DNA of 64,000 nucleotides from a bacterium. Lineage in GTDB: Bacteria > Hinthialibacterota > Hinthialibacteria > Hinthialibacterales > Hinthialibacteraceae. The position numbers and the translations under genes were made by a program. The stretch's first letter is position 1; each line of letters begins with the position of its first letter. A model generated the notes under the pieces. It saw only the letters and a list, made by a program, of their open reading frames with translations. It was not told the DNA's origin and searched no databases. This document shows positions 1 to 64,000 of the stretch, piece by piece. The stretch spans positions 1,600,001-1,664,000 of the forward strand of contig CAXXMV010000006.1 in NCBI GenBank assembly GCA_963662285.2. The letters run 5' to 3'.

Positions 1-573
1 ATGCGGATATTGATGGGTGGAAAAATAGAATACGGTATTATCCTCATAGAAAGTATCCTGCACTCCGTTTCCATGGTGGATATCCCAGTCGATAATCAGT
101 ATTCTGCTTAAATCATGTTTTTTCAAAGCGTAACGGGCGGCGATGGCGATGTTGTTGAAGATGCAGAAACCCATCGATTTATCATGGCAGGCATGGTGGC
201 CCGGAGGTCTTGAAGCGACGAAGGCGGTGTTGGCTTCACCGTTGCAAACGGCGTCTACAGCTGCCAGGCATGCTCCGGTGGATAATCGGGCGATTTCAAA
301 TGAGGCCGGGCTGACTGGAGTGTCGCCATCCGCCATTCCTCCGCCTTTGGTGGATAAATCTTCAATAAATTTTATATGGCTTGCATCATGAACCAGTTCC
401 AATTCCTGGATTGAAGCCAGGCGTGGTTTACGCCAGGCGACAGCATCTTGCGGCAGCATGTTTTTAAGAGCGTTATAAACCGCATCCATGCGTTCCGGTT
501 TTTCCGGGTGCTCGCCCGTTTTATGTTCTTTGAAGCGCTCGGAATAGAATATATGAAGGTAGGATTGCTTCAT
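1..573 (-). CDS. Histone deacetylase-family (AcuC/APAH-like) deacetylase, 3' end beyond window edge
   Basis: Not in ORF track because there is no stop in the window. Manual translation from ATG 573 (RBS AAGGAG): MKQSYLHIFYSERFKEHKTGEHPEKPERM...RPPGHHA...MGFCIFNNIAIAA...IIDWDIHHGNG, the canonical HDAC motifs. Confidence 0.93.
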   Translation of the reverse strand, partial: MKQSYLHIFYSERFKEHKTGEHPEKPERMDAVYNALKNMLPQDAVAWRKPRLASIQELELVHDASHIKFIEDLSTKGGGMADGDTPVSPASFEIARLSTGACLAAVDAVCNGEANTAFVASRPPGHHACHDKSMGFCIFNNIAIAARYALKKHDLSRILIIDWDIHHGNGVQDTFYEDNTVFYFSTHQYPH

Positions 574-596
574 TTTATTCTCCTTTTGCATGACTG

Positions 597-1238
597 CTAT
601 ACATTGTCCAGTGTTGTTGTATGTCCAGGGATGATTCCTTTTGATATAAGCATGGGGCTAATGCGGTCGCGGCGTAAGCGGTCCGCTCTGATAATGCTGT
701 GGACGTCGTCCCGTGCGTTTTCCAGAATATTATTGATGACGAAATAATTGAATATATCCAGGTAACGCATTTCCTGTTCGACGCGCTCAATACGATAGTC
801 GAGGTCGTCGCCCGTGCCTTTTTCACGTGAGAAGAGTCTTTCACGCAATGCTTCCAGTGAAGGAGGCATGAGATAGATCAGGATGGCGTTTTTATACAGC
901 GACCTGATAGATGCTGCGCCTTGTATATCAATATCCAGGATTACATCCAGTCCCTTATTGAATTGTTCATCCAGAAATGAGCGAAGCGTACCGTAGTAAT
1001 TTTCATAGACTGTAGCCCATTCCGCCAGTTCATGTTTTTGGACGGCTTGTTCAAAATGTTGTTTTGATACGAAAAAGTAGTTTTCGCCTTCTTTTTCGCC
1101 CGGTCTGGGAGAGCGGGTGGTCATGGAGATGGAATGGATTAATTCCGGACATATTTTGATAACTTGAGATACAACTGTATTCTTACCTACTCCTGATGGT
1201 CCGGAAACTACGATGGGGATGCCTTTGATGCATGACAT
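597..1238 (-). CDS. gmk: Guanylate kinase
   Basis: SGPSGVGKNT P-loop, TTRSPRPGE..G..YFFVS, YYGT, LDIDIQGA. Confidence 0.97.
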   Translation of the reverse strand: MSCIKGIPIVVSGPSGVGKNTVVSQVIKICPELIHSISMTTRSPRPGEKEGENYFFVSKQHFEQAVQKHELAEWATVYENYYGTLRSFLDEQFNKGLDVILDIDIQGAASIRSLYKNAILIYLMPPSLEALRERLFSREKGTGDDLDYRIERVEQEMRYLDIFNYFVINNILENARDDVHSIIRADRLRRDRISPMLISKGIIPGHTTTLDNV

Positions 1239-1286
1239 TATCTAGTATTCACTTTCAAAAATAAATTATTGATTTTATGTAAACCA

Positions 1287-2774
1287 TTATCGCGTCCAGA
1301 AGCGCGGCGCAGTAAGGATCAAGACTGAGTATAACTCAAGTCTTCCGACAATCATGCAAAAAGAGAGCCACCACTTAATCAGAAGGGGTAAACCGGCGAA
1401 ATTATCATAAGGTCCAACCGCTCCCAATCCCGGACCTATATTAAAAAGGCAAGCGGCGGTGGCGGTCATTGATGTGATGAAATCCATATCAAATGCAGAT
1501 AATAGCAGGGTTGAAAAAATAAAGATGGCGCCGACCAGAATAAAGAAGCCGCTGATGCCGTAGAGTACTTTATCTGAAACCGGTACACCATCCTGTTTTA
1601 TGATTACTACAGACGTGGGGTAGAGCAGACGCAGCATTTCGCGGTAGGCGATTTTGGCAAGAAGAATAATGCGGATAACTTTCATACCACCGCCAGTTGA
1701 ACCAGCGCATCCACCGATAAACATCAGGAAAAAGAGGATCATGCAAGCCATTTTGGGCCATATCTCAAAATCAGCTGTGCAGTAGCCAGTGGTGGTCATG
1801 ATTGAAACCACCTGAAAAGCTGATTGTTCGATGGAATGAAACCAATTGCCTTCAAGGTCGCTTCCTCCAACCAGCAGGGTGATAACCAGGGTTCCTCCCA
1901 AAAGGAAGAAAATATAAATCCGCAATTCAGTGCTGCGCCAGAAGCAGGAGAATTCCCCTTTCAAAAAGCGGTAATGCAGGGCGAAATTGGCCCCGGCTAT
2001 TATCATGAATACAATAATCACCCAATTAATGGCGTGGCTGTTGTATCCTCCCACGCTCTGAGGATGGGTGGAGAAGCCGCCGGTGGCTACCGTGCCGAAT
2101 GAATGGCATAGGGCTTCGTATAAGTTCATTCCACAGAACATCAAAGCTAAGGTTTGGAGGATGGTAACCAGGATATATACCTTGGATAGAGTAAAAGCCG
2201 TGTCTGTGATTCGCGGCTTGAGCCGATCCGTCACCGGGCCGGGCACTTCGGCTTTGAAGAGTTGCATGCCCCCGGCGCCGATCAGGGGAAGAATGGCAAG
2301 CGATAGAACAATAATGCCCATACCGCCCAGCCAATGGCCGGTGCTGCGCCAGAACATGATGCCGTGGGGTTGGTCGAAATCGTTCAGAACGCTGGCGCCG
2401 GTGGTGGTTAAACCGGAAGCGCTTTCGAAAAAACTGTCTGTGAATGATGTGAATACGTTTAATAAAGTATTGCTAGACTCTGGATCAATAAAAGTCTCTG
2501 ATATGAAGAATGGTAATGAACCGAACAGGCTGCATAAGAACCATCCGCCGGTTACGATGAGGAAACCTTCGCGCGGCGTGATGTCAATGTCCTTTTTTTT
2601 ATCGCGGACCAGCAGCATGGCGCCGCCTACGGCTACGGTAAGCAGGATGGATATCACCAGCGGCGATACGCCTCCCGTACCGAACCATAAAGCCATGCCT
2701 AATGCGGGAAGCATGGCGGCGCTGTAGACGATAAGAATCCAACCGAGTATGTATATGACAAGTTCGAGTCGCAT
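1287..2774 (-). CDS. trkH: Trk potassium uptake membrane protein
   Basis: Pore-loop motifs FESASGLTTTGAS, TVATGGFS, TTTGY, NIGPGLG; FIGGCAGSTGGGMK. Confidence 0.96.
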   Translation of the reverse strand: MRLELVIYILGWILIVYSAAMLPALGMALWFGTGGVSPLVISILLTVAVGGAMLLVRDKKKDIDITPREGFLIVTGGWFLCSLFGSLPFFISETFIDPESSNTLLNVFTSFTDSFFESASGLTTTGASVLNDFDQPHGIMFWRSTGHWLGGMGIIVLSLAILPLIGAGGMQLFKAEVPGPVTDRLKPRITDTAFTLSKVYILVTILQTLALMFCGMNLYEALCHSFGTVATGGFSTHPQSVGGYNSHAINWVIIVFMIIAGANFALHYRFLKGEFSCFWRSTELRIYIFFLLGGTLVITLLVGGSDLEGNWFHSIEQSAFQVVSIMTTTGYCTADFEIWPKMACMILFFLMFIGGCAGSTGGGMKVIRIILLAKIAYREMLRLLYPTSVVIIKQDGVPVSDKVLYGISGFFILVGAIFIFSTLLLSAFDMDFITSMTATAACLFNIGPGLGAVGPYDNFAGLPLLIKWWLSFCMIVGRLELYSVLILTAPRFWTR

Positions 2775-3175
2775 GTGTTTTGATTTTCTAACAATTTGAA
2801 CGATGGTTTTTGCTAATTAAAATTTTTGGATAACCAATACTTTACCACAATCGCGCTGAATCAGTAGATGCGTCAAATACTTTAACACAGGCTATTATCA
2901 AGCGATGCCGCAACGCATCTAAAGATTTTTGTTATGTTTATGCTATAATGATTGTCTTGTTAGCATTACTATTTCTATGAACAAACGTATATATATGGCG
3001 ATTGTCAAAACATGCTTTATTCGATAGAGAGATTACTATAAATAAATCGTAATAATTTATAGGCGCCCTCAAGTTCAATGTCCATAGAAAAGAAACTTTG
3101 ATAAATACGTTTATTTTCAGGCTGAAAATACGTTGATTATCTTAATAAATAAACTGAAAATTCCGGGATAAATCG

Positions 3176-5740
3176 ATGTCAATAGTTAGTAAAGTATTAA
3201 AAACAATATTCGGTACGAAACAGGATCGCGATATGAAGCGTTATGCTCCATACATCGAAGCGATCAATGCTATGGAGGATTGGGCTAAAGGATTATCTGA
3301 TAATGAGTTACGTGAACAGTCGGATGTTTTTCGTCAGCGCATTAACGAAGGTGAAGCATTTTATGATCTGATTCCTGAAGCGTTCGCCGTGGTTCGGGAA
3401 GCAGCTCAACGAACTGTGGGGATGCGGCATTTCGACGTCCAGCTGGTTGGCGGTATTGTGCTTTTTGAAGGCAAAATCGCAGAAATGGGAACCGGTGAAG
3501 GTAAAACGCTGGTGGCTACATTACCCGCATATCTTCACGGTTTGACCGGCAAAGGCGTTCATATAGTAACGGTTAACGATTATCTGGCGCGGCGCGACCG
3601 TGAATGGATGGGACCGATCTATGAATTTCTAGGGCTTTCGGTAGGCGTAATCCAAAGCAATATGGATCCGCAAGACCGGCAGGCTAATTACGCCTGTGAT
3701 ATTACTTTTGGTACTAACAATGAGTTCGGCTTCGACTATCTGCGCGACAATATGTCGATCAACAAGGAGTATTGCGTACAACGCGATCTGTATTTCGCTA
3801 TTGTTGACGAGGTAGACAGCATCCTGATTGATGAAGCCCGTACGCCGCTGATTATTTCCGGTCCAGCGGAAGAATCAACCGATAAATACTATATCGTTGA
3901 TCGGGTCGTGAAGAAATTGATCAAACATCAGGATTACACGGTTGAAGAACGAGATCAGGTGGCTATGCTCACCGAAGAAGGCACTGAGAAAATTCAGAAC
4001 CTTCTCAATGTTAATATCTACGAAGAAAAAAATATCGACCTGGTTCATCATGTCCAATCCGCATTGCGCGCCTATAGCTTTTTTAACCGTGATGACCGCT
4101 ATATCGTCGAGAACGGCGAAGTGGTTATTATTGATGAATTCACCGGGCGTAAGATGCCCGGTCGAAGGTATAGCGATGGATTGCATCAGGCCCTGGAAGC
4201 CAAAGAGGGATTGAAAATTCAGCGTGAGAACCAGACGCTGGCTACTATTACTTTCCAAAATTATTTCCGTTTGTATGAAGTCCTGGCCGGTATGACGGGA
4301 ACCGCTGAAACGGAGGCGGATGAGTTTATGGAAATCTATAAACTCGATGTCGTCATTATTCCTTCAAACAAGCCTCTGCAAAGAAACAATTTACCCGACG
4401 CTATTTATAAAACTGAGCGTGAGAAATATAAAGCTATCGTCGATGAGATACATGAGTGTCACCAAAAAGGTCAACCCATGCTGGTGGGTACGGTTTCTAT
4501 CGAGAAGTCGGAGAAACTATCCGCTATGCTCAAGAAGCGCGGCGTTAAGCATGATGTCTTGAATGCCAAGCACCATGAGAGGGAAGCCGATATTGTCGCC
4601 GCTGCGGGGCATAAAGGCGCGGTTACTATCGCCACCAATATGGCGGGGCGCGGTACTGATATTAAACTGGAAGAAGGCGTGGCCGATCTGGGCGGTCTAT
4701 ACGTACTGGGCACCGAGAGGCATGAGAGCCGCCGGATAGATAATCAGCTGCGCGGCCGTTGTGGACGTCAGGGCGATCCCGGACAATCATCTTTCTTCCT
4801 ATCGCTGGATGATGATCTGCTGCGCATCTTCGGCGGCGAGCGCATCAAGTCGCTGGCTGAACGTTTTGGCATGGAAGAAGGTGAAGTCTTGGCGCATGGC
4901 ATGGTCTCCAAGGCTATTGCCAATGCTCAAAAAAAGGTTGAGGCTCATCATTTTGATATTCGTAAACATATCTTGAAATATGATGACGTAATGAATAAAC
5001 AGCGTGAAGTGATCTATGGCGTCAGACATGACCTGCTGCATGATGAGAATCCCGAAGATTATTTCTGGGATATGGCTCTGGAAGTTATCGATTACGTGGT
5101 TGATATTACAATAAACGATCCTCGCGACCAGGATTCGTGGGAAGTTGAAAACCTCAAGAAACTTCTACGGGCGCATTTCAATATAGTTATTCCTTTTGGA
5201 GAAGACCTGCTTAAGTGGTTGGATATTGAAGTCGGGATGAAACGCGAAGATATTATTGAGCGGATTACGGTAAAAGTCCGTGAAAAATATAACGCCCGTA
5301 AAGAGAAATTCGGCGAAGAGATGGCCCATTGGCTTATGTCGATCATTATGCTGCGCACTGTTGACGCCAAGTGGAAAGAACATCTCTATACCATGGATCA
5401 CCTTAAAGATTCGGTCGGGCTGCGCGCTTACGGCCAGAAGGATCCTTTGCAGGAATATCAAAAAGAAGGCTTTGGTCTCTTTCAGGAGATGCATGCCGGG
5501 ATTCAGCAGCAAAGCGTCTCCAGCTGGTTTCATGTTGAGGTGTCGCGGGAATCCACTGCTGAAAGCATGAGACCAACTCAACCGGTTATGAATACCAGCC
5601 ATGGAGAAGGCGGATCTTCTCCAAAACGTTCTCAAAATACAGCATTGAGCCGGAAAATTAAAGTTGGCAGAAATGATACCTGCCCCTGCGGCAGCGGCAA
5701 GAAATATAAGAAATGCTGCATGCTTAAAGAACATGCCTAA
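3176..5740 (+). CDS. secA: Preprotein translocase ATPase SecA
   Basis: EMGTGEGKT, VDEVDSILIDEARTPLIISG, ATNMAGRGTDI, C-terminal SEC-C GRNDTCPCGSGKKYKKCC. Confidence 0.99.
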   Translation: MSIVSKVLKTIFGTKQDRDMKRYAPYIEAINAMEDWAKGLSDNELREQSDVFRQRINEGEAFYDLIPEAFAVVREAAQRTVGMRHFDVQLVGGIVLFEGKIAEMGTGEGKTLVATLPAYLHGLTGKGVHIVTVNDYLARRDREWMGPIYEFLGLSVGVIQSNMDPQDRQANYACDITFGTNNEFGFDYLRDNMSINKEYCVQRDLYFAIVDEVDSILIDEARTPLIISGPAEESTDKYYIVDRVVKKLIKHQDYTVEERDQVAMLTEEGTEKIQNLLNVNIYEEKNIDLVHHVQSALRAYSFFNRDDRYIVENGEVVIIDEFTGRKMPGRRYSDGLHQALEAKEGLKIQRENQTLATITFQNYFRLYEVLAGMTGTAETEADEFMEIYKLDVVIIPSNKPLQRNNLPDAIYKTEREKYKAIVDEIHECHQKGQPMLVGTVSIEKSEKLSAMLKKRGVKHDVLNAKHHEREADIVAAAGHKGAVTIATNMAGRGTDIKLEEGVADLGGLYVLGTERHESRRIDNQLRGRCGRQGDPGQSSFFLSLDDDLLRIFGGERIKSLAERFGMEEGEVLAHGMVSKAIANAQKKVEAHHFDIRKHILKYDDVMNKQREVIYGVRHDLLHDENPEDYFWDMALEVIDYVVDITINDPRDQDSWEVENLKKLLRAHFNIVIPFGEDLLKWLDIEVGMKREDIIERITVKVREKYNARKEKFGEEMAHWLMSIIMLRTVDAKWKEHLYTMDHLKDSVGLRAYGQKDPLQEYQKEGFGLFQEMHAGIQQQSVSSWFHVEVSRESTAESMRPTQPVMNTSHGEGGSSPKRSQNTALSRKIKVGRNDTCPCGSGKKYKKCCMLKEHA

Positions 5741-5767
5741 GCGTGATAAAAAAGTAGTGATAAAAAA

Positions 5768-5860
5768 GTAGGGTGGGCTAAAAGCGACAGCGTAGCCCAC
5801 CATGATAATTAAGTGGCTCAGGTGGGCTACGCCGCTTTCGTGGCTTTTAGCCCACCCTAC
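5768..5860. repeat. GTAG-type REP doublet (inverted pair, REPIN/BIME-like), family A
   Basis: GTAGGGTGGGCTAAAAGC...GTAGCCCACC spacer GGTGGGCTAC...GCTTTTAGCCCACCCTAC, between convergent genes; near-identical element at 11016-11107. Confidence 0.85.
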
Positions 5861-5874
5861 GCGCTGATCATTTT

Positions 5875-7260
5875 TTATTGTGACAATAATACAGCAACGC
5901 TTTGTCCCGGCAGGGCATAATTCAAGCAACCTTTTTTAACGGTTAGCGTTTCTGGATCATTTAATATTTCTATCTTACGGCCATTGATTGATTGCAATCC
6001 ACTGATTTCAAACTCTATCGGTTCGACGGCTTCATTTACGATAATAAATGCATAGTCATCTTTTACTTTTTTAGCCAGTAAAACAACTCCTTTTTCATCC
6101 GAACCATACCTGTGACATTCTTTCAAAGTTATTTTGCTATTAGCGTCTTTGGCAGAAAGGAAGCGTTGCAGCTCACTCAGTTCTGAAACCACTTTTTTGA
6201 TGTCATTCCATAATTCCGAATTTGGTTCAGGAGCGAATGTTCCCCAATAGAGAATGCCGCGCGCTCTATTAACGATGGAGTCGTAAGCCATGAATCTGGT
6301 TTGTTGGTATGTCGGGCGTGGTCTGGTTGTTTCCGGTTTAGCGTCTAGCAAGTCATCCCATCCAAATCCTTGCAGCACCATCCATACCGGTTTTCCGGGA
6401 GCTGAAGCTGCCATGCGGCGGGTATAACTTCCCACGCTGCTAATGTTTCTTTCCTGAAGATCGCTATGCCCGACCTTTGGGCCGAACGGCACGGGATAAA
6501 TATCGCAGCCTACAATATCGGCCACATTTTGGAACTTTTTCAGATCATCCAATGTATTGCGCGGGGCGTGGTTGAACCAGATTACATGTTCTGGATCATT
6601 ATCCCTTACGATTTTTGATCCCTGGTTTAACTGTTGCATCAACGCTGGAATATGCATATACCAATCACTCAATTTCTCACTGGCGCTTTTCATTCCCAAT
6701 GTAAGCCTCATCTGATCTTCGATCTCTTCAGCCTGGGCGTAGCGACCGCTGGAACGGTACCGTTCCCATTGGGTCTGTAATTCGCGCAACTGCGATTGTT
6801 CTTCGTTTGATCCCTTGAAGTTTTTTAAGGCGTTATTTACTTCTTTCCAGCGTACTTGCGCCCTGTTCCATCTCAACCACCAGACATTCCATAAGATTTC
6901 ATCGGGGCCTTCCCAGACCGCTAAGGCCGGGTGTGATTTGTGCTTATTGATCAATTCACTGAGTTTGTCTTTTTGGTTTTGATCCGCAACCGCCCAGTTT
7001 CCTACTGGAATCCAGCATTGCAATCCAGCCTTCTGCGCCCGATCCAGTGATTCAGCATTTGCATTGGCGCGGATCAAATTAAATCCGGCGCCAGCCGCTT
7101 CCTGAGCAAAATCGTCGTTATCCGCAGTCTGGTATAGTCCAAGAACAAAGCGCCGTTCCCCATTCACCATTAACATACCGTCTTTATCGAGCATCGTATT
7201 TCCAGCCCATGATGCGCTGATGCAAAACATTGTTGTCATAAATACAAAGAAATATCTCAT
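5875..7260 (-). CDS. Secreted putative glycoside hydrolase (clan GH-A-like TIM barrel)
   Basis: Signal peptide; HPALAVWEGPDE, ADIVGCDIYP, KPVWMVLQGF, ARGILYW pattern. Confidence 0.6.
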   Translation of the reverse strand: MRYFFVFMTTMFCISASWAGNTMLDKDGMLMVNGERRFVLGLYQTADNDDFAQEAAGAGFNLIRANANAESLDRAQKAGLQCWIPVGNWAVADQNQKDKLSELINKHKSHPALAVWEGPDEILWNVWWLRWNRAQVRWKEVNNALKNFKGSNEEQSQLRELQTQWERYRSSGRYAQAEEIEDQMRLTLGMKSASEKLSDWYMHIPALMQQLNQGSKIVRDNDPEHVIWFNHAPRNTLDDLKKFQNVADIVGCDIYPVPFGPKVGHSDLQERNISSVGSYTRRMAASAPGKPVWMVLQGFGWDDLLDAKPETTRPRPTYQQTRFMAYDSIVNRARGILYWGTFAPEPNSELWNDIKKVVSELSELQRFLSAKDANSKITLKECHRYGSDEKGVVLLAKKVKDDYAFIIVNEAVEPIEFEISGLQSINGRKIEILNDPETLTVKKGCLNYALPGQSVAVLLSQ

Positions 7261-7388
7261 AATGTTGATCCTTTTTTATCTGTATGTCCGTTTTTTATAA
7301 GAGGCGTGTTTATACTAACAAATTTTCGCTTGATACAAAAGCTTAGTGGTTGTTTACCTTAAATTATTGTACAGATCGGGGGGAGATA

Positions 7389-7468
7389 AACAAAAAGCGA
7401 AGTTTTTCGCTTTTTGTTGTTGACAACCAGATTTTATAATGATATATCTAATAGCGAAAGTATTCGCT
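7389..7468. promoter_or_regulatory. Two palindromic AGCGAA-N4-TTCGCT boxes flanking TTGACA; candidate operators of the BlaI-like repressor
   Basis: Boxes at 7396-7411 and 7453-7468; TTGACA at 7420-7425 between them; directly upstream of the repressor gene. Confidence 0.6.
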
Positions 7469-7499
7469 TTTAGATATATCAGCATTAAGGAGGCTGAAA

Positions 7500-7904
7500 G
7501 TGGGACGGAAAAAACGCCAGGTTCTTACAGAACTTGAATTAGAAATAATGCAGCTGGTTTGGCGGCATCCAGAAATTACGGTTGAAAAATTGCAGAAAGA
7601 ATTAGACAAGAATGATCGCCATCTTGCGTTGCCAAGCATCCGCACTATGTTGGATATTTTAATGGAAAAAGGTTATCTCACCCGGACTAAGCAGGGACGC
7701 GGTTATAGATACTGCGCCGCCATCTCGGCGGATGATGCGCAACGCAGTTTCTTAAAGGATATGTTGCAGCGCGTTTTTGATAACTCATCCTTGGGATTGG
7801 TTGCTTCGTTACTCAATAACAAGATGATACCTGAAAAGGATTTAGAACAGGTCAAAAAATTAATCAGCAACTACGAAAGGAAAGACCAAGATGATGATAA
7901 CTAA
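7500..7904 (+). CDS. BlaI/MecI/CopY family transcriptional repressor
   Basis: LTELELEIMQLVW, SIRTMLDILMEKGYL..KQGRGYRY winged helix; overlaps downstream M56 gene. Confidence 0.93.
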   Translation: MGRKKRQVLTELELEIMQLVWRHPEITVEKLQKELDKNDRHLALPSIRTMLDILMEKGYLTRTKQGRGYRYCAAISADDAQRSFLKDMLQRVFDNSSLGLVASLLNNKMIPEKDLEQVKKLISNYERKDQDDDN

Positions 7905-10900
7905 TATACTGGAACTTCTCGATCAAACCGGATACCAAGCCTTCAGCATTCTGCTTGGTTTCACCTGGCAAATGACAGTCTTGATCGCAGCTGCCATTGT
8001 ACTTACATTCGTATTACGTAATCACCGCGCTTCGATCCGCCGCGTAATCTGGATCAGCGCTATTTTGTTGATTCCATTTCTGCCTTTGTTATCCACCCTG
8101 GTTTCAAACGTTGGCATACCCCAAACTCCTGTTGTAACCGTACAGTCCTACAATATGGCGGCTCCTGCTTCAATAACTGAAACTATAGAAGAAACAATGG
8201 TGGATTTACATGAGAAAGAAGCGTCCGGCGCTGTTTCTACGAATATAGTTACAGGTCAAAAAACGCAGCCTTTTTCCATGCTGGATTATCCCTGGGCTTT
8301 GGGATTCATGGCATACATTTTGGGCAGTATGGGGTTCTTGGCGTTGGCAGTACTGGGGCATATCCGCATTGCACGATGGATTTATTCCGCAGTTCCAACC
8401 ACTGATGTAAAATTAAAACTCCATGTGGAAGAGGCCAAAAGCCTGATGGGCATAAGCCGGAAATGTACCGTGCTGGAGAGCGATTGCGTCTCCTCGCCTA
8501 TTGTGGTGGGAGTGTTCCTGCCCCAGATTATTTTTCCACGCCAATTGATAACTGCGCTTTCCACAGATGAAATCCGCTCCATACTGCATCATGAAATGGC
8601 GCATATCAAACGCAATGATCCCGCTATCCTGTCGTGCGTCTCCCTCTTCAGCGTCTTCTTCTATTTCCATCCCCTGTTTTGGTACGCTTATAGGCGGATA
8701 TCGTCATTATCCGAACAGGCGGCGGATGATATGGTGTTGGATCTGGAGAACCAGCCCCTGGGATACGCAAAACTTTTATCCCGGCTTGCTGAAGATAATT
8801 CTCCCGGAAAACTCTCAACCAATTTCGTAACCGGATTCTGCTTATCCCAGCATGTATTCATCAAACGGATCGAAGCCATCCTTTCAAGACAACGTTCTAA
8901 GATGCGGAAACTAACCGGGGCGGCCCTGTCAGCTATCCTCATATCAATGATGGCCGCCATAATGTTCGTAGTGATATTCCCCTCACACCAGGAACTGGCC
9001 ATAGCCCAAACCGCGCCTGCTTCAGAATCCGGGCAGGATGCGTCAAAGCAAGAAGAGCGGGTGTTGGTTTTTCCTGATAATTCTTATATGGGATATTTGA
9101 GAATTAAAAATGGAAACCAATTTTCTCATGGGGCAGCAACGGGGAAAGTTATAGTTTCTGCTAGTGCAATTGTTACACTGGAAATTGAAGATCCTCTCAA
9201 TCCAAAAGAAGAAGATTTACAGTTGTTATTAACCTCTTTAAAATCATTGAAACATGATGATCTTCATACTATCCGCATAGAAACGAAACTGTTTTCAGAA
9301 GAAGATTTACAATATATAGAGGGTCTTACTTCTCTTCGCAGTTTAAGTGTTAATCAAAGGGGAAGGCATCCTCTGTCGATTAACGGATCAGGTTTAAAGT
9401 ATCTCAAAGGGATGAAATCACTGACTAAGTTTGAATGGAAAAATTTTAAAATCAACGATGAAGCCTTGATCTATTTGAAACCGTTAAAATCGTTAGAGAT
9501 TTTATCATTTTATGGCACTCCGGTTGGGGATGAAGGAATCAAGCATATCGCTTCATTGGAAAATCTGAGCGATATCAATTTGCTGAATACCAATGTAACT
9601 GATATAGGTTTGTCTTATCTTGGGAAATTAAAAAAACTGAAGCGATTATCGCTGCCTGCAACGACAACCGCTCGAGGGCTGTCATACCTGTCGGGTATGG
9701 AGCAGTTGGAATATCTACAACTCAATACAAGGTTGCAAGATGCTGGACTCTCGCATCTATCAAACTTACCGAAACTGAAGACGCTAATACTTACTGATAA
9801 CACCTTGGTTAGTGATAAAGGACTTGAGAATTTAAGTGAATTTACTTCTCTGGAATCGATTGACATAAATTCTGATAATATAACAGGCGAATGTTTAAAA
9901 CACTTGCAATCGCTTCCAGCGTTAAAAAGAGTGGACCTTGATTTAAGTATGATGAATGATGAAGGCATGAAATATCTTAGAGGCCTTCCAATTAATCGAT
10001 TACACCTGTCGAATTCAGATATTACTGATCAGGGATTGGCGTCCGTTAATGAAATCTATTCATTGGTGGGAATTGTATTAGATAATACAGCGATTACAGA
10101 TGATGGGTTGAAATATCTTTCTGGTTTACTAGATATACAATATATATCCCTGGATAATACAAAAATTACCGACAAAGGATTGGTATATCTTACGGATCTG
10201 TATCGGCTGGGAGAACTTGGTGTATCTGGAACGGAAGTGTCTGATAAAGGTTTAGAATATTTTAAGGATTTTCAAACTATCAGGAGTCTTGATTTAGGAA
10301 ACACGAAAATCACTGATGAAGGATTAGCGCATATAACGGAATTTCCAAGATTGCATCAATTAACATTGTCACAAACAAAAATCAGTGATAAAAGTTTTGT
10401 TCACCTCAAGAAAATGAAATCATTGAATTATCTGTCAGTCGAAGATACAGAAATGAGTTACAGACGCGTAGAGCGTCTTAGGCCATATCTCCCATATTGT
10501 CGTATATACAGTAACGCCAAGAAAAATCCACCTACAAAAAAGTCATCCGCCCAACCCGACGCAATTGCGCCGGAAATAGAAATTGGGGAATTCATGCAAG
10601 CCTCTCATACAGCCATGGCCAGTTGGGAGGCGCTGCAAGGGAAAGTGGTGGTTTTTGTTTTCTGGGCGACCTGGAATAGCGCCAGCGTGGAAGCCATACC
10701 TCACATTAATGACCTGGCCGAAAAGATGGCTGACAAGCCGGTTCAGTTTATTATGGTGGCATTGGAAAATGAAAGTTATAAAAAAGTAGAGATAATTAAG
10801 GACTTTTTGGAAAAAAACAAAGTCATCCCCTGGGTTGCGCTCGATTCGGATCGAATCATGTATGATCAATACGTAGAAATGTCAGGGGTATCCGGTCTTC

Positions 10901-10998
10901 CGTTGATGGTGGTTGTGGATAAAGAGAGAAAAGTAATCTCGGTGTCGAGCCCCGATAAAGTTTCTGAGGAGACCATCAATAAATTGTTGGAGAAATAA
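7891..10998 (+). CDS. BlaR1-like M56 metallopeptidase sensor fused to leucine-rich repeats and a C-terminal thioredoxin-fold domain
   Basis: TM helices, HEMAHIKRND zinc motif, FHPLFW, EQAADD; ~24-aa LRRs (L..L.L.NT.ITD.GL); GKVVVFVFWATW redoxin-like end. Confidence 0.88.
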   Translation: MMITNILELLDQTGYQAFSILLGFTWQMTVLIAAAIVLTFVLRNHRASIRRVIWISAILLIPFLPLLSTLVSNVGIPQTPVVTVQSYNMAAPASITETIEETMVDLHEKEASGAVSTNIVTGQKTQPFSMLDYPWALGFMAYILGSMGFLALAVLGHIRIARWIYSAVPTTDVKLKLHVEEAKSLMGISRKCTVLESDCVSSPIVVGVFLPQIIFPRQLITALSTDEIRSILHHEMAHIKRNDPAILSCVSLFSVFFYFHPLFWYAYRRISSLSEQAADDMVLDLENQPLGYAKLLSRLAEDNSPGKLSTNFVTGFCLSQHVFIKRIEAILSRQRSKMRKLTGAALSAILISMMAAIMFVVIFPSHQELAIAQTAPASESGQDASKQEERVLVFPDNSYMGYLRIKNGNQFSHGAATGKVIVSASAIVTLEIEDPLNPKEEDLQLLLTSLKSLKHDDLHTIRIETKLFSEEDLQYIEGLTSLRSLSVNQRGRHPLSINGSGLKYLKGMKSLTKFEWKNFKINDEALIYLKPLKSLEILSFYGTPVGDEGIKHIASLENLSDINLLNTNVTDIGLSYLGKLKKLKRLSLPATTTARGLSYLSGMEQLEYLQLNTRLQDAGLSHLSNLPKLKTLILTDNTLVSDKGLENLSEFTSLESIDINSDNITGECLKHLQSLPALKRVDLDLSMMNDEGMKYLRGLPINRLHLSNSDITDQGLASVNEIYSLVGIVLDNTAITDDGLKYLSGLLDIQYISLDNTKITDKGLVYLTDLYRLGELGVSGTEVSDKGLEYFKDFQTIRSLDLGNTKITDEGLAHITEFPRLHQLTLSQTKISDKSFVHLKKMKSLNYLSVEDTEMSYRRVERLRPYLPYCRIYSNAKKNPPTKKSSAQPDAIAPEIEIGEFMQASHTAMASWEALQGKVVVFVFWATWNSASVEAIPHINDLAEKMADKPVQFIMVALENESYKKVEIIKDFLEKNKVIPWVALDSDRIMYDQYVEMSGVSGLPLMVVVDKERKVISVSSPDKVSEETINKLLEK

Positions 10999-11015
10999 AC
11001 TGAATAATTATTTTT

Positions 11016-11107
11016 GTAGGGTGAGCTAAAAGCCGCGAAGCGGCGTAGCCCACCTTAGCCATCTATGTATCATGGTGGGCTACGCTGGCGCTTTTAGCCC
11101 ACCCTAC
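11016..11107. repeat. GTAG-type REP doublet, family A
   Basis: GTAGGGTGAGCTAAAAGC...GTAGCCCACC...GGTGGGCTAC...GCTTTTAGCCCACCCTAC, between convergent genes. Confidence 0.85.
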
Positions 11108-11130
11108 TTCAAAATCCTGATCAAAATCCC

Positions 11131-12138
11131 TTAAAAATCCTCGAATGGCGAGAAGAGTACGCTGACCGATTCGCCGTTATGGATGCGGCGGATGGCTTTG
11201 GCGAATAACTTTCCAACCGATAGTACTTTTATTTTTTCATTTAATTTGTCACCCTCAACCGGGATGGTGTTGGTAACAACCAACTCGCTGATGCAGGAAT
11301 TTTTGATACGCTCGACCGCATCGCCGCATAGCACCGGATGAATGACTCCAGCGCGAATATCGGTGATGCCTTGATCCTTGAGAATCTCAGCGGCGGTTAT
11401 TAATGATCCGGCGGTTGAAACTTCGTCATCAAAAATGATAGCTCGTTTGCCTTTGACGTCACCGATAATGCGTTTGGCGACAGCCTTGTCGTCGTTGCCC
11501 ACCCGGCGTTTATCTACGATAGCCAGGGGAAGATTGAGCAGGCGGGCGTATTTTTCCGCGCGTTTGGCGCTGCCCGCGTCAGGCGCGATTACGACGGTAT
11601 CTTCTAAATCGGTGGATTTGAAATAATCAATTATTACGGGAGTAGCGAGGAGATGGTCAGCGGGGATGCGAAAGAAACCCTGAACCTGAAATGAGTGCAG
11701 GTTCATGACAAGCGCCCGGTCGGCGCCTGCAATTTCGATCAAATCCACCATGAGCCGTGCGGCGATGGAGATGCGCGGCTGGTCTTTTTTGTCTGAACGT
11801 ACATAGGGAAAGTAGGGCATTACTGCTGTGATTCGCGCAGCCGATGCATGTTTCAGCGCATCAATCATAAGCAGCATTTCTATAATACGGGTGTGTACCG
11901 GAGAATCAGAGGTCTGAATCACAAAGACGTCGCACTCACGAACGTTTTCGCCGATTTTGGCAAATAGGTTTTCGTTCTTGAACTCTATAATCTCTGATTT
12001 TCCCAGGGGAATATCCAGGTGTCCACATATTTCCTCAGCCAGGGGGAGATTGGAAAGCCCTGAAAAAACTTTTAACGCCCTTCCGTTATTCTGCACGTTT
12101 AATTTCCTCTCTGTTGGTGTACTTCCATTTGACGGCAT
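11131..12138 (-). CDS. prs: Ribose-phosphate pyrophosphokinase
   Basis: ITAVMPYFPYVRSDKK, APDAGSAKRA, IIFDDEVSTAGS, VVTNTIP. Confidence 0.96.
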   Translation of the reverse strand: MPSNGSTPTERKLNVQNNGRALKVFSGLSNLPLAEEICGHLDIPLGKSEIIEFKNENLFAKIGENVRECDVFVIQTSDSPVHTRIIEMLLMIDALKHASAARITAVMPYFPYVRSDKKDQPRISIAARLMVDLIEIAGADRALVMNLHSFQVQGFFRIPADHLLATPVIIDYFKSTDLEDTVVIAPDAGSAKRAEKYARLLNLPLAIVDKRRVGNDDKAVAKRIIGDVKGKRAIIFDDEVSTAGSLITAAEILKDQGITDIRAGVIHPVLCGDAVERIKNSCISELVVTNTIPVEGDKLNEKIKVLSVGKLFAKAIRRIHNGESVSVLFSPFEDF

Positions 12139-12248
12139 GTATTTTACTCAGCATCACATAGATTTCCAGCAAAACAAGATTCCAGCAAAAGCGAATCAAG
12201 GATCAATGATCAGTTTTCAATATTGTTTGCATGGATTGAACCATATTA

Positions 12249-13436
12249 TTAATGTTCTTGCAGTTTTTCAAAAGCCGCACGGGCCACAATTAATTCTTCG
12301 TTAGTTGGAACAACCCATACAGAGGTGGAATCATTTGGTTTAGAGATATCTATTTCCTTAGCGCAGCATGAATTATTCTTCTCAAAGTCTATCTGGATGC
12401 CTAGATGTTCCAATCCCTGGCAGATTTCCTGACGAACCCGGGGGCCTCTTTCTCCAATTCCCCCAGCGAAGGCCACTACATCCGGTATTCCCATAACCGC
12501 GATATATGAACCGATGTATTTTTTGACATGATAACAGAATGATTTGAAGGCCAATTCGGCTTCGGCTGAGCCTTGATCAATGGCGTTTTCTATATCGCGC
12601 ATATCTTCCAAACCGCCGGAGAGTCCTTTTAGACCGCTCTCTTTAGTCAGCATTTTTACCATATCGTCTATCGAATAACCTTCTTCTCTCATGAGAAAGA
12701 GCACTACGAAGGGATCAAGGTCTCCGATGCGAGAAGCATGGAAAACGCCGGTCTGAGGGGTGAATCCCATTGAGGTGTCAATCGATTTTCCACCGGAGAT
12801 GGCGCAGATAGAAGAACTGCCTCCCAGGTGGCATGATATTATGTTAAGCCCCTCTTTGGACTTATTAATAAGTTGAGGAACGCGTTCTGAAACATAGCGG
12901 TGAGACGCCCCGTGGAAGCCATAGCGTTGAATCGCGTGTTTTTCGCGCCATTCTTTGGGGATAGGATAGACGCGGGCGTAATCTGGAACCGTAAGATGAA
13001 AGGCAGGTTCAAATAATCCGATCAGAGGCGTATCGGGCAGCAGTTCGTGGAATAGTTTAATGGCTTTGATGTATGGCGGGTTATGAGCGGGCGCCAGAAA
13101 TACATAATCATCCATGGCTTGCAGGACATCATCAGTGAGCATCTCGCATCCGACGCATCCTTTAGCGATGACGGTCTTGAAGGCGATGCAGTCTAATTGG
13201 TCAAGATTATCGATCACGCCTTCCTGCAACTGTTCTAGAATGAATTCAATAGCTTTTTTATGGCTGGAAAATGATTGTTGCATCTCTCCGGCGTTGCCGT
13301 TATGATCCCATGAGGCGGAACCAGTATCCTCTCCGATTCGTTCTACCCGACCAGTAGCCAGAAGACGTTCTTCGGGGAATTCGTATAGCCGGTATTTCAG
13401 GGAAGTGCTGCCGACATTGGTGACGAGAATGCGCAT
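12249..13436 (-). CDS. ackA: Acetate/propionate kinase
   Basis: Likely start ATG 13436 (MRILVTNVGSTSLKY); APAHNP, RYGFHGASH, HLGGSSS, DTSMGFTP, VVPTNEELIVA. Confidence 0.92.
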   Translation of the reverse strand: MRILVTNVGSTSLKYRLYEFPEERLLATGRVERIGEDTGSASWDHNGNAGEMQQSFSSHKKAIEFILEQLQEGVIDNLDQLDCIAFKTVIAKGCVGCEMLTDDVLQAMDDYVFLAPAHNPPYIKAIKLFHELLPDTPLIGLFEPAFHLTVPDYARVYPIPKEWREKHAIQRYGFHGASHRYVSERVPQLINKSKEGLNIISCHLGGSSSICAISGGKSIDTSMGFTPQTGVFHASRIGDLDPFVVLFLMREEGYSIDDMVKMLTKESGLKGLSGGLEDMRDIENAIDQGSAEAELAFKSFCYHVKKYIGSYIAVMGIPDVVAFAGGIGERGPRVRQEICQGLEHLGIQIDFEKNNSCCAKEIDISKPNDSTSVWVVPTNEELIVARAAFEKLQEH

Positions 13437-13596
13437 GAAAAAAACTCCAATAAAAAATACAAGGCTTGGTTGATGAGTGTTGATCAATTGTTCGGCGCAA
13501 CTAGGATATAGGAGCGCGCCTGACAATCGCTCGATTATTTATTTTAACATGATATATGACATTGGTCACGATGAGTGCGGATAGAATAGTAAAATT

Positions 13597-14064
13597 ATGC
13601 ATGCAAACAATTCAAATAGTCATGATGATGCACCATCCGGCGTATCGATTCTACGTTCACCTATTGCAATCGGGGCGGCGATTGTCGGATTGGTGGATGC
13701 TTTTGTGTGGGGGCTTAAATATGAAGTGGAGAGGATCGCACAGAGTAATCCACTGGGTACTTATGAACTTAGCTATTATCTCGGACTTACCTCAAATGCG
13801 CTGCTGGCCTTGTTTTTAGTATTAACTTCCGCAGTTATATTGTGTAATGGATACAAGAAAATGCAGTGGTCTTCACTTGAGCAAAATATCTTCTATTTAG
13901 GATTGCTTCTCGGGATTGTATATTTAATGAGCGGTTTCGAGTATCTGTTCTGGATGGATTGGCAATATATTAATCCCGTTCCGTTTATTATGGTCAAGAG
14001 CGCATTTATTGGATTGGCGGTAGTTTTTCTTATCAGAATGCTGAAAATTCCCTGGCTGAAGTAG
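13597..14064 (+). CDS. Hypothetical membrane protein (~4 TM)
   Basis: 155-aa ORF with four hydrophobic segments; no family recognised. Confidence 0.6.
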   Translation: MHANNSNSHDDAPSGVSILRSPIAIGAAIVGLVDAFVWGLKYEVERIAQSNPLGTYELSYYLGLTSNALLALFLVLTSAVILCNGYKKMQWSSLEQNIFYLGLLLGIVYLMSGFEYLFWMDWQYINPVPFIMVKSAFIGLAVVFLIRMLKIPWLK

Positions 14065-14278
14065 TGTTGAAGCGTAATCGCTCAAAATAGTCTTCCTCAC
14101 TTTCCAATATCAACTTTATCAAAAATATCTAAAATCTTCAGATATCATCTGTTATCACACAAAACACACACAATCAATTGAATTGCTTAAAAATGAATAA
14201 TTATATTGACAACTCGATTGTTATTATGAAAGAATATTACTAGCCATAATATTTTCATTATTTTTTGGGAGGTTTAGT

Positions 14279-15703
14279 ATGTGTAGAAAATGGTTTGCAA
14301 CAGTTTTATGCGTATCGTTATTCTTTTTTTGCGGTGGTTTTGCCGGAGCAGATGTAGTCGGGTATTTCACCTTTGATAACATAAAGGGTGATTCATTCAG
14401 CGATGTATCCGGCAACGGTCTGATCGGTACTCTAGGTCTGGCCGCAGGTGCAGGCGCTCCTGCATCGGTTCCGGGACCATCCGGCGCAGACGGCGATACA
14501 GCGGTGGAGATACCGCGCGGCGAAGGAATGGTGGTCGATGACAGCAGTTTTATGTTATTTGAATTCTATGCGCCGCGTACTATAGAAATGTGGGTTAAAT
14601 CGGCTGGTTTTGAGTTCACCGAATCTTTTGCCGCATTAGTAAGTTATGGCATTGGAAGTGGTTATCGCGTTCAGCTGGCAAATACCGGGAACATCGTTTA
14701 CTCATTACCAGGGGCGCAGGATTACGATAGCGGCGTTCAATTTCCATTTGATGATCAATGGCATCATCTGGCGGTAGTTGATGATTACGATAGCAACGAA
14801 GTCCGGATCTATCTTGATGGAGAAGTGGTTTTTTCCGTTACGGATATTGCCGACAATATCTTTGCTGATACTCCGGTGCTCTTTATCGGACGCACCGGCA
14901 CCACTCCGAATTACATCGCTTTCGAAGGATCCATAGATCGACTGCGCATCTCGGATGCAGTACTTTCGGTTGATGAATTAGATAAAGATGCCGCATCACC
15001 CAAGCCGACTACGGATAATACTCTGGCTTTGTTTGATTTTAACGAAGGAGCCGTCCCGTATGTCAGTCAAGGCGCTGAAACCACCATTGCGGTTACATTG
15101 AAAGATTATACATCCGGAAACGCTGGCGCTCCTGAAGTAGTAGCCGATTCACCATCGGGCGGGGCCAATGATTTCAGTCTTTATTTCGAGGGTGGAGCTC
15201 AAGCGAGCGTGGCTGATCCCAATAGAATTATGGATGTTGGCGGCCCTGGTAATGATTGGACTTTTGAGTCATGGGTCAAATATCCTGACGGCAATTTTTC
15301 GGGTCGGCAAGTTATCGTATATTACGGTCCTGGAGGCATTTCCTTCTCACTATCAGGAACCAATCCGAGAATGGTTTTCGTTACTACTCTGCGTATCGCT
15401 GATTTCAGTTCCACATCAGCTGTTGTGACGCCGGATGAATGGCATCATGTGGCTTGCGTCCATAAGGATGGAGTATCTCTATCTTTCTTTGTAGACGGAG
15501 AATTGATTGAAGAAGACGCCTATACCAGTGGATCAAGATTGACCGATGTACCAAGTTTGCACATCGGCAGCGAACCCAACGGTGTGCTTCCCTTAAACGG
15601 TTGGCTGGATCGTATTCGCATCAGCAACGAAGCATTGACTGCTGATCAACTCGATTCTAATGCCACTCAACCAACCAACGTTTATGATTGGTCGCTCTAT
15701 TAA
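14279..15703 (+). CDS. Secreted protein with two LamG/concanavalin-like domains; C-terminal DW motif
   Basis: RBS GGAGG, signal peptide, repeated T.E.WVK / WHHLAVV / G.IDRLRIS motifs; ends TNVYDWSLY. Confidence 0.85.
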   Translation: MCRKWFATVLCVSLFFFCGGFAGADVVGYFTFDNIKGDSFSDVSGNGLIGTLGLAAGAGAPASVPGPSGADGDTAVEIPRGEGMVVDDSSFMLFEFYAPRTIEMWVKSAGFEFTESFAALVSYGIGSGYRVQLANTGNIVYSLPGAQDYDSGVQFPFDDQWHHLAVVDDYDSNEVRIYLDGEVVFSVTDIADNIFADTPVLFIGRTGTTPNYIAFEGSIDRLRISDAVLSVDELDKDAASPKPTTDNTLALFDFNEGAVPYVSQGAETTIAVTLKDYTSGNAGAPEVVADSPSGGANDFSLYFEGGAQASVADPNRIMDVGGPGNDWTFESWVKYPDGNFSGRQVIVYYGPGGISFSLSGTNPRMVFVTTLRIADFSSTSAVVTPDEWHHVACVHKDGVSLSFFVDGELIEEDAYTSGSRLTDVPSLHIGSEPNGVLPLNGWLDRIRISNEALTADQLDSNATQPTNVYDWSLY

Positions 15704-15734
15704 TAGTGTTGTAATTTATATTGAAATATGTTAC

Positions 15735-15773
15735 AAAAGGATGGGGCTTGTATAATTGCTCCATCCTTTTTTT
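15735..15773 (+). terminator. Intrinsic terminator
   Basis: AAAAGGATGGGGC...GCTCCATCCTTTTTTT hairpin plus U-tract after the LamG gene. Confidence 0.75.
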
Positions 15774-15847
15774 GTGAGTAAAACAATTCTTGCATGATTT
15801 GGGCGGTAGTTCCCGTTTCGCAGATTTTACCTAAAGGAGATTTTATT

Positions 15848-17047
15848 ATGGATAGTGAGCATCCAACCAGTATAGCCCGGCGCAAATTTATTGGCGGAGC
15901 TGCCAAATCAGCGGCGGGCATCGGCGTTTTCTCTATTATAAAACCTGAGCATGCATTCTCATCAGCGGCAAATTCCAAGGTGCAGTTGGGCATTATCGGG
16001 ACCGGCGGTCGTGGAACCTTTGATGGCCGAAATCTATTCAAAACTGGCAAAGTGAAAATATATGCTTTAGCGGATTATTTTGACTTTCAAATGAAAGAAC
16101 CGGCTCATTTATTTGAGGTGGACTCAAAACAATGCTTTGACGGTATTGATGGATACAAAGAAGTGCTGGCGCTTGATGAAATTGATGCTGTGTTGCTGAC
16201 CACGGCTCCATATTTCCGACCAATACAATTTAAGGCGGCCATTGAAGCCAATAAACACGTTTTCGCCGAAAAGCCCATCGCGGTTGATCCCTGGGGATGC
16301 CATACCTTCCTGGCTGCTGGAGAGAAAGCCAAGAGAAATAACCTCACGGTTGGCGTTGGATTGCAGACGCGCGATCAACCTTATTATCAGAAACTGGCGG
16401 ACGCCATTCAGAATGGGGCTATCGGACGACCACTGGTCGGGCATTCCACCCGTATTAGCGACGATTTATGGCGGCGTGAACGTCCCGCCCACTTCACCGA
16501 ACGCGACCACCAGATACGGCATTGGTTATATTATCTGTGGGCTTCGGGAGATTTCATAAATGAAATGCATATTCATAACCTGGATGTCTTTAACTGGTTC
16601 ACGAATCTACTGCCCGTCAGCGCTTATGGCAGGGGAGGGCGCGACGTTCGTCTGGATGTGGGTGATATCTACGATAATATCGAAGTGCTCTACGAATATC
16701 CCAACGGCTTCAACCTGACCCACACCGGAACTCAAATCAGCAATGGTCTTTATAATTCTGTTAAACACATTATCGGAACGGATGGCTATTTTGATTTGAG
16801 CAAAGGTCTGGTAAGTAAAAAGGCCAAAGTTGATAAAGAAGATGGCGCCATAACCGAAGCGACAGTCATCGAAATGGAGAACTTCGTTTCCAGCGTCTTG
16901 GGCGAAAGACCTACTATAAACAACTCAGGATATGTAACTACCAGCACTTTCACCTGTATCCTGGGACGCACCGCAGCTTATGAACAACGGCGCGTCACCT
17001 GGAAGGAACTGTGGGATTCCAAACAAAAAATAGAGATGCCGGTTTAG
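15848..17047 (+). CDS. Tat-exported Gfo/Idh/MocA oxidoreductase
   Basis: RBS AAGGAG before ATG 15848; ARRKFIGG twin-arginine; IIGTGGRG, HVFAEKPI. Confidence 0.9.
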   Translation: MDSEHPTSIARRKFIGGAAKSAAGIGVFSIIKPEHAFSSAANSKVQLGIIGTGGRGTFDGRNLFKTGKVKIYALADYFDFQMKEPAHLFEVDSKQCFDGIDGYKEVLALDEIDAVLLTTAPYFRPIQFKAAIEANKHVFAEKPIAVDPWGCHTFLAAGEKAKRNNLTVGVGLQTRDQPYYQKLADAIQNGAIGRPLVGHSTRISDDLWRRERPAHFTERDHQIRHWLYYLWASGDFINEMHIHNLDVFNWFTNLLPVSAYGRGGRDVRLDVGDIYDNIEVLYEYPNGFNLTHTGTQISNGLYNSVKHIIGTDGYFDLSKGLVSKKAKVDKEDGAITEATVIEMENFVSSVLGERPTINNSGYVTTSTFTCILGRTAAYEQRRVTWKELWDSKQKIEMPV

Positions 17048-17080
17048 TTATCTCTTTGCTTGATAGTATAAATATATAAG

Positions 17081-17127
17081 AAAAAGCGCTGTTTATATCA
17101 GTATGCCTGGTATAAACAGCGTTTTTT
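17081..17127 (+). terminator. Intrinsic terminator
   Basis: AAAAAGCGCTGTTTATATCAG...CTGGTATAAACAGCGTTTTTT. Confidence 0.8.
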
Positions 17128-17309
17128 AGTCTTAAGAGGTTTACTATTATTTATATAATGACGAAAGTATGATTTATTGATATTATTATAGCGACTTGAT
17201 AATATCATATTATATGATTTATAAGAGTAAAGTTACTTTACTTGACGTCTGTCATCTGTGATTTTACAATTACTTCTGTCTTTGGATAGATACAATCAAG
17301 AATGATGAG

Positions 17310-18977
17310 GTGAATATGTATATATTTCGTTCTATTTTTATGATTATCTGTTTTGCGCTTATTGCTTTTACTGTTCCTTTTAATGGATATGCTCAGGAAA
17401 CTGGTGAGATTGCTGCTGCGACTGATATTGTATCAGTAACAGACATACCTGCCGATAACGGTTATATTAATGCCTGGGAATCTTTCAGTTATCCTCTGGA
17501 TTTATTTCGGGTCAAACCATATGACGCTGGCGACTCGATCAATGGCGGTACTGGCGGAATTAATATCACTGATGTAAATGGTGAGGGTGGTTGGACCTCA
17601 GCCTGGATCTTAGAAGCAACTAGTTATAAAGCCGAACTGAGCGAAACGCAAGTCGATACCGGGCGCATTATGCATCAGGATTCGACGTTCTTTCCGGGCA
17701 GTTTTTCGCTGCAGATTCGCACTCCGGCTATTAACGGCCCAAAACGCAGTTTCACTAACATTACAAAAGGCGACCTCTGGATATCTTTTATATATCAGGA
17801 TACCGGCCCGGTTGAAGATCACGATTCCGGTATGTTTATACTTGATAGGGAAGGGAACAAATTGTTCCTGGTCGGCAAGCCTCGTAATGCAGCCGGACTT
17901 GGCGTCAGCCATCTTGCCGAAGATACCGCCGACCTGGTCGCTGCAGCAACCTATAGCGATCCTCATCACCTGATGGTCAGAATTGTTCTTAACGACCAAC
18001 CAGGAGAGAGCGATGACATCTATATGTGGATCGATCCGGATGAGGATGACCGGATTAATACCTTTGACGCAGGCGGTAAAGACCTGTTTGATGCTGAATC
18101 AATCGGCGGCGTAATGCTGAGCCGCAGGCAGGATGCGGGCAGCGCATTCTTTGATGATATCAATATCGGCAAGATTGCTTCGCTTCCGCCTGAGGGAACT
18201 GTCAGAGTTGATCTGGGCTTTGATCCGGCGTCCACGGTTCGCAATGATGCCAACGTAGTATTGCATGACGTGATATCGGTCGACTCATTCACAGATGGTT
18301 ATACTGGCGAAGGATATGGTCATAACGCCGATCAGGATCATTTCATGGTCGTGCGGGGATACATCTATTATTCCGATATGGGAGAATCTAAAGTTGCGCG
18401 CGGCATACCGGTTGACCGCTTGAGTGGACTTTCTGGATTTTCCATAGCGCCTTTCAATAATTCACTGCAAGATATTGATCCATTCTCTGGAGTGAAAAAT
18501 GCTCTGCGTTTTCATCCTGAATCGGGAACCGCTTCTCAAGTAAATCTTGAGGTTCCAGTAAACAGTTATGGTCAATGCCGCATTCTCACTTCCGGCGATG
18601 GTTATGGTGAATTGCCGGTAGTGTTTGAATACCAGGATGGCAGCACTCAAGAGGCGGTCTTCCGATCTCCTGATTGGCTTGATGACGCCCAGGATGACGG
18701 GCATGGCGGAGTAATTCCTGCTGATATCAATCAAATTAACAATGGTATGAACCGGCTTGATTCTTATTCATTTTTTGAAGGTTCAGACATGATTACCGGT
18801 GAAAATCCGGAACTGGATGATGTAAGTTTCTTCACTGAAAGAGTCAGCCTTGATCTCTCCAAAACGCTTACCTCTATTAAACTAGGACCGTCAAACGGTT
18901 CGGTAGTGAATGTTTACAGTATGCTGCTGGATATGGCTGATGATATAACGCCGGTGGTTGATTGGATGATGTATTAA
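17310..18977 (+). CDS. Secreted acidic beta-rich hypothetical protein; C-terminal DW motif
   Basis: Signal peptide ending GYA-Q; 555-aa ORF; ends TPVVDWMMY. Confidence 0.75.
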   Translation: MNMYIFRSIFMIICFALIAFTVPFNGYAQETGEIAAATDIVSVTDIPADNGYINAWESFSYPLDLFRVKPYDAGDSINGGTGGINITDVNGEGGWTSAWILEATSYKAELSETQVDTGRIMHQDSTFFPGSFSLQIRTPAINGPKRSFTNITKGDLWISFIYQDTGPVEDHDSGMFILDREGNKLFLVGKPRNAAGLGVSHLAEDTADLVAAATYSDPHHLMVRIVLNDQPGESDDIYMWIDPDEDDRINTFDAGGKDLFDAESIGGVMLSRRQDAGSAFFDDINIGKIASLPPEGTVRVDLGFDPASTVRNDANVVLHDVISVDSFTDGYTGEGYGHNADQDHFMVVRGYIYYSDMGESKVARGIPVDRLSGLSGFSIAPFNNSLQDIDPFSGVKNALRFHPESGTASQVNLEVPVNSYGQCRILTSGDGYGELPVVFEYQDGSTQEAVFRSPDWLDDAQDDGHGGVIPADINQINNGMNRLDSYSFFEGSDMITGENPELDDVSFFTERVSLDLSKTLTSIKLGPSNGSVVNVYSMLLDMADDITPVVDWMMY

Positions 18978-19020
18978 GTTATTGTACGTAAGTTTTGTAT
19001 TATCTTGTAATTATGATATT

Positions 19021-19049
19021 AAAGAAGCCCCTTTACCGGGGCTTCTTTT
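19021..19049 (+). terminator. Intrinsic terminator
   Basis: AAAGAAGCCCC TTTACC GGGGCTTCTTTT. Confidence 0.8.
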
Positions 19050-19104
19050 GTACTGATGACAATAGTTCAATTATGTTTTTATGGGATAAAATTAGATTTA
19101 GTAT

Positions 19105-19248
19105 AACAACCCACTCTTGAATTCTCCTCCATCTTGGGGGAGAGGGATTTTGAGGTATAAACAGTTAATTTTTATTAACTTATATAGATAAGATACTGTG
19201 TAATATATTCCTCTCCCAAGATTGGGAGAGGTTAGGAGAGGGTTGATA
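19105..19248. repeat. ~145-bp MITE-like element built from CTCTCCC/GGGAGAG hairpins, family C copy 1
   Basis: Conserved ends shared with 20876-21020; right half identical (reverse complement) to 48487-48526. Confidence 0.8.
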
Positions 19249-19315
19249 ATTATCGCTGAGGTCAAAAAATCCTGGTGATCCTTCTATCCAGAGCATCCAG
19301 ATTCAGACAAAAAAT

Positions 19316-20845
19316 ATGCGTAAAATTATTCGATATATAAGAAATTTAATTCTAACCGGAAGCCTATGCTTGGAATCGGTTTTCCCGGCGTTCTCAGGAG
19401 ATAATCAAGCCATTACCCAGGCGTGGAATCATTACAAAAATAGAGAGTACAAACAGGTTCTAGCGCAATTAGAGCAACCTTTACCTGACAGGATTGATGA
19501 GTGCCAGCGGTTGATTCTCATAGGATTGTCTCAAGTATGGTTGAAGCAATGGGATGGCGCCGCAGATGCATTCTTCCAATCATTCAAAACCCTGACCAAG
19601 CCGCCTCAAATAGACCAATCTTTTCCCAAGGAATTACAGCAGGGCGCCAGATTCGACGAATTCCGTTCCTTACGTTTTCATGCAGATGATATGCGCTATC
19701 TGTGGCGCGTCTTATGGATGGATCGCATTGCCTCCCGCATAACCGCAGATATAGATGATCCCTTCAAAAAAGCCATTGTCATTTTTGATTATGTATACCG
19801 GCATACTCAGTTTGGCGTGTCAAATAAAGTAGAGGATATACGAGACAGGCCTTTTAACGTATTACTCAGGGGCGGGGGATTATGCGAGGAACTGGCGTGG
19901 ATTCTCAATCAAATGCTCCGTTCCGCTGGAATTGAATCACTGCGTCTGGTGCTTTTCTCCGATCAAGCTCGGACTCATAGTCCTCATACTATTTCTCTGG
20001 TCAGCATTGGCGAGCACTGGATTCCGTTTGATGCCGCCTTTGGTCTAGTATTTAAAAAAGTTCGAAGCTCCGAACAAATATTATTTCCTGTTAATTTCCT
20101 GTTGAATCCAACTCCGGAGCAGGTGAAAAAGTTTGGCTCACAGGCCAAACCGATGGATCAATACCTGAAAAGTATCGCGAATTTTTACGAGGATAAATCT
20201 CTGATCGAGGCGTTTCGATATGCTCAACCCGCTTCAGATTATGAGTTGGAAACTCATGCTCCGCGCTTTCAGGTATTGGCGCAATTGCTTGACGATCTAA
20301 TCGATTTACCAATGATGGCTAAACCTTTCCTGACGGTTTCAGCCGCCCGAACTAAGGGTGATTCAACGGAAATAAACAAGTGGGTTCCGGTTCGCATCCC
20401 CTATATTTATGATATGACTCATCAACTAAACGCAGTTCGCCGCCAGCTGGCGCAACAGTTTTTTTCTGATTTAGATCCGTTAGAGCAGGGTAGGTTGGCG
20501 CTGTTGGATGGAGACTATGCTCTGGCTGATAAACTCTTCAAGCAACTGGCGGCTGATTCATCACTAAGCAGCCGCGCCCGTGAAAATGTGGATTACTGGT
20601 CAGCGCTTTGCTCGTTTGAACAGAAGAAGTTCTCCGGCGCCAGGCAAAAACTGGATCAGTTCCAGCAGGATCACCCTGCTTCACGGTGGAGCAATCGCGT
20701 TTTATATCTCATGGCTTTAATGGCTCATGCAGATGGTGATACAGACACAGTTAAAGCGCTATTGGAATCTTGCGGCCAAGCGGGGGATGGGGCTTTATTT
20801 GGGTGGGTGGTAAGTCTGAAGCAAGAAATCAAATATGCAGATTAA
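19316..20845 (+). CDS. Secreted transglutaminase-like (Cys-His-Asp) protein with TPR repeats
   Basis: GGGLCEELAW (Cys), HTISLV (His), WIPFDA (Asp); TPR-like helices at both ends. Confidence 0.75.
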   Translation: MRKIIRYIRNLILTGSLCLESVFPAFSGDNQAITQAWNHYKNREYKQVLAQLEQPLPDRIDECQRLILIGLSQVWLKQWDGAADAFFQSFKTLTKPPQIDQSFPKELQQGARFDEFRSLRFHADDMRYLWRVLWMDRIASRITADIDDPFKKAIVIFDYVYRHTQFGVSNKVEDIRDRPFNVLLRGGGLCEELAWILNQMLRSAGIESLRLVLFSDQARTHSPHTISLVSIGEHWIPFDAAFGLVFKKVRSSEQILFPVNFLLNPTPEQVKKFGSQAKPMDQYLKSIANFYEDKSLIEAFRYAQPASDYELETHAPRFQVLAQLLDDLIDLPMMAKPFLTVSAARTKGDSTEINKWVPVRIPYIYDMTHQLNAVRRQLAQQFFSDLDPLEQGRLALLDGDYALADKLFKQLAADSSLSSRARENVDYWSALCSFEQKKFSGARQKLDQFQQDHPASRWSNRVLYLMALMAHADGDTDTVKALLESCGQAGDGALFGWVVSLKQEIKYAD

Positions 20846-20875
20846 TAATTCAAATTGAAAATAAAAAGTTTTGAA

Positions 20876-21020
20876 AACAACCCCCTCTTGAATTCTCCCC
20901 CAACTTGGGGGAGAGGGATTTTGGTATATAACCATTTAGATCGTTTAGACTTAGTTATTGAAAACACTTTGGTTATACATCCCTCTCCCAAGATTGGGAG
21001 AGGTTAGGTGAGGGTTGATA
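20876..21020. repeat. ~145-bp MITE-like element, family C copy 2
   Basis: AACAACCCCCTCTTGAATTCTCCCCCAACTTGGGGGAGAGGGATTTT...CCTCTCCCAAGATTGGGAGAGGTTAGGTGAGGGTTGATA; same orientation as copy 1. Confidence 0.8.
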
Positions 21021-21097
21021 GCGATCACTCTAATAGAATAAAAACTAATGAATCAGTTAAACTTAGCGCATTAAAAAATGAGTATACCAATATTTCA

Positions 21098-21283
21098 TCA
21101 TTCCACCGGAATTTCGAACTTATTTGCTAGCCTTTGCAATACTTCATCTGCTGGACGGCCTTTCCCATGCTTCATAGATTCCAGACCACTTTTGATTCCT
21201 TCGATTGCTTCCAGGTTGGGTAGCAAGGGAAGCGTATTTTCTGCCCTAAATTGAGTTTTCCTTCGAAAATTAATTTTCTTCAT
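21098..21283 (-). pseudogene. Probable remnant of a type II antitoxin (C-terminal half only)
   Basis: EAIEGIKSGLESMKHGKGRPADEVLQRL resembles C-termini of Phd/ParD-like antitoxins; N-terminus does not; no toxin follows. Confidence 0.4.
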
Positions 21284-21289
21284 ATCATC

Positions 21290-21616
21290 CTAATCTTCCA
21301 GAATCAATTTCATGGCCCGTGACAAATAATCCCACTCTTTTTTGTTCTCCTCCAGTACCTTTTCTCCCTTGGGCGTCATCTGATAATTTCGGACAGTTCT
21401 ACCGTTTTTGCTCTGGTCTTCTTCCGAGCAGATCAAGCCAAGTTTTTCCAGTTTGTGCAGGGTAGGGTAGATGGTTCCTTCGGGTAGTGAAAAAACCTTC
21501 AGACTTTTATCTTCGATTCTCCCGATCAATCCATAAGCGTGGCAGGGGCCGTCCGACAAAACGGCCAGGATGATGGTCTTCAAATGGCCTTTCATTAACT
21601 CGCGGTCAAATTTCAT
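21290..21616 (-). CDS. PadR family transcriptional regulator
   Basis: LMKGHL..IILAVL, HAYG, EGTIYPTLHKLE..GLI, R.Y..T.KG. Confidence 0.93.
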   Translation of the reverse strand: MKFDRELMKGHLKTIILAVLSDGPCHAYGLIGRIEDKSLKVFSLPEGTIYPTLHKLEKLGLICSEEDQSKNGRTVRNYQMTPKGEKVLEENKKEWDYLSRAMKLILED

Positions 21617-22227
21617 TTCATATAATCCTTAACAAAAATATCTATCAAATTATAAATCAAAACTCTGTCAAAATAACCACGTTTTTACTGCTACTCTGTA
21701 CACTTTATAATATAAGGGGTTATAATGCAAGGGGTATGTTTCATGATTGTAGGATTTTGGGTTAACTCTTTGTTGATATTAGGTTTATGAAAGAAGGTTT
21801 AAGAAATATGTATTGGTTTTATATGCTCATTTTGATCACAGAAAGACTTTCTGAGGGAGTTTTCAGGCGTTGAAATCCAGTGGATTATGCGGGCATATTG
21901 TTGGAATAAAATATTCTAGAATAGCGTTTGAAAGTTATAATATATCAGGGTATTGCAGGCTCTTTTAATATAGAAATATTGCTCAAAAACAGTGCTGTTT
22001 TCCCTATCCTTGGGATGATATTTTTACCTATTCAGCTTTGATTTTGTGTGGAGAGCGATGAATTAAGGACAAATTTTCTCAGAGTTTTGAGGGAGTTTTC
22101 CAAGGAGTTTTGTGGTTGAACTGGTTGAAAATTTGTTTATCCGGTAATAGTAAATTATGTTTTTACAATGAGTTAATCGCAATAATAAATCCGTGCATTT
22201 ACTGTGCCAAGAGAGGTGATTTGATCG

Positions 22228-23082
22228 ATGGCAATGAGATTTGGAGTGCATGTTTCTATCGCTGGCGGGCTTGCCGAGGGGCTTAAACGGGCGCTGGAGA
22301 TGGGGTGTGATACGGCTCAGTTTTTCCTGATGAATCCGCGGGCATGGAACGCGAAATATTTGACCGATGAGGATGTTCAACGCTTTCTGGAAGTGCGCTA
22401 CAACCAGGCTAAAGGACTTTATCCCCTCATCGCTCACATGCCTTATTTGCCCAATTTAGCGGCGCTAGACGCCGAAATATTCCAAAAGAGCATCAGGAGC
22501 CTTAGGGATAATTTAATGCGCTGTGAGGCGCTTAAAATCGATTTTCTGGTGATGCACATGGGTAAAGGCGATCCCGAAGCCGCTCAGGAGCGCATGCTGG
22601 AAAGATTGAAGCGGGTTTTTGACCAAAAAACCTTTAAAACCTGCCTGCTGTTGGAAAACACTGCTGGCCAGGGAAGAGACATTGGCAGCCAAGTATCTGA
22701 ATTATCTGAGTTTTATGCCAAGATACCTAAAGGAATTTGCAAAGGAATCTGCCTGGATACCTGCCATGCCTTCGCAGCTGGCTATGATCTGAGAAAAAAG
22801 CACGGAGTTTTAAATCTTATCAAAAAATTTGATCAAACAATTGGTTTTGAAGAAGTTAAGTTGATACATCTAAATGATTCCATGAAAGAACTGGGCAGTC
22901 GGGTAGATAGGCACGCCAAAATAGGTCAAGGATGTATTGGAGAGGCTGGATTCAAGGCTTTGCTCTCCACCAGGCGCATAAAGCCGTTGCCCTGCATTTT
23001 AGAGGTTCCTACATCTTCCCCGGAAGATGATATTTACCAATTAAAACTTATCAGAGAACTTTCATCCAGCAGACCTAAGTGA
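22228..23082 (+). CDS. nfo: Endonuclease IV (AP endonuclease)
   Basis: GVHVSIAGG, LLENTAGQG, CLDTCHAFAAGY, HLNDS, DRHA.IG.G. Confidence 0.95.
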   Translation: MAMRFGVHVSIAGGLAEGLKRALEMGCDTAQFFLMNPRAWNAKYLTDEDVQRFLEVRYNQAKGLYPLIAHMPYLPNLAALDAEIFQKSIRSLRDNLMRCEALKIDFLVMHMGKGDPEAAQERMLERLKRVFDQKTFKTCLLLENTAGQGRDIGSQVSELSEFYAKIPKGICKGICLDTCHAFAAGYDLRKKHGVLNLIKKFDQTIGFEEVKLIHLNDSMKELGSRVDRHAKIGQGCIGEAGFKALLSTRRIKPLPCILEVPTSSPEDDIYQLKLIRELSSSRPK

Positions 23083-23785
23083 ATAATCCTAAATTGAACT
23101 TATGAATTTTATCTCAAAAATTGCTTGAATATTTTGACTTCCATAACTTTTCAGAACAATATTAAAAACACTGATAATAGGTATTTGTATAATATTATAA
23201 TGTTTTATATCTTGGATTTTTGCTAACATTTACACGGAATTATGGAATCCGGTTATATGTGATTAAAGTTATAGTAAATTGATCAACTAGCGGATTATTT
23301 TGGTCCAATAATTTTCTTTTATTCGTAATAGCATGTTTTTCAGTGTTTTGCAAACAATATAAAAATATAACATTATAAAAAAATAAAATTATAATAAAGC
23401 ATATCTGGCTTTATAGCATTTATAAATACATAATATTATAAAGATATAAACAATTTTTGGTTTCAGGATGATACTAATAATATATTGAAAGTGGTTTTTT
23501 GTAAGAAAATGATTTCTGGCCGCTATACAGAAAAAAATAGATAAGCTTAAGATTGTATAGAGGGGATAACATTTTTTTGACTTAGGTTCAATTTTCAATA
23601 GGGCGGCGGATATCAACCTTAACAAAGAACATTAAGCGTTAATATTCGCGATTTTTCATGGAAAATATATTTGATAGAACGAAAAATAAATATTTTTTTT
23701 AATTTAATCAATTAAAATGATTGGCATTGATATTCGAGGACTCAAGAGAGAGAATTAAGACTCATTTCTATATCAAGGGAAATCA

Positions 23786-24928
23786 ATGATGAAAATTAAA
23801 CAACTCTTCTTCGCCGGATCATTTTTGCTGGCCGCATCCATTATCTCTTTTGCAAGTGAATCTGAAAAACCTTTCAAAGCGCTGTTCAATTATGAAAATC
23901 TGGATGGGTGGGTAATTGAACATGGCGATGCTTCGACTTTTGTAGTGGAAAAAGGAACCATTAAAAGTACTGAGAAAACAGGATATCCCGCCTGGCTGCG
24001 TACTGAAAGAACCTACGAGAATTATGATTTACGATTTGAATTCTTGATGGAGGGGTGGTGCAGCAGTGGTTTGCTGTTTAATGCCCCGCTGCATGGAAGA
24101 CTCTCGCGGGTTGGATTTGAGTATCAGATATATCACGACCGGAAAGATCATTTGACTGATTATCTCTGCGGCGCCATCTTTGGAGTGCTGCCTCCACTCA
24201 AAAACGCCGTGCGTGGCGCCAATGAATGGAATTCTGGCCGTGTATTAATGGACTGGCCTAGTTTGAAGATGTGGCTTAATGGTGAATTGATCCAGGATAT
24301 TAACATAGAAGAGCATGAAGAATTGAAATATCGTTTACGGCAAGGATATATCGGCATCCAGGATGTCGGTTATAAAGCGTGGTTCCGAAATATTCGCATT
24401 CGTGAACTTTCTTCTAAAGAGAAATGGATTAACTTATTTAATGGCAAGAACTTTGATGGCTGGTATGAAGAGGGTAAAGGCGCCATCTGGTCAGTTCGTG
24501 ATGGCGTAATGCATGCCGAAGATAGCACTAGTTATATGGTGACCAAGGATGAGTTTGAAGATTTCGATTTTCATTGCTACGTCCGTACCGCTCCCAATGC
24601 CAATGGAGGAATCTTTTTCAGGTGGAAAGAGCTGGAAAGCGGGGATCGCGGTAATGAAGTGCAGATAGAAAATCTGCCCGATTCTCCCCATCCCACTGGC
24701 AGCCTGTATAATATCGTCAGAGCTAAAATTCCTTATTATGAAAATGAAGAGTGGTTTCCCATGCAAATTCGCGTTGAGGGATCGCATATAGTGATTCGCG
24801 TCAATGGCGAAACCACAGTTGACTATAATGATTTGACTAACATTCGTCCGGGTCATATATCACTTCAAATGCATCATCATAATAAATGGGTTGAGTGGAA
24901 AGACCTTAAGATAAAGAAATTGAAATAA
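23786..24928 (+). CDS. Secreted tandem DUF1080 (3-keto-glycoside hydrolase-like) protein
   Basis: Signal peptide; two LFNG..LDGW ... G.I.LQ..H ... FRNIRI repeats. Confidence 0.88.
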   Translation: MMKIKQLFFAGSFLLAASIISFASESEKPFKALFNYENLDGWVIEHGDASTFVVEKGTIKSTEKTGYPAWLRTERTYENYDLRFEFLMEGWCSSGLLFNAPLHGRLSRVGFEYQIYHDRKDHLTDYLCGAIFGVLPPLKNAVRGANEWNSGRVLMDWPSLKMWLNGELIQDINIEEHEELKYRLRQGYIGIQDVGYKAWFRNIRIRELSSKEKWINLFNGKNFDGWYEEGKGAIWSVRDGVMHAEDSTSYMVTKDEFEDFDFHCYVRTAPNANGGIFFRWKELESGDRGNEVQIENLPDSPHPTGSLYNIVRAKIPYYENEEWFPMQIRVEGSHIVIRVNGETTVDYNDLTNIRPGHISLQMHHHNKWVEWKDLKIKKLK

Positions 24929-24945
24929 TTAAGAGAGTACTTGTT

Positions 24946-26337
24946 ATGCGCGGATATTCTGAGTCTTTATTAAGTCGTCTGATAACGCCTGATATTGAAA
25001 AGATGCTTGCGGAGAAGAATTTCAAAGATCTTCGCGAAGCGTTGATTGAGTTAGATCCCGTAGATATCGCTGAATCTATTAACGTCCTTACTCCAGAAGA
25101 ACGTACGGTTGTTTTTCGCATTCTTCCAAGGAGTATAAGCGCTGACGTATTCGAGCAGCTCCCCTTTACTGAGCAGGAGGAAATCCTTGTATCTATGGGC
25201 CGGGAGCAGGTGGCAGGCATCCTTAATGAAATGGATCCTGATGACCGTACCCAATTCCTGGAAGAACTGCCTGGAAAAGTAACTCGACGACTTCTTGAAC
25301 TTTTGACTCCAGAAGAACGCTCGGTGGCGGTAAATCTGCTAGGATATCCTGAAGAATCCATCGGGAGGATGATGACGCCTGAGTATCTGGCCATCCATAA
25401 GGATTGGACGGTAAAGGAAACATTGGCGTTTATCAGGAAGAGCGGACATGACAAAGAGACCATTAATATACTATACGTCCTGGATGACCATGATGAATTA
25501 ATTGCATACCTGAAAATCCGCTCGCTTATTTTCGAGAATCCCAAAGAACATATCCGGGAAATTATGAATACTCAGGTTATCGCTTTGCATGCATTCGATG
25601 ATCAGGAAACTGCATCCGAGGCTATGATGCGTTATGATTTACCGGTTCTTCCGGTAGTTGATTCTGATGGCACCCTGGTAGGTATTGTTACTTCGGATGA
25701 CGTATTGGATGTAATTGTTGAAGAGACCACCGAAGATATTCATAAAATGGGTGGTATGGCCGCTTTGGAGGAGCCATATTTTCATGCATCGTTCTTTACC
25801 TTGGTTCAGAAACGCGCCGGGTGGCTTTTTGTACTATTTCTTGGCGCAATGCTTATCGTTACGGTGTTGGAGAAGTTTGATGGCGTTATCCAGAAATTTG
25901 TGATTTTAACCTTTTTTCTTCCCCTGGTTATCAGCAGCGGAGGAAACTCAGGTAGTCAGGCGGCTACATTGGTGATTCGCGCGTTAGCTGTGCAGGATAT
26001 TACTCTGAAAGATTGGTTTAGAGTATTTTTACGTGAGTTGCTCAGCGGATTAATGCTGGGGGCTTTCCTGAGTGGAATCATTCTACTGCGCATTATTGTA
26101 TGGCCTCCTGAAAATTCAGCAGTTCCTTTTTTTCAACTGGCTCAGATCGTAACCCTATCGGTAGCTGCGGTGGTAGTTTGCGGAACATTGATAGGATCCA
26201 TGCTGCCTTTCATGCTGCATGCATTACGGTTTGATCCGGCTTTATCTTCAACGCCGCTAGTAGCGACGATTTGTGATACTATAGGTGTTTTTATATATTA
26301 CACCTTGTCAATGCTTATTTTACGTGGTTTATCCTGA
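24946..26337 (+). CDS. mgtE: Magnesium transporter MgtE
   Basis: N-domain, YPEESIGRMMT, CBS pair, GGNSGSQAATLVIRALA, DPALSSTP. Confidence 0.96.
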   Translation: MRGYSESLLSRLITPDIEKMLAEKNFKDLREALIELDPVDIAESINVLTPEERTVVFRILPRSISADVFEQLPFTEQEEILVSMGREQVAGILNEMDPDDRTQFLEELPGKVTRRLLELLTPEERSVAVNLLGYPEESIGRMMTPEYLAIHKDWTVKETLAFIRKSGHDKETINILYVLDDHDELIAYLKIRSLIFENPKEHIREIMNTQVIALHAFDDQETASEAMMRYDLPVLPVVDSDGTLVGIVTSDDVLDVIVEETTEDIHKMGGMAALEEPYFHASFFTLVQKRAGWLFVLFLGAMLIVTVLEKFDGVIQKFVILTFFLPLVISSGGNSGSQAATLVIRALAVQDITLKDWFRVFLRELLSGLMLGAFLSGIILLRIIVWPPENSAVPFFQLAQIVTLSVAAVVVCGTLIGSMLPFMLHALRFDPALSSTPLVATICDTIGVFIYYTLSMLILRGLS

Positions 26338-26369
26338 TTAATAAGTTTAAGTTATTTGTAATATTTATC

Positions 26370-27353
26370 TCAGTGAATTTCCCAATCAGATATTACCGTT
26401 TCACCGAATACGCTCCAAGTTTGGCCGTTCCATTCCCACAAGTCTTCCAGATAGGTTGAATCTGCTCCATCTTCGCTCATTACCTCGCCGCCGAATAATA
26501 TGGCTGTTTGACGATTGACGTCATAACCCAGAGCGAAGAAACCACGTTCTGGAGTTGTGGGTGAATTCTGCGGCGCCAGTTTCGACCAGTCAGCGCCATC
26601 CCAGGACCATGTTTCTCCCTGGCCGTAGACTAATGCTACTGAACGCGCTTCATCATAGGTCATAGTGAATTGGCCGGATTCGTACGATGGGCTGTTGGAG
26701 GGATATTTTTGCAACCAACCATTGTTATTCCATACCCATGTCTCATGGCCATTGAACCAGACGCCTTCTTTTCTGGCGGAATCATAGACGAAACCAACGT
26801 CCGCAAAGGCTCCAGGGGCTGGATCAACGGTCTGTTCAACCCATCCGTTATCATCAAGAATATAGGTTTTACTGTTACTGGCGTCATCTGGAGACCAACT
26901 CATGGCGGCGAAATAGAGTATGATCTCTTGAGTATCAGGAAGGTAGATCATTTCCGGATCAAATCCATATTCGGAAGTGAGAGGATCAGCTATTTTAATC
27001 CAGCTGTTTCCATCAAATGACCAAGTGGATTTATCCGGGCTGGCGCCTCCCATAACGATTAATCTTGAATTAGCTTCGTCGTAGACTGCGCTTGTATGCG
27101 CTACTCCTTCTGGCATATCGGGCATTTGAGACCAGCCAGAAGCGTTAAGCGACCAGACTTCGGGGGATTGCTCCCAATCCGGAGGTCCCCAACCGCCGAA
27201 TGTAAGCAATGATTCCATTGGAGGATAATAAAACAGGCCGCCATCAATGCGCTGGGTTGGTTGTGATGCTGCGGGAAAGCAAAATGCCGTGACTATAGAG
27301 GCAATTAGGAGTGTTTTTACAATTTTGAAATTTTTACTTAATCGTTTTTTCAT
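26370..27353 (-). CDS. Secreted Kelch-like beta-propeller protein; C-terminal DW motif
   Basis: Repeats of YD..R...V.FGG...TW.WDG..W; signal peptide; ends TVISDWEIH. Confidence 0.82.
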   Translation of the reverse strand: MKKRLSKNFKIVKTLLIASIVTAFCFPAASQPTQRIDGGLFYYPPMESLLTFGGWGPPDWEQSPEVWSLNASGWSQMPDMPEGVAHTSAVYDEANSRLIVMGGASPDKSTWSFDGNSWIKIADPLTSEYGFDPEMIYLPDTQEIILYFAAMSWSPDDASNSKTYILDDNGWVEQTVDPAPGAFADVGFVYDSARKEGVWFNGHETWVWNNNGWLQKYPSNSPSYESGQFTMTYDEARSVALVYGQGETWSWDGADWSKLAPQNSPTTPERGFFALGYDVNRQTAILFGGEVMSEDGADSTYLEDLWEWNGQTWSVFGETVISDWEIH

Positions 27354-27704
27354 TGACTTTTCTCCTGTTTGTGCAATAAAAATATGATTCTTTTTAATAT
27401 ATTAAAGTGTTTTTTAATTGAAATCATTTATTATTTAATTATTTCTTCTTTTTTTTAACAAGTGTGGTTGGATGATTTTTATATGATTTTCGCGTAATTT
27501 GGTTGTTTTGACATTCCTTGCATCTATCGATGATCAGAATGTTTATATGTTTGTTTTTATTACCATAATAGGCCTTAAATTCTGAAAATCATGCGATATA
27601 AAACACGATAAAAGTAATAAAAAAAAATAAAATAAAAAAAAAATCAAAAGCTGGTAAACGCTACTTGACAGAAAGGGCGTCTCAAAGTTGAATATGCATC
27701 GCTT

Positions 27705-27777
<73 letters not shown>

Positions 27778-28014
27778 CATTTCTTCCCCCCTTTGTTGAT
27801 TTTCACGGTTTAATTCCCCCAAGTTTATAATAATTATAGTATAAATTTTTATTGTAACTTTTTGAGTGAACTTATGTTGATCTTTTGATCGTAATTCATA
27901 TAAAATCCTGAGAATCCACTTTATCCAGATTCAGACAAAAACACTGAACTTATCACCATATATCCGTCCTCATAACATGTTGCCCTTGGTTTTATCGTGA
28001 AAAATAGTTGTAGA

Positions 28015-28035
28015 GTACATACAAATTGTATATAC
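28015..28035. promoter_or_regulatory. Imperfect palindrome GTACATACAAATTGTATATAC, candidate BrnA autorepression operator
   Basis: Inverted repeat immediately upstream of the brnT start. Confidence 0.5.
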
Positions 28036-28043
28036 TTATAATT

Positions 28044-28337
28044 ATGAAATTTGAATGGGACGAAAAGAAGAACCGTTTAAACCAGCAGAAACACGGTCTT
28101 AGTTTCGACGAGGCGCAAGAGATTTTTGAAGGGCCTGTTTTAACCTGGGCAGAGAATCGTCAGGAATACGGAGAAATCCGGGAAATTAGTATTGACGCTA
28201 TTGAAGAAGTTCTTGTAGTTGTTGTTATTCACACGAAACGTGAAGAAAGAGTTCGAATTATTTCAGCCCGTAGGGCCAAACAAACCGAAAGAAGGAAATA
28301 TTATGCCTATATCGAAAAAACGCTTGGAAGAAATTAA
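28044..28337 (+). CDS. brnT: BrnT family ribonuclease toxin
   Basis: MKFEWDEKKN..N..KHGLSF, YGE.R, RIISARRA. Confidence 0.92.
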   Translation: MKFEWDEKKNRLNQQKHGLSFDEAQEIFEGPVLTWAENRQEYGEIREISIDAIEEVLVVVVIHTKREERVRIISARRAKQTERRKYYAYIEKTLGRN

Positions 28338-28560
28338 AGCCATGCGTGATAAGGATATAGATACTTCTGATATCCCGGAACTGGATGATCTTTTTTGGGA
28401 TAATGCGGAGTTGGTTATGCCCCAGCCGAAACCTTCTATTTCATTGCGGATTGAACCGGAGGTTTTGGATTGGTTCAAATCTTTTGGCCGGGGATACCAA
28501 ACTCGTATGAACGCTGTTTTACGCTCATATATGGAAACCCATAGAGAAAAGCATTCATAA
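28303..28560 (+). CDS. brnA: BrnA family antitoxin
   Basis: ATG 28303; IDTSDIPEL, ISLRI..EVLDWFK..G.GYQTRMN.VLR.Y. Confidence 0.92.
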   Translation: MPISKKRLEEIKAMRDKDIDTSDIPELDDLFWDNAELVMPQPKPSISLRIEPEVLDWFKSFGRGYQTRMNAVLRSYMETHREKHS

Positions 28561-28631
28561 CCGAATGATGATATGCTGTTTATTTCTACCCACTATCCAC
28601 TATCCACTCAAATAAACCCTGGAAATCATAG

Positions 28632-28665
28632 TTGACATTATGTTCAATATGCTTATAATGAACAT
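28632..28665 (+). promoter_or_regulatory. Sigma-70 promoter of umuDC overlapped by inverted repeat ATGTTCA-N12-TGAACAT
   Basis: TTGACA 28632-28637, TATAAT 28654-28659 (16-bp spacer); repeat arms 28640-28646 and 28659-28665. Confidence 0.7.
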
Positions 28666-28716
28666 GCGTTTACTTTTATTTGATTTTTACGTTATTTTGG
28701 CTATTGGAGATGCAGT

Positions 28717-29139
28717 GTGGAACGATCTTGTTTGGCGCATGTAATTAATAAGGAGTTTGCGCTTCCTTTGGTGGGATCGCGGGTGGAGGCAGGGTTTCCC
28801 TCTCCGGCGGATGATTATGTGGAGAAGAGCCTGGATCTGAATGAATATCTGGTTCGCAACTCGGCGGCGACCTTTTTTGTGCGGGCGTCGGGCGATTCGA
28901 TGATCGACGCCGGGATTCATCATGGCGATATTTTGATTGTGGATCGCTCGATAGAGGCTGAATCAGGCCGGGTGGTCATCGCCGTGGTGGATGGAGATAT
29001 GCTGGTAAAGCGTCTGCGGAAATTGCAGGGCGGTCTGATGCTGTTGTCGGAAAATGAGAATGAACCGCCTATACGCATCACGGGCGACACGGAATTCAGC
29101 GTTTGGGGGGTGGTTACCTGTGTGCTCCATTCATTGTAG
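28717..29139 (+). CDS. umuD: DNA polymerase V subunit UmuD (S24 peptidase)
   Basis: AGFPSPADDY, LDLNEYLV, GDSMIDAGI..GD.LIVDRS, VKRL. Confidence 0.95.
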   Translation: MERSCLAHVINKEFALPLVGSRVEAGFPSPADDYVEKSLDLNEYLVRNSAATFFVRASGDSMIDAGIHHGDILIVDRSIEAESGRVVIAVVDGDMLVKRLRKLQGGLMLLSENENEPPIRITGDTEFSVWGVVTCVLHSL

Positions 29140-30487
29140 TCCCGGCGCCTGGAAGGACTCTAAAGAGGCGCTTCATCTATCCTCTCCAACCGGAGGCCGG
29201 GGGCCGGTTCTGGCGCTGGTTGATTGCAACAATTTCTATGTATCCTGCGAGCGGGTGTTTCAGCCCAATTTGGAAGGTAAGGCGGTGGTGGTGTTATCGA
29301 ACAATGATGGCTGCGTAATCGCCCGTTCCAACGAATCAAAGGCGCTGGGGTTGAAACTGGGCGACCCGTTTTTTAAGGTGGAGCCTTTTCTGCGCAGAGC
29401 CGGGGTCAAGTATTTCTCATCGAATTACAGTTTATATGGAGATTTTTCCCATAGGGTCATGGCGACTCTGGCGCAGTTTGCGCCGCAGATTGAGGTTTAT
29501 TCCATAGATGAGGCCTTTTTGAACCTGACGGGCATGGTTAAGCGGGGTCAATTGCAGGATGAGGCGTTGGTCGAGTATGGGCGGGAGATTCGTGAGACGG
29601 TTAAACAGTGGACTGGAATTCCGGTTTCGGTTGGCATCGCCGAAACCAAGACGTTGGCCAAAATCGCCAACCGCATCGCCAAGCGATCCAAGACGCTTAA
29701 CGGGGTTTTTGATATCCGTCTGGCGGCTGACCGTGATGCAATTCTGGAGGAGATCGAGGTGGGCGATGTATGGGGCATAGGTTCGCGGTATGCGCGTCGT
29801 CTGCGGGGACGCGGCGTCAACAACGCGCGGCAGCTGCGCGATGCGGATGAACTGTGGATTCAAAAAAAGATGGCTATGGGGGTGGTGGGGGTTCGTCTGG
29901 TGCTGGAACTGCGCGGGATTCCCTGTATGCCGCTCGACCTTTCTCCCGGACCGAAGAAGGGAATTGCATGTTCCCGGTCGTTCGGTCGGCCTATCGAGAA
30001 GCAGGAAGACCTGCGGGCGGCCACAGCGGCCTACGTCAGCCGGGCGGCGGTAAAACTGCGCGGCCAGAATTCGCTGGTCAAAACCATGAGCGTCTACGTC
30101 ATGACCAATCCCTTCAAGAACGAGCCGCAGTATTATAACTCGGCTCAGGTGCAGTTTGCCACGCCGACATCCAGCACTCCAGAGATGATCAAACATGCGC
30201 TGAAGGCTCTGGACGCCATCTACCGTCCGGGATACCGCTACAAGAAAACCGGGGTGGTGCTGATGGAATTAGTCCCCGCGACGTTCTATCAACCCGACCT
30301 GTTCGATTCGACTGACCGTGAAAGCAGCGCGAAACTGATGAAAATCATGGACCGCATCAACGCCCGCATGGGCGCCGATACCCTGCGATACGCCACATGC
30401 GCCGCCAACCCCGAACGCTGGCAAATGCGCCGCAAATTTGTAACGCCTTCTTATACTACCAGCTGGCAGGATTTGTGTTGGGTTTGA
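29120..30487 (+). CDS. umuC: Y-family DNA polymerase V subunit UmuC
   Basis: LVDCNNFYVSCERVF, VLSNNDGC, YSIDEAF, C-terminal W.MRR...TP.YTT.W; start uncertain (in-frame GTG 29120 overlapping the umuD end; ORF track gives 29054). Confidence 0.93.
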   Translation: MCSIHCSPGAWKDSKEALHLSSPTGGRGPVLALVDCNNFYVSCERVFQPNLEGKAVVVLSNNDGCVIARSNESKALGLKLGDPFFKVEPFLRRAGVKYFSSNYSLYGDFSHRVMATLAQFAPQIEVYSIDEAFLNLTGMVKRGQLQDEALVEYGREIRETVKQWTGIPVSVGIAETKTLAKIANRIAKRSKTLNGVFDIRLAADRDAILEEIEVGDVWGIGSRYARRLRGRGVNNARQLRDADELWIQKKMAMGVVGVRLVLELRGIPCMPLDLSPGPKKGIACSRSFGRPIEKQEDLRAATAAYVSRAAVKLRGQNSLVKTMSVYVMTNPFKNEPQYYNSAQVQFATPTSSTPEMIKHALKALDAIYRPGYRYKKTGVVLMELVPATFYQPDLFDSTDRESSAKLMKIMDRINARMGADTLRYATCAANPERWQMRRKFVTPSYTTSWQDLCWV

Positions 30488-30551
30488 TGGGGGATAGAAT
30501 TATGATCTGGTTTTTGAGATAAATAAGGGAAATGGAAAAGGGGGAAGAAAA

Positions 30552-31232
30552 ATGAGGGTAAGAAAACTATATAAATATGTTAAAGCGGATATTTGTCAAA
30601 AGATATTGAATAATGGCACGATTCGTTTTACTCCGCCTAATGAATTTAATGATCCGTTTGAATTGTTGCCAGCAAAAAAAGAGTACACTTATGAGATGAA
30701 TAAAAAGTTTCAAGACTATGCTAGCAGAAAAATAGGCATATTGTCACTTACTGAAAAGAGAAATGATTTGGTTATGTGGTCGCATTACGCCCATGATCAT
30801 AAAGGTGTAGTTATAGAGTTCAGTGTTAATAATGAATTTATGAATATACATGATTTTGGAAATAAAGAAGCAACATGCCAAAAGGTTAAATATGAAGAGA
30901 AACGCTGTTGGGCTCCTGATGAATGGAATCAAAAAGAAAAATATGATTTTATTCTCAAACTTGGGATAACGAAAAGTACATATTGGGAAAACGAAAAAGA
31001 GTGGAGAGGTTTTTGTGAAATTGAATCTAAGAATAATTCATATTTGATAAAATTTCCTCCAAAGATTATTACCGGAATTATCTATGGATGTAGGATTGAT
31101 GAGAAAAAGAAAAAGGAAATATCTGATATTATTAAACAAAACCAAAAATATTCTAGGATAAAAGAATATCAAGCAGAGATTCATGATTGTGAATATAAAC
31201 TGAGTATCAAGCCTATGGTTAAGACATGTTGA
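30552..31232 (+). CDS. DUF2971 domain protein
   Basis: LYKY, FNDPFE, MWSHYA..HKGVVIEF, K...W..EKEWR; AT-rich. Confidence 0.85.
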   Translation: MRVRKLYKYVKADICQKILNNGTIRFTPPNEFNDPFELLPAKKEYTYEMNKKFQDYASRKIGILSLTEKRNDLVMWSHYAHDHKGVVIEFSVNNEFMNIHDFGNKEATCQKVKYEEKRCWAPDEWNQKEKYDFILKLGITKSTYWENEKEWRGFCEIESKNNSYLIKFPPKIITGIIYGCRIDEKKKKEISDIIKQNQKYSRIKEYQAEIHDCEYKLSIKPMVKTC

Positions 31233-31233
31233 T

Positions 31234-31275
31234 AATCATTGATTCGGTGTGTCGAAAAGACGCGATCCACCCTAT
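31234..31275. repeat. REP family B unit (GGTGGGTCGAAAA.ACGCGATCCACCCTAC type)
   Basis: Near-identical ~42 bp recurs at 32277-32318; related units at 56251-56335 and 59172-59200. Confidence 0.75.
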
Positions 31276-31409
31276 GGGGGCTGCTATTGGTTCGATTTAA
31301 TATATATTATGGTTTATGATAATCCCCGTTTAATTTTGTTGAAAAATGTTATAATTAAATTGTACTCATCATTAATGAAATAGAATATTATCCCAGGAGG
31401 TGATGAGTC

Positions 31410-31964
31410 ATGGATGATGCTATGAATGTTGAGATAAAATTCAAAGAACTAATCAAGTACATCGCTTCGAGATCGATCAGCGATGAATATTTTGGCGCTG
31501 CAAAACTGAATAAGATTCTTTTTTTCTGTGATTTTCTTGCTTATCGCGACCTTGGCAAGTCGATTTCAGGAGAAGGTTATCATAAGGAGCCTTTTGGTCC
31601 GGTTCCCAACCATATTAACAAAGCAATAAAAGAGATGAAAGATTCTAATGGTATTGCTGAAGTTAATTGTCCCTTAGGTAGTTATACGCAGAGAAAAATA
31701 GTCACTCTTGCTGATGTTGACTTGGATATTTTTTCTCCCAGAGAAATCTCTTTAATTGATAACGTCATAGATTCTCTCCGAGGCGCCACCGCTACGGAGG
31801 TGAGCGGCCTTTCCCACAAATTTATCGGATGGCAACTGGCGGAGCAGGGAGAAGATATTCCCTATGAAGTATCTTTGCTGGGTGAGACGACTGTAACTGA
31901 GGATGATATCGAATATGGTAATGCTCTTCTAAAAGAATTTGAAAACAGTTCGGTCTTAATATAA
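31410..31964 (+). CDS. Panacea/SocA (DUF4065) antitoxin-like protein
   Basis: KLNKILFFCDF..Y...G.SISG..Y....FGPVP, S.LSH...W......I.Y. Confidence 0.85.
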   Translation: MDDAMNVEIKFKELIKYIASRSISDEYFGAAKLNKILFFCDFLAYRDLGKSISGEGYHKEPFGPVPNHINKAIKEMKDSNGIAEVNCPLGSYTQRKIVTLADVDLDIFSPREISLIDNVIDSLRGATATEVSGLSHKFIGWQLAEQGEDIPYEVSLLGETTVTEDDIEYGNALLKEFENSSVLI

Positions 31965-32230
31965 TGGAAGAATTGCTGGTCGTTAGAGAACAACGTTTCA
32001 TTCAGCAGTTTAATGATTATAAAGATGATGTTTATCGTCTTCAAGAGCATATCAATGCATTAGAATGGACATTAAAACGGGGAACTAATCCTGGTTTCCT
32101 TATAAATAAAATAGCAAACTTTTGGGTATACTCATATTTCGATCCCATAAACAAACAAGATGTTAAAATCTTCTACCTAATCAAGTCCAACGTTCACCTG
32201 CTAGATATCAGATTAGTTCCTCAAAAATAG
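31964..32230 (+). CDS. Small hypothetical protein, putative cognate toxin (possibly RelE/ParE-like)
   Basis: Translationally coupled (TAATG) to the Panacea gene; 88 aa ending in a beta-rich VKIFYLI...VHLLDI pattern. Confidence 0.55.
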   Translation: MEELLVVREQRFIQQFNDYKDDVYRLQEHINALEWTLKRGTNPGFLINKIANFWVYSYFDPINKQDVKIFYLIKSNVHLLDIRLVPQK

Positions 32231-32246
32231 ATTTTCAGCCATGTCT

Positions 32247-32318
32247 GGTGAGATCGCGCTTTATCGACTCACCAAAAATCATTGATTCGGTGGGTCGAAA
32301 AGACGCGACTCACCCTAC
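32247..32318. repeat. REP family B doublet
   Basis: GGTGAGATCGCGCTTTATCGACTCACC spacer GGTGGGTCGAAAAGACGCGACTCACCCTAC. Confidence 0.78.
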
Positions 32319-32443
32319 GCCGCTAATAAATCCATTTGTATGACTAAAATAAGCGACTCTTCCATAAGATCAATAACAATGATAGTTTACAAAGCATAAT
32401 GATGATATTGAATCTTGAGATTAATAAACTGGATTAAGCTAAT

Positions 32444-33844
32444 ATGAAAAATGTTGTTCTGGTGAGATTGAAAAGTAATTATAATGTTGTCTCTCCCCCT
32501 CTTGGTATCGGATATTTACTAAAAGCTTTGAGCCGGGTTGATGGCGTCAATCCTTTGTTTGTTGATTGCCATCGTGATAATTTGAGTGATGATAAACTCC
32601 TTGAAATGTTGCAAAATAGCAATCCTATATTAATAGGTTTTCAAGTCTATTCGATTGATTATTATAATTTTTCGAGCATATTGCCCCATGTTCATCGAGT
32701 ATGTCCCGAAGCGTTGATTATAGCTGGAGGTCCTCATGTATCCGGTCTACCCGATAAGACATTAATTGATAATCCAACGCTGGATTTTGTGGTCAATGGA
32801 GAAGGTGAAGTAACTATACAGCAATTAATGCACGGGCTGCTTAATGACGCCTTAAAAGATAATATACAAGAAATTCCAAATCTGGTTTATCGTCAGGGCG
32901 ATCGAATAGTTCATAATAATCAACAATTCGTTGATGTTAAAAACTATGGGGCGCCTGACTGGAAGAGACTTGAACCAGATAAATATCCACCAATTCAACA
33001 TGGCACCTTCCACAAATCGAATCGGGTTGTTCCGCTTTTGACGAGCAGGGGATGCCCATATCCGTGCACTTTCTGCGCCGGTCATTTAATTACAGGAAAA
33101 AAAATAAGACGTCGTGTTTTGTCTGATGTAATTGATGAGATAGAGTTTCTGCAATCAACTTATGGATACAATGAATTTATTATAGAAGATGAGAATTTTA
33201 CATATTATAAAGAGCATGTACTGGATTTTGCCGGGGAAATCGAAAAAAGAAAAATTGACTGCTATTTTTCATTTCCTAATGGTATAAGATTAGATCGTTT
33301 AGATGAAGAAATTACGATAGCATTAAAAAAGATGGGAACTTACCTTGTCGGTCTTGGCATAGAATCAGCATCCCCGCGAATATTGAAGAGCATTAAAAAA
33401 AATTGGGATTTAGATTCAGTTAAGCAGAAAATTCAGATGTTAAAACAGCATAAGATAATTGTGTGTGGATTCTTTATTTTCGGATTCCCGGATGAAACAA
33501 AAGCTGATATTGAGTTGACGATCAATTACGCTTTGAAATCAGGTTTTGATCGCGCATACATAGGCAATTATATTCCACTACCTGGCAGTGATGATTTTAA
33601 TGATTTGATCCAAAAAGGTGAACTTATATTAGACCAAATTGATTGGAGAACATACACATCAGGTCTGGGTAAAATACCATATCATCCCTCCGCAATATCT
33701 TCTGATGAACTAATATCATTGATGCGACGGGCAACGATAAAATTTTATTTACGCCCCGGAATTTTATTCAATTTTCTGTTACAAATATTACGCCCTAGTT
33801 CGATAAAGAGTTTATTGTTCAGGATTTATAAATTGTTTTTTTGA
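32444..33844 (+). CDS. B12-binding radical SAM protein
   Basis: PPLGIGYL, AGGPHVS, GEGE cobalamin-binding region; TSRGCPYPCTFC CxxxCxxC; GIES. Confidence 0.93.
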   Translation: MKNVVLVRLKSNYNVVSPPLGIGYLLKALSRVDGVNPLFVDCHRDNLSDDKLLEMLQNSNPILIGFQVYSIDYYNFSSILPHVHRVCPEALIIAGGPHVSGLPDKTLIDNPTLDFVVNGEGEVTIQQLMHGLLNDALKDNIQEIPNLVYRQGDRIVHNNQQFVDVKNYGAPDWKRLEPDKYPPIQHGTFHKSNRVVPLLTSRGCPYPCTFCAGHLITGKKIRRRVLSDVIDEIEFLQSTYGYNEFIIEDENFTYYKEHVLDFAGEIEKRKIDCYFSFPNGIRLDRLDEEITIALKKMGTYLVGLGIESASPRILKSIKKNWDLDSVKQKIQMLKQHKIIVCGFFIFGFPDETKADIELTINYALKSGFDRAYIGNYIPLPGSDDFNDLIQKGELILDQIDWRTYTSGLGKIPYHPSAISSDELISLMRRATIKFYLRPGILFNFLLQILRPSSIKSLLFRIYKLFF

Positions 33845-33868
33845 AATAAAAAAAGAAGATAAAGCCAT

Positions 33869-33918
33869 GTAAGGTGGGTCGCAAACGTCACTTATCCAAC
33901 GGGATGAAACCATCCTAC
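33869..33918. repeat. Degenerate GTAG-type REP
   Basis: GTAAGGTGGGTCGC...CCATCCTAC between convergent genes. Confidence 0.45.
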
Positions 33919-33932
33919 AATTCTATTAGATA

Positions 33933-36620
33933 TTATTCGATTTTATCAGAATATTGAGGGAAATGTTTTTTAATGCATTCGGGGCAGATTCCGTGGCTGA
34001 ATTTCGCTTGGCTGCGTTCCTGGATATAGGCTTCCACCTGACTCCAGTATCCGTGGTCGTCGCGGACTTTCTTGCAGTAGGAGCATATCGGCAGCAGTCC
34101 ATCCAAAATCTTCAATTGCGCAATCTGTTCATTGACTTTTTCTTGCAGTTCTTGGTTGTGTTTTTTGACTTGTCTTACTCGAAATTTGTATAGAATAATG
34201 ACGAGGGCAATAATCGCTAATCCAATTATCGATTGGAACCACCAGGTTAACCAGAAAGGCGGCAGTACGGAAATGGTTAATTCTTTGACTTGCTGGCTTT
34301 GATATCCATCGGCATTGGTTCCGCGAACCTGGAGTGTGCGCTCTCCCGGAGATAGGTCAGCGAATAGAATTTGCTGAGACTTGTTCATCTTTTGCCAGTC
34401 ATTGGATTGGTTGATACGGTATTCAAGCCTGTTAAGTGATGGAGCGACGTAATCCAGTAAGGAAAATTGAAGGTCAAGATTATTTTGGGCGTAGGGCAGT
34501 TCGATGTAATCTATTTTCCAAATGGGCTGACCGCTGATATAACTTTGTCCTTTAACATTAATTTGGTTCAAAACAACAGGAGAATTTGATTGATAATTTT
34601 TAAATGCGTCGGCGTCTATTATATTGAAACCATATTGCCCGCCAAAATAGATTTTACCGTTTCGTCCCGCATAGCGGGATTTGGGAACGTATTCGTAACC
34701 TTGAATTCCATTATGAAGATCATACCAATTTGTTGAATTATCTTGTGGATTATACCTGATCAATCCACGGTTTGTGCTAAGCCAAAGTTTTCCAGTAATA
34801 TCTTCTACGATTCCCAGGATGGCTCTACTGGGAAAAGCATGTAATGCTTCAATATCCTGGAATTCATCGGTTGCAGGATTATAGAGGTTTAATCCCTTAT
34901 TTGATCCTATCCATATTCGTCCCTGGTGATCTGTTATAATATCCCAAATAGTATCATCCAATATACTGTTCGGATCTTTTGAAGTGTGTGAGTAATAGCC
35001 GATCTCTCCGGTTTCCGTGTTTAAGAGATTTAAGCCTTCAGCTTCTGCGCCAACCCATAGATGCTTGTCATCCTTAAACTCAAGCACTGTTAATCGTGAA
35101 TAACTAAACTTATTAGGCTCATCACCATAGACGCGCTTAATTTGGAAATTTGAATCTAAACAAATTACATGTCCAGTATCATTGCATACCCAAAACTGCC
35201 CTTGTTTATCACGGATAATATCTTTGATTGATTGGAAATATCCAATATAGGGGATGCGCTCTTCGTCATAAAAAGAGGTAAATGTTGCTGTTGCAGGATC
35301 AAATAGAAGAAGCCCGTATCCCAGCGTCCCTATTAACAGATTTCCATTGTCTAGTTCAAACAAAGAGTAAACATAATTGGTGACAACGGTATCTATGTGA
35401 GGTTTATTATCTTCGGTTGCATAGATGTAGTTTTTATATTCTCCCGTTTCGGGATCATAGCGGTCTAATCCTTTTTCATGGGTTCCGATCCATACGATGC
35501 CTTGCGAATCTTCTAGCAACGACATGACCGACTTGTCCGATAAACTTGATTTTGAAAAAGCACTGGGTTGGTAACGTTGAATTTGCGTCATGGGATGCCT
35601 GAAAGTATTGATTCCACCGCTTTCTACGCCAACCCATAATAAACCATTGTTATCTTGCAGGAATGAATAAATCCGGTTTGAACTAAGGCTGGATTCAACT
35701 GTTGGATCATTTTTATATAGAGAAAATCTTTCTGTAGACGAGTCATAATAATATAGTCCTGCATTTAATGTGCCGATCCATAGATTTCCAAAACTATCTT
35801 CTTGAATTAGTCTCACATTGCAATTTTTTATCTCATCCACTGGCTCAAAGGCAAAGTCGTCCGGATTAAAACGCAACAGGCCTTTGTCCCAAGTTCCAAC
35901 CCAAAAGCGATTTTTAGAGTCTTCTAGAATACATGTCGGGGTCCAGGGTATGGATGGCGTCATGTCATCTTGCTCCGGCATGATGCGGGTGAATGTTTTG
36001 CCGTCATCATTTAAGCGATTCATCCCTTTGCTATGAGTAGCAATCCATATCGTTCCCTTATGATCTTCAAAGACATCGTTGATGTGGCTTAAAGAAAGCG
36101 TTGTCGTATCGTTTGGATCATGAAAAAAACTCTCAAATGAATCTGTTTCATAGGAATAAGCGCGCAATCCATTAACGGCGCCGATCCAAATACGTCCTAG
36201 TGAATCTTCAAATATATTCAAAATAAAGTTGGCGCCTGGCTTATCTGAGTCAATTTCGTCAAACATAAATCGCGTGATGCGATCCGTTTGCGGATCCCAA
36301 CGGTTTAAGCCATTGTCGGTAGCAATCCATAGATAACCTCTGCTATCGATAAATAGAGCTAAAATTTGGTTGCTTGATAATGATTCAGGATTATTAGGAT
36401 CATTCTTGTAGATGGTGAAGTTAACTCCATCATAACGATTTAATCCTTCATTGGTTCCAAGCCATATATATCCGTTAATATCTTGAGCAATAGTACGGAC
36501 GGTGTTATTAGAAAGACCATCCGTCGAATAGAGATGATTAAATATGATGGGAATATGATCCGAATAGACCAATAAGTGCACATTGAGAAATATGAAAAGG
36601 GTAAATAATAATTTACTCAT
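33933..36620 (-). CDS. Two-component-regulator propeller (Reg_prop + Y_Y_Y) membrane sensor with short Cys-rich cytoplasmic tail and no kinase domain
   Basis: Many D..G.LWIGT..GL repeats, Y_Y_Y domain, PPFW.TWWF TM, then LLPICSYCKKVRD..GYW..VE.YI......FSHGICPEC. Confidence 0.88.
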   Translation of the reverse strand: MSKLLFTLFIFLNVHLLVYSDHIPIIFNHLYSTDGLSNNTVRTIAQDINGYIWLGTNEGLNRYDGVNFTIYKNDPNNPESLSSNQILALFIDSRGYLWIATDNGLNRWDPQTDRITRFMFDEIDSDKPGANFILNIFEDSLGRIWIGAVNGLRAYSYETDSFESFFHDPNDTTTLSLSHINDVFEDHKGTIWIATHSKGMNRLNDDGKTFTRIMPEQDDMTPSIPWTPTCILEDSKNRFWVGTWDKGLLRFNPDDFAFEPVDEIKNCNVRLIQEDSFGNLWIGTLNAGLYYYDSSTERFSLYKNDPTVESSLSSNRIYSFLQDNNGLLWVGVESGGINTFRHPMTQIQRYQPSAFSKSSLSDKSVMSLLEDSQGIVWIGTHEKGLDRYDPETGEYKNYIYATEDNKPHIDTVVTNYVYSLFELDNGNLLIGTLGYGLLLFDPATATFTSFYDEERIPYIGYFQSIKDIIRDKQGQFWVCNDTGHVICLDSNFQIKRVYGDEPNKFSYSRLTVLEFKDDKHLWVGAEAEGLNLLNTETGEIGYYSHTSKDPNSILDDTIWDIITDHQGRIWIGSNKGLNLYNPATDEFQDIEALHAFPSRAILGIVEDITGKLWLSTNRGLIRYNPQDNSTNWYDLHNGIQGYEYVPKSRYAGRNGKIYFGGQYGFNIIDADAFKNYQSNSPVVLNQINVKGQSYISGQPIWKIDYIELPYAQNNLDLQFSLLDYVAPSLNRLEYRINQSNDWQKMNKSQQILFADLSPGERTLQVRGTNADGYQSQQVKELTISVLPPFWLTWWFQSIIGLAIIALVIILYKFRVRQVKKHNQELQEKVNEQIAQLKILDGLLPICSYCKKVRDDHGYWSQVEAYIQERSQAKFSHGICPECIKKHFPQYSDKIE

Positions 36621-36795
36621 AATTAAATTGTATATACTTTCTAAACAAGAAAGAGAAGGTTATCTCTATAATATTTAAATACTATTATTCTGTATAGTTT
36701 ACCGCAAATTTTATCGATTAGGTATATTAACCGGGTTACAGAGAGATTTAGCCGTTTTCTTGATTCTAGAGTAGTTGTTAAGTTTGACAATCATT

Positions 36796-37920
36796 CTAAT
36801 CGAATTTGTTAAAAAAAGGTATGAATGAATGGACATTCACCCTGAATAAACAGAGTGAGTTGCTGAGTGCGTTAAAGGTGATTAACGATTTTCCATTCCA
36901 AACAGGATTAAAAAATTGACCGTCAGTTCTATGGAGTTCTTTGGGAATCAAGCCATCCATTTCATAAATAGCTAAACCACTCTTATAGTTATCGATAGAA
37001 ATGAAATAATCACCAATGGGTACAATATGACCAGGGATAAATGGCGTTTGCGTCTCTTGGGTTTTGACGGGAGAAGCGGGAGTTGATACATCATAAATTT
37101 TTAAGGTTGGTAAGCCTCCAATCCAAACCGTAGTGTATAAATAATGGCTAAATTTGTTAATTTTTATTATGTTCATTGATGAGTTTGTTGTTTCTGGAAA
37201 AGAGATGGTATGGACGATTCGGGGGTGTTCCATATCCTCCCAATCGAGAACGCATAGCTGATAGTCGGTCATTTCCCAAGAATGCTGGCCTTGCGTAGCA
37301 ATCAGCAGGAATGCATGGGCATCGTCTCCAATTTCAAAATCGATCACCCGGTTTCCCGGAAGTTCTACAAAAGATTTACGCACTGCTTTGACCGGATCAC
37401 TGATATCTAGTAGTTCCACTTTTCCATATCGTGGAGATAGAAGCGCTTTTTGATTCACGGTCCAAATCGAACCGCCATTCATTCTGTTTTCATTTGGAGT
37501 ATAGGTTCCTACAAGAACAGGATTCTCTGGATTTTCGATATCGATTATTTCCAAACGGGATTCAGAAGGCAGGTATACGTATGGCCATACGGTTTTGGAA
37601 GAATACGTAGGAGAGTCATCAATAGCATATCCACCTATGGCGTCTGATTTGTAACTCTGTAATTCTCTTGGATTATAAATATCAGAGACATCGAACAGTA
37701 CAAGGCCGGAGGAAAATTGGTAATTTAGTTCATTGCGCTTACATCTGGTTGTTGCGATTAACGTGTCATCGCGAACTGCTAAATTTCCAATAAAATTTTG
37801 TGGATAATCAAGTTGAAGTGAATGAATACGGTATAGAAAAGGATTTTCTGAACTAAAGCTTGCTTGAATGGTCGATAAAATTGTGATGATAATTAGTAGG
37901 TATTGGATTATCTGTTTCAC
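36796..37920 (-). CDS. Secreted LVIVD-repeat beta-propeller protein
   Basis: GLVLFDVSDIYNP, LEIIDIENPENP, VELLDISDP, LKIYDVSTPASP; signal peptide. Confidence 0.8.
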   Translation of the reverse strand: MKQIIQYLLIIITILSTIQASFSSENPFLYRIHSLQLDYPQNFIGNLAVRDDTLIATTRCKRNELNYQFSSGLVLFDVSDIYNPRELQSYKSDAIGGYAIDDSPTYSSKTVWPYVYLPSESRLEIIDIENPENPVLVGTYTPNENRMNGGSIWTVNQKALLSPRYGKVELLDISDPVKAVRKSFVELPGNRVIDFEIGDDAHAFLLIATQGQHSWEMTDYQLCVLDWEDMEHPRIVHTISFPETTNSSMNIIKINKFSHYLYTTVWIGGLPTLKIYDVSTPASPVKTQETQTPFIPGHIVPIGDYFISIDNYKSGLAIYEMDGLIPKELHRTDGQFFNPVWNGKSLITFNALSNSLCLFRVNVHSFIPFFNKFD

Positions 37921-37984
37921 AATAAATCTTCTCCTGATGAATCAACTATTGTATGCATATAACAACTTTATTATGCAAGTCAAA

Positions 37985-38638
37985 CTAATCAAAGGTATTC
38001 CACAGATCGCCGAATGCTATGCGGAAATCCCGTTCTCCGCTGAATGATAGTTTCTGCGCGATCCAGATGTCGCCATCGGATACCAGGCCGTTTGAACTGT
38101 TATAGGGAACCGATTTTCCCTGTGAAATAAGCCAGCGTACATCGTCATAATCTCCATCGGTTCCAGCAGCGATGAATACCCAATAGGCGCCGAGGTTGCC
38201 GTTGGGGCAATGGCTGGTTCCATAGGTGTAGAAAATCCCCTTGACGAATGGATCGACCGGGATGGAGGTGATATATGATACGGGGGTGGTTAGCTGGGCG
38301 TAGATGCGTCCATCATTATTGGGATCATAGCAGTTAAGCCCCATATCGCTGCATTTTTTGCCCCAGCGCTGATTGCCCCAGGGCGTCAAGACGCAATCCT
38401 CTGGTTTCCCGTTTCCCTCTGCGCCCTGGTCGTTTCCGTCAACCATCCATTTGTTGCAATCCATCTGCCTGATGCTGTTTTGGGTATGCAGCATCTTGAC
38501 GTCGGAAAACGACCGCGCCAGTTTTGCTCTGATCTGGGCGTTGAGAAAGTTGGGTACTGCAATAGCTGCCAAAATTCCAATAATGGCGACCACGATTAGA
38601 AGTTCTATCAAGGTAAAGGCTTTTTTCTGATTCATCAT
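37985..38638 (-). CDS. Type IV pilin / T2SS pseudopilin-like protein (prepilin N-terminal methylation motif)
   Basis: KKA-FTLIELLIVVAIIGILAAIAVPNF; LTTPVSYITSIPVDPF; YNSSNGLVSDGDI. Confidence 0.9.
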   Translation of the reverse strand: MMNQKKAFTLIELLIVVAIIGILAAIAVPNFLNAQIRAKLARSFSDVKMLHTQNSIRQMDCNKWMVDGNDQGAEGNGKPEDCVLTPWGNQRWGKKCSDMGLNCYDPNNDGRIYAQLTTPVSYITSIPVDPFVKGIFYTYGTSHCPNGNLGAYWVFIAAGTDGDYDDVRWLISQGKSVPYNSSNGLVSDGDIWIAQKLSFSGERDFRIAFGDLWNTFD

Positions 38639-38985
38639 AATCATAAGTTCCATCCCCAATTCAAGTTTTCTTTAGAAACGAGCAGTTTTTGAGCATCGAT
38701 CTAAATATATCTACGAAATTTTGGTATCATAATCAATTAACTCCTACATTGTAATAATATTTCATATTATACGTACAAATTCAATCCAAATCCCGCAAAC
38801 GCATATATATTTCATGAAAAATCTTCATTATCCTCTTGATATAGCGGAGGGTATGTTGTTTCCCGGAATATTCATAGATTCGGCGGTTTTGGTTACAGAT
38901 CAGTTTACCGGGTCGTTTTTCTGTATTGACGGAGGGGGAATCTACTGTTTAACTTGAATTATGGTTCGCAGATATCCTATAAGAG

Positions 38986-40446
38986 ATGGTTGCTGAATTA
39001 CAAAAGGTGAAAAACATGAAACCAAAAACGAACAACGATTTTCATAAAGCGCCTATCGCTCATGGCGCCGGAGCGGCTAAAGATGAGAATAAAACCGGAT
39101 GTTTCACCCGTAGGCGGTTTATCGGCCAGAGCGGCGCCGCGCTTGGTGGTGCGGCTGCGGGATTGATGATTGTACCACGGCATGTTTTAGGAAGAGCGGG
39201 GGAGTCTTCACCCAGTGACAAGTTATGCATAGCCGGGATTGGCATTGGAGGCATGGGCGCCAGCAATCTAAGGGAACTGCAATCTGAAAATATCGTCGCC
39301 CTGTGCGACGTGGATCACAATTACGCCGCCCGGCAGTTTGAGCGATATTCCAAAGCCAAAGTTTATAAAGATTACCGTAAAATGCTGGAAACGCAGAAAG
39401 ATATCGACGCGGTGATGATTGCCACGCCGGATCATACTCATGCCGTAATTTCGATGGCTGCCATCAAAGCGGGTAAGCATGTGTACTGCCAGAAGCCATT
39501 GACTCATGACGTCTATGAAGCGCGTATGTTGGCGCATGCGGCTAAAGAAGCTGGCGTAGCCACCCAAATGGGCAACCAGGGTCATTCAAATGATGGCATC
39601 CGCCAGATTTGCGAATGGATTTGGGATGGCGCCATTGGCGATATCCGCGAAGTCGATGGATGGTGCGACCTTTCGTATTATCCCTGGGGACATGCGGGAT
39701 GGAGTTCGAAATGGGGCGAACGGCCTCAAGACACTCCTGCCGTTCCCGATTCGTTGGATTGGGATTTGTGGCTGGGTCCGGCGCCGGAGCGTCCTTATCA
39801 CCCTGCATACCATCCGGCAGTGTGGCGTTGCTGGTGGGATTTCGGCTGCGGCATGATGGGCGACCGGGGAGCGCATACCATAGACGGCGCTGTGTGGGCG
39901 CTTGATCTTGGCGCCCCTACATCAATTGAGGCGACTTCGTGCGGGTTGAATCTGGATACTCATCCACTTTCGGCTATTGTAACTTATCAATTCCCCAAGC
40001 GGGGGAAAATGCCGCCTGTACAGTTAAGATGGTATGAAGGCACCCGTCCTCCGCATCCGGCGGATATTAAAGAATATATTAAATGGCCAGCTGAAGGCGG
40101 GCTTCTTTTTAAGGGCAGCAAGGGAATGATTGCGGCCGATGTATATTCCAGTAATCCCCGCTTGTTGCCCGCAAGTTTGGATAAGGATTATAAACGACCC
40201 GCTCCAAAAATTCCAAGAGTGAAAACCACCCATGAAATGAACTGGGTGCAAGCCTGCAAGACAGGTCAAAAAGCCTGCTCTGATTTCAGTTATTCCGGCC
40301 CTCTGACCGAAATTTGCCTGCTGGGCAATATCGCCAAACGGATGGATACACGAATCATGTGGGATGGCGAAAAAATGCAGGCGACCAATTGCCCGGATGC
40401 GAACCAATACGTTAAGACTAACTACCGCAAAGGCTGGTCGCTGTAA
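38986..40446 (+). CDS. Tat-exported Gfo/Idh/MocA oxidoreductase
   Basis: TRRRFIGQ, IGIGGMG, ATPDHTH, HVYCQKPL, WDLWLGPAP, GDRGAH; exact start uncertain. Confidence 0.92.
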   Translation: MVAELQKVKNMKPKTNNDFHKAPIAHGAGAAKDENKTGCFTRRRFIGQSGAALGGAAAGLMIVPRHVLGRAGESSPSDKLCIAGIGIGGMGASNLRELQSENIVALCDVDHNYAARQFERYSKAKVYKDYRKMLETQKDIDAVMIATPDHTHAVISMAAIKAGKHVYCQKPLTHDVYEARMLAHAAKEAGVATQMGNQGHSNDGIRQICEWIWDGAIGDIREVDGWCDLSYYPWGHAGWSSKWGERPQDTPAVPDSLDWDLWLGPAPERPYHPAYHPAVWRCWWDFGCGMMGDRGAHTIDGAVWALDLGAPTSIEATSCGLNLDTHPLSAIVTYQFPKRGKMPPVQLRWYEGTRPPHPADIKEYIKWPAEGGLLFKGSKGMIAADVYSSNPRLLPASLDKDYKRPAPKIPRVKTTHEMNWVQACKTGQKACSDFSYSGPLTEICLLGNIAKRMDTRIMWDGEKMQATNCPDANQYVKTNYRKGWSL

Positions 40447-40500
40447 ACCGGGCTGTGCGTGGAAATTGGTGTGTAATAAGCGCTCAAATAATGCTACTCA

Positions 40501-40532
40501 AAAAAAAAGGCGGCTCGTTAGAGCCGCCTTTG
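40501..40532. terminator. Terminator between convergent genes (U-tract serves the minus-strand fab operon)
   Basis: AAAAAAAAGGCGGCTC GTTA GAGCCGCCTTT. Confidence 0.8.
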
Positions 40533-40557
40533 GGGTTTTGCTGATTTTAAAGAATTG

Positions 40558-41796
40558 CTATTCAAACTTCTTCAGCGCTAGAACCGCATTGTGGCCGCCA
40601 AAACCGAAGGAATTGGAGATAGCCGTTTTAATCTTCAGTTCACGCGCCTGATTGGGAACGTAATCCAGGTCGCAATCAGGATCGGGAGTCTGGTAGTTGA
40701 TTGTGGGAGGAACAATCCCGCACTGCAATGCTTTAGCGCAAGCAATGAATTCAACCGCTCCAGCAGCGCCCAACAGATGACCAGTCATAGACTTGGTGGA
40801 ACTGACTGGAATCTTTTTGGCGTGTTCTCCAAAAAGAGTCTTGATGGCAATAGTTTCAAATTTATCATTATAAGGCGTAGAGGTGCCATGCGCATTGATA
40901 TAATCAACATCTTCCAATGTCATGCCAGCATCTTCGACAGCTAGTTGCATAGCCTTTTTTGCTCCGATGCCTTCTGGATGGGGCATGGTGATATGATGCG
41001 CATCGCCGGACATGCCATAACCAGTCAACTCGGCGTAAATAGAAGCGCCGCGTTTTTTGGCGTGTTCCAGTTCTTCAATGACAACAATCCCGGCGCCTTC
41101 ACCCATGACGAAACCATCACGGTCTTTTTCAAATGGACGGCTCGCTCCTGTCGCATCATCGTTGCGTCTGGAAAGAGCGCGCAAAGAACAGAAACCGCCG
41201 AAGCCCAGTGGGGTTAAGGCTGCTTCCGTACCGCCTGCAATCATCACGTCAGCGTCATCACGCTGGATCAGACGCATAGCGTCGCCAATGGAATGATTGC
41301 CGGTGGCGCAGGCTGTGACCACGCTGGAATTGGGGCCTTGAAAACCAAAGCGTATAGATATCAGTCCCGCAGCGATATTAACGATCAACATCGGTATCAG
41401 ATGCGGGCTGATGCGCCTTGGTCCTTTGGCGTCCAATACTTCTTTTTGTTTTTCGAGAGTAGCTATCCCGCCTATTCCCGAACCAACGATAACGCCGGCG
41501 CGGGATAGATCGATGGATTCAAGATCCAAACCGGAATTTTCGACTGCTTCCGCTGACGCCACTATCGCGTACTGAGCAAAAAGATCAGTATGTTCGACGT
41601 CTTTAGGGTTGATAACTGGTTCAGGATTGAAATCCTTCACTTCAGCATCCACTTGTGATGAGTGTTTACTGGCATCAAAACGCGTAACCGGCCCGGTGCC
41701 TGACCTGCCGTTCTTCAGCGAATCCCAGAACTCACCGACGGTGTTTCCAATAGGAGATACAACTCCCATACCTGTTATGACAACACGACGAGACAT
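40558..41796 (-). CDS. fabF: 3-oxoacyl-ACP synthase II
   Basis: [11 protein letters not shown] (RBS AGGAG), [35 protein letters not shown]. Confidence 0.97.
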
Positions 41797-41825
41797 TAAT
41801 TTGTTACTCCTATGGTCCAATACGA

Positions 41826-42068
41826 TTACGATACTTTGCTTTTAATGTACTCAATCGCATCACCAACTGTTTTGATCTTCTCTGCTTCCTCTTCAGGGAT
41901 TTCGTCGATGCCGAAATTTTCTTCAAATTCCATTACCAGTTCGACTGTATCTAAAGAGTCGGCGCCTAGATCACGCGTGAATGATTTCTCCGCCGAAATC
42001 TCGTCCTTATCCACTTTAAGTTTCTCAGCAATAATATCAATTACTTTTTCTTCAATGTTTTCGCTCAC
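41826..42068 (-). CDS. acpP: Acyl carrier protein
   Basis: [14 protein letters not shown]; GTG start with GGAGG. Confidence 0.97.
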
Positions 42069-42146
42069 GAATAGAACCTCCTTTGGTTTCTTTCTTTTTG
42101 GGTAAATCGATTTCAGCCGCTTCTGCGGCTATTTGTTCTAAGTTTA

Positions 42147-42893
42147 CTACATATTCAAACCGCCATCGATTACAATCACCTGACCGGTGATGTATGATGC
42201 TTCGTCTGAAGCGAGAAATCCGATAGAAGAAGCCACTTCCTCTGGTTTGCCGTAGCGCGCCAAGGGGATATTTTTCAGCATCATCTCTTTCGCAGATTCG
42301 CTCAGAGCGGCGGTCATTTTTGTCTCAATAAAACCGGGCGCCACCGCATTAACCGTAACGCCGCGTGAGGCCAATTCCTTGGCCATCGATTTGGTCATAC
42401 CGATTACGCCTGCTTTACTGGCGGCGTAATTGGCTTGTCCGGCGTTGCCCATCAGACCAACTACTGATGCAACGCTGATAATTCGACCATAGCGCGCCCG
42501 CATCATTAATTTAGCCGCAGCCCGCGCCATGTAGAATGATCCACTGAGATTAACCTTCAATACTGATTCCCAATCAGCGTCTTTCATGCGAATGGAAAGG
42601 GTATCGCGTGTAATTCCAGCATTATTTACTAAAATGTCAATCTTCTCGTACTGTTCTATACATGCATCAATCGCTTTTTGAGCGCCTTCAGAATTTGATA
42701 TATCTGCAGTTGCTCCAGCGGCTTGGATATTTCGTTCTTTAAGGTTGTTAATAGTCTCGTTTAAACCTTCTTCGTCAACATCCACCAGGAACAGTTTGGC
42801 GCCCATTCCAGCGAGATATTCAGCTGTCGCAAGGCCGATGCCGCGCGAACCGCCAGTTACCAAAGCTATTTTATCATCCAATCGAAAAGCCAT
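42147..42893 (-). CDS. fabG: 3-oxoacyl-ACP reductase
   Basis: [27 protein letters not shown]; fab operon context. Confidence 0.96.
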
Positions 42894-42936
42894 TTTCTTC
42901 CTCGCTATGTTAAATGTATACTACAACCTCAGAAAA

Positions 42937-43863
42937 TTATAAGTTCTTTAATTCATCTAATGAAGTATTTGTGCTTTCTATGGCATCTGTGCTGAAGCAG
43001 GGAAGGTCGGGGCAACAGGCTTTTACCAAGCCTTTCAGCACTTCTCCCGGACCTGATTCTACTGCAACCTGGCACTCTTTTTCAATAAAAGTCATCGAAT
43101 CAGTCCAACGCACCGGTTCGCAGAATTGCTTGATAATTTGTTCTTTGATCATAGCCGCGTCTGTAACCGCTTGACCTGTATTATTTGACACCCAGGGGAT
43201 AGTTGCGTCGCAGATTTCAATGTTGTTCAGAAATTCGGCGAATTGCTGCTGCGCTTCTTTCATAAGTGGAGAGTGAAACGCTCCACTGACTTTAAGCGGC
43301 ATGACGCGGCGGGCGCCTTTTTCTTTAAGAGCAGCGGCTATTGCTTCAACCGCATCCGGTTCTCCGGTAATAACCGTCTGTTTGGGAGAATTGAAATTGG
43401 CCGCCTGTACTATGCCATCCGTCCAATTCCGGCAAACTTGATCAACCGCTTCAGGCGCCAAGCCAAGAACGGCCGCCATGGCGCCCGGCTTGGATGTTTC
43501 ATGCATCAATTGAGCGCGTTTGGCGATAATCCGCAATCCTGTTTCAAAATCCCAGGCGCCTGAAGTGGTCAACGCGGCAAATTCACCAGCGCTGTGACCA
43601 GCTGTTAACACAGGAGTTACGCCCGATTCCTTCAAATATTCTGCAATAACGCAACTCAATACATAAATGCAGGGTTGAGTATAAAGGGTAATATTAAGAT
43701 CAGCTTTTTTATCTGGATTGGATAATTCTTCAACTGACCATCCCAGAATATCGGTTGCAGTTTGATAGCGGCTGTTGATTGAGGGATTGGATGCAATGAA
43801 ATCAAGCCCCATGCCTTCGCGCTGCGAGCCTTGTCCGGGGAAAAGGAAAGCAATATTTGTCAT
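42937..43863 (-). CDS. fabD: Malonyl-CoA:ACP transacylase
   Basis: FPGQGSQ, GHSAGE, VSGAFHS, PVRW. Confidence 0.96.
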   Translation of the reverse strand: MTNIAFLFPGQGSQREGMGLDFIASNPSINSRYQTATDILGWSVEELSNPDKKADLNITLYTQPCIYVLSCVIAEYLKESGVTPVLTAGHSAGEFAALTTSGAWDFETGLRIIAKRAQLMHETSKPGAMAAVLGLAPEAVDQVCRNWTDGIVQAANFNSPKQTVITGEPDAVEAIAAALKEKGARRVMPLKVSGAFHSPLMKEAQQQFAEFLNNIEICDATIPWVSNNTGQAVTDAAMIKEQIIKQFCEPVRWTDSMTFIEKECQVAVESGPGEVLKGLVKACCPDLPCFSTDAIESTNTSLDELKNL

Positions 43864-44019
43864 TGTTATAATTCCGGTAATTGATTTTCAATTTAGTTCA
43901 TGCCGTTTCTGACAAGCTATTCTTAAAAGGTATTCTGAAACGGCATGAGTTTTTCAGATAAGTTTTGGTTAATTCAATAATGCAGCAAAGCGCTGATTGG
44001 AGCGATTATAAAAATCACT

Positions 44020-45000
44020 CTAGAATTGCACCAGGTTAGCGCCCCAGGTCAGACCACCTCCGAAGGAAACGAATATGGCGGCGTCTCCTTCTTTTAACCG
44101 GCCTTCCTGTAATGCTTCATGTAATGCGATTGGAACAGTGGCAGCCGATGTATTGGCGTATTTTTCGATATTGACGTAAAAATTCTTTTCCAGACTAAGC
44201 CCTAAGCGCCTGGCTACAGCTTCGAGTATGCGAATATTGGCTTGATGCGGGATAATCAGAGCGATATCCTCTTTTTTCTTGTTGGTGCGTTCCAGCACCT
44301 TCTCGCACATCTGAGCCATAACCCGAACGGCTTGCTTGAAAATCTCTTTTCCATTCAGATAGAGAAAATGATCATTATTATCGATAGCTTGTTGAGTAAT
44401 AGGGACTCGTGATCCGCCGCATTTCTGGCATAGCAGATCAGCCATTGAGCCATCCGCACCCAATTCCGAACAGAGTACGCCTTTGGTTTCATGAGGTTGA
44501 ATGATGACCGCTCCGGCGCCGTCGCCGAAAAGAACGCAGGAATTGCGGTCTGTCCAGTCTACAACTTTAGTCAGCAGGTCAACGCCAACCAACAGAACAT
44601 TCTTATACTGGCCTGATTCTACGTATGCTTGAGCAATTGACAAACCGTATACAAAACCACTGCATGCAGCGGATAGATCGAATGCCATAGCATTCTTGGC
44701 GCCTAATCTATGTTGAAGGATGCATGCGGTTGCCGGCCAGCTGTAATCGCCTGAAATAGTGGCGATAATCACTGCATCAAGTTCTTCGGGATTTACGCCC
44801 GCAGATTTTAAGGCGTTTTGAGATGCTTCCAAGGCCAAGTCGGAAGCGGCTATGGATTCATCAGATACATGGCGTTCAGACATGCCAGTTCTTTCGCGAA
44901 TCCATTGATCAGATGTGTCTACCATCTTTTCCATATCATGGTTGGTTAGAACACGCTCTGGAACAGCCATACCAGTTGAAACTATATTTGCTAAAACCAC
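44020..45000 (-). CDS. fabH: 3-oxoacyl-ACP synthase III
   Basis: Likely GTG start at 45000; DTSDQWI..RTG, AACSGF, FGDGAGA, PHQANIRI, NTSAA, FGGGLTWG. Confidence 0.96.
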   Translation of the reverse strand: MVLANIVSTGMAVPERVLTNHDMEKMVDTSDQWIRERTGMSERHVSDESIAASDLALEASQNALKSAGVNPEELDAVIIATISGDYSWPATACILQHRLGAKNAMAFDLSAACSGFVYGLSIAQAYVESGQYKNVLLVGVDLLTKVVDWTDRNSCVLFGDGAGAVIIQPHETKGVLCSELGADGSMADLLCQKCGGSRVPITQQAIDNNDHFLYLNGKEIFKQAVRVMAQMCEKVLERTNKKKEDIALIIPHQANIRILEAVARRLGLSLEKNFYVNIEKYANTSAATVPIALHEALQEGRLKEGDAAIFVSFGGGLTWGANLVQF

Positions 45001-45032
45001 TAAATTGCCTTTCATTATGAGAAAAAAATAAC

Positions 45033-46025
45033 TTATGTAACCACGGAGGCAAATTCCTCTATGGCGTGTTTGATCTGATCTGTCGGACATTTTTGAGCAG
45101 CTGTCCGGGCTGTTCTAATTCCATTAGCAATCGCTTTGGGACCAGAGCGCCCATGACCGATTAAGCAATGCCCGTTAACGCCCAAAAGAAGCGCAGCGCC
45201 ATAAGATGAATAATCGACGCGTTTCATAGTCTCCTGGAAGAAGGTTTTCCTGTGCGCCGAGTCAACTTCGTTACCGAAAACATGTTCGATTTCGATCTCC
45301 ATGGCCCGGCAGAACATCTTGGCGAAACCTTCGCCGAATTTAAGAATTACGTTGCCGATGAAACCATCGCAGACCACTACATCTGCAGTTCCCCGCATGA
45401 TATCGACGCCTTCAACGTTACCTATATAGTTGATGGGAGCTGTCTTAAGCAGTTTATGCGTATTGAAAGTAAGTTCGTTGCCCTTACTTTTTTCTTCACC
45501 GATAGAAAGCAACCCGATTTTCGGATTGGAAACGTTGAAAGCCATTTTCTTATAGATGGAACCCATCACAGCGAAATGCAATAAATGCTCCGGCTTGCAA
45601 TCCACTGTTGCGCCCACATCTAATAGAAGCGTATAGCCATCAACCGTAGGGAAGGGAGCGATGATTCCCGGTTTGGATATATCGGCGAAGCGTCCCAGAA
45701 CGAATATGGCGAAACCAACCGTAGCGCCGGAGTTGCCCATAGAAAGCAAGGCGTCCGCTTTACCTTGCTTAACTAATGATGTTGCTACGGCGATAGAGGA
45801 ATCACGTTTGGTTTTCAGAGCCGTTGAAGGGGAGTCATGCATATCAACGACGGTCGGAGCATCAACGATAGTAACGTCTAAGCCATCGCACAGTTTATTA
45901 AGACGATCCTGCACCCCGACCAGAATGATTTCCGTATCGGTTTCTTCCGATAAAAATAAGCGAACGCCCTCAATGACATCGTCAGGCGCCCTATCGCCGC
46001 CCATGGCGTCAATGGCGATTCTCAT
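45033..46025 (-). CDS. plsX: Phosphate acyltransferase PlsX
   Basis: IAIDAMGGD, LLDVGA, GEEKSKG, VCDGFIGN, HGRS. Confidence 0.96.
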   Translation of the reverse strand: MRIAIDAMGGDRAPDDVIEGVRLFLSEETDTEIILVGVQDRLNKLCDGLDVTIVDAPTVVDMHDSPSTALKTKRDSSIAVATSLVKQGKADALLSMGNSGATVGFAIFVLGRFADISKPGIIAPFPTVDGYTLLLDVGATVDCKPEHLLHFAVMGSIYKKMAFNVSNPKIGLLSIGEEKSKGNELTFNTHKLLKTAPINYIGNVEGVDIMRGTADVVVCDGFIGNVILKFGEGFAKMFCRAMEIEIEHVFGNEVDSAHRKTFFQETMKRVDYSSYGAALLLGVNGHCLIGHGRSGPKAIANGIRTARTAAQKCPTDQIKHAIEEFASVVT

Positions 46026-46074
46026 GCGTATTTCCTTCCAGGTATTTCAGCAGCCTATACGCCGTTAAACGGCT

Positions 46075-46242
46075 TTAGACTACCGTTGCATTCTTGTAAA
46101 AACCACAATGAGGGCATACGCGATGCGGCATTTTCCAACTACGGCAATTAGGACATTCTGATAATGATGCAACCTTGATAGCATCATGTGAACGTCCCAT
46201 ACGGTTTTTTGATCTTGATTTTCTGTGTTTCGGATGAGCCAT
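46075..46242 (-). CDS. rpmF: 50S ribosomal protein L32 (zinc-binding form)
   Basis: Below the ORF-track cutoff; manual translation MAHPKHRKSRSKNRMGRSHDAIKVASLSECPNCRSWKMPHRVCPHCGFYKNATVV; classic position upstream of plsX. Confidence 0.95.
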   Translation of the reverse strand: MAHPKHRKSRSKNRMGRSHDAIKVASLSECPNCRSWKMPHRVCPHCGFYKNATVV

Positions 46243-46344
46243 GATTTCCTCACAATAAAATAGATTTGTTAAAGATTGATTAAAAATATAATGACCTGAA
46301 TTGGAGTAGCCGGCAAAAACCGTTTTCGACTTTTTACCGTTTCG

Positions 46345-46833
46345 TCATATTTGGCCAAATTTTTCCTTTAATCGTTGTGCAACATATTCCGGTACATAAT
46401 CACTGATATCGCCGCCAACTTTAGAAACTTCTTTAACTAGACGGGCGCGAAGATAAATATATTCAAGACTTGGCGCCATAAAAACCGTTTCTATATCGCA
46501 AGCCAGTTTCCGGTTAGTTAGAGCCATTTCAAATTCATATTCAAAATCGGAAACTGCGCGTAAACCACGCAGGATTAAATTCGCTTTTTTCTGACGAACG
46601 AAATCAACCAGCAATCCACTAAAGGAATCTAACTCGATGTTACTAATATTACTGGTGACTTTTTCAAGCATGGAAACCCGTTCTTCGATGGTAAACAACG
46701 GCATTTTGCTGGGATTAGTAACTACCGCAACAACCAGCCGGTCGAAGATTTTTGCGCCCCGTTCGATTAAGTCTAAATGGCCGTTGGTGACGGGATCGAA
46801 CATTCCCGGATATACAGCAATTCTTTGGGGCAT
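46345..46833 (-). CDS. coaD: Phosphopantetheine adenylyltransferase
   Basis: YPGMFDPVTNGHLD, RGLRAVSDFEYE. Confidence 0.97.
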   Translation of the reverse strand: MPQRIAVYPGMFDPVTNGHLDLIERGAKIFDRLVVAVVTNPSKMPLFTIEERVSMLEKVTSNISNIELDSFSGLLVDFVRQKKANLILRGLRAVSDFEYEFEMALTNRKLACDIETVFMAPSLEYIYLRARLVKEVSKVGGDISDYVPEYVAQRLKEKFGQI

Positions 46834-47037
46834 TATTTCAAATCCTAAACAGAGTTAAAACCTAATAAATTTACCAGTAAATAAACAAAGCCAACTGCAA
46901 CCAAGTAGGGTACTTGCGTAAGGGCATTTTATCAAGCGGCGCACTGCATATTGTGTATTTCTTGTTTTAATACACTGATTATATTAATTATTATCTACAT
47001 AATGCCTGACATTAACTGCCCCTGATTACTGATTATT

Positions 47038-48108
47038 TCAATTGGTTGACCAAGGGGCTTTTTTACCAACTGCTTCAACAACCGGAGGAAGAACTTTCAT
47101 TATCTCTTCGAATCCTTGGGCGTCAAGCGATTGTTTCCCATCAGAAAAAGCGCGTGATGGTTCTGGATGAACTTCCAGCATTATACCATGACAGCCCGAT
47201 GCGGCTGATGCGAGGCTCATGGGTTTTACCAGATTTATATCGCCTGTTCCATGGCTGGGATCGACTATAACCGGCAAGTGGGTCAAATCTTTCAGAGCTG
47301 GAACTGCATTCAAATCAAGCACATTCCTGTATTGCGTTTCAAAAGTACGAATACCGCGTTCGCACAGAATCACATTATTATTGCCTTGCGATAATATATA
47401 TTCCGCCGACATCAACCATTCAATAATGGTTGATGACATTCCCCTTTTTAACAGAATTGGCCGTTTTGTCGCTCCCAGCGACTTTAATAGAAAGAAATTC
47501 TGCATGTTACGGGCGCCGATTTGTATTATGTCAGAGTATTGGGATACTAATTCCAGGTGATGCGCATCCATTAACTCCGTCACCACTGCAAGCCCATATT
47601 CTTGACGCGCTTCAGCCAATAATTTCAGACCTTCTTCTTCCAATCCCTGGAAACTGTAAGGAGAAGTTCTGGGTTTAAAAGCGCCTCCTCGCAGGCAGCA
47701 AGCTCCGAACTGTTTGGCGATTTTGGCGGATTCAAGAATCTGATCGCGGTTTTCCACTGAGCAGGGACCAGCGATAACCGTAAATTCCGGACCGCCTATA
47801 GTGATTTTCTTTTTGCCTTCTTTCCATTCAAACTCAAATTCTATGATAGTATCTGGACGGATGAGTCCTTTTTGAATTTCGCGGCTGACTAATTTATATG
47901 GGGGAAGAATAAACTCTACTTTATCAACGCCCGGCTGACTGAGCATGCGGTCATATAGACCTTCTTTACCGCGTTCGTCTCCCACTGCGGCGAGGACGGT
48001 TAAGTTGGTTCCATAAATAGGGTGAACGGTATATCCCGCTTCCTCGATTAAATTTTCAACATTTTTGATATCTTCCTTGGTCGCCTTGGTCTTCATCTGG
48101 ATAATCAT
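47038..48108 (-). CDS. aroF: DAHP synthase class I-beta with N-terminal regulatory domain
   Basis: IAGPCSVE, GGAFKPRTSPYSFQG, IGARNMQN, LCERGIRTF, DPSHG. Confidence 0.95.
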   Translation of the reverse strand: MIIQMKTKATKEDIKNVENLIEEAGYTVHPIYGTNLTVLAAVGDERGKEGLYDRMLSQPGVDKVEFILPPYKLVSREIQKGLIRPDTIIEFEFEWKEGKKKITIGGPEFTVIAGPCSVENRDQILESAKIAKQFGACCLRGGAFKPRTSPYSFQGLEEEGLKLLAEARQEYGLAVVTELMDAHHLELVSQYSDIIQIGARNMQNFFLLKSLGATKRPILLKRGMSSTIIEWLMSAEYILSQGNNNVILCERGIRTFETQYRNVLDLNAVPALKDLTHLPVIVDPSHGTGDINLVKPMSLASAASGCHGIMLEVHPEPSRAFSDGKQSLDAQGFEEIMKVLPPVVEAVGKKAPWSTN

Positions 48109-48486
48109 GTCACAGCCTCTTTACTTGGTAATAGATTTGGTGACCGGGTACGCCATGGTATTTAGAAAATAAATAATAATGGATCGAATGGAAATCCCGC
48201 CCGGAGACCTTTATTCTAGAGTCAGAACTGTGGGATTAAAGGTTTAAGTTTTTCAATAATGCAAGTTATTTCATCTTTTTCGCTAAAATTCCTTACAAAA
48301 TTGAAGTTAAAGCGTAAAACAGCCAGTTCAAACTTCGATTATTACGGCGTAATAGCCGAAGCGGTCGTCCTGGGTAATGTCTCTATTGGCGTTAGGGAAA
48401 AGATATATTGGGATGCTGAAAGCAACCAACTGCCCGGCAGCGGATCGATTTATCAAACCGATTTAACATAATGGAAGGGTGGTTGT

Positions 48487-48526
48487 TATCAACCCTCTCC
48501 TAACCTCTCCCAATCTTGGGAGAGGA
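48487..48526. repeat. Half copy of family C element downstream of the flagellins
   Basis: TATCAACCCTCTCCTAACCTCTCCCAATCTTGGGAGAGGA is the exact reverse complement of 19209-19248. Confidence 0.8.
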
Positions 48527-48555
48527 ATGATTATCTATGGTTGTTGTTTAACTTC

Positions 48556-50952
48556 TTATCTCAAAAGATCAAGAAACATGTTGTTATACAAGTTATTGGC
48601 TTGAGATTGAACATTGATATTGCTTTGCAGAAGCATCTGGTTCAATGAGTTCCGGGTTGATTCTCTGGCGAAGTCGGCATCCATAATTCTTGATCGGGAT
48701 GCAAGTAGATTTTCAGAAGCGACGGATAAATTATTGGCGGTCGCTTCGAGCCGGTTGGTGACGGCGCCAATTTCTCCGCGCGTCTGGTTAACTTGTTCCA
48801 TGGCCTGATCAACAATAGCCAGCGCTTCATCAACGCCGCCTGCTTCAGTTATGTCAATATCATTGAGCGACCGGCCTTTTCCTAAACCTAATGATCCAGG
48901 GCGTACGTCGCCAAACCTCATGCCCATTCGATCTCCGGCGTTGGCGCCAATCTGGAAATTGGCCTCCCGGCTTACAGCGGATATGACTACAGTGCTGAAT
49001 GCTCCCTCGCCCGCATCGGGGACATTGACGTTGGCGTCAAAATCAAGCGTTAGCGTTTCACCCTGACGGATGCCATTGTTAAATGTTACATCCTGCGCGC
49101 CCGCTCCAAACCGGACATTGGGACCGCCATTAAGGGAACCGCTGAACTCTTCGCGGGTAACGTTAATTTCATCAGTTCCATTGCTGAGGTTATCGCCCAT
49201 ACGTAAGGTTATCTGTGAAGCGCCTGCGCCGTTTGAATCGCCGGGGCGTCCATAGAGAGTGGCATTTTCGCCAGCCCTAACTCGTTGCGCCGGGCCGCCA
49301 TTTACCCTTACCGTGGCTTGTTGATCGTTGCCTGCTGTTACGGTGTTGGCTGAATCTGAAATTGTGGCGAAGGTTCCACCTCCGGCGGAGCGGTCGTTAA
49401 CCGTGATGTTGAAATTGGATTGTGATGTTCCGGCGACGTCATCCACCAGTTGAAGGTTGCCGCCGGATGTCAACCGGGCGGTGGCGTCTTCAAAGCCGCT
49501 TTGTCTGCCAATGCCTCCAGCGGCGTTGGTGCGGTCACGAACATTCAGTTCGTCAACCAGGTCTTGTATGGTTACAGCTGCGCCGTTGCCCGCTGACCCA
49601 TCAACATTGGATACGGTTATGGTATTGGTGAAGGTTGATCCATCGGCGTTGGTTCCATTGATGCTGATAGTATCGCCTTGAGCCAGGGTTGCGCCATTGA
49701 ATACTGAACCGATCAGGTTGGTTGTTAAATCCGCTGCTCCTCCGCCAGCTTGTTGGAAGGAGACGTTGCTTTCAACTACCCGCGCCTGGGCTTGGGTGAC
49801 ATCGGAAACCTCTATGGTCAGCGTTCCGGTATCGAAGGTATTGCCCGTGATGGCGGTGACGGCGTTGCCCACCTGGGCGCCGGTAGCTGCGCCGCCGATT
49901 TCTGCGGCGCGGGTGGTTGCGGTTGTATTTTGAACTCGGTTATTTGCATCAAGGGATGTGAAATTTACATTGAAATCAGAAACTCCAGTCACCGCGCCGT
50001 TGGAGAACTCCATGCGTCCAGTAGTTGCGTTGAATGAAACGTTGGTTTCAGCCGCATTGGTTCCAGCGGCGCTATTGACGCCTTGTTCCATTTCGGCGGC
50101 GTCAATCGATGCTTGGATGGCATCGGCCAGACTGGTTCCGGCGCCTCCACCTCCGGCGATATCTGATCCCGCGGATATTTGGAATGAACCGGAAAATTCC
50201 GTCACGCCATCAGCCAACACGCCGCTGAAGGCAATAGTTCCACCAGCCTGGAGCGCCGCTCCGTTGAATGTCACATTGGTAAGGTTCTCACCAGCAGCTG
50301 CGGCGCCGGTTCCATCATCGAAGGTTCCCTGAGTGACGGCGATATCCTGTTGATTTTGGATTCCGGCGTTGATTGTTGCCGCGCCGGGATCATTTCCGCT
50401 GACAATAGTAGCTGAACCTTCCTGGACGCGGGTGATATTGAAAAAGTTTTCCCGTGTGGTCAGGTCGCTATCATCAACATTAACTCCCATATCGGGGGTT
50501 CCCGGACGGATTCCGGCGCTTGAATCGAAATCACCATTTAAGAGAGTATTGGATCCGAATTGAGTAGTATTGGCGATGCGGCCTATTTCATCAACATATT
50601 GATTAATCTCTAATTGAATGGCTTGTTGAGCGCTTTGATCCAATACTCCGGTATTGCCGGATTGAACCACTAACTCACGTATACGCTGGAGGTTTTGGTT
50701 GACCGTATCGAGCGATGAATCAGCCACATTGGCCAGATTTATACCGGTTTGAGTGGCATCGAAAGCTTCTCCTAATCCTCGAAACTGGCTGTTAAGCCGA
50801 TTGGCGATGCTCAGACCAGCTGCATCGTCACCCGCCTGATTGATGCGAAGACCTGAGGTGAGGCGATTCATATTGGTGTTGATAGAACGGTTGAGACCAA
50901 TAAGGTTTTGAATAGAAGATAATGAACTTAGGTTGTTGTTGATACTAGTCAT
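48556..50952 (-). CDS. Large flagellin (798 aa)
   Basis: N-term RLTSGLRINQAGDDAAGLSI, IANTTQFG..LLNG; C-term RGEIGA..NRLE..ENL.ASRSRIMDADFARE..QAN. Confidence 0.92.
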   Translation of the reverse strand: MTSINNNLSSLSSIQNLIGLNRSINTNMNRLTSGLRINQAGDDAAGLSIANRLNSQFRGLGEAFDATQTGINLANVADSSLDTVNQNLQRIRELVVQSGNTGVLDQSAQQAIQLEINQYVDEIGRIANTTQFGSNTLLNGDFDSSAGIRPGTPDMGVNVDDSDLTTRENFFNITRVQEGSATIVSGNDPGAATINAGIQNQQDIAVTQGTFDDGTGAAAAGENLTNVTFNGAALQAGGTIAFSGVLADGVTEFSGSFQISAGSDIAGGGGAGTSLADAIQASIDAAEMEQGVNSAAGTNAAETNVSFNATTGRMEFSNGAVTGVSDFNVNFTSLDANNRVQNTTATTRAAEIGGAATGAQVGNAVTAITGNTFDTGTLTIEVSDVTQAQARVVESNVSFQQAGGGAADLTTNLIGSVFNGATLAQGDTISINGTNADGSTFTNTITVSNVDGSAGNGAAVTIQDLVDELNVRDRTNAAGGIGRQSGFEDATARLTSGGNLQLVDDVAGTSQSNFNITVNDRSAGGGTFATISDSANTVTAGNDQQATVRVNGGPAQRVRAGENATLYGRPGDSNGAGASQITLRMGDNLSNGTDEINVTREEFSGSLNGGPNVRFGAGAQDVTFNNGIRQGETLTLDFDANVNVPDAGEGAFSTVVISAVSREANFQIGANAGDRMGMRFGDVRPGSLGLGKGRSLNDIDITEAGGVDEALAIVDQAMEQVNQTRGEIGAVTNRLEATANNLSVASENLLASRSRIMDADFARESTRNSLNQMLLQSNINVQSQANNLYNNMFLDLLR

Positions 50953-51101
50953 GATCTTTTCTCCTGAATGAACGCTCCGTTTTTTAATGAAATACAGAGT
51001 GTATTATATTTTATCATTTTTATACCATGTTATACAAGCGATAAATTACATTATGTTTACTAATATAAAGTACATTGATGCAATATTTGTTTGCAACCAG
51101 A

Positions 51102-53441
51102 TCATGGAAGATCTAACAGGATTTGCAATACTGCTTGCGGCATAGAGTTAGCTTGCGCCAACACTGCGCTTTGCGCTTGCAACATAACAGTATTTAAGGC
51201 TAATTCTGTAGTTTCCTGTGCTATATCAGCGCTGACAATGCTGGTATGTGCGTTCTCAATGTCTAATGAGGCTAAATCGAGAGTTTCTATTGCATCGTCC
51301 AGGCGGGAAGCAAAAGCGCCTAATCTGGCGCTGAAACCATTAACTTGTTCCAGGGCGTCATCAATTATAGTCAAGGCGGCGGTAGCGCCAGATGCGGTAG
51401 TCACATTTATGCTGTCTAAATTATTAGTTGAGTTGCTTCCTAAGTTTTCTGAACGCAAGTCAGCAAAGATGAATAATTTCTGGCTGTTGGAATCTTTGCC
51501 GATTTGGAAATTAACTGCATTGCTGGTGGTTGAGAGAACGAACGTTTCACCCCCCGATGATGCAAGGGTTGTGGCATCCAGGATGGAATCGAAATCAAGT
51601 GTAACCTGTTGGAATTTCTTAATGGGGTAAATAGAAGCTTGACCGGCGGTGAATTGCACTGCCTGGTCTCCATTTTGGAATGTGACTATTTCGCCGCCAT
51701 TCAAACTACCGACAAACTCTTTGGCGGAAGTCTCCAATTGATCATCGCCTGCAGCGAGTCCCGTGCCTAACCTGATAGTAACTTCCGGATTTGGACCGCC
51801 GGATAGATTAACGCCTTCCAGAGTTACAACTTGCCCGGCATCGACCTGCTGCGCCGCGCCTCCATCAATTGAAACGGTAGCTTTTTCTCTGGAGCCTGCC
51901 GCATCAACTGTAGAATTTACGGTTTGGCCTCCAGCGCTCACAATTATTTGCAGATTGGTTGTTGAATCTTTTCCAATATCATCAATTAATTGAATTTCAC
52001 CTGCGCCGGTTAGAGTGGCGATGGCGCCGTTAAATCCCCGGCTGGTCAGGCTTTGATCCCGGTTGTTTAATTCTTTAATTAAACCGGAATATGTTTCAAT
52101 AATTCCATCTCCGACGCCTGTATCGAATCCGACGGTGTAAGTAGTAGTAAAGGTGCTGCCATCAGATTCCGTGCCATTGATTTGGAAAGTACTGCCCATG
52201 ACGATAGATACGCCATTGAGCAACGAGTCGCTTAAACTGGTGGTATTGAATACAGGTCCGCCGCCATTACGGTCAAAATTGTTGCTGGTAGTAATTTGCC
52301 GTCTCTGCTCAGCGATAATATTACTTACCGTAATATCGAAGGTTCCTGAGTCAAAGGTTGAACCTGTTATGGCGGTTACGCTATTACCAATCAGAGCTTC
52401 AGATATCGTTCCCCCTACTTCCTGGTTATAAATGTTGGTTGCTCTATCGATATCAAAAGTAGTTCGAATAGTTCCCGCCGAATTTCTGACGGCGAAATCG
52501 ATATCGAATTCGGAAATGTTCTGGTCTGTTCCACTGTTGAACTCTAATCGTCCGTTGGCGGTAAGAGCAACGTTTGTTTCCAGTACACCGGTTCCTTCAA
52601 TACCGATATCGTTTTCTGCGGCGTTTATGGAAGCCTGTATGGTATTAATAAGGGTAGTTACGGTGTTTCCTGCCATGACGGATAGCGTACCGCTGAAAAA
52701 AGTGGTTCCATCAGCCAAGACGCCGGAGAAGGTAATATAGTCCATCGAATTTAAGGTAACCCGGTTCATCGAGGTTGCAGCTAAATTGTTGCCGCCAACC
52801 GCCGCGATTCCACCATTAATTAATTGTCCTGTCGACACGGCGATATCGGTAGCGGCGGAAATTCCGGTATGGAAGGTTCCGTCGCCTGCGTCTTTAATTT
52901 CAGTGGTTCCTGAGTCGGTTACGCCGATATTTAAGTATGAACGTCCCGAAAGTAAACTGGTTGCATTGGGACCGAATGATAAACTGGCGCCAAAGTCGCG
53001 CGTACCGCTTTTGAAATTTACGTCGGTGGTTAATGATCCGTTGAGCAGAAATTTATTGCCGAATTTGGTTGTGTTGGCGATTTCATTTAAGGCTTCAATT
53101 TTCTCCTGGATAACGGCCTGTTGGGCGCCGCTTCCACCTGCCGCGGCAACGGCGGCAACACGGATATCATTTAATAGACTAACAATCTGATCAGTTGCGC
53201 TTGAAGCAGTAGCAGTTAAGTTAATAGCTTCCTGGGTATTTTCGGATGCCCGGCTGAGACCACGGAATTGTGTTTCCAGTTGATTACTAAGAATATATCC
53301 GCCAGGATCATCTTTGGCGCTCTTGATGCGAAGCCCTGAACTGATCCTTTCTAGATTAGTCGCGATTCGATTGTCTGTATTATTTAGCCGTCCAATTATT
53401 TGTAAGGCGCTGATATTAGTGCGGATACTTTCAATAACCAT
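51102..53441 (-). CDS. Large flagellin (779 aa), paralog of the adjacent gene
   Basis: RISSGLRIKSAKDDPGG, IANTTKFG..LLNG; C-term ARLGAF..RL, SADIAQE, VLAQANSMPQAVL. Confidence 0.9.
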   Translation of the reverse strand: MVIESIRTNISALQIIGRLNNTDNRIATNLERISSGLRIKSAKDDPGGYILSNQLETQFRGLSRASENTQEAINLTATASSATDQIVSLLNDIRVAAVAAAGGSGAQQAVIQEKIEALNEIANTTKFGNKFLLNGSLTTDVNFKSGTRDFGASLSFGPNATSLLSGRSYLNIGVTDSGTTEIKDAGDGTFHTGISAATDIAVSTGQLINGGIAAVGGNNLAATSMNRVTLNSMDYITFSGVLADGTTFFSGTLSVMAGNTVTTLINTIQASINAAENDIGIEGTGVLETNVALTANGRLEFNSGTDQNISEFDIDFAVRNSAGTIRTTFDIDRATNIYNQEVGGTISEALIGNSVTAITGSTFDSGTFDITVSNIIAEQRRQITTSNNFDRNGGGPVFNTTSLSDSLLNGVSIVMGSTFQINGTESDGSTFTTTYTVGFDTGVGDGIIETYSGLIKELNNRDQSLTSRGFNGAIATLTGAGEIQLIDDIGKDSTTNLQIIVSAGGQTVNSTVDAAGSREKATVSIDGGAAQQVDAGQVVTLEGVNLSGGPNPEVTIRLGTGLAAGDDQLETSAKEFVGSLNGGEIVTFQNGDQAVQFTAGQASIYPIKKFQQVTLDFDSILDATTLASSGGETFVLSTTSNAVNFQIGKDSNSQKLFIFADLRSENLGSNSTNNLDSINVTTASGATAALTIIDDALEQVNGFSARLGAFASRLDDAIETLDLASLDIENAHTSIVSADIAQETTELALNTVMLQAQSAVLAQANSMPQAVLQILLDLP

Positions 53442-53496
53442 GATCGTTCTCCCACAATAGGTTTGAAAAAACTTAGGTAAAAAGAGAACTTTTTAC

Positions 53497-53523
53497 TAAA
53501 GTTTTTGATAAATTTGCCTATAA
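53497..53523 (+). promoter_or_regulatory. Sigma-28 (FliA/SigD)-type promoter pointing away from the flagellin gene
   Basis: TAAAGTTT-N11-GCCTATAA versus consensus TAAAGTTT-N11-GCCGATAA. Confidence 0.65.
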
Positions 53524-53524
53524 T

Positions 53525-53694
53525 GAGAGAAGAGCATTTCTCATAAGATTTCATATGAAATCAGAGAACGGCTTAAAAAAGGCTATAAAACAGGCGTAGC
53601 GCCTGCGGACCTCGTCTGCACGTGCTGCGGCGGTCAATTAAGTCATAACTCTCACTTCTCTTGGCCGGGATGCGAAGTTATGACTTAATTTTTT
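53525..53694. ncRNA. Candidate structured RNA, motif copy 1
   Basis: GAGAGAAGA...GACCTC...CTGCGGCGGTCAA...CTCACTTC..TTGGCCGGGATGCGAAGTTA; several hairpins; ends in a 15-bp inverted repeat plus T-run. Confidence 0.55.
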
Positions 53695-53805
53695 AAGAAC
53701 TATATTTTCTACCGCAATTTATCTTCTCTCATCACATTTCTTTATTAATAACGCATTGGAGATGTGCTTATAAAAAGCATCTCCAGACGCGATGTTTTTC
53801 GTTAC

Positions 53806-54010
53806 GTTCCTATCGTTGTCGTCGAAGGGCCTCGGAGATCTTCAACGACTGGCCAAAATTGGCGTAAGTTCCTTACATTGAAACAAACATTTCCTTACAG
53901 ACATAATCTATGGTCTGCGGCGGTCAGGATAAGCATCTTTCAGCCGGGATATTATAAATATATATATTTATAATATCCCGGTTAAACACGCCAATTTTAC
54001 AACAGGAACG
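53806..54010. ncRNA. Candidate structured RNA, motif copy 2 (divergent, multibranched)
   Basis: CTGCGGCGGTCA 53915-53926 ... GCCGGGAT 53943-53950; long-range pair AAAATTGGCGT/ACGCCAATTTT; 38-bp palindrome. Confidence 0.45.
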
Positions 54011-54030
54011 CAAATATTTTTTGTTCTATC

Positions 54031-54184
54031 AGAGAGAAGACGGACGGTTTTCCACTGGAGGGAAAGGCGCCGTTCCCGCTGACCTCATCATTTGTCTCTT
54101 TCATTGCTGCGACGGTCAATTAAACCATGCTCACTTCACGAAAAACTTCTCGTTGGCCGGGATGCGAAGTTACTGCTTTTTTTT
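54031..54184. ncRNA. Candidate structured RNA, motif copy 3
   Basis: Same ordered blocks as copy 1, including the identical 20-mer TTGGCCGGGATGCGAAGTTA (54153-54172); ends in T8. Confidence 0.55.
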
Positions 54185-54246
54185 AAATTCACTTTGAATA
54201 AATATACACCTCGATGAAAAGGTACTTTTCAAACTGTTCGTCATAT

Positions 54247-54274
54247 GTATCGGCATGACTTTAGAAAAACTTTA
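54247..54274 (-). promoter_or_regulatory. Sigma-28 (FliA/SigD)-type promoter facing the flagellin genes, ~800 bp upstream
   Basis: Minus strand TAAAGTTT-N12-GCCGATAC (TAAA-N16-GCCGATA). Confidence 0.7.
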
Positions 54275-54506
54275 GCTATTTTTTTTAATTTTTTCTAAAA
54301 AAAATAAAAAAATCTATTTATTAATAATAGATGTAAAAAAATGATTGACATTACCGATAATATCTGTTGTAATGTAATGTTCATTTTTCTATTTGTATGT
54401 AATGATATGATATGTACTAATAAATAATATAGTTAAATAGAATGTTTTGTTATAAATTTATAGAGTTATTTATTGAATTAATACTTTTAGAGAGCATGGA
54501 TTGTCA

Positions 54507-54890
54507 ATGCGTAAAACAGCGTTAGTGGTCGATGATGAACCAATTCCACGTACTTTTGTCTCTCATATCTTAAAATCCTTAGGATTTTTCGTTATTGAGG
54601 CCGATTCAGAGGAAAGCGCATGGGATAGTTTCGTCGAGAATGAAGAGGAATTGGATTATATAATTACCGAGATACATCTGGTAAGAGGTTCTGGACTAAA
54701 TTTATATCAAAGAATCAGGGACCGAAGCAAAAATAAGACGATAGTAGTATGTGATGATTGTTATGTTAACAATCATCAAGAAGTAATGGATGATCCCAAC
54801 GCAGTGCTGCTGGTTAAACCTTTTCCCGTGGACACCTTAATTGAGACTACCAATTTTACCAAACATAATAATAAAATAATATCAAGCTGA
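54507..54890 (+). CDS. Single-domain (CheY-like) response regulator with atypical phosphoacceptor
   Basis: ALVVDDE, LDYIITEIHL (D->E), SGL.LY..IR, LVKPF. Confidence 0.85.
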   Translation: MRKTALVVDDEPIPRTFVSHILKSLGFFVIEADSEESAWDSFVENEEELDYIITEIHLVRGSGLNLYQRIRDRSKNKTIVVCDDCYVNNHQEVMDDPNAVLLVKPFPVDTLIETTNFTKHNNKIISS

Positions 54891-54993
54891 TATTGAAATT
54901 TTCCTCCGTTATATCATTGAATTATTTCAAAACTATCCTGGTCATATTAAATATTGCTTAACAATTATTCCAAATAGTATTCGGTGAATATCA

Positions 54994-56253
54994 ATGCTCA
55001 CAGAAAAACAGATAAACATTGGTCGGCGCAATTTCATTAAGATGGTTTCTGCGTTGCCCGCAATTGGCTTGTTCGATTATTCAGCGCTTGATATGGAACC
55101 GGTCAAAGTAGCTTTGATCGGCGCTGGCGGAATCGGACTTGATCATATAAAGAAATTTGATCCTAAATATATTCAAGTAAAAGCGGTCTGCGATATCCGA
55201 CCCGGAGCGCAGGATAAAGCGCTGCATCTCCTTAAAAAAGAGCATGATATGCAAGCTGACGCCTACGCTGATTATAAAGATGCGCTAAAGCGGGATGATA
55301 TTGAGGCGGTGATTATTGGAACGCCTCTTTGGACTCACGCCCCAATCGCCATTGACGCCCTTAATGCCGGGAAACACGTATTTTGCGAAAAGATGATGGC
55401 TAAAACAGTTGAACAATGCCAGGCCATGATCGACGCCGCCGATAGTAATAAACGCATTTTGCAAATCGGTTACCAGCGTTTTTACAGTAAATTGTATCAA
55501 GATGCCTACCAATTGATACGTAACGGGCTTCTGGGCGATATCTATTACATCCGCACCTCATGGCATCTCAGCGGAGGGCGGAAACGTACTATTGAGGGCA
55601 GGGATAAGCGCGACATGGAAAAAGGTTTATTATCCCCCACCAAATATGGCTACCAGGACCTCGAACATCTGATTAACTGGCGTATGTATTGGAAATATTC
55701 TGAAGGATACGCCGCTGAATTGTTAAGCCATCAAACCGCTGTCACCAATTGGGTATATGACGCTGAACCCACATCAGTTATGGGAATGGGCGGAACCTAT
55801 ATATATAAGAATGACCGGGAAATCGAAGACCATTTTTATTGCACCTTCGGCTACCCGAACGGCCGCACGGTAACCAGTTCCATGATTCTTTCCAACGATT
55901 TTGAGCCGACTGGTGAAGTGATTATGGGTACAGAAGGAATACTGTATCTGATTGGATCATATCAGGCCTACCTGTTTCTACGCCAAGGCAAATCCAATTG
56001 GAAATACGCAGAGATTGATACTATAGCTAAAGACTTATCCAATAAACTTGATGTCAATAATTTACCTGATAAGAAAGTTGAACCAGTTAATTACGGTTCT
56101 GATGATTCATATAAAACAGAGTTCAGGGGATTCGCCAACGCCATTCGTAAAGACGGGCCGGTATTAAGCGGGGGCAGGGAAGGAATGGCGGCGGCCAAGG
56201 CCATCATCGCCGCTAATCGATCCATCAAATCCCGTCAAGCGGTTGAAATCTAG
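54994..56253 (+). CDS. Tat-exported Gfo/Idh/MocA oxidoreductase
   Basis: GRRNFIK, IGAGGIG, TPLWTH, HVFCEKMMA, LQIGYQR, NWRMYWKYS. Confidence 0.92.
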   Translation: MLTEKQINIGRRNFIKMVSALPAIGLFDYSALDMEPVKVALIGAGGIGLDHIKKFDPKYIQVKAVCDIRPGAQDKALHLLKKEHDMQADAYADYKDALKRDDIEAVIIGTPLWTHAPIAIDALNAGKHVFCEKMMAKTVEQCQAMIDAADSNKRILQIGYQRFYSKLYQDAYQLIRNGLLGDIYYIRTSWHLSGGRKRTIEGRDKRDMEKGLLSPTKYGYQDLEHLINWRMYWKYSEGYAAELLSHQTAVTNWVYDAEPTSVMGMGGTYIYKNDREIEDHFYCTFGYPNGRTVTSSMILSNDFEPTGEVIMGTEGILYLIGSYQAYLFLRQGKSNWKYAEIDTIAKDLSNKLDVNNLPDKKVEPVNYGSDDSYKTEFRGFANAIRKDGPVLSGGREGMAAAKAIIAANRSIKSRQAVEI

Positions 56254-56335
56254 GGTGGGTCGCGCCTTATCGACCCACCGATTGTGATTAATTAATTTAT
56301 TGATCCGGTGGGTCGAAAAACGCGATCCACCCTAC
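56251..56335. repeat. REP family B doublet overlapping a stop codon
   Basis: TAGGGTGGGTCGCGCCTTATCGACCCACC spacer GGTGGGTCGAAAAACGCGATCCACCCTAC; its TAG is the oxidoreductase stop. Confidence 0.8.
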
Positions 56336-56339
56336 GAGG

Positions 56340-56972
56340 TTAATAAATAGACCAGTCATCAATACCCGTTTCCTGGTTTAGTAAATACAATTTTAAGTCA
56401 TCAAACCAAACTTCATTTTCGTCATATTCATCACCTGGATTGCCCATGTGGAATATTAAGAGTAATGGATCAGTGGTTAGATTGCTTTCCGCGTCAAGAA
56501 TCAGATCAACATATACCCATTCATCCGCGTTTTCGATGGTGTATTCCGCCGATGTCCCGGTCCATGGATCTTCACTCATCGCCATGATTGGCCGAATGGT
56601 GAATGGAGCAGTTTTAACCTGAATCCAAAAGGTTACGCGCCAGGGATAGATGTCAGCGCCTTCAGGTAGAGAGATGGTTTCATTGGTATATTGGATGTTG
56701 TTCATCGCGACATCCGGCAAAGTAGTTGTTAAAATAACCATGGCAAAACCGCCATCAGGACCATCTTCAATCATCCCAAGAATCTCCGCAGTATTTCCAT
56801 TATTTTGCACTAAGTACCAGTCGCCGGGTACATACGTTTCATCTTCGAATGGAACATGTAGAATTAGTTCACCATTGACTTCTTGCGCGGCTATAACTAA
56901 TGGGAATGCTCCACTGAGCATAATTAAAGAACAGAATGTAATTAGAAATATTGATTTATCCTGGAGTTTCAT
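56340..56972 (-). CDS. Secreted CBM-like (galactose-binding jelly-roll) protein; C-terminal DW motif
   Basis: Signal peptide; FED....W, WVYVDL, VWFDDLKLY pattern; ends TGIDDWSIY. Confidence 0.7.
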   Translation of the reverse strand: MKLQDKSIFLITFCSLIMLSGAFPLVIAAQEVNGELILHVPFEDETYVPGDWYLVQNNGNTAEILGMIEDGPDGGFAMVILTTTLPDVAMNNIQYTNETISLPEGADIYPWRVTFWIQVKTAPFTIRPIMAMSEDPWTGTSAEYTIENADEWVYVDLILDAESNLTTDPLLLIFHMGNPGDEYDENEVWFDDLKLYLLNQETGIDDWSIY

Positions 56973-57073
56973 GATTACCTCCTGATAGAAAGAATGGCTG
57001 TCATTTCCTTTTTATATCAGGAAATCTCACATAATACAATCGAATCTATTATGGATTTCAAGATTTAGAATAT

Positions 57074-59140
57074 TTATTTATACGTTGCTCCCCAGGGTTC
57101 GATCTGGATTAAGTTCTTTGTCTTGAGTTCTTTATATACATCCGGCATATCGAAGGTTTTTAAGACATCGGGGATCAGAGTCGCCAGGGGCCAATCATAG
57201 AATTCTGATTCAGCGATATCAGAATATGAGGTCAGGGCGTTCTTCAGGGTAACTTGTTTAACCGAGTCAGAGAAAAGCGATGCGAATGAGGCTGGTAAAG
57301 CGCCCCATCCTTTGGCTGCTATGTGAACCTTGGTATAACCGCAACTTTTCAACCAATCCAAGACGCGCAAAACATCATAAGTCTTTTGCCCTACGTAGGG
57401 GTAATCAAGCATTATCGAATGGATGGCGTAAAAATAATCATTGCCATAGGGATTAAAGAAATCATCGCCGCAGGTATTGGGTTTTGATTCTCCGATGCCG
57501 CGTACGTCGCAGGTGAAAAATGGCGTATCAGGATATTTGGCGATTAATTCGCTAATCATCGGTTCATCGCGCAATTCCTGGTCGCTGGATAGGTGGGATA
57601 TGTAAAGAATGGCCTCATTGGTCTCACGGGGCGGTCTGGAATATTTGGGTTCATCGCAAAGCAGATAAACCAGCGCCTGGATGCCCGGTTCGGTTTCAAC
57701 TGCATAAGCTGCGGCATGAGGTTTGGGATATTTTCTCGATCCGCGGGGACGCAGGATACGGTATTCAGGGACGCTATTATCGGCGGGGAATTTCAAAGCC
57801 TCTTTGACCGCATCCTTCAAATCATTGCCGCTCAATTGTTTACGCTGCTGCGCCAGTTTCTTTGATGAATCTTTGGTAAACGAAAAGACGGTGCGTGAAT
57901 CCAAAGAGCTGACTTGGCCTTTCGGAGCGCAAAACAGCGTTTCAATCTCTTCGATAGTGAGTTCAGGTTCTGTCTGTGCTTTTGATACGCCGGTTATTTT
58001 ATTGAACCATTGATACATGGCGGTGCGGTTTTCAATGGAATAGCCATGATAACTTGGTCCAATAAACAGGCCTATGTTATCCCGTGCGCCAAGCAATCCA
58101 TAAAGATTTTGCAAGCGCTTGTGAGCTTCTTCTAATCCACGGGCATCGAAATAATCTCTCTCTTTGCCGAGTAGTATTACGGGTTTGGGCGCCATAGCTG
58201 CGATGAAATCATCATGATCCAAACCGAGCGCTAATGCTTTAGGAGGGCATTGCTCGGTATCGGCGGGAAGTTCATTCTCCAGGTTGCGGCGGAAAGTGAT
58301 GACAAAACAACTCGGGGCGCCCATAGTCCAACGGCTTTCGAGACCGCAGAGCCAGGTCGTCATGGTTCCACCGCCGGAGTTTCCGGTTACGCCAATGTGC
58401 TTGGGATCGACTTCCTCACGGGTCAGCAGGTAATCCAGCGCCCTAATGCCATCCCATGCGCGCCAGGCGCCGATAAACTCGCCAACCAGAAACTGCTGGT
58501 TGCCGGCATATAGGTGTTCCCGGACGCCAATGCCTATGCTTGATTTGTTGATTTCTCCGGCTACTGGATATTGTATGCGTTCACCCTGACCTATTGGATC
58601 ATAAATCAGAACCACATATCCCTGCCGGGCGAGTCCCTGAGCGAAGGATTGATAGATATCGACCATTTTCCCGGTGGCGGAATGTCCACAGGTTCCAATA
58701 ATACCGGGCAGGGGGAATTTCCTGTTTTTGGGGATATATAAATTAGCGGTAACCAGAAAACCGGGGCGGCTTTCGAAGATGATATTTTCTATGGTGTAGG
58801 CGTCTCTCTCGATAACCTTGGTTATTCTTGGATTTAAGGGAGTTTTTTCGGGGAACTCGCCGAAACTTTGTTTTATTTTTTCCCGGACGGATTTAAGGTA
58901 TGCTTCTGCATCGGCTTTGGTTTTGAGGTTTGATTTGGCCTCCAAACTTTTCTGTTCCGCCTGACGGACTTGTTTGACAAAATATTCCTGCACCATGCGG
59001 GGGAAGCGATTCAGTGGTTCTATACTAGATGAACTGGATGAATCGGCTGTGTAAGAAGTCATGGGGATGAATAATATTGAAAAGAGAAGAATCAATATTC
59101 CGCAGCGATTTACTTTATTGACTGAGTTTGAAAAGTTCAT
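57074..59140 (-). CDS. Secreted two-domain alpha/beta hydrolase (acetylxylan esterase-like)
   Basis: FESRPG..VTANLY.P, YDPIGQGER, WDGIRALDYL, GNSGGG nucleophile elbow. Confidence 0.85.
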   Translation of the reverse strand: MNFSNSVNKVNRCGILILLFSILFIPMTSYTADSSSSSSIEPLNRFPRMVQEYFVKQVRQAEQKSLEAKSNLKTKADAEAYLKSVREKIKQSFGEFPEKTPLNPRITKVIERDAYTIENIIFESRPGFLVTANLYIPKNRKFPLPGIIGTCGHSATGKMVDIYQSFAQGLARQGYVVLIYDPIGQGERIQYPVAGEINKSSIGIGVREHLYAGNQQFLVGEFIGAWRAWDGIRALDYLLTREEVDPKHIGVTGNSGGGTMTTWLCGLESRWTMGAPSCFVITFRRNLENELPADTEQCPPKALALGLDHDDFIAAMAPKPVILLGKERDYFDARGLEEAHKRLQNLYGLLGARDNIGLFIGPSYHGYSIENRTAMYQWFNKITGVSKAQTEPELTIEEIETLFCAPKGQVSSLDSRTVFSFTKDSSKKLAQQRKQLSGNDLKDAVKEALKFPADNSVPEYRILRPRGSRKYPKPHAAAYAVETEPGIQALVYLLCDEPKYSRPPRETNEAILYISHLSSDQELRDEPMISELIAKYPDTPFFTCDVRGIGESKPNTCGDDFFNPYGNDYFYAIHSIMLDYPYVGQKTYDVLRVLDWLKSCGYTKVHIAAKGWGALPASFASLFSDSVKQVTLKNALTSYSDIAESEFYDWPLATLIPDVLKTFDMPDVYKELKTKNLIQIEPWGATYK

Positions 59141-59171
59141 GATTATCCCATAAATAATAAAAGTTATAATC

Positions 59172-59200
59172 GGTGGGTCAAAAAACGCGATCCACCCTAC
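59172..59200. repeat. REP family B single unit
   Basis: GGTGGGTCAAAAAACGCGATCCACCCTAC. Confidence 0.75.
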
Positions 59201-59382
59201 GGCGTCAATCTAACTGTACTAAAAAAAAGACGGGGTTTCAACGTTTCCTGGCATTTCATGAGGTTTAAAGTGTTGAGCAAAGTGAACCACCCATCTCCTT
59301 TTATAAATTTGACTGTAGTAGTAAAGTTAAATACCTATAAATACAATGGATAACAACTCTTTAATTTGATGGGACAAAAACA

Positions 59383-61470
59383 ATGTTTAAGAAAATAATG
59401 CAAATTAGCAACGTGTTCATTTTAGTAATGATACAGGCCGCTCTGGCGCAGGCTCAGCCGCCGCAGCCTGGAGTTCCTTCTTTTGATGATGGGAAAATCC
59501 CGGAGTTTGTCATTACTCACAATACGGAAATTGAACTGGTTGATTATCAGGGCAAGGCTGCGCTTCAGGTTATTTATGATTCAAAAGTGGAATGGCCTAA
59601 TGTGTTTTTCAGGGCAGGTGATTCTCCCTGGGATTGGCGGGATTATTCGGGCATTGCTATTGATATGTATAATCCCGGCGATGAGTCTGTTTCGGTGAAT
59701 CTACGGGTTGATAATGAGGGCGCCAATGGTACAGATAATTGCAACGTAACTCAAAAACTAGTTCCAGCGGGGCAATCCAAGACGTTGAAACTATATTTCA
59801 GCACCAAAGACCGGGAAATTTTCTGGGGTATGCGCGGCATTCCGGTGCGCGGTCCTATGGGAAACGGTTCACCGTTGGATATGTCGAAAATTACCGCTTG
59901 GCAATTGTATCTGGCGCGTCCCCAATCACCTCACACTATTTTGATTACATCAGTCACTCTGTTTGGCGAGGGCGGCGACCTCACTGATAAAGTTCCTTTT
60001 CCATTTATTGACGCCTATGGGCAGTATATTCATACCGATTGGCCCGGCAAGATTAAAAAAGATAAAGATTTTCAAATTCAACATAAAAAAGAGTTAGCCC
60101 AACGCGCTGCACACAAAACATCTCATCTAGATGCTTACGGCGGTTGGAAGGACGGGCCTAAACTTGAAGCAACCGGGTGGTTCCGTACTACTAAAATTAA
60201 GGATCAGCAATGGCTGGTTACGCCGGAAGGTCATCTATTTTTTTCGCTGGGCGTCGATTGCGTTGGAACCTGGAGCCAGACCTTTATTGAAGGACGTAAA
60301 ACCTGGTTTTCCGGTATGCCCGATGAGAATGACCCAAAATTCAAATCTGCTTTCGGTTATGTCGGTAGTACTCACAGCATGGCCGAAAACATTGGCGGCA
60401 AGGGGAAAACCTATAGTTTTTATTCATCAAACCTTATACGTAAGTTCGGTGAAGATTGGCGAAAACAGTGGATAGACAACAGTCTGGCTCGCTTGAAAGA
60501 CTGGGGATTCAATACCATCGGCAATTGGAGCCAGGGTGATTTATTGAGCGTGAGCGATATCCCATTTGTGGTTAATATGAATCTTAGCGGGGTGCGCCCT
60601 ATCGAGAGTTCCACTGGATACTGGGCCAAGATGATGGATGTATATGATCCCAGTTTTACTGAAGCCGTAGAGAAAACTATTGCCAATAGAACCAAGCAGT
60701 GGCGCGACAACCGCTATTGCCTGGGATATTTCGTAGATAACGAACTGGCCTGGAGCGGAGTTATGGACGGCGTACTTACCAGCAACACAGATCAGCCGGT
60801 TCGTCAGGCTTTCATCAAGGAGTTGCAAGGCAAGTACAAAACACTGTCGAAATTGAACGAAGCCTGGAAGACCTCTTATGCAAAATGGTCTGACATTGGT
60901 AAGGTCAATAATCCAGCTGCGGCGGTTACCAAGGATTTAGAAGATTTTCATTTTACCTTTGCCGAGAGGTATTACCGCATCATCAAGCAAGCCTTCGAGC
61001 GTCACGCCCCTAACCAACTCTACCTGGGTTCGCGTTTTTCCGGAGCGCCTGATCCGGTAGTCCGCGCCTGCGCGGTTCATGCCGATGTTGTCAGTTTTAA
61101 TATATATCAAACCGCCCTCAATCAGTCGAAATGGGGAGATATCAGCAAGTTGAACAAACCTATCATGATCGGTGAATTTCACTTCGGCGCCACCGACCGG
61201 GGCATGTTCCACACCGGGCTGGTTCCAGTAGAGACCCAGGCGGATCGCGGCAAGGCCTATGAACATTACGTAAAAAGCGTAATGGATAATCCAGCCTTTG
61301 TTGGATGCCACTGGTTCCAATACGTAGACGAACCAACCACCGGACGCACCCACGATGGAGAGAATTACAATATCGGTTTCGTCGATGTAACCGACACGCC
61401 CTATCCGCACATGGTTGAGTCGGCCAAAAAGATTCATGGCGATTTGTATGCGCGGCGGTTTAAGAAGTAA
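59383..61470 (+). CDS. GH50 (beta-agarase-like) glycoside hydrolase with N-terminal CBM-like domain
   Basis: WGFNTIGNWS, GYFVDNEL, IGEFHFGA, VGCHWFQYVDEPTTGR.DGENYNIGFVDVTD.PY. Confidence 0.88.
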   Translation: MFKKIMQISNVFILVMIQAALAQAQPPQPGVPSFDDGKIPEFVITHNTEIELVDYQGKAALQVIYDSKVEWPNVFFRAGDSPWDWRDYSGIAIDMYNPGDESVSVNLRVDNEGANGTDNCNVTQKLVPAGQSKTLKLYFSTKDREIFWGMRGIPVRGPMGNGSPLDMSKITAWQLYLARPQSPHTILITSVTLFGEGGDLTDKVPFPFIDAYGQYIHTDWPGKIKKDKDFQIQHKKELAQRAAHKTSHLDAYGGWKDGPKLEATGWFRTTKIKDQQWLVTPEGHLFFSLGVDCVGTWSQTFIEGRKTWFSGMPDENDPKFKSAFGYVGSTHSMAENIGGKGKTYSFYSSNLIRKFGEDWRKQWIDNSLARLKDWGFNTIGNWSQGDLLSVSDIPFVVNMNLSGVRPIESSTGYWAKMMDVYDPSFTEAVEKTIANRTKQWRDNRYCLGYFVDNELAWSGVMDGVLTSNTDQPVRQAFIKELQGKYKTLSKLNEAWKTSYAKWSDIGKVNNPAAAVTKDLEDFHFTFAERYYRIIKQAFERHAPNQLYLGSRFSGAPDPVVRACAVHADVVSFNIYQTALNQSKWGDISKLNKPIMIGEFHFGATDRGMFHTGLVPVETQADRGKAYEHYVKSVMDNPAFVGCHWFQYVDEPTTGRTHDGENYNIGFVDVTDTPYPHMVESAKKIHGDLYARRFKK

Positions 61471-62201
61471 TGTTAATGACGGCGCTCATAATGAATTTAT
61501 TGAATAACCGATGGTATTTGATCAAACTCTTATTTGCCTGTTTTTCTATTGTTTTGCTCATAGGTCTAGGCTTTCTATCTTACCAAAGAGAAGGAATTCT
61601 TTATCTCATCATTAATAGCGATCTGTCTGCTGCGGATCGAATTGAAAGTATAAGAGATCATTTCCTCTCCTATGGGGCTTTTGCTCCTTTGATCTATGTT
61701 ATTTTCGTCATAATCGAGGTGGTCGTCGCTCCACTGCCGGGTCTGATGTTATATGCTCCGGGAGGCATGATTTTCGGCGGATTTCTGGGAGGCCTTCTGT
61801 CACTGATCGGGAATATCATTGGAGCGGGAATCGCTCATCAAATTGGCCGTATTTTGGGGCAGCCTTTTGTTGAGAAATTTCTAGAAAAAAAGTCATTGAA
61901 TGATTACAACCGCAGGATTTCAGATAACGGGATTTGGATCGTTTTTCTATTAAGAGTGAATCCATTCACTTCTTCAGACCTTGTATCATACACAGCCGGA
62001 TTAACCCGCATGAAAGTATGGAAATTGATGGTGGGAACCATGTTGGGTATGGCGCCATTATGTTGGATTCAGGCCTACTTTGCGTATGGGTTGCTGCAAG
62101 CGTTTCCCCAATTGATTTATCCATTAATCCTTGCTTGCGTGATCTATGCAGTCGTTATTATTTGGATAATCAAGAATGTGTTCAACGTTAAAAAAGTATA
62201 G
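61470..62201 (+). CDS. DedA/TVP38 (VTT domain) membrane protein
   Basis: VVAPLPG....A.G.IFG...G, LRVNPF...DLVSY.AGL; TAATG-coupled to the GH50 gene. Confidence 0.9.
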   Translation: MLMTALIMNLLNNRWYLIKLLFACFSIVLLIGLGFLSYQREGILYLIINSDLSAADRIESIRDHFLSYGAFAPLIYVIFVIIEVVVAPLPGLMLYAPGGMIFGGFLGGLLSLIGNIIGAGIAHQIGRILGQPFVEKFLEKKSLNDYNRRISDNGIWIVFLLRVNPFTSSDLVSYTAGLTRMKVWKLMVGTMLGMAPLCWIQAYFAYGLLQAFPQLIYPLILACVIYAVVIIWIIKNVFNVKKV

Positions 62202-62419
62202 ATCTAACTCAATTAATAGATATTCGGAATGCCGGTGGAAGTCAAACAGAGCAAGGCGTCCGGATGCGGGATCAAGCGAGCCTATAAGTAAACCGTTGTT
62301 TCAACTCCTATATATTAAGCATACATTGTAGTTAACCCACTGTTGACAAAAGCAACGAGGTACTTGAAAATATTATAATAGATTGTCAGGTATTAAAATA
62401 TGACAGGGGAGGCAATAAT

Positions 62420-64000
62420 ATGAAAAAAACGATTGTTATAGTCTTTTGCGTCGCTCTCATTGCAAGCGGCGCGTTCGCGCAACCAGTTGGTATTTTTGAT
62501 AAAGCAGCCGATTGGACTATTGGAGATCCACCCACTAAATACCCGGGCGAAGCCAGCCTGGATGGAGATGTCTATACGCTGGTCGGAAACGGCGACGATA
62601 TTTGGAACGCTGAAGATGAAGGATATTTCCTCTATACAGAAAAAACGGGCAGTTGGACCCTGACCGCCAAAGTTCAGTGGTTCGATCCAGGGACCGAAGT
62701 TGATTCGAAGGCCGGACTGATGATTCGGTCGAATCCGGCTACCGCCAATTCGGCCAATTTCATGTGGCGCCTTCGCGGCAATAACTTCGCGCCGGACGAA
62801 TCCGGCGCCCAATGGCGATTAGACGTCGGCGCCCCGTCGACCAGTTATGTTTTCACGGATGCCGCGGGCGCTAACATCGGCGATCTCAATATGGAAGGTC
62901 TTTGGGCGCGCGTGGCCTACAACGCTCCCTTGGGCGTCTGCTACGCCTGGTATTCCACTGATGGCTCCAATTGGGTATTCGGCTATTCCGTCGCGGTCGA
63001 TTTAGGTCAAAATCCCGCTTACGGTATTGTCATCACCAGCCATTCAGCAGATGAAAATCCCGTAGAAGCCAATTACTCCGACGTTACTTTGGTGGAAGGG
63101 GCGCCCACCGCCGCTAAGCGAACGCTGCCCAAAAACCGCATTACCGGCAACGATTTGGTTGACGTCAAAATCGAAGTAGGCAATCCCAGCACAACCGCTA
63201 AGAGCGTTACCGTGACCGAAGACGTACCAGACGGATGGACGGTTACAGATATCAGCAACGGCGGAACCTTGGCCAACGGCGTTATCACGTGGAATCTGGA
63301 CGCCGCACCCGGATTGACGACATTATCATACAAGGGCACTCCGGAAATCGATGCATCCATCTTTTGGACGGGTACGGTTAATGATGCGAATCTTTCTGGC
63401 GACAACACCATTATCTTCCTGCGCGCCCGTACGCCAATCAAAACCGGGTGGAACGATCCGACAGGAGGTTGGTTATACATCTTCGATCCCGACCTGGGCA
63501 GTGATCCCGATTTGGAACGAGACGGCTGGAAACATAACAACAATTCCGACTCTTACGCTTATCAGCCGGTTATTCCCGCCGGACCCAATGCTGGCATGGT
63601 ATGGCACAATCCCGGCCTGATCGATGACGAAGAGGGCGGTAAATGCTTGGTTATTTACGATCCGGGCGACCCGCGCAGCATGGAAGCCTATGGAAGCATC
63701 CCCGATCCAGGCCTTCGTAAAGTTACGATTGACTATGATCTGGGTCCCGTCACCAAAGCAGTCGCCGCGTTTCGCGTTCGCAGCAAGGCCTTCACCGACG
63801 AATTCGGCATTGATATTCCTTTCGGTTACAGTGAGCTGGAAGGATATAACCTGCTGGGTTTAATGAAGAACCAAGACATGCAGGACCTGAACAATTGGGA
63901 GGGACTGACGGCATCGGGATTGTTCTTCTCACCTGATTTCCCTGACTCATTGAATTTCCCAACCTACAGCGACTATGCTGGTCACGCCATACCCGGCTCC
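62420..64000 (+). CDS. Large secreted multidomain protein (jelly-roll/DUF1349-like N-domain), runs off window edge
   Basis: Not in ORF track because there is no stop in the window. RBS GGGGAGG; MKKTIVIVFCVALIASGAFA-QPVGIFD; GNGDDIWNAEDEGYFLY, SKAGLMIR. Confidence 0.8.
   Translation, partial: MKKTIVIVFCVALIASGAFAQPVGIFDKAADWTIGDPPTKYPGEASLDGDVYTLVGNGDDIWNAEDEGYFLYTEKTGSWTLTAKVQWFDPGTEVDSKAGLMIRSNPATANSANFMWRLRGNNFAPDESGAQWRLDVGAPSTSYVFTDAAGANIGDLNMEGLWARVAYNAPLGVCYAWYSTDGSNWVFGYSVAVDLGQNPAYGIVITSHSADENPVEANYSDVTLVEGAPTAAKRTLPKNRITGNDLVDVKIEVGNPSTTAKSVTVTEDVPDGWTVTDISNGGTLANGVITWNLDAAPGLTTLSYKGTPEIDASIFWTGTVNDANLSGDNTIIFLRARTPIKTGWNDPTGGWLYIFDPDLGSDPDLERDGWKHNNNSDSYAYQPVIPAGPNAGMVWHNPGLIDDEEGGKCLVIYDPGDPRSMEAYGSIPDPGLRKVTIDYDLGPVTKAVAAFRVRSKAFTDEFGIDIPFGYSELEGYNLLGLMKNQDMQDLNNWEGLTASGLFFSPDFPDSLNFPTYSDYAGHAIPGS

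Follow-up and report, generated by a model that had tools for sequence, protein, structure and literature searches.

A covarying small RNA family next to flagellin genes, apparently in the sigma-28 regulon, with a possible role as CsrA decoys

Repeat units upstream of a flagellin pair

The window (the whole 64,000-nt stretch of DNA analysed) contains a pair of flagellin genes and, upstream of the first, three repeat units flanked by two convergent promoter motifs. The features are:

48556-50952, second flagellin gene, with Pfam Flagellin_N and Flagellin_C
51102..53441, minus strand, first flagellin gene of the pair, 779 aa, with Pfam Flagellin_N and Flagellin_C
53442..53537, minus strand, predicted proximal flagellin leader, an anti-Shine-Dalgarno (anti-SD) arm pairing with the SD region GGGAGAA
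53497..53523, plus strand, P(+), sigma-28 (FliA)-type promoter: TAAAGTTT, 11 nt, GCCTATAA; predicted start ~53530-53532
53531..53694, plus strand, predicted small RNA unit 'a' (copy 1), ~165 nt, from covariance model R1, folding and covariation: variable 5' hairpin region, P0/P1 (53595-53629), GGUC linker, P2 (53636-53650/53676-53690) and U-run (53689-53694)
53651..53675, plus strand, P2 apical loop: near-invariant UUGGCCGGGAUGC (GGA at 53668-53670), preceded by CU-rich CACUUCUCUU
53802..54013, plus strand, composite middle unit (copy 2), from inverted repeats I24 and I2, folding and a weak R1 match
53802-53816/53999-54013, closing helix of the middle unit
53818-53849, hairpin of the middle unit, with loop GGGCCUCGGAGAU
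53915-53930, CUGCGGCGGUCAGGAU of the middle unit, preceded by a small hairpin
53939-53986, AT-rich palindrome of the middle unit, containing GCCGGGAU
54032..54184, plus strand, degenerate unit 'c' (copy 3), aligned to copy 1, with a partial R1 match: GAGAGAAGA, a purine-rich stretch, CUGCGACGGUCA (54107-54118), a 20-mer (54153-54172) and eight U (54177-54184)
54247..54274, minus strand, P(-), convergent sigma-28-type promoter: TAAAGTTT, 12 nt, GCCGATAC; predicted start near 54239

Reading of the window and a repeat finder recover, at the same positions, all the sequence blocks on which a first-pass annotation had built its case. In particular, CTGCG[G/A]CGGTCA starts at 53625, 53915 and 54107, and copies 1 and 3 share GAGAGAAGA (53525 and 54032), GACCTC (53608 and 54081), CTCACTTC (53651 and 54130) and an identical 20-mer, TTGGCCGGGATGCGAAGTTA (53661 and 54153). 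Copy 1 contains a perfect 15-nt inverted repeat (53636-53650/53676-53690). Copies 1 and 3 are followed by T-runs (53689-53694 and 54177-54184, respectively); copy 2 is not. The repeat motifs exceed chance and are essentially confined to one locus of the 7.3-Mb genome: the exact 12-mer occurs four times in 7,286,025 bases, three of them inside the cluster and the fourth at a site that is coding-like by eye (frame unchecked), and the 14-mer GCCGGGATGCGAAG occurs genome-wide at its 2 cluster sites only. A dispersed repeat or mobile element was rejected, given the single genomic locus and remaining near-matches that are coding by eye.

The annotation's description of three tandem copies holds for copy 1, a well-kept family member, whereas copies 2 and 3 are degenerate paralogues. 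Specifically, covariance model R1, built from 20 relatives, scores copy 1 (53589-53694, plus strand) at 102 bits, copy 2 as a weak match at 12.9 bits (E 0.65), and copy 3 as a partial match of 28 nt at 13.4 bits. The middle unit folds well (53890-54016, z -6.23), and its elements CUGCGGCGGUCAGGA(A/U) and GGCCUCGGA occupy an equivalent relative position in relatives; a sigma-70-like promoter at 53878-53907 lies inside its conserved hairpin and was taken as chance. Unit 'c' has lost the long P2 stem in the source genome, and copy 3 alone folds no better than shuffles (z +0.97). Better-preserved second or third copies are present in relatives.

Covariation, strand, promoter and terminator of unit 'a'

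The repeats apparently represent a previously uncatalogued family of structured small non-coding RNA genes. A scan with Rfam 15 at gathering scores gave a tRNA at 27705-27777 as the sole match in the whole window, and a scan of 52500-55500 at E<=10 gave only chance microRNA and snoRNA matches on the AT palindrome, far under gathering scores; a literature search on motif strings returned unrelated papers only. The idea of a new structured RNA, already put forward on first reading, is borne out; a covariance model and a search of related genomes extend the RNA to 24 genomes, with strong covariation. In particular, blastn finds related copies in 23 of the 25 other genomes of the order (17/19 in family f1; 6/6 in families f2 and f3), and the covariance model detects the RNA in 24 of the 35 phylum genomes, source genome counted, all within one order, and in none of the 9 phylum genomes outside that order. 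A stricter pattern scan of the sequence collection returned 16 stretches, all from uncultured-bacterium records; among the matches listed for a loose scan, most were chance matches in GC-rich genomes.

The alignments reveal a conserved secondary structure. Across the 38 copies aligned to the model, the paired fraction of cells is 88.5%, versus 27-45% with partners slid, and 25 of 29 pairs are changed on both sides, a number reached in 0 of 500 shuffles. For 20 'a' copies aligned with MAFFT, the corresponding values are 87.7% paired cells and 15 pairs changed on both sides.

Unit 'a', as read from these features, is a predicted stand-alone small RNA with its own intrinsic terminator, comprising a stable stem and a U-run. 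In each of the 20 aligned 'a' copies a U-rich tail comes after a covarying P2 of 13-15 bp, and 15 of these copies finish with six consecutive U; a simple terminator scan, with a loop limit of 8 nt, missed P2. The 15-bp inverted repeat, read at first as one arm of a competing switch, is this conserved, covarying terminator hairpin. The other arm of that switch, CGGUCAA/UUGGCCG, is absent from minimum-energy folds and has no covariation, because both sides are nearly invariant; as an intramolecular pseudoknot it looks sterically doubtful, with a 13-15-bp stem beginning right after the linker.

The strand, initially left open, is now assigned: the 5' hairpin, the promoter and the terminator are all read on plus, on the grounds of a conserved U.G pair, the better fold, the U-run and a sigma-28-type promoter that precedes the core by ~105 nt. 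Specifically, unit 'a' folds with a minimum free energy of -63.2 kcal/mol (z -7.15) on the plus strand and -53.0 kcal/mol (z -4.66) on the opposite strand, a difference of 10 kcal/mol, and P0/P1 has 69 G.U cells versus 16 A.C cells, with one U.G retained in 33 of 39 rows. P2 is balanced (19 G.U, 24 A.C, summed from per-pair counts) and so may matter on both strands. Two further candidate features of unit 'a' were rejected: a pairing of 5' GAGAGAAG with loop CUUCUCU, in which the 5' block differs in some genera and the loop is constant, and a small peptide from an ATG frame of 14 codons within the variable 5' region, which has no SD and lies in a stretch unconserved by eye. A better account of the GAGAGAAG block is that it complements the anti-SD arm of the flagellin leader.

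The P(+) pattern is present upstream of an 'a' copy in 21 of 24 loci, the three misses being two contig-end cuts and one diverged -35 box. Only nine strict sigma-28-type matches occur genome-wide; P(+) is one of them, and P(-) is also recovered. The layout of P(+) is that of E. coli FliA promoters as described in PMC4183435, and FliA is encoded in the genome. By its conserved TAAAGTTT, 11-12 nt, GCCGATAA-type promoter at a fixed distance, the cluster is apparently a member of the sigma-28 (FliA) regulon. This promoter, together with a flagellin-like neighbour in 24 of 24 carrier genomes (Pfam-checked in the window and in genome G006; elsewhere judged by N-terminal sequences), supports the flagellar tie suggested in the first-pass annotation.

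The same features bear on a riboswitch or attenuator that would sense a small molecule and control a downstream receiver-domain gene, which we regard as very improbable. Such a gene does lie downstream (54501-54890, plus strand), another is Pfam-confirmed in G006, and ORFs with similar N-terminal sequences, not family-scanned, lie downstream at several other loci. Yet a strong terminator ends unit 'a', neither folds nor the alignment revealed a conserved alternative or anti-terminator pairing, and the convergent promoter, plus an opposite-strand gene in loci L040 and L043, lies between cluster and receiver gene. No Rfam riboswitch matches, and no downstream gene shares the transcription unit. 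The switch reading is unsupported.

A predicted flagellin leader antisense to the RNAs

P(-) reads through the antisense of unit 'c', the middle unit and unit 'a' toward the flagellin gene, and in 17 of 24 loci a P(-)-like promoter lies just past the last copy; the seven misses include at least two contig-end cuts (L030 and L036) and L037, which has masked (XX) residues in the ORF there. A facing promoter beyond the last copy argues that the flagellin mRNA probably carries a leader of ~800 nt antisense to the small RNAs. Convergent promoter motifs and covarying minus-strand leader helices together suggest a putative overlapping transcript from the opposite strand. Other flagellin genes of the genome have apparent leaders of ~180-600 nt, counted from sigma-28-like motifs.

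The predicted proximal leader overlaps the small RNA promoter. In particular, the anti-SD arm lies opposite the P(+) -10 box and the GAGAGAAG block, being complementary to both, and the P(+) -35 box has its complement within an inner leader hairpin. Minimum-energy folds of 18 loci support an SD-masking leader helix, and 13 of 16 loci have an arm-to-arm duplex at least as stable as -13.8 kcal/mol; in several genera both arms carry changes. The flagellin ribosome-binding site is thus probably hidden, in these models, in a helix overlapping the small RNA promoter. Swapping anti-SD arms and SDs between genomes discriminates weakly (self mean -17.7, cross mean -14.2 kcal/mol), because most genomes have similar arms.

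This arrangement suggests that the RNAs could act only in cis, pairing with the neighbouring flagellin leader through a P2 loop-loop contact with CsrA uninvolved, and leading to processing, to interference of converging polymerases or to an altered ribosome-binding-site-hiding helix. We judge this unlikely, albeit a serious contender. It would account for the convergent promoters that flank the cluster in 17/24 loci, for the G.U/A.C balance of P2, as if it folds on both strands, and for the overlap of the anti-SD arm with the small RNA promoter and 5' end; moreover, in the inner hairpin over the P(+) -35 box, both sides of the stem differ from genome to genome, which argues that a minus-strand RNA is made across P(+). 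However, antisense complementarity is sequence-independent and leaves the near-invariance of a 13-nt loop across three families unexplained, the small RNA, from its predicted start, would overlap the anti-SD arm by only ~6 nt, and one diverged copy lies away from any flagellin gene, adjoining a primase-like gene.

Alternatively, the functional elements could reside in the minus-strand flagellin leader, for example as decoy SD-like AAGAGAAG loops acting on the anti-SD arm, with the plus transcript secondary or a by-product. The long leader implied by P(-) and by covarying leader helices, and the ~180-600-nt apparent leaders of the other flagellin genes, are consistent with this reading, to which we give a small chance. 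P0/P1, with the G.U excess and retained U.G described above, strongly favours the plus strand, which has its own conserved promoter and U-runs, and in genera with a different anti-SD arm the loop shows no matching change.

The P2 loop, CsrA and flagellin synthesis

The genome encodes adjacent fliW and csrA (csrA at G000:C1:77521-77679), and the P2 loop resembles GGCA[A/C]GGAU(U)GCC hairpins found elsewhere in this genome: the leaders of three further flagellin genes carry such CCGGCAAGGAUGCCGG-type hairpins together with a GGA-bearing SD. All 38 aligned copies contain GGGAU, and 33 of the 38 contain TGGCCGGGATGC; two diverged copies retain the GGGAU core with flanks that become GGCAGGGAUGC and GGUGGGGAUGG. 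The loop core CCGGGAUG matches 7 of the 8 positions of CARGGAUG and can, by its sequence, form a 2-bp stem with a six-base loop of the kind described for SELEX ligands in PMC7652899. Another flagellin gene has two occurrences of the hairpin loop GGCCUCGGA in its sense leader. GGA on the plus strand is enriched 1.4-fold (184 observed versus 131 +/- 10.5 in shuffles; 0/1000 reach), a significance overstated by the relatedness of the genomes, and its complement is unenriched in the same shuffle test (162 versus 163).

Certain features fit CsrA binding less well. Each unit has one invariant GGA, with further GGA in the middle unit and in purine-rich stretches, for an overall density of ~1 per 54 nt; the GGA density of CsrB-type sponges is far above this. 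In minimum-energy folds GGGA pairs with an upstream UCUC, which would mask the putative CsrA site. CsrA binding also leaves unexplained why the invariant stretch extends to the GGUC linker and the CU-rich segment. CsrA and flagellin are present in 35 of 35 phylum genomes and the RNA is missing from the nine outside the order, so the RNA is no general requirement of the CsrA circuit.

The CU-rich CACUUCUCUU could instead be an anti-SD seed of a trans-acting base-pairing sRNA on flagellin or other late flagellar mRNAs. By hand, UUCUCUU pairs with the SD of the adjacent flagellin gene (GGGAGAA) and of the second (GGAGAAA), with no duplex computed, and sigma-28-dependent sRNAs that alter flagellin levels are described in PMC10578931 and PMC11187230. 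We consider such a seed improbable: the SD varies between genomes and the loop is constant, hence no compensatory change, and hand-pairing to the GGAGGAA-type SDs of other flagellin paralogues is poor.

Our preferred reading, which we hold tentatively at somewhat less than an even chance, is that the loci encode sigma-28-timed small RNAs acting post-transcriptionally on flagellin synthesis, most likely as CsrA decoys. Unit 'a' would be transcribed from the sigma-28 (FliA)-type promoter and stopped at its own terminator to give a ~165-nt RNA with two stem-loops, the middle and third units would be its diverged paralogues, and the cluster would lie inside, and antisense to, a long flagellin operon leader begun at the convergent sigma-28-type promoter. 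The near-invariant loop GC[CGGGAU]GC would mimic GGA hairpins before the ribosome-binding sites of other flagellin mRNAs; when sigma-28 is active, the RNAs would draw CsrA, a translational repressor, off flagellin mRNAs, alongside the protein antagonist FliW. As a possible second action, the RNAs would pair with the leader, antisense to them, of the adjoining flagellin gene. With conservation, structure, strand, promoter and terminator motifs and context established as above, we infer transcription, CsrA binding and the direction of effect.

The candidate decoys share features with four groups of known systems. Like Csr/Rsm sRNAs of Gammaproteobacteria (CsrB, CsrC, RsmX, RsmY and RsmZ, as described in PMC7652899), they are predicted to stand alone, often as several paralogues, with intrinsic terminators and operator-like GGA loops. 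Unlike those sRNAs, they have no Rfam match at E<=10 and a single rather than many invariant GGA per unit, their conserved upstream element is a sigma-28-type promoter rather than one under BarA-UvrY/GacA control (PMC7652899), and their genes are antisense to a flagellin leader; furthermore, the host encodes FliW, which PMC7652899 describes as anti-correlated with Csr sRNA transcription genes. With the CsrA-FliW-controlled leaders of B. subtilis hag and C. jejuni flaA, the latter a dual-function mRNA described as also titrating CsrA (PMC4894983, PMC7652899), they share a sigma-28/SigD-type promoter, an operator-like GGA hairpin and a link to flagellin homeostasis, but here the GGA-bearing RNA is predicted to be a separate terminated transcript from the opposite strand. 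They also resemble small RNAs of the late flagellar regulon, namely UhpU, MotR, FliX and FlgO of E. coli and FliA-dependent CJnc170/FlmR of C. jejuni, which are described as changing flagellin levels and motility (PMC10578931, PMC11187230); as described there, the E. coli RNAs are UTR-derived, Hfq-associated and base-pairing, whereas the present family comes with a promoter and a terminator of its own and with tandem paralogues. Finally, the cis-encoded antisense pair CJnc180/CJnc190 of C. jejuni, as presented in PMC8687705, likewise has overlapping convergent transcripts in a flagellum-related setting; here, by contrast, one partner is predicted to be a flagellin mRNA leader, and both promoters are of the sigma-28 type.

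With 38 aligned copies and strong covariation, the family is ready as an Rfam candidate, and, if the decoy reading is true, it would join the short list of sRNAs within the flagellar hierarchy. RNA antagonists of CsrA are described from Gammaproteobacteria, and FliW-bearing bacteria as managing CsrA without them (PMC7652899, PMC4894983). If true, this division would be blurred by a conserved, sigma-28-timed RNA that imitates the CsrA site of flagellin leaders in an uncultured phylum with FliW. A wider proposal, which we find doubtful, is that a FliW-bearing lineage also has sigma-28-timed RNA decoys of CsrA, embedded in a two-way sigma-28 module that sets a self-masking, long-leader flagellin mRNA against facing, antisense, operator-mimicking small RNAs. 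Convergent promoters with a flagellin anti-SD arm lying over an sRNA promoter are a compact design that is testable outside the organism, and, if the module exists, flagellin translation in these bacteria would come under three coupled controls, exerted by FliW, by an RNA sponge and by an antisense/anti-SD switch.

Conserved structure and strand of the repeated unit

The predicted sRNA cluster lies inside a 1,059-nt intergenic region (53442-54500, read in the window, G000:C6:1600001-1664000) of a 7.29-Mb genome (G000; 8 contigs, ~44% G+C) that encodes FliA and carries fliW and csrA side by side. The features of the locus are as follows.

Features of the flagellin intergenic region and its flanks
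48556-50952: second flagellin gene, beside the first
51102-53441, minus strand: nearest flagellin gene, one flank of the region
53497-53523, plus strand: P(+), sigma-28-type promoter element (TAAAGTTT, 11 nt, GCCTATAA)
53531-53694, plus strand: unit 'a', predicted small RNA
53802-53816/53999-54013: closing helix of the composite unit (repeat finder)
53818-53849: hairpin in the composite unit, loop GGGCCUCGGAGAU
Within the composite unit: short hairpin, 3′ arm continuing into CUGCGGCGGUCAGGAU
53939-53986: AT-rich palindrome in the composite unit, near-perfect (24+24 nt), GCCGGGAU/AUCCCGGU at its base
54247-54274, minus strand: P(-), strict near-consensus sigma-28-type match just past copy 3 (TAAAGTTT, 12 nt, GCCGATAC)
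54501-54890, plus strand: single-domain response-regulator gene, other flank

The first-pass annotation had proposed three tandem copies of a structured non-coding motif, and every block it named was recovered by reading the window and with a repeat finder. Of the four genome-wide occurrences of the exact 12-mer CTGCGRCGGTCA, three are at this locus; the 14-mer GCCGGGATGCGAAG occurs genome-wide only at two places, both here; and those of the remaining near-matches that were read appear coding-like. Rfam gave no family match at either a permissive threshold (E ≤ 10, 3 kb around the site) or gathering scores (whole window), and a literature search on the motif strings returned unrelated papers only.

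Unit 'a', the best kept of the three copies, has a conserved part of ~106 nt that comprises P0 (CGUAGC paired with GCUGCG), inside which sits a variable hairpin, P1; the linker between P0/P1 and P2, GCGGUC(G/A); and P2, a 13-15-bp hairpin with a ~25-nt loop, UCACUUCUCUUGGCCGGGAUGCGAA, followed by a U-run. All 20 'a' copies adopt this fold individually (~-43 to -55 kcal/mol). In their MAFFT alignment, 87.7% of cells are paired and 15 of the 29 pairs are altered on both sides, as compared with 5.8 such pairs in shuffled alignments (0/500 reach the observed value). Across 38 model-aligned copies, an alignment that is fitted to the model and so leans towards the modelled structure, 88.5% of cells are paired, versus 27-45% with partners slid by 1-3 columns, and both-side changes occur at 25/29 pairs. 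Compensatory changes are evident by eye in P0 (CGUGGU/ACCACG, CACAGC/GCUGUG) and in P2 (CCAUUAG/CUAAUGG).

The strand, which the annotation had left undecided, is plus. Among 41 distinct sense rows, P0/P1 contains 69 G.U versus 16 A.C cells (summed per-pair counts), including a U.G pair that is retained in 33/39 rows and whose counterpart on the opposite strand would be a mismatched C.A; P2 is balanced, with 19 G.U versus 24 A.C cells. Between its inferred start and the U-run, unit 'a' reaches -63.2 kcal/mol (z -7.15) when folded as the plus strand and -53.0 kcal/mol (z -4.66) as the minus strand. The structured small RNA is therefore the plus strand, and P2 could fold on both.

Copies 2 and 3 are degenerate. 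Copy 2 belongs to a composite unit (53802-54013), pieces of which recur in relatives (GGCCUCGGA(A/U), CCAACAG-hairpin-CUGCGGCGGUCAGGAA, and GGAACGC), with a compensatory change in its short hairpin (CCGCAG/CUGCGG versus CCACAG/CUGUGG); the sole Rfam microRNA matches are chance matches caused by its AT-rich palindrome. Copy 3 retains the linker, the 20-mer, and a U-run; its long P2 stem is gone, and its fold is no more stable than those of shuffled sequences. Relatives hold better-preserved second or third copies than the window does.

Distribution within one order

A blastn search with 53500-54200 against 40 related genomes detected the conserved core (~53622-53696; 74-93% identity) in 17/19 genomes of the same family and 6/6 genomes of two sister families, and in 0/9 genomes of the class's other families and 0/6 outgroups. 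The copies in relatives usually number two or three, on the same strand, spaced 300-500 nt apart, and a profile search that covered 23 related loci and the window yielded 53 hits (E ≤ 0.01). R1, a covariance model built from 20 relatives, finds the family in 24 of the 35 genomes available for the phylum, this genome included: 17/19, 4/4, and 2/2 by family within one order, and 0/9 outside it. Public records with the motif, among the matches listed, come from uncultured MAGs and bear the titles 'Candidatus Omnitrophota bacterium', 'uncultured bacterium', or 'bacterium'. One diverged copy (L192:3451-3549, contig G010:C12 of a relative; 39 bits, with its own U-run) adjoins not a flagellin gene but an 804-aa D5_N/DUF5906 primase-like gene, and may have been brought there by a mobile element.

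Putative convergent promoters and the predicted flagellin leader

P(+) precedes the core by ~105 nt and GGCGUAG by ~70 nt, and it is arranged just like the E. coli FliA promoters listed in PMC4183435. Relatives have the same element, CTAAAGTTTT...GCCTATAA, at the same place, sister families have the versions TTAATGTTT...GCCGATAA and CTCAAGTTTTT...GCCTATAA, and the element is also present in the relative G006. A pattern scan finds it in 21/24 loci, the misses being two loci cut by contig ends and one with a diverged -35 box. Together, P(+) and the terminator predict an RNA of ~165 nt (53531-53694). The strict sigma-28 pattern has only nine matches in the whole genome. Two of these (G000:C6:1039672-1039697 and C2:487208-487233) each precede ORFs, one of which (114 aa) might encode a FlgM-like anti-sigma factor.

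P(-) is aimed through the antisense of all copies at the flagellin start codon, ~800 nt away, which would imply a flagellin leader of ~800 nt. A like promoter lies shortly past the last copy in 17/24 loci; of the seven misses, at least two are cut by contig ends (L030, L036) and one (L037) has masked (XX) residues in the ORF there. Past this promoter, a CheY-like stand-alone receiver-domain gene (here 54501-54890) is a recurrent neighbour in relatives too. A weak minus-strand hairpin of terminator type with a U-run (53790-53767), in the interval separating the middle unit from unit 'a', could keep some of the P(-) transcripts from reaching the flagellin gene.

On the minus strand, the flagellin SD region is predicted to pair with a stretch complementary to the P(+) -10 box and the GAGAGAAG block, locking the ribosome-binding site in a long-range helix (UUCUCUCAUUAUAGG with CCUAUUGUGGGAGAA, 53442-53537) whose upstream arm is complementary to the sRNA's -10 box and first bases. 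The GAGAGAAGA block at 53525 is accounted for as the opposite strand of this anti-SD arm. Most of the minimum-energy folds computed for 18 loci contain this helix, which is altered on both sides between genera (e.g., GGCUCUAUCUCAU with AUGAGAGGAGCC). Its two arms form a duplex at -13.8 kcal/mol or better in 13/16 loci, two of the three misses being loci of sister family f2 in which the 24-nt arm used cuts the helix. An inner leader hairpin, spanning the -35 box complement, likewise has both-side changes, and in three loci, judged by eye, it is the minus-strand form alone that contains G.U pairs. These changes suggest that a minus-strand RNA crosses the sRNA promoter. Antisense action of the sRNAs on the neighbouring flagellin leader would follow almost automatically if both promoters fire; it may be their main role, although we consider that less likely than not.

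A loop resembling CsrA operators and possible roles in flagellin synthesis

Three other flagellin genes of this genome have leader hairpins of the form GGCA[A/C]GGAU(U)GCC (G000:C2:709329-709341, C2:713632-713643, and C2:650101-650112; CCGGCAAGGAUGCCGG, UCGGCACGGAUGCCGA, and CUGGCAAGGAUUGCCGG), ~25 nt ahead of a GGA-bearing SD. Their arrangement is that of the CsrA operators and SELEX consensus (RUACARGGAUGU) as described in PMC7652899, with a six-base loop and a short closing stem. The sRNA loop, GGCCGGGAUGC, matches them at 10/11 positions (hand count) and is able to form GC[CGGGAU]GC. GGGAU is present in 38/38 copies and TGGCCGGGATGC in 33/38; the two most diverged copies retain GGGAU with flanks changed to GGCAGGGAUGC (G006) and GGUGGGGAUGG (G010:C12). 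Over 14 loci, the plus strand contains 184 GGA versus 131 ± 10.5 in mononucleotide shuffles (0/1000 reach 184, a significance overstated because the loci are related), and 162 of its complement versus 163 expected. Two further occurrences of the GGCCUCGGA loop motif lie in a flagellin leader, on the sense strand. At G000:C4:29960-30240, in the long upstream region of a flagellin gene beyond the three above, two ~40-nt tandem repeats (..CUACUGAACUCGUCUGCA.AAAAGGCCUCGGAAACC) share this motif and the CUCGUCUGCA word with the sRNA locus.

The reading we tentatively favour, at slightly short of even confidence, is that the small RNAs would act as CsrA decoys, since a loop that stays invariant in three families calls for a conserved partner in trans and this loop copies the local CsrA operator. 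However, each unit has a single invariant GGA, and GGA density is modest; GGGA is paired with UCUC in MFE folds; why the CU-rich segment and the GGUC linker are invariant too would be left unexplained; and the RNA is absent from 9/9 CsrA-bearing genomes outside the order, flagellin and CsrA being present in all 35 genomes of the phylum. Gammaproteobacteria have known CsrA sponges; the antagonist known elsewhere, in the account of PMC7652899, is FliW. The riboswitch reading offered by the annotation is not supported.

We infer transcription, RNA ends, and direction of regulation from the sequence. Flagellin-modulating sigma-28-dependent sRNAs are described in E. coli (in PMC10578931) and in C. 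jejuni (in PMC11187230), and the facts assembled here fit sigma-28-timed small RNAs acting on flagellin synthesis.
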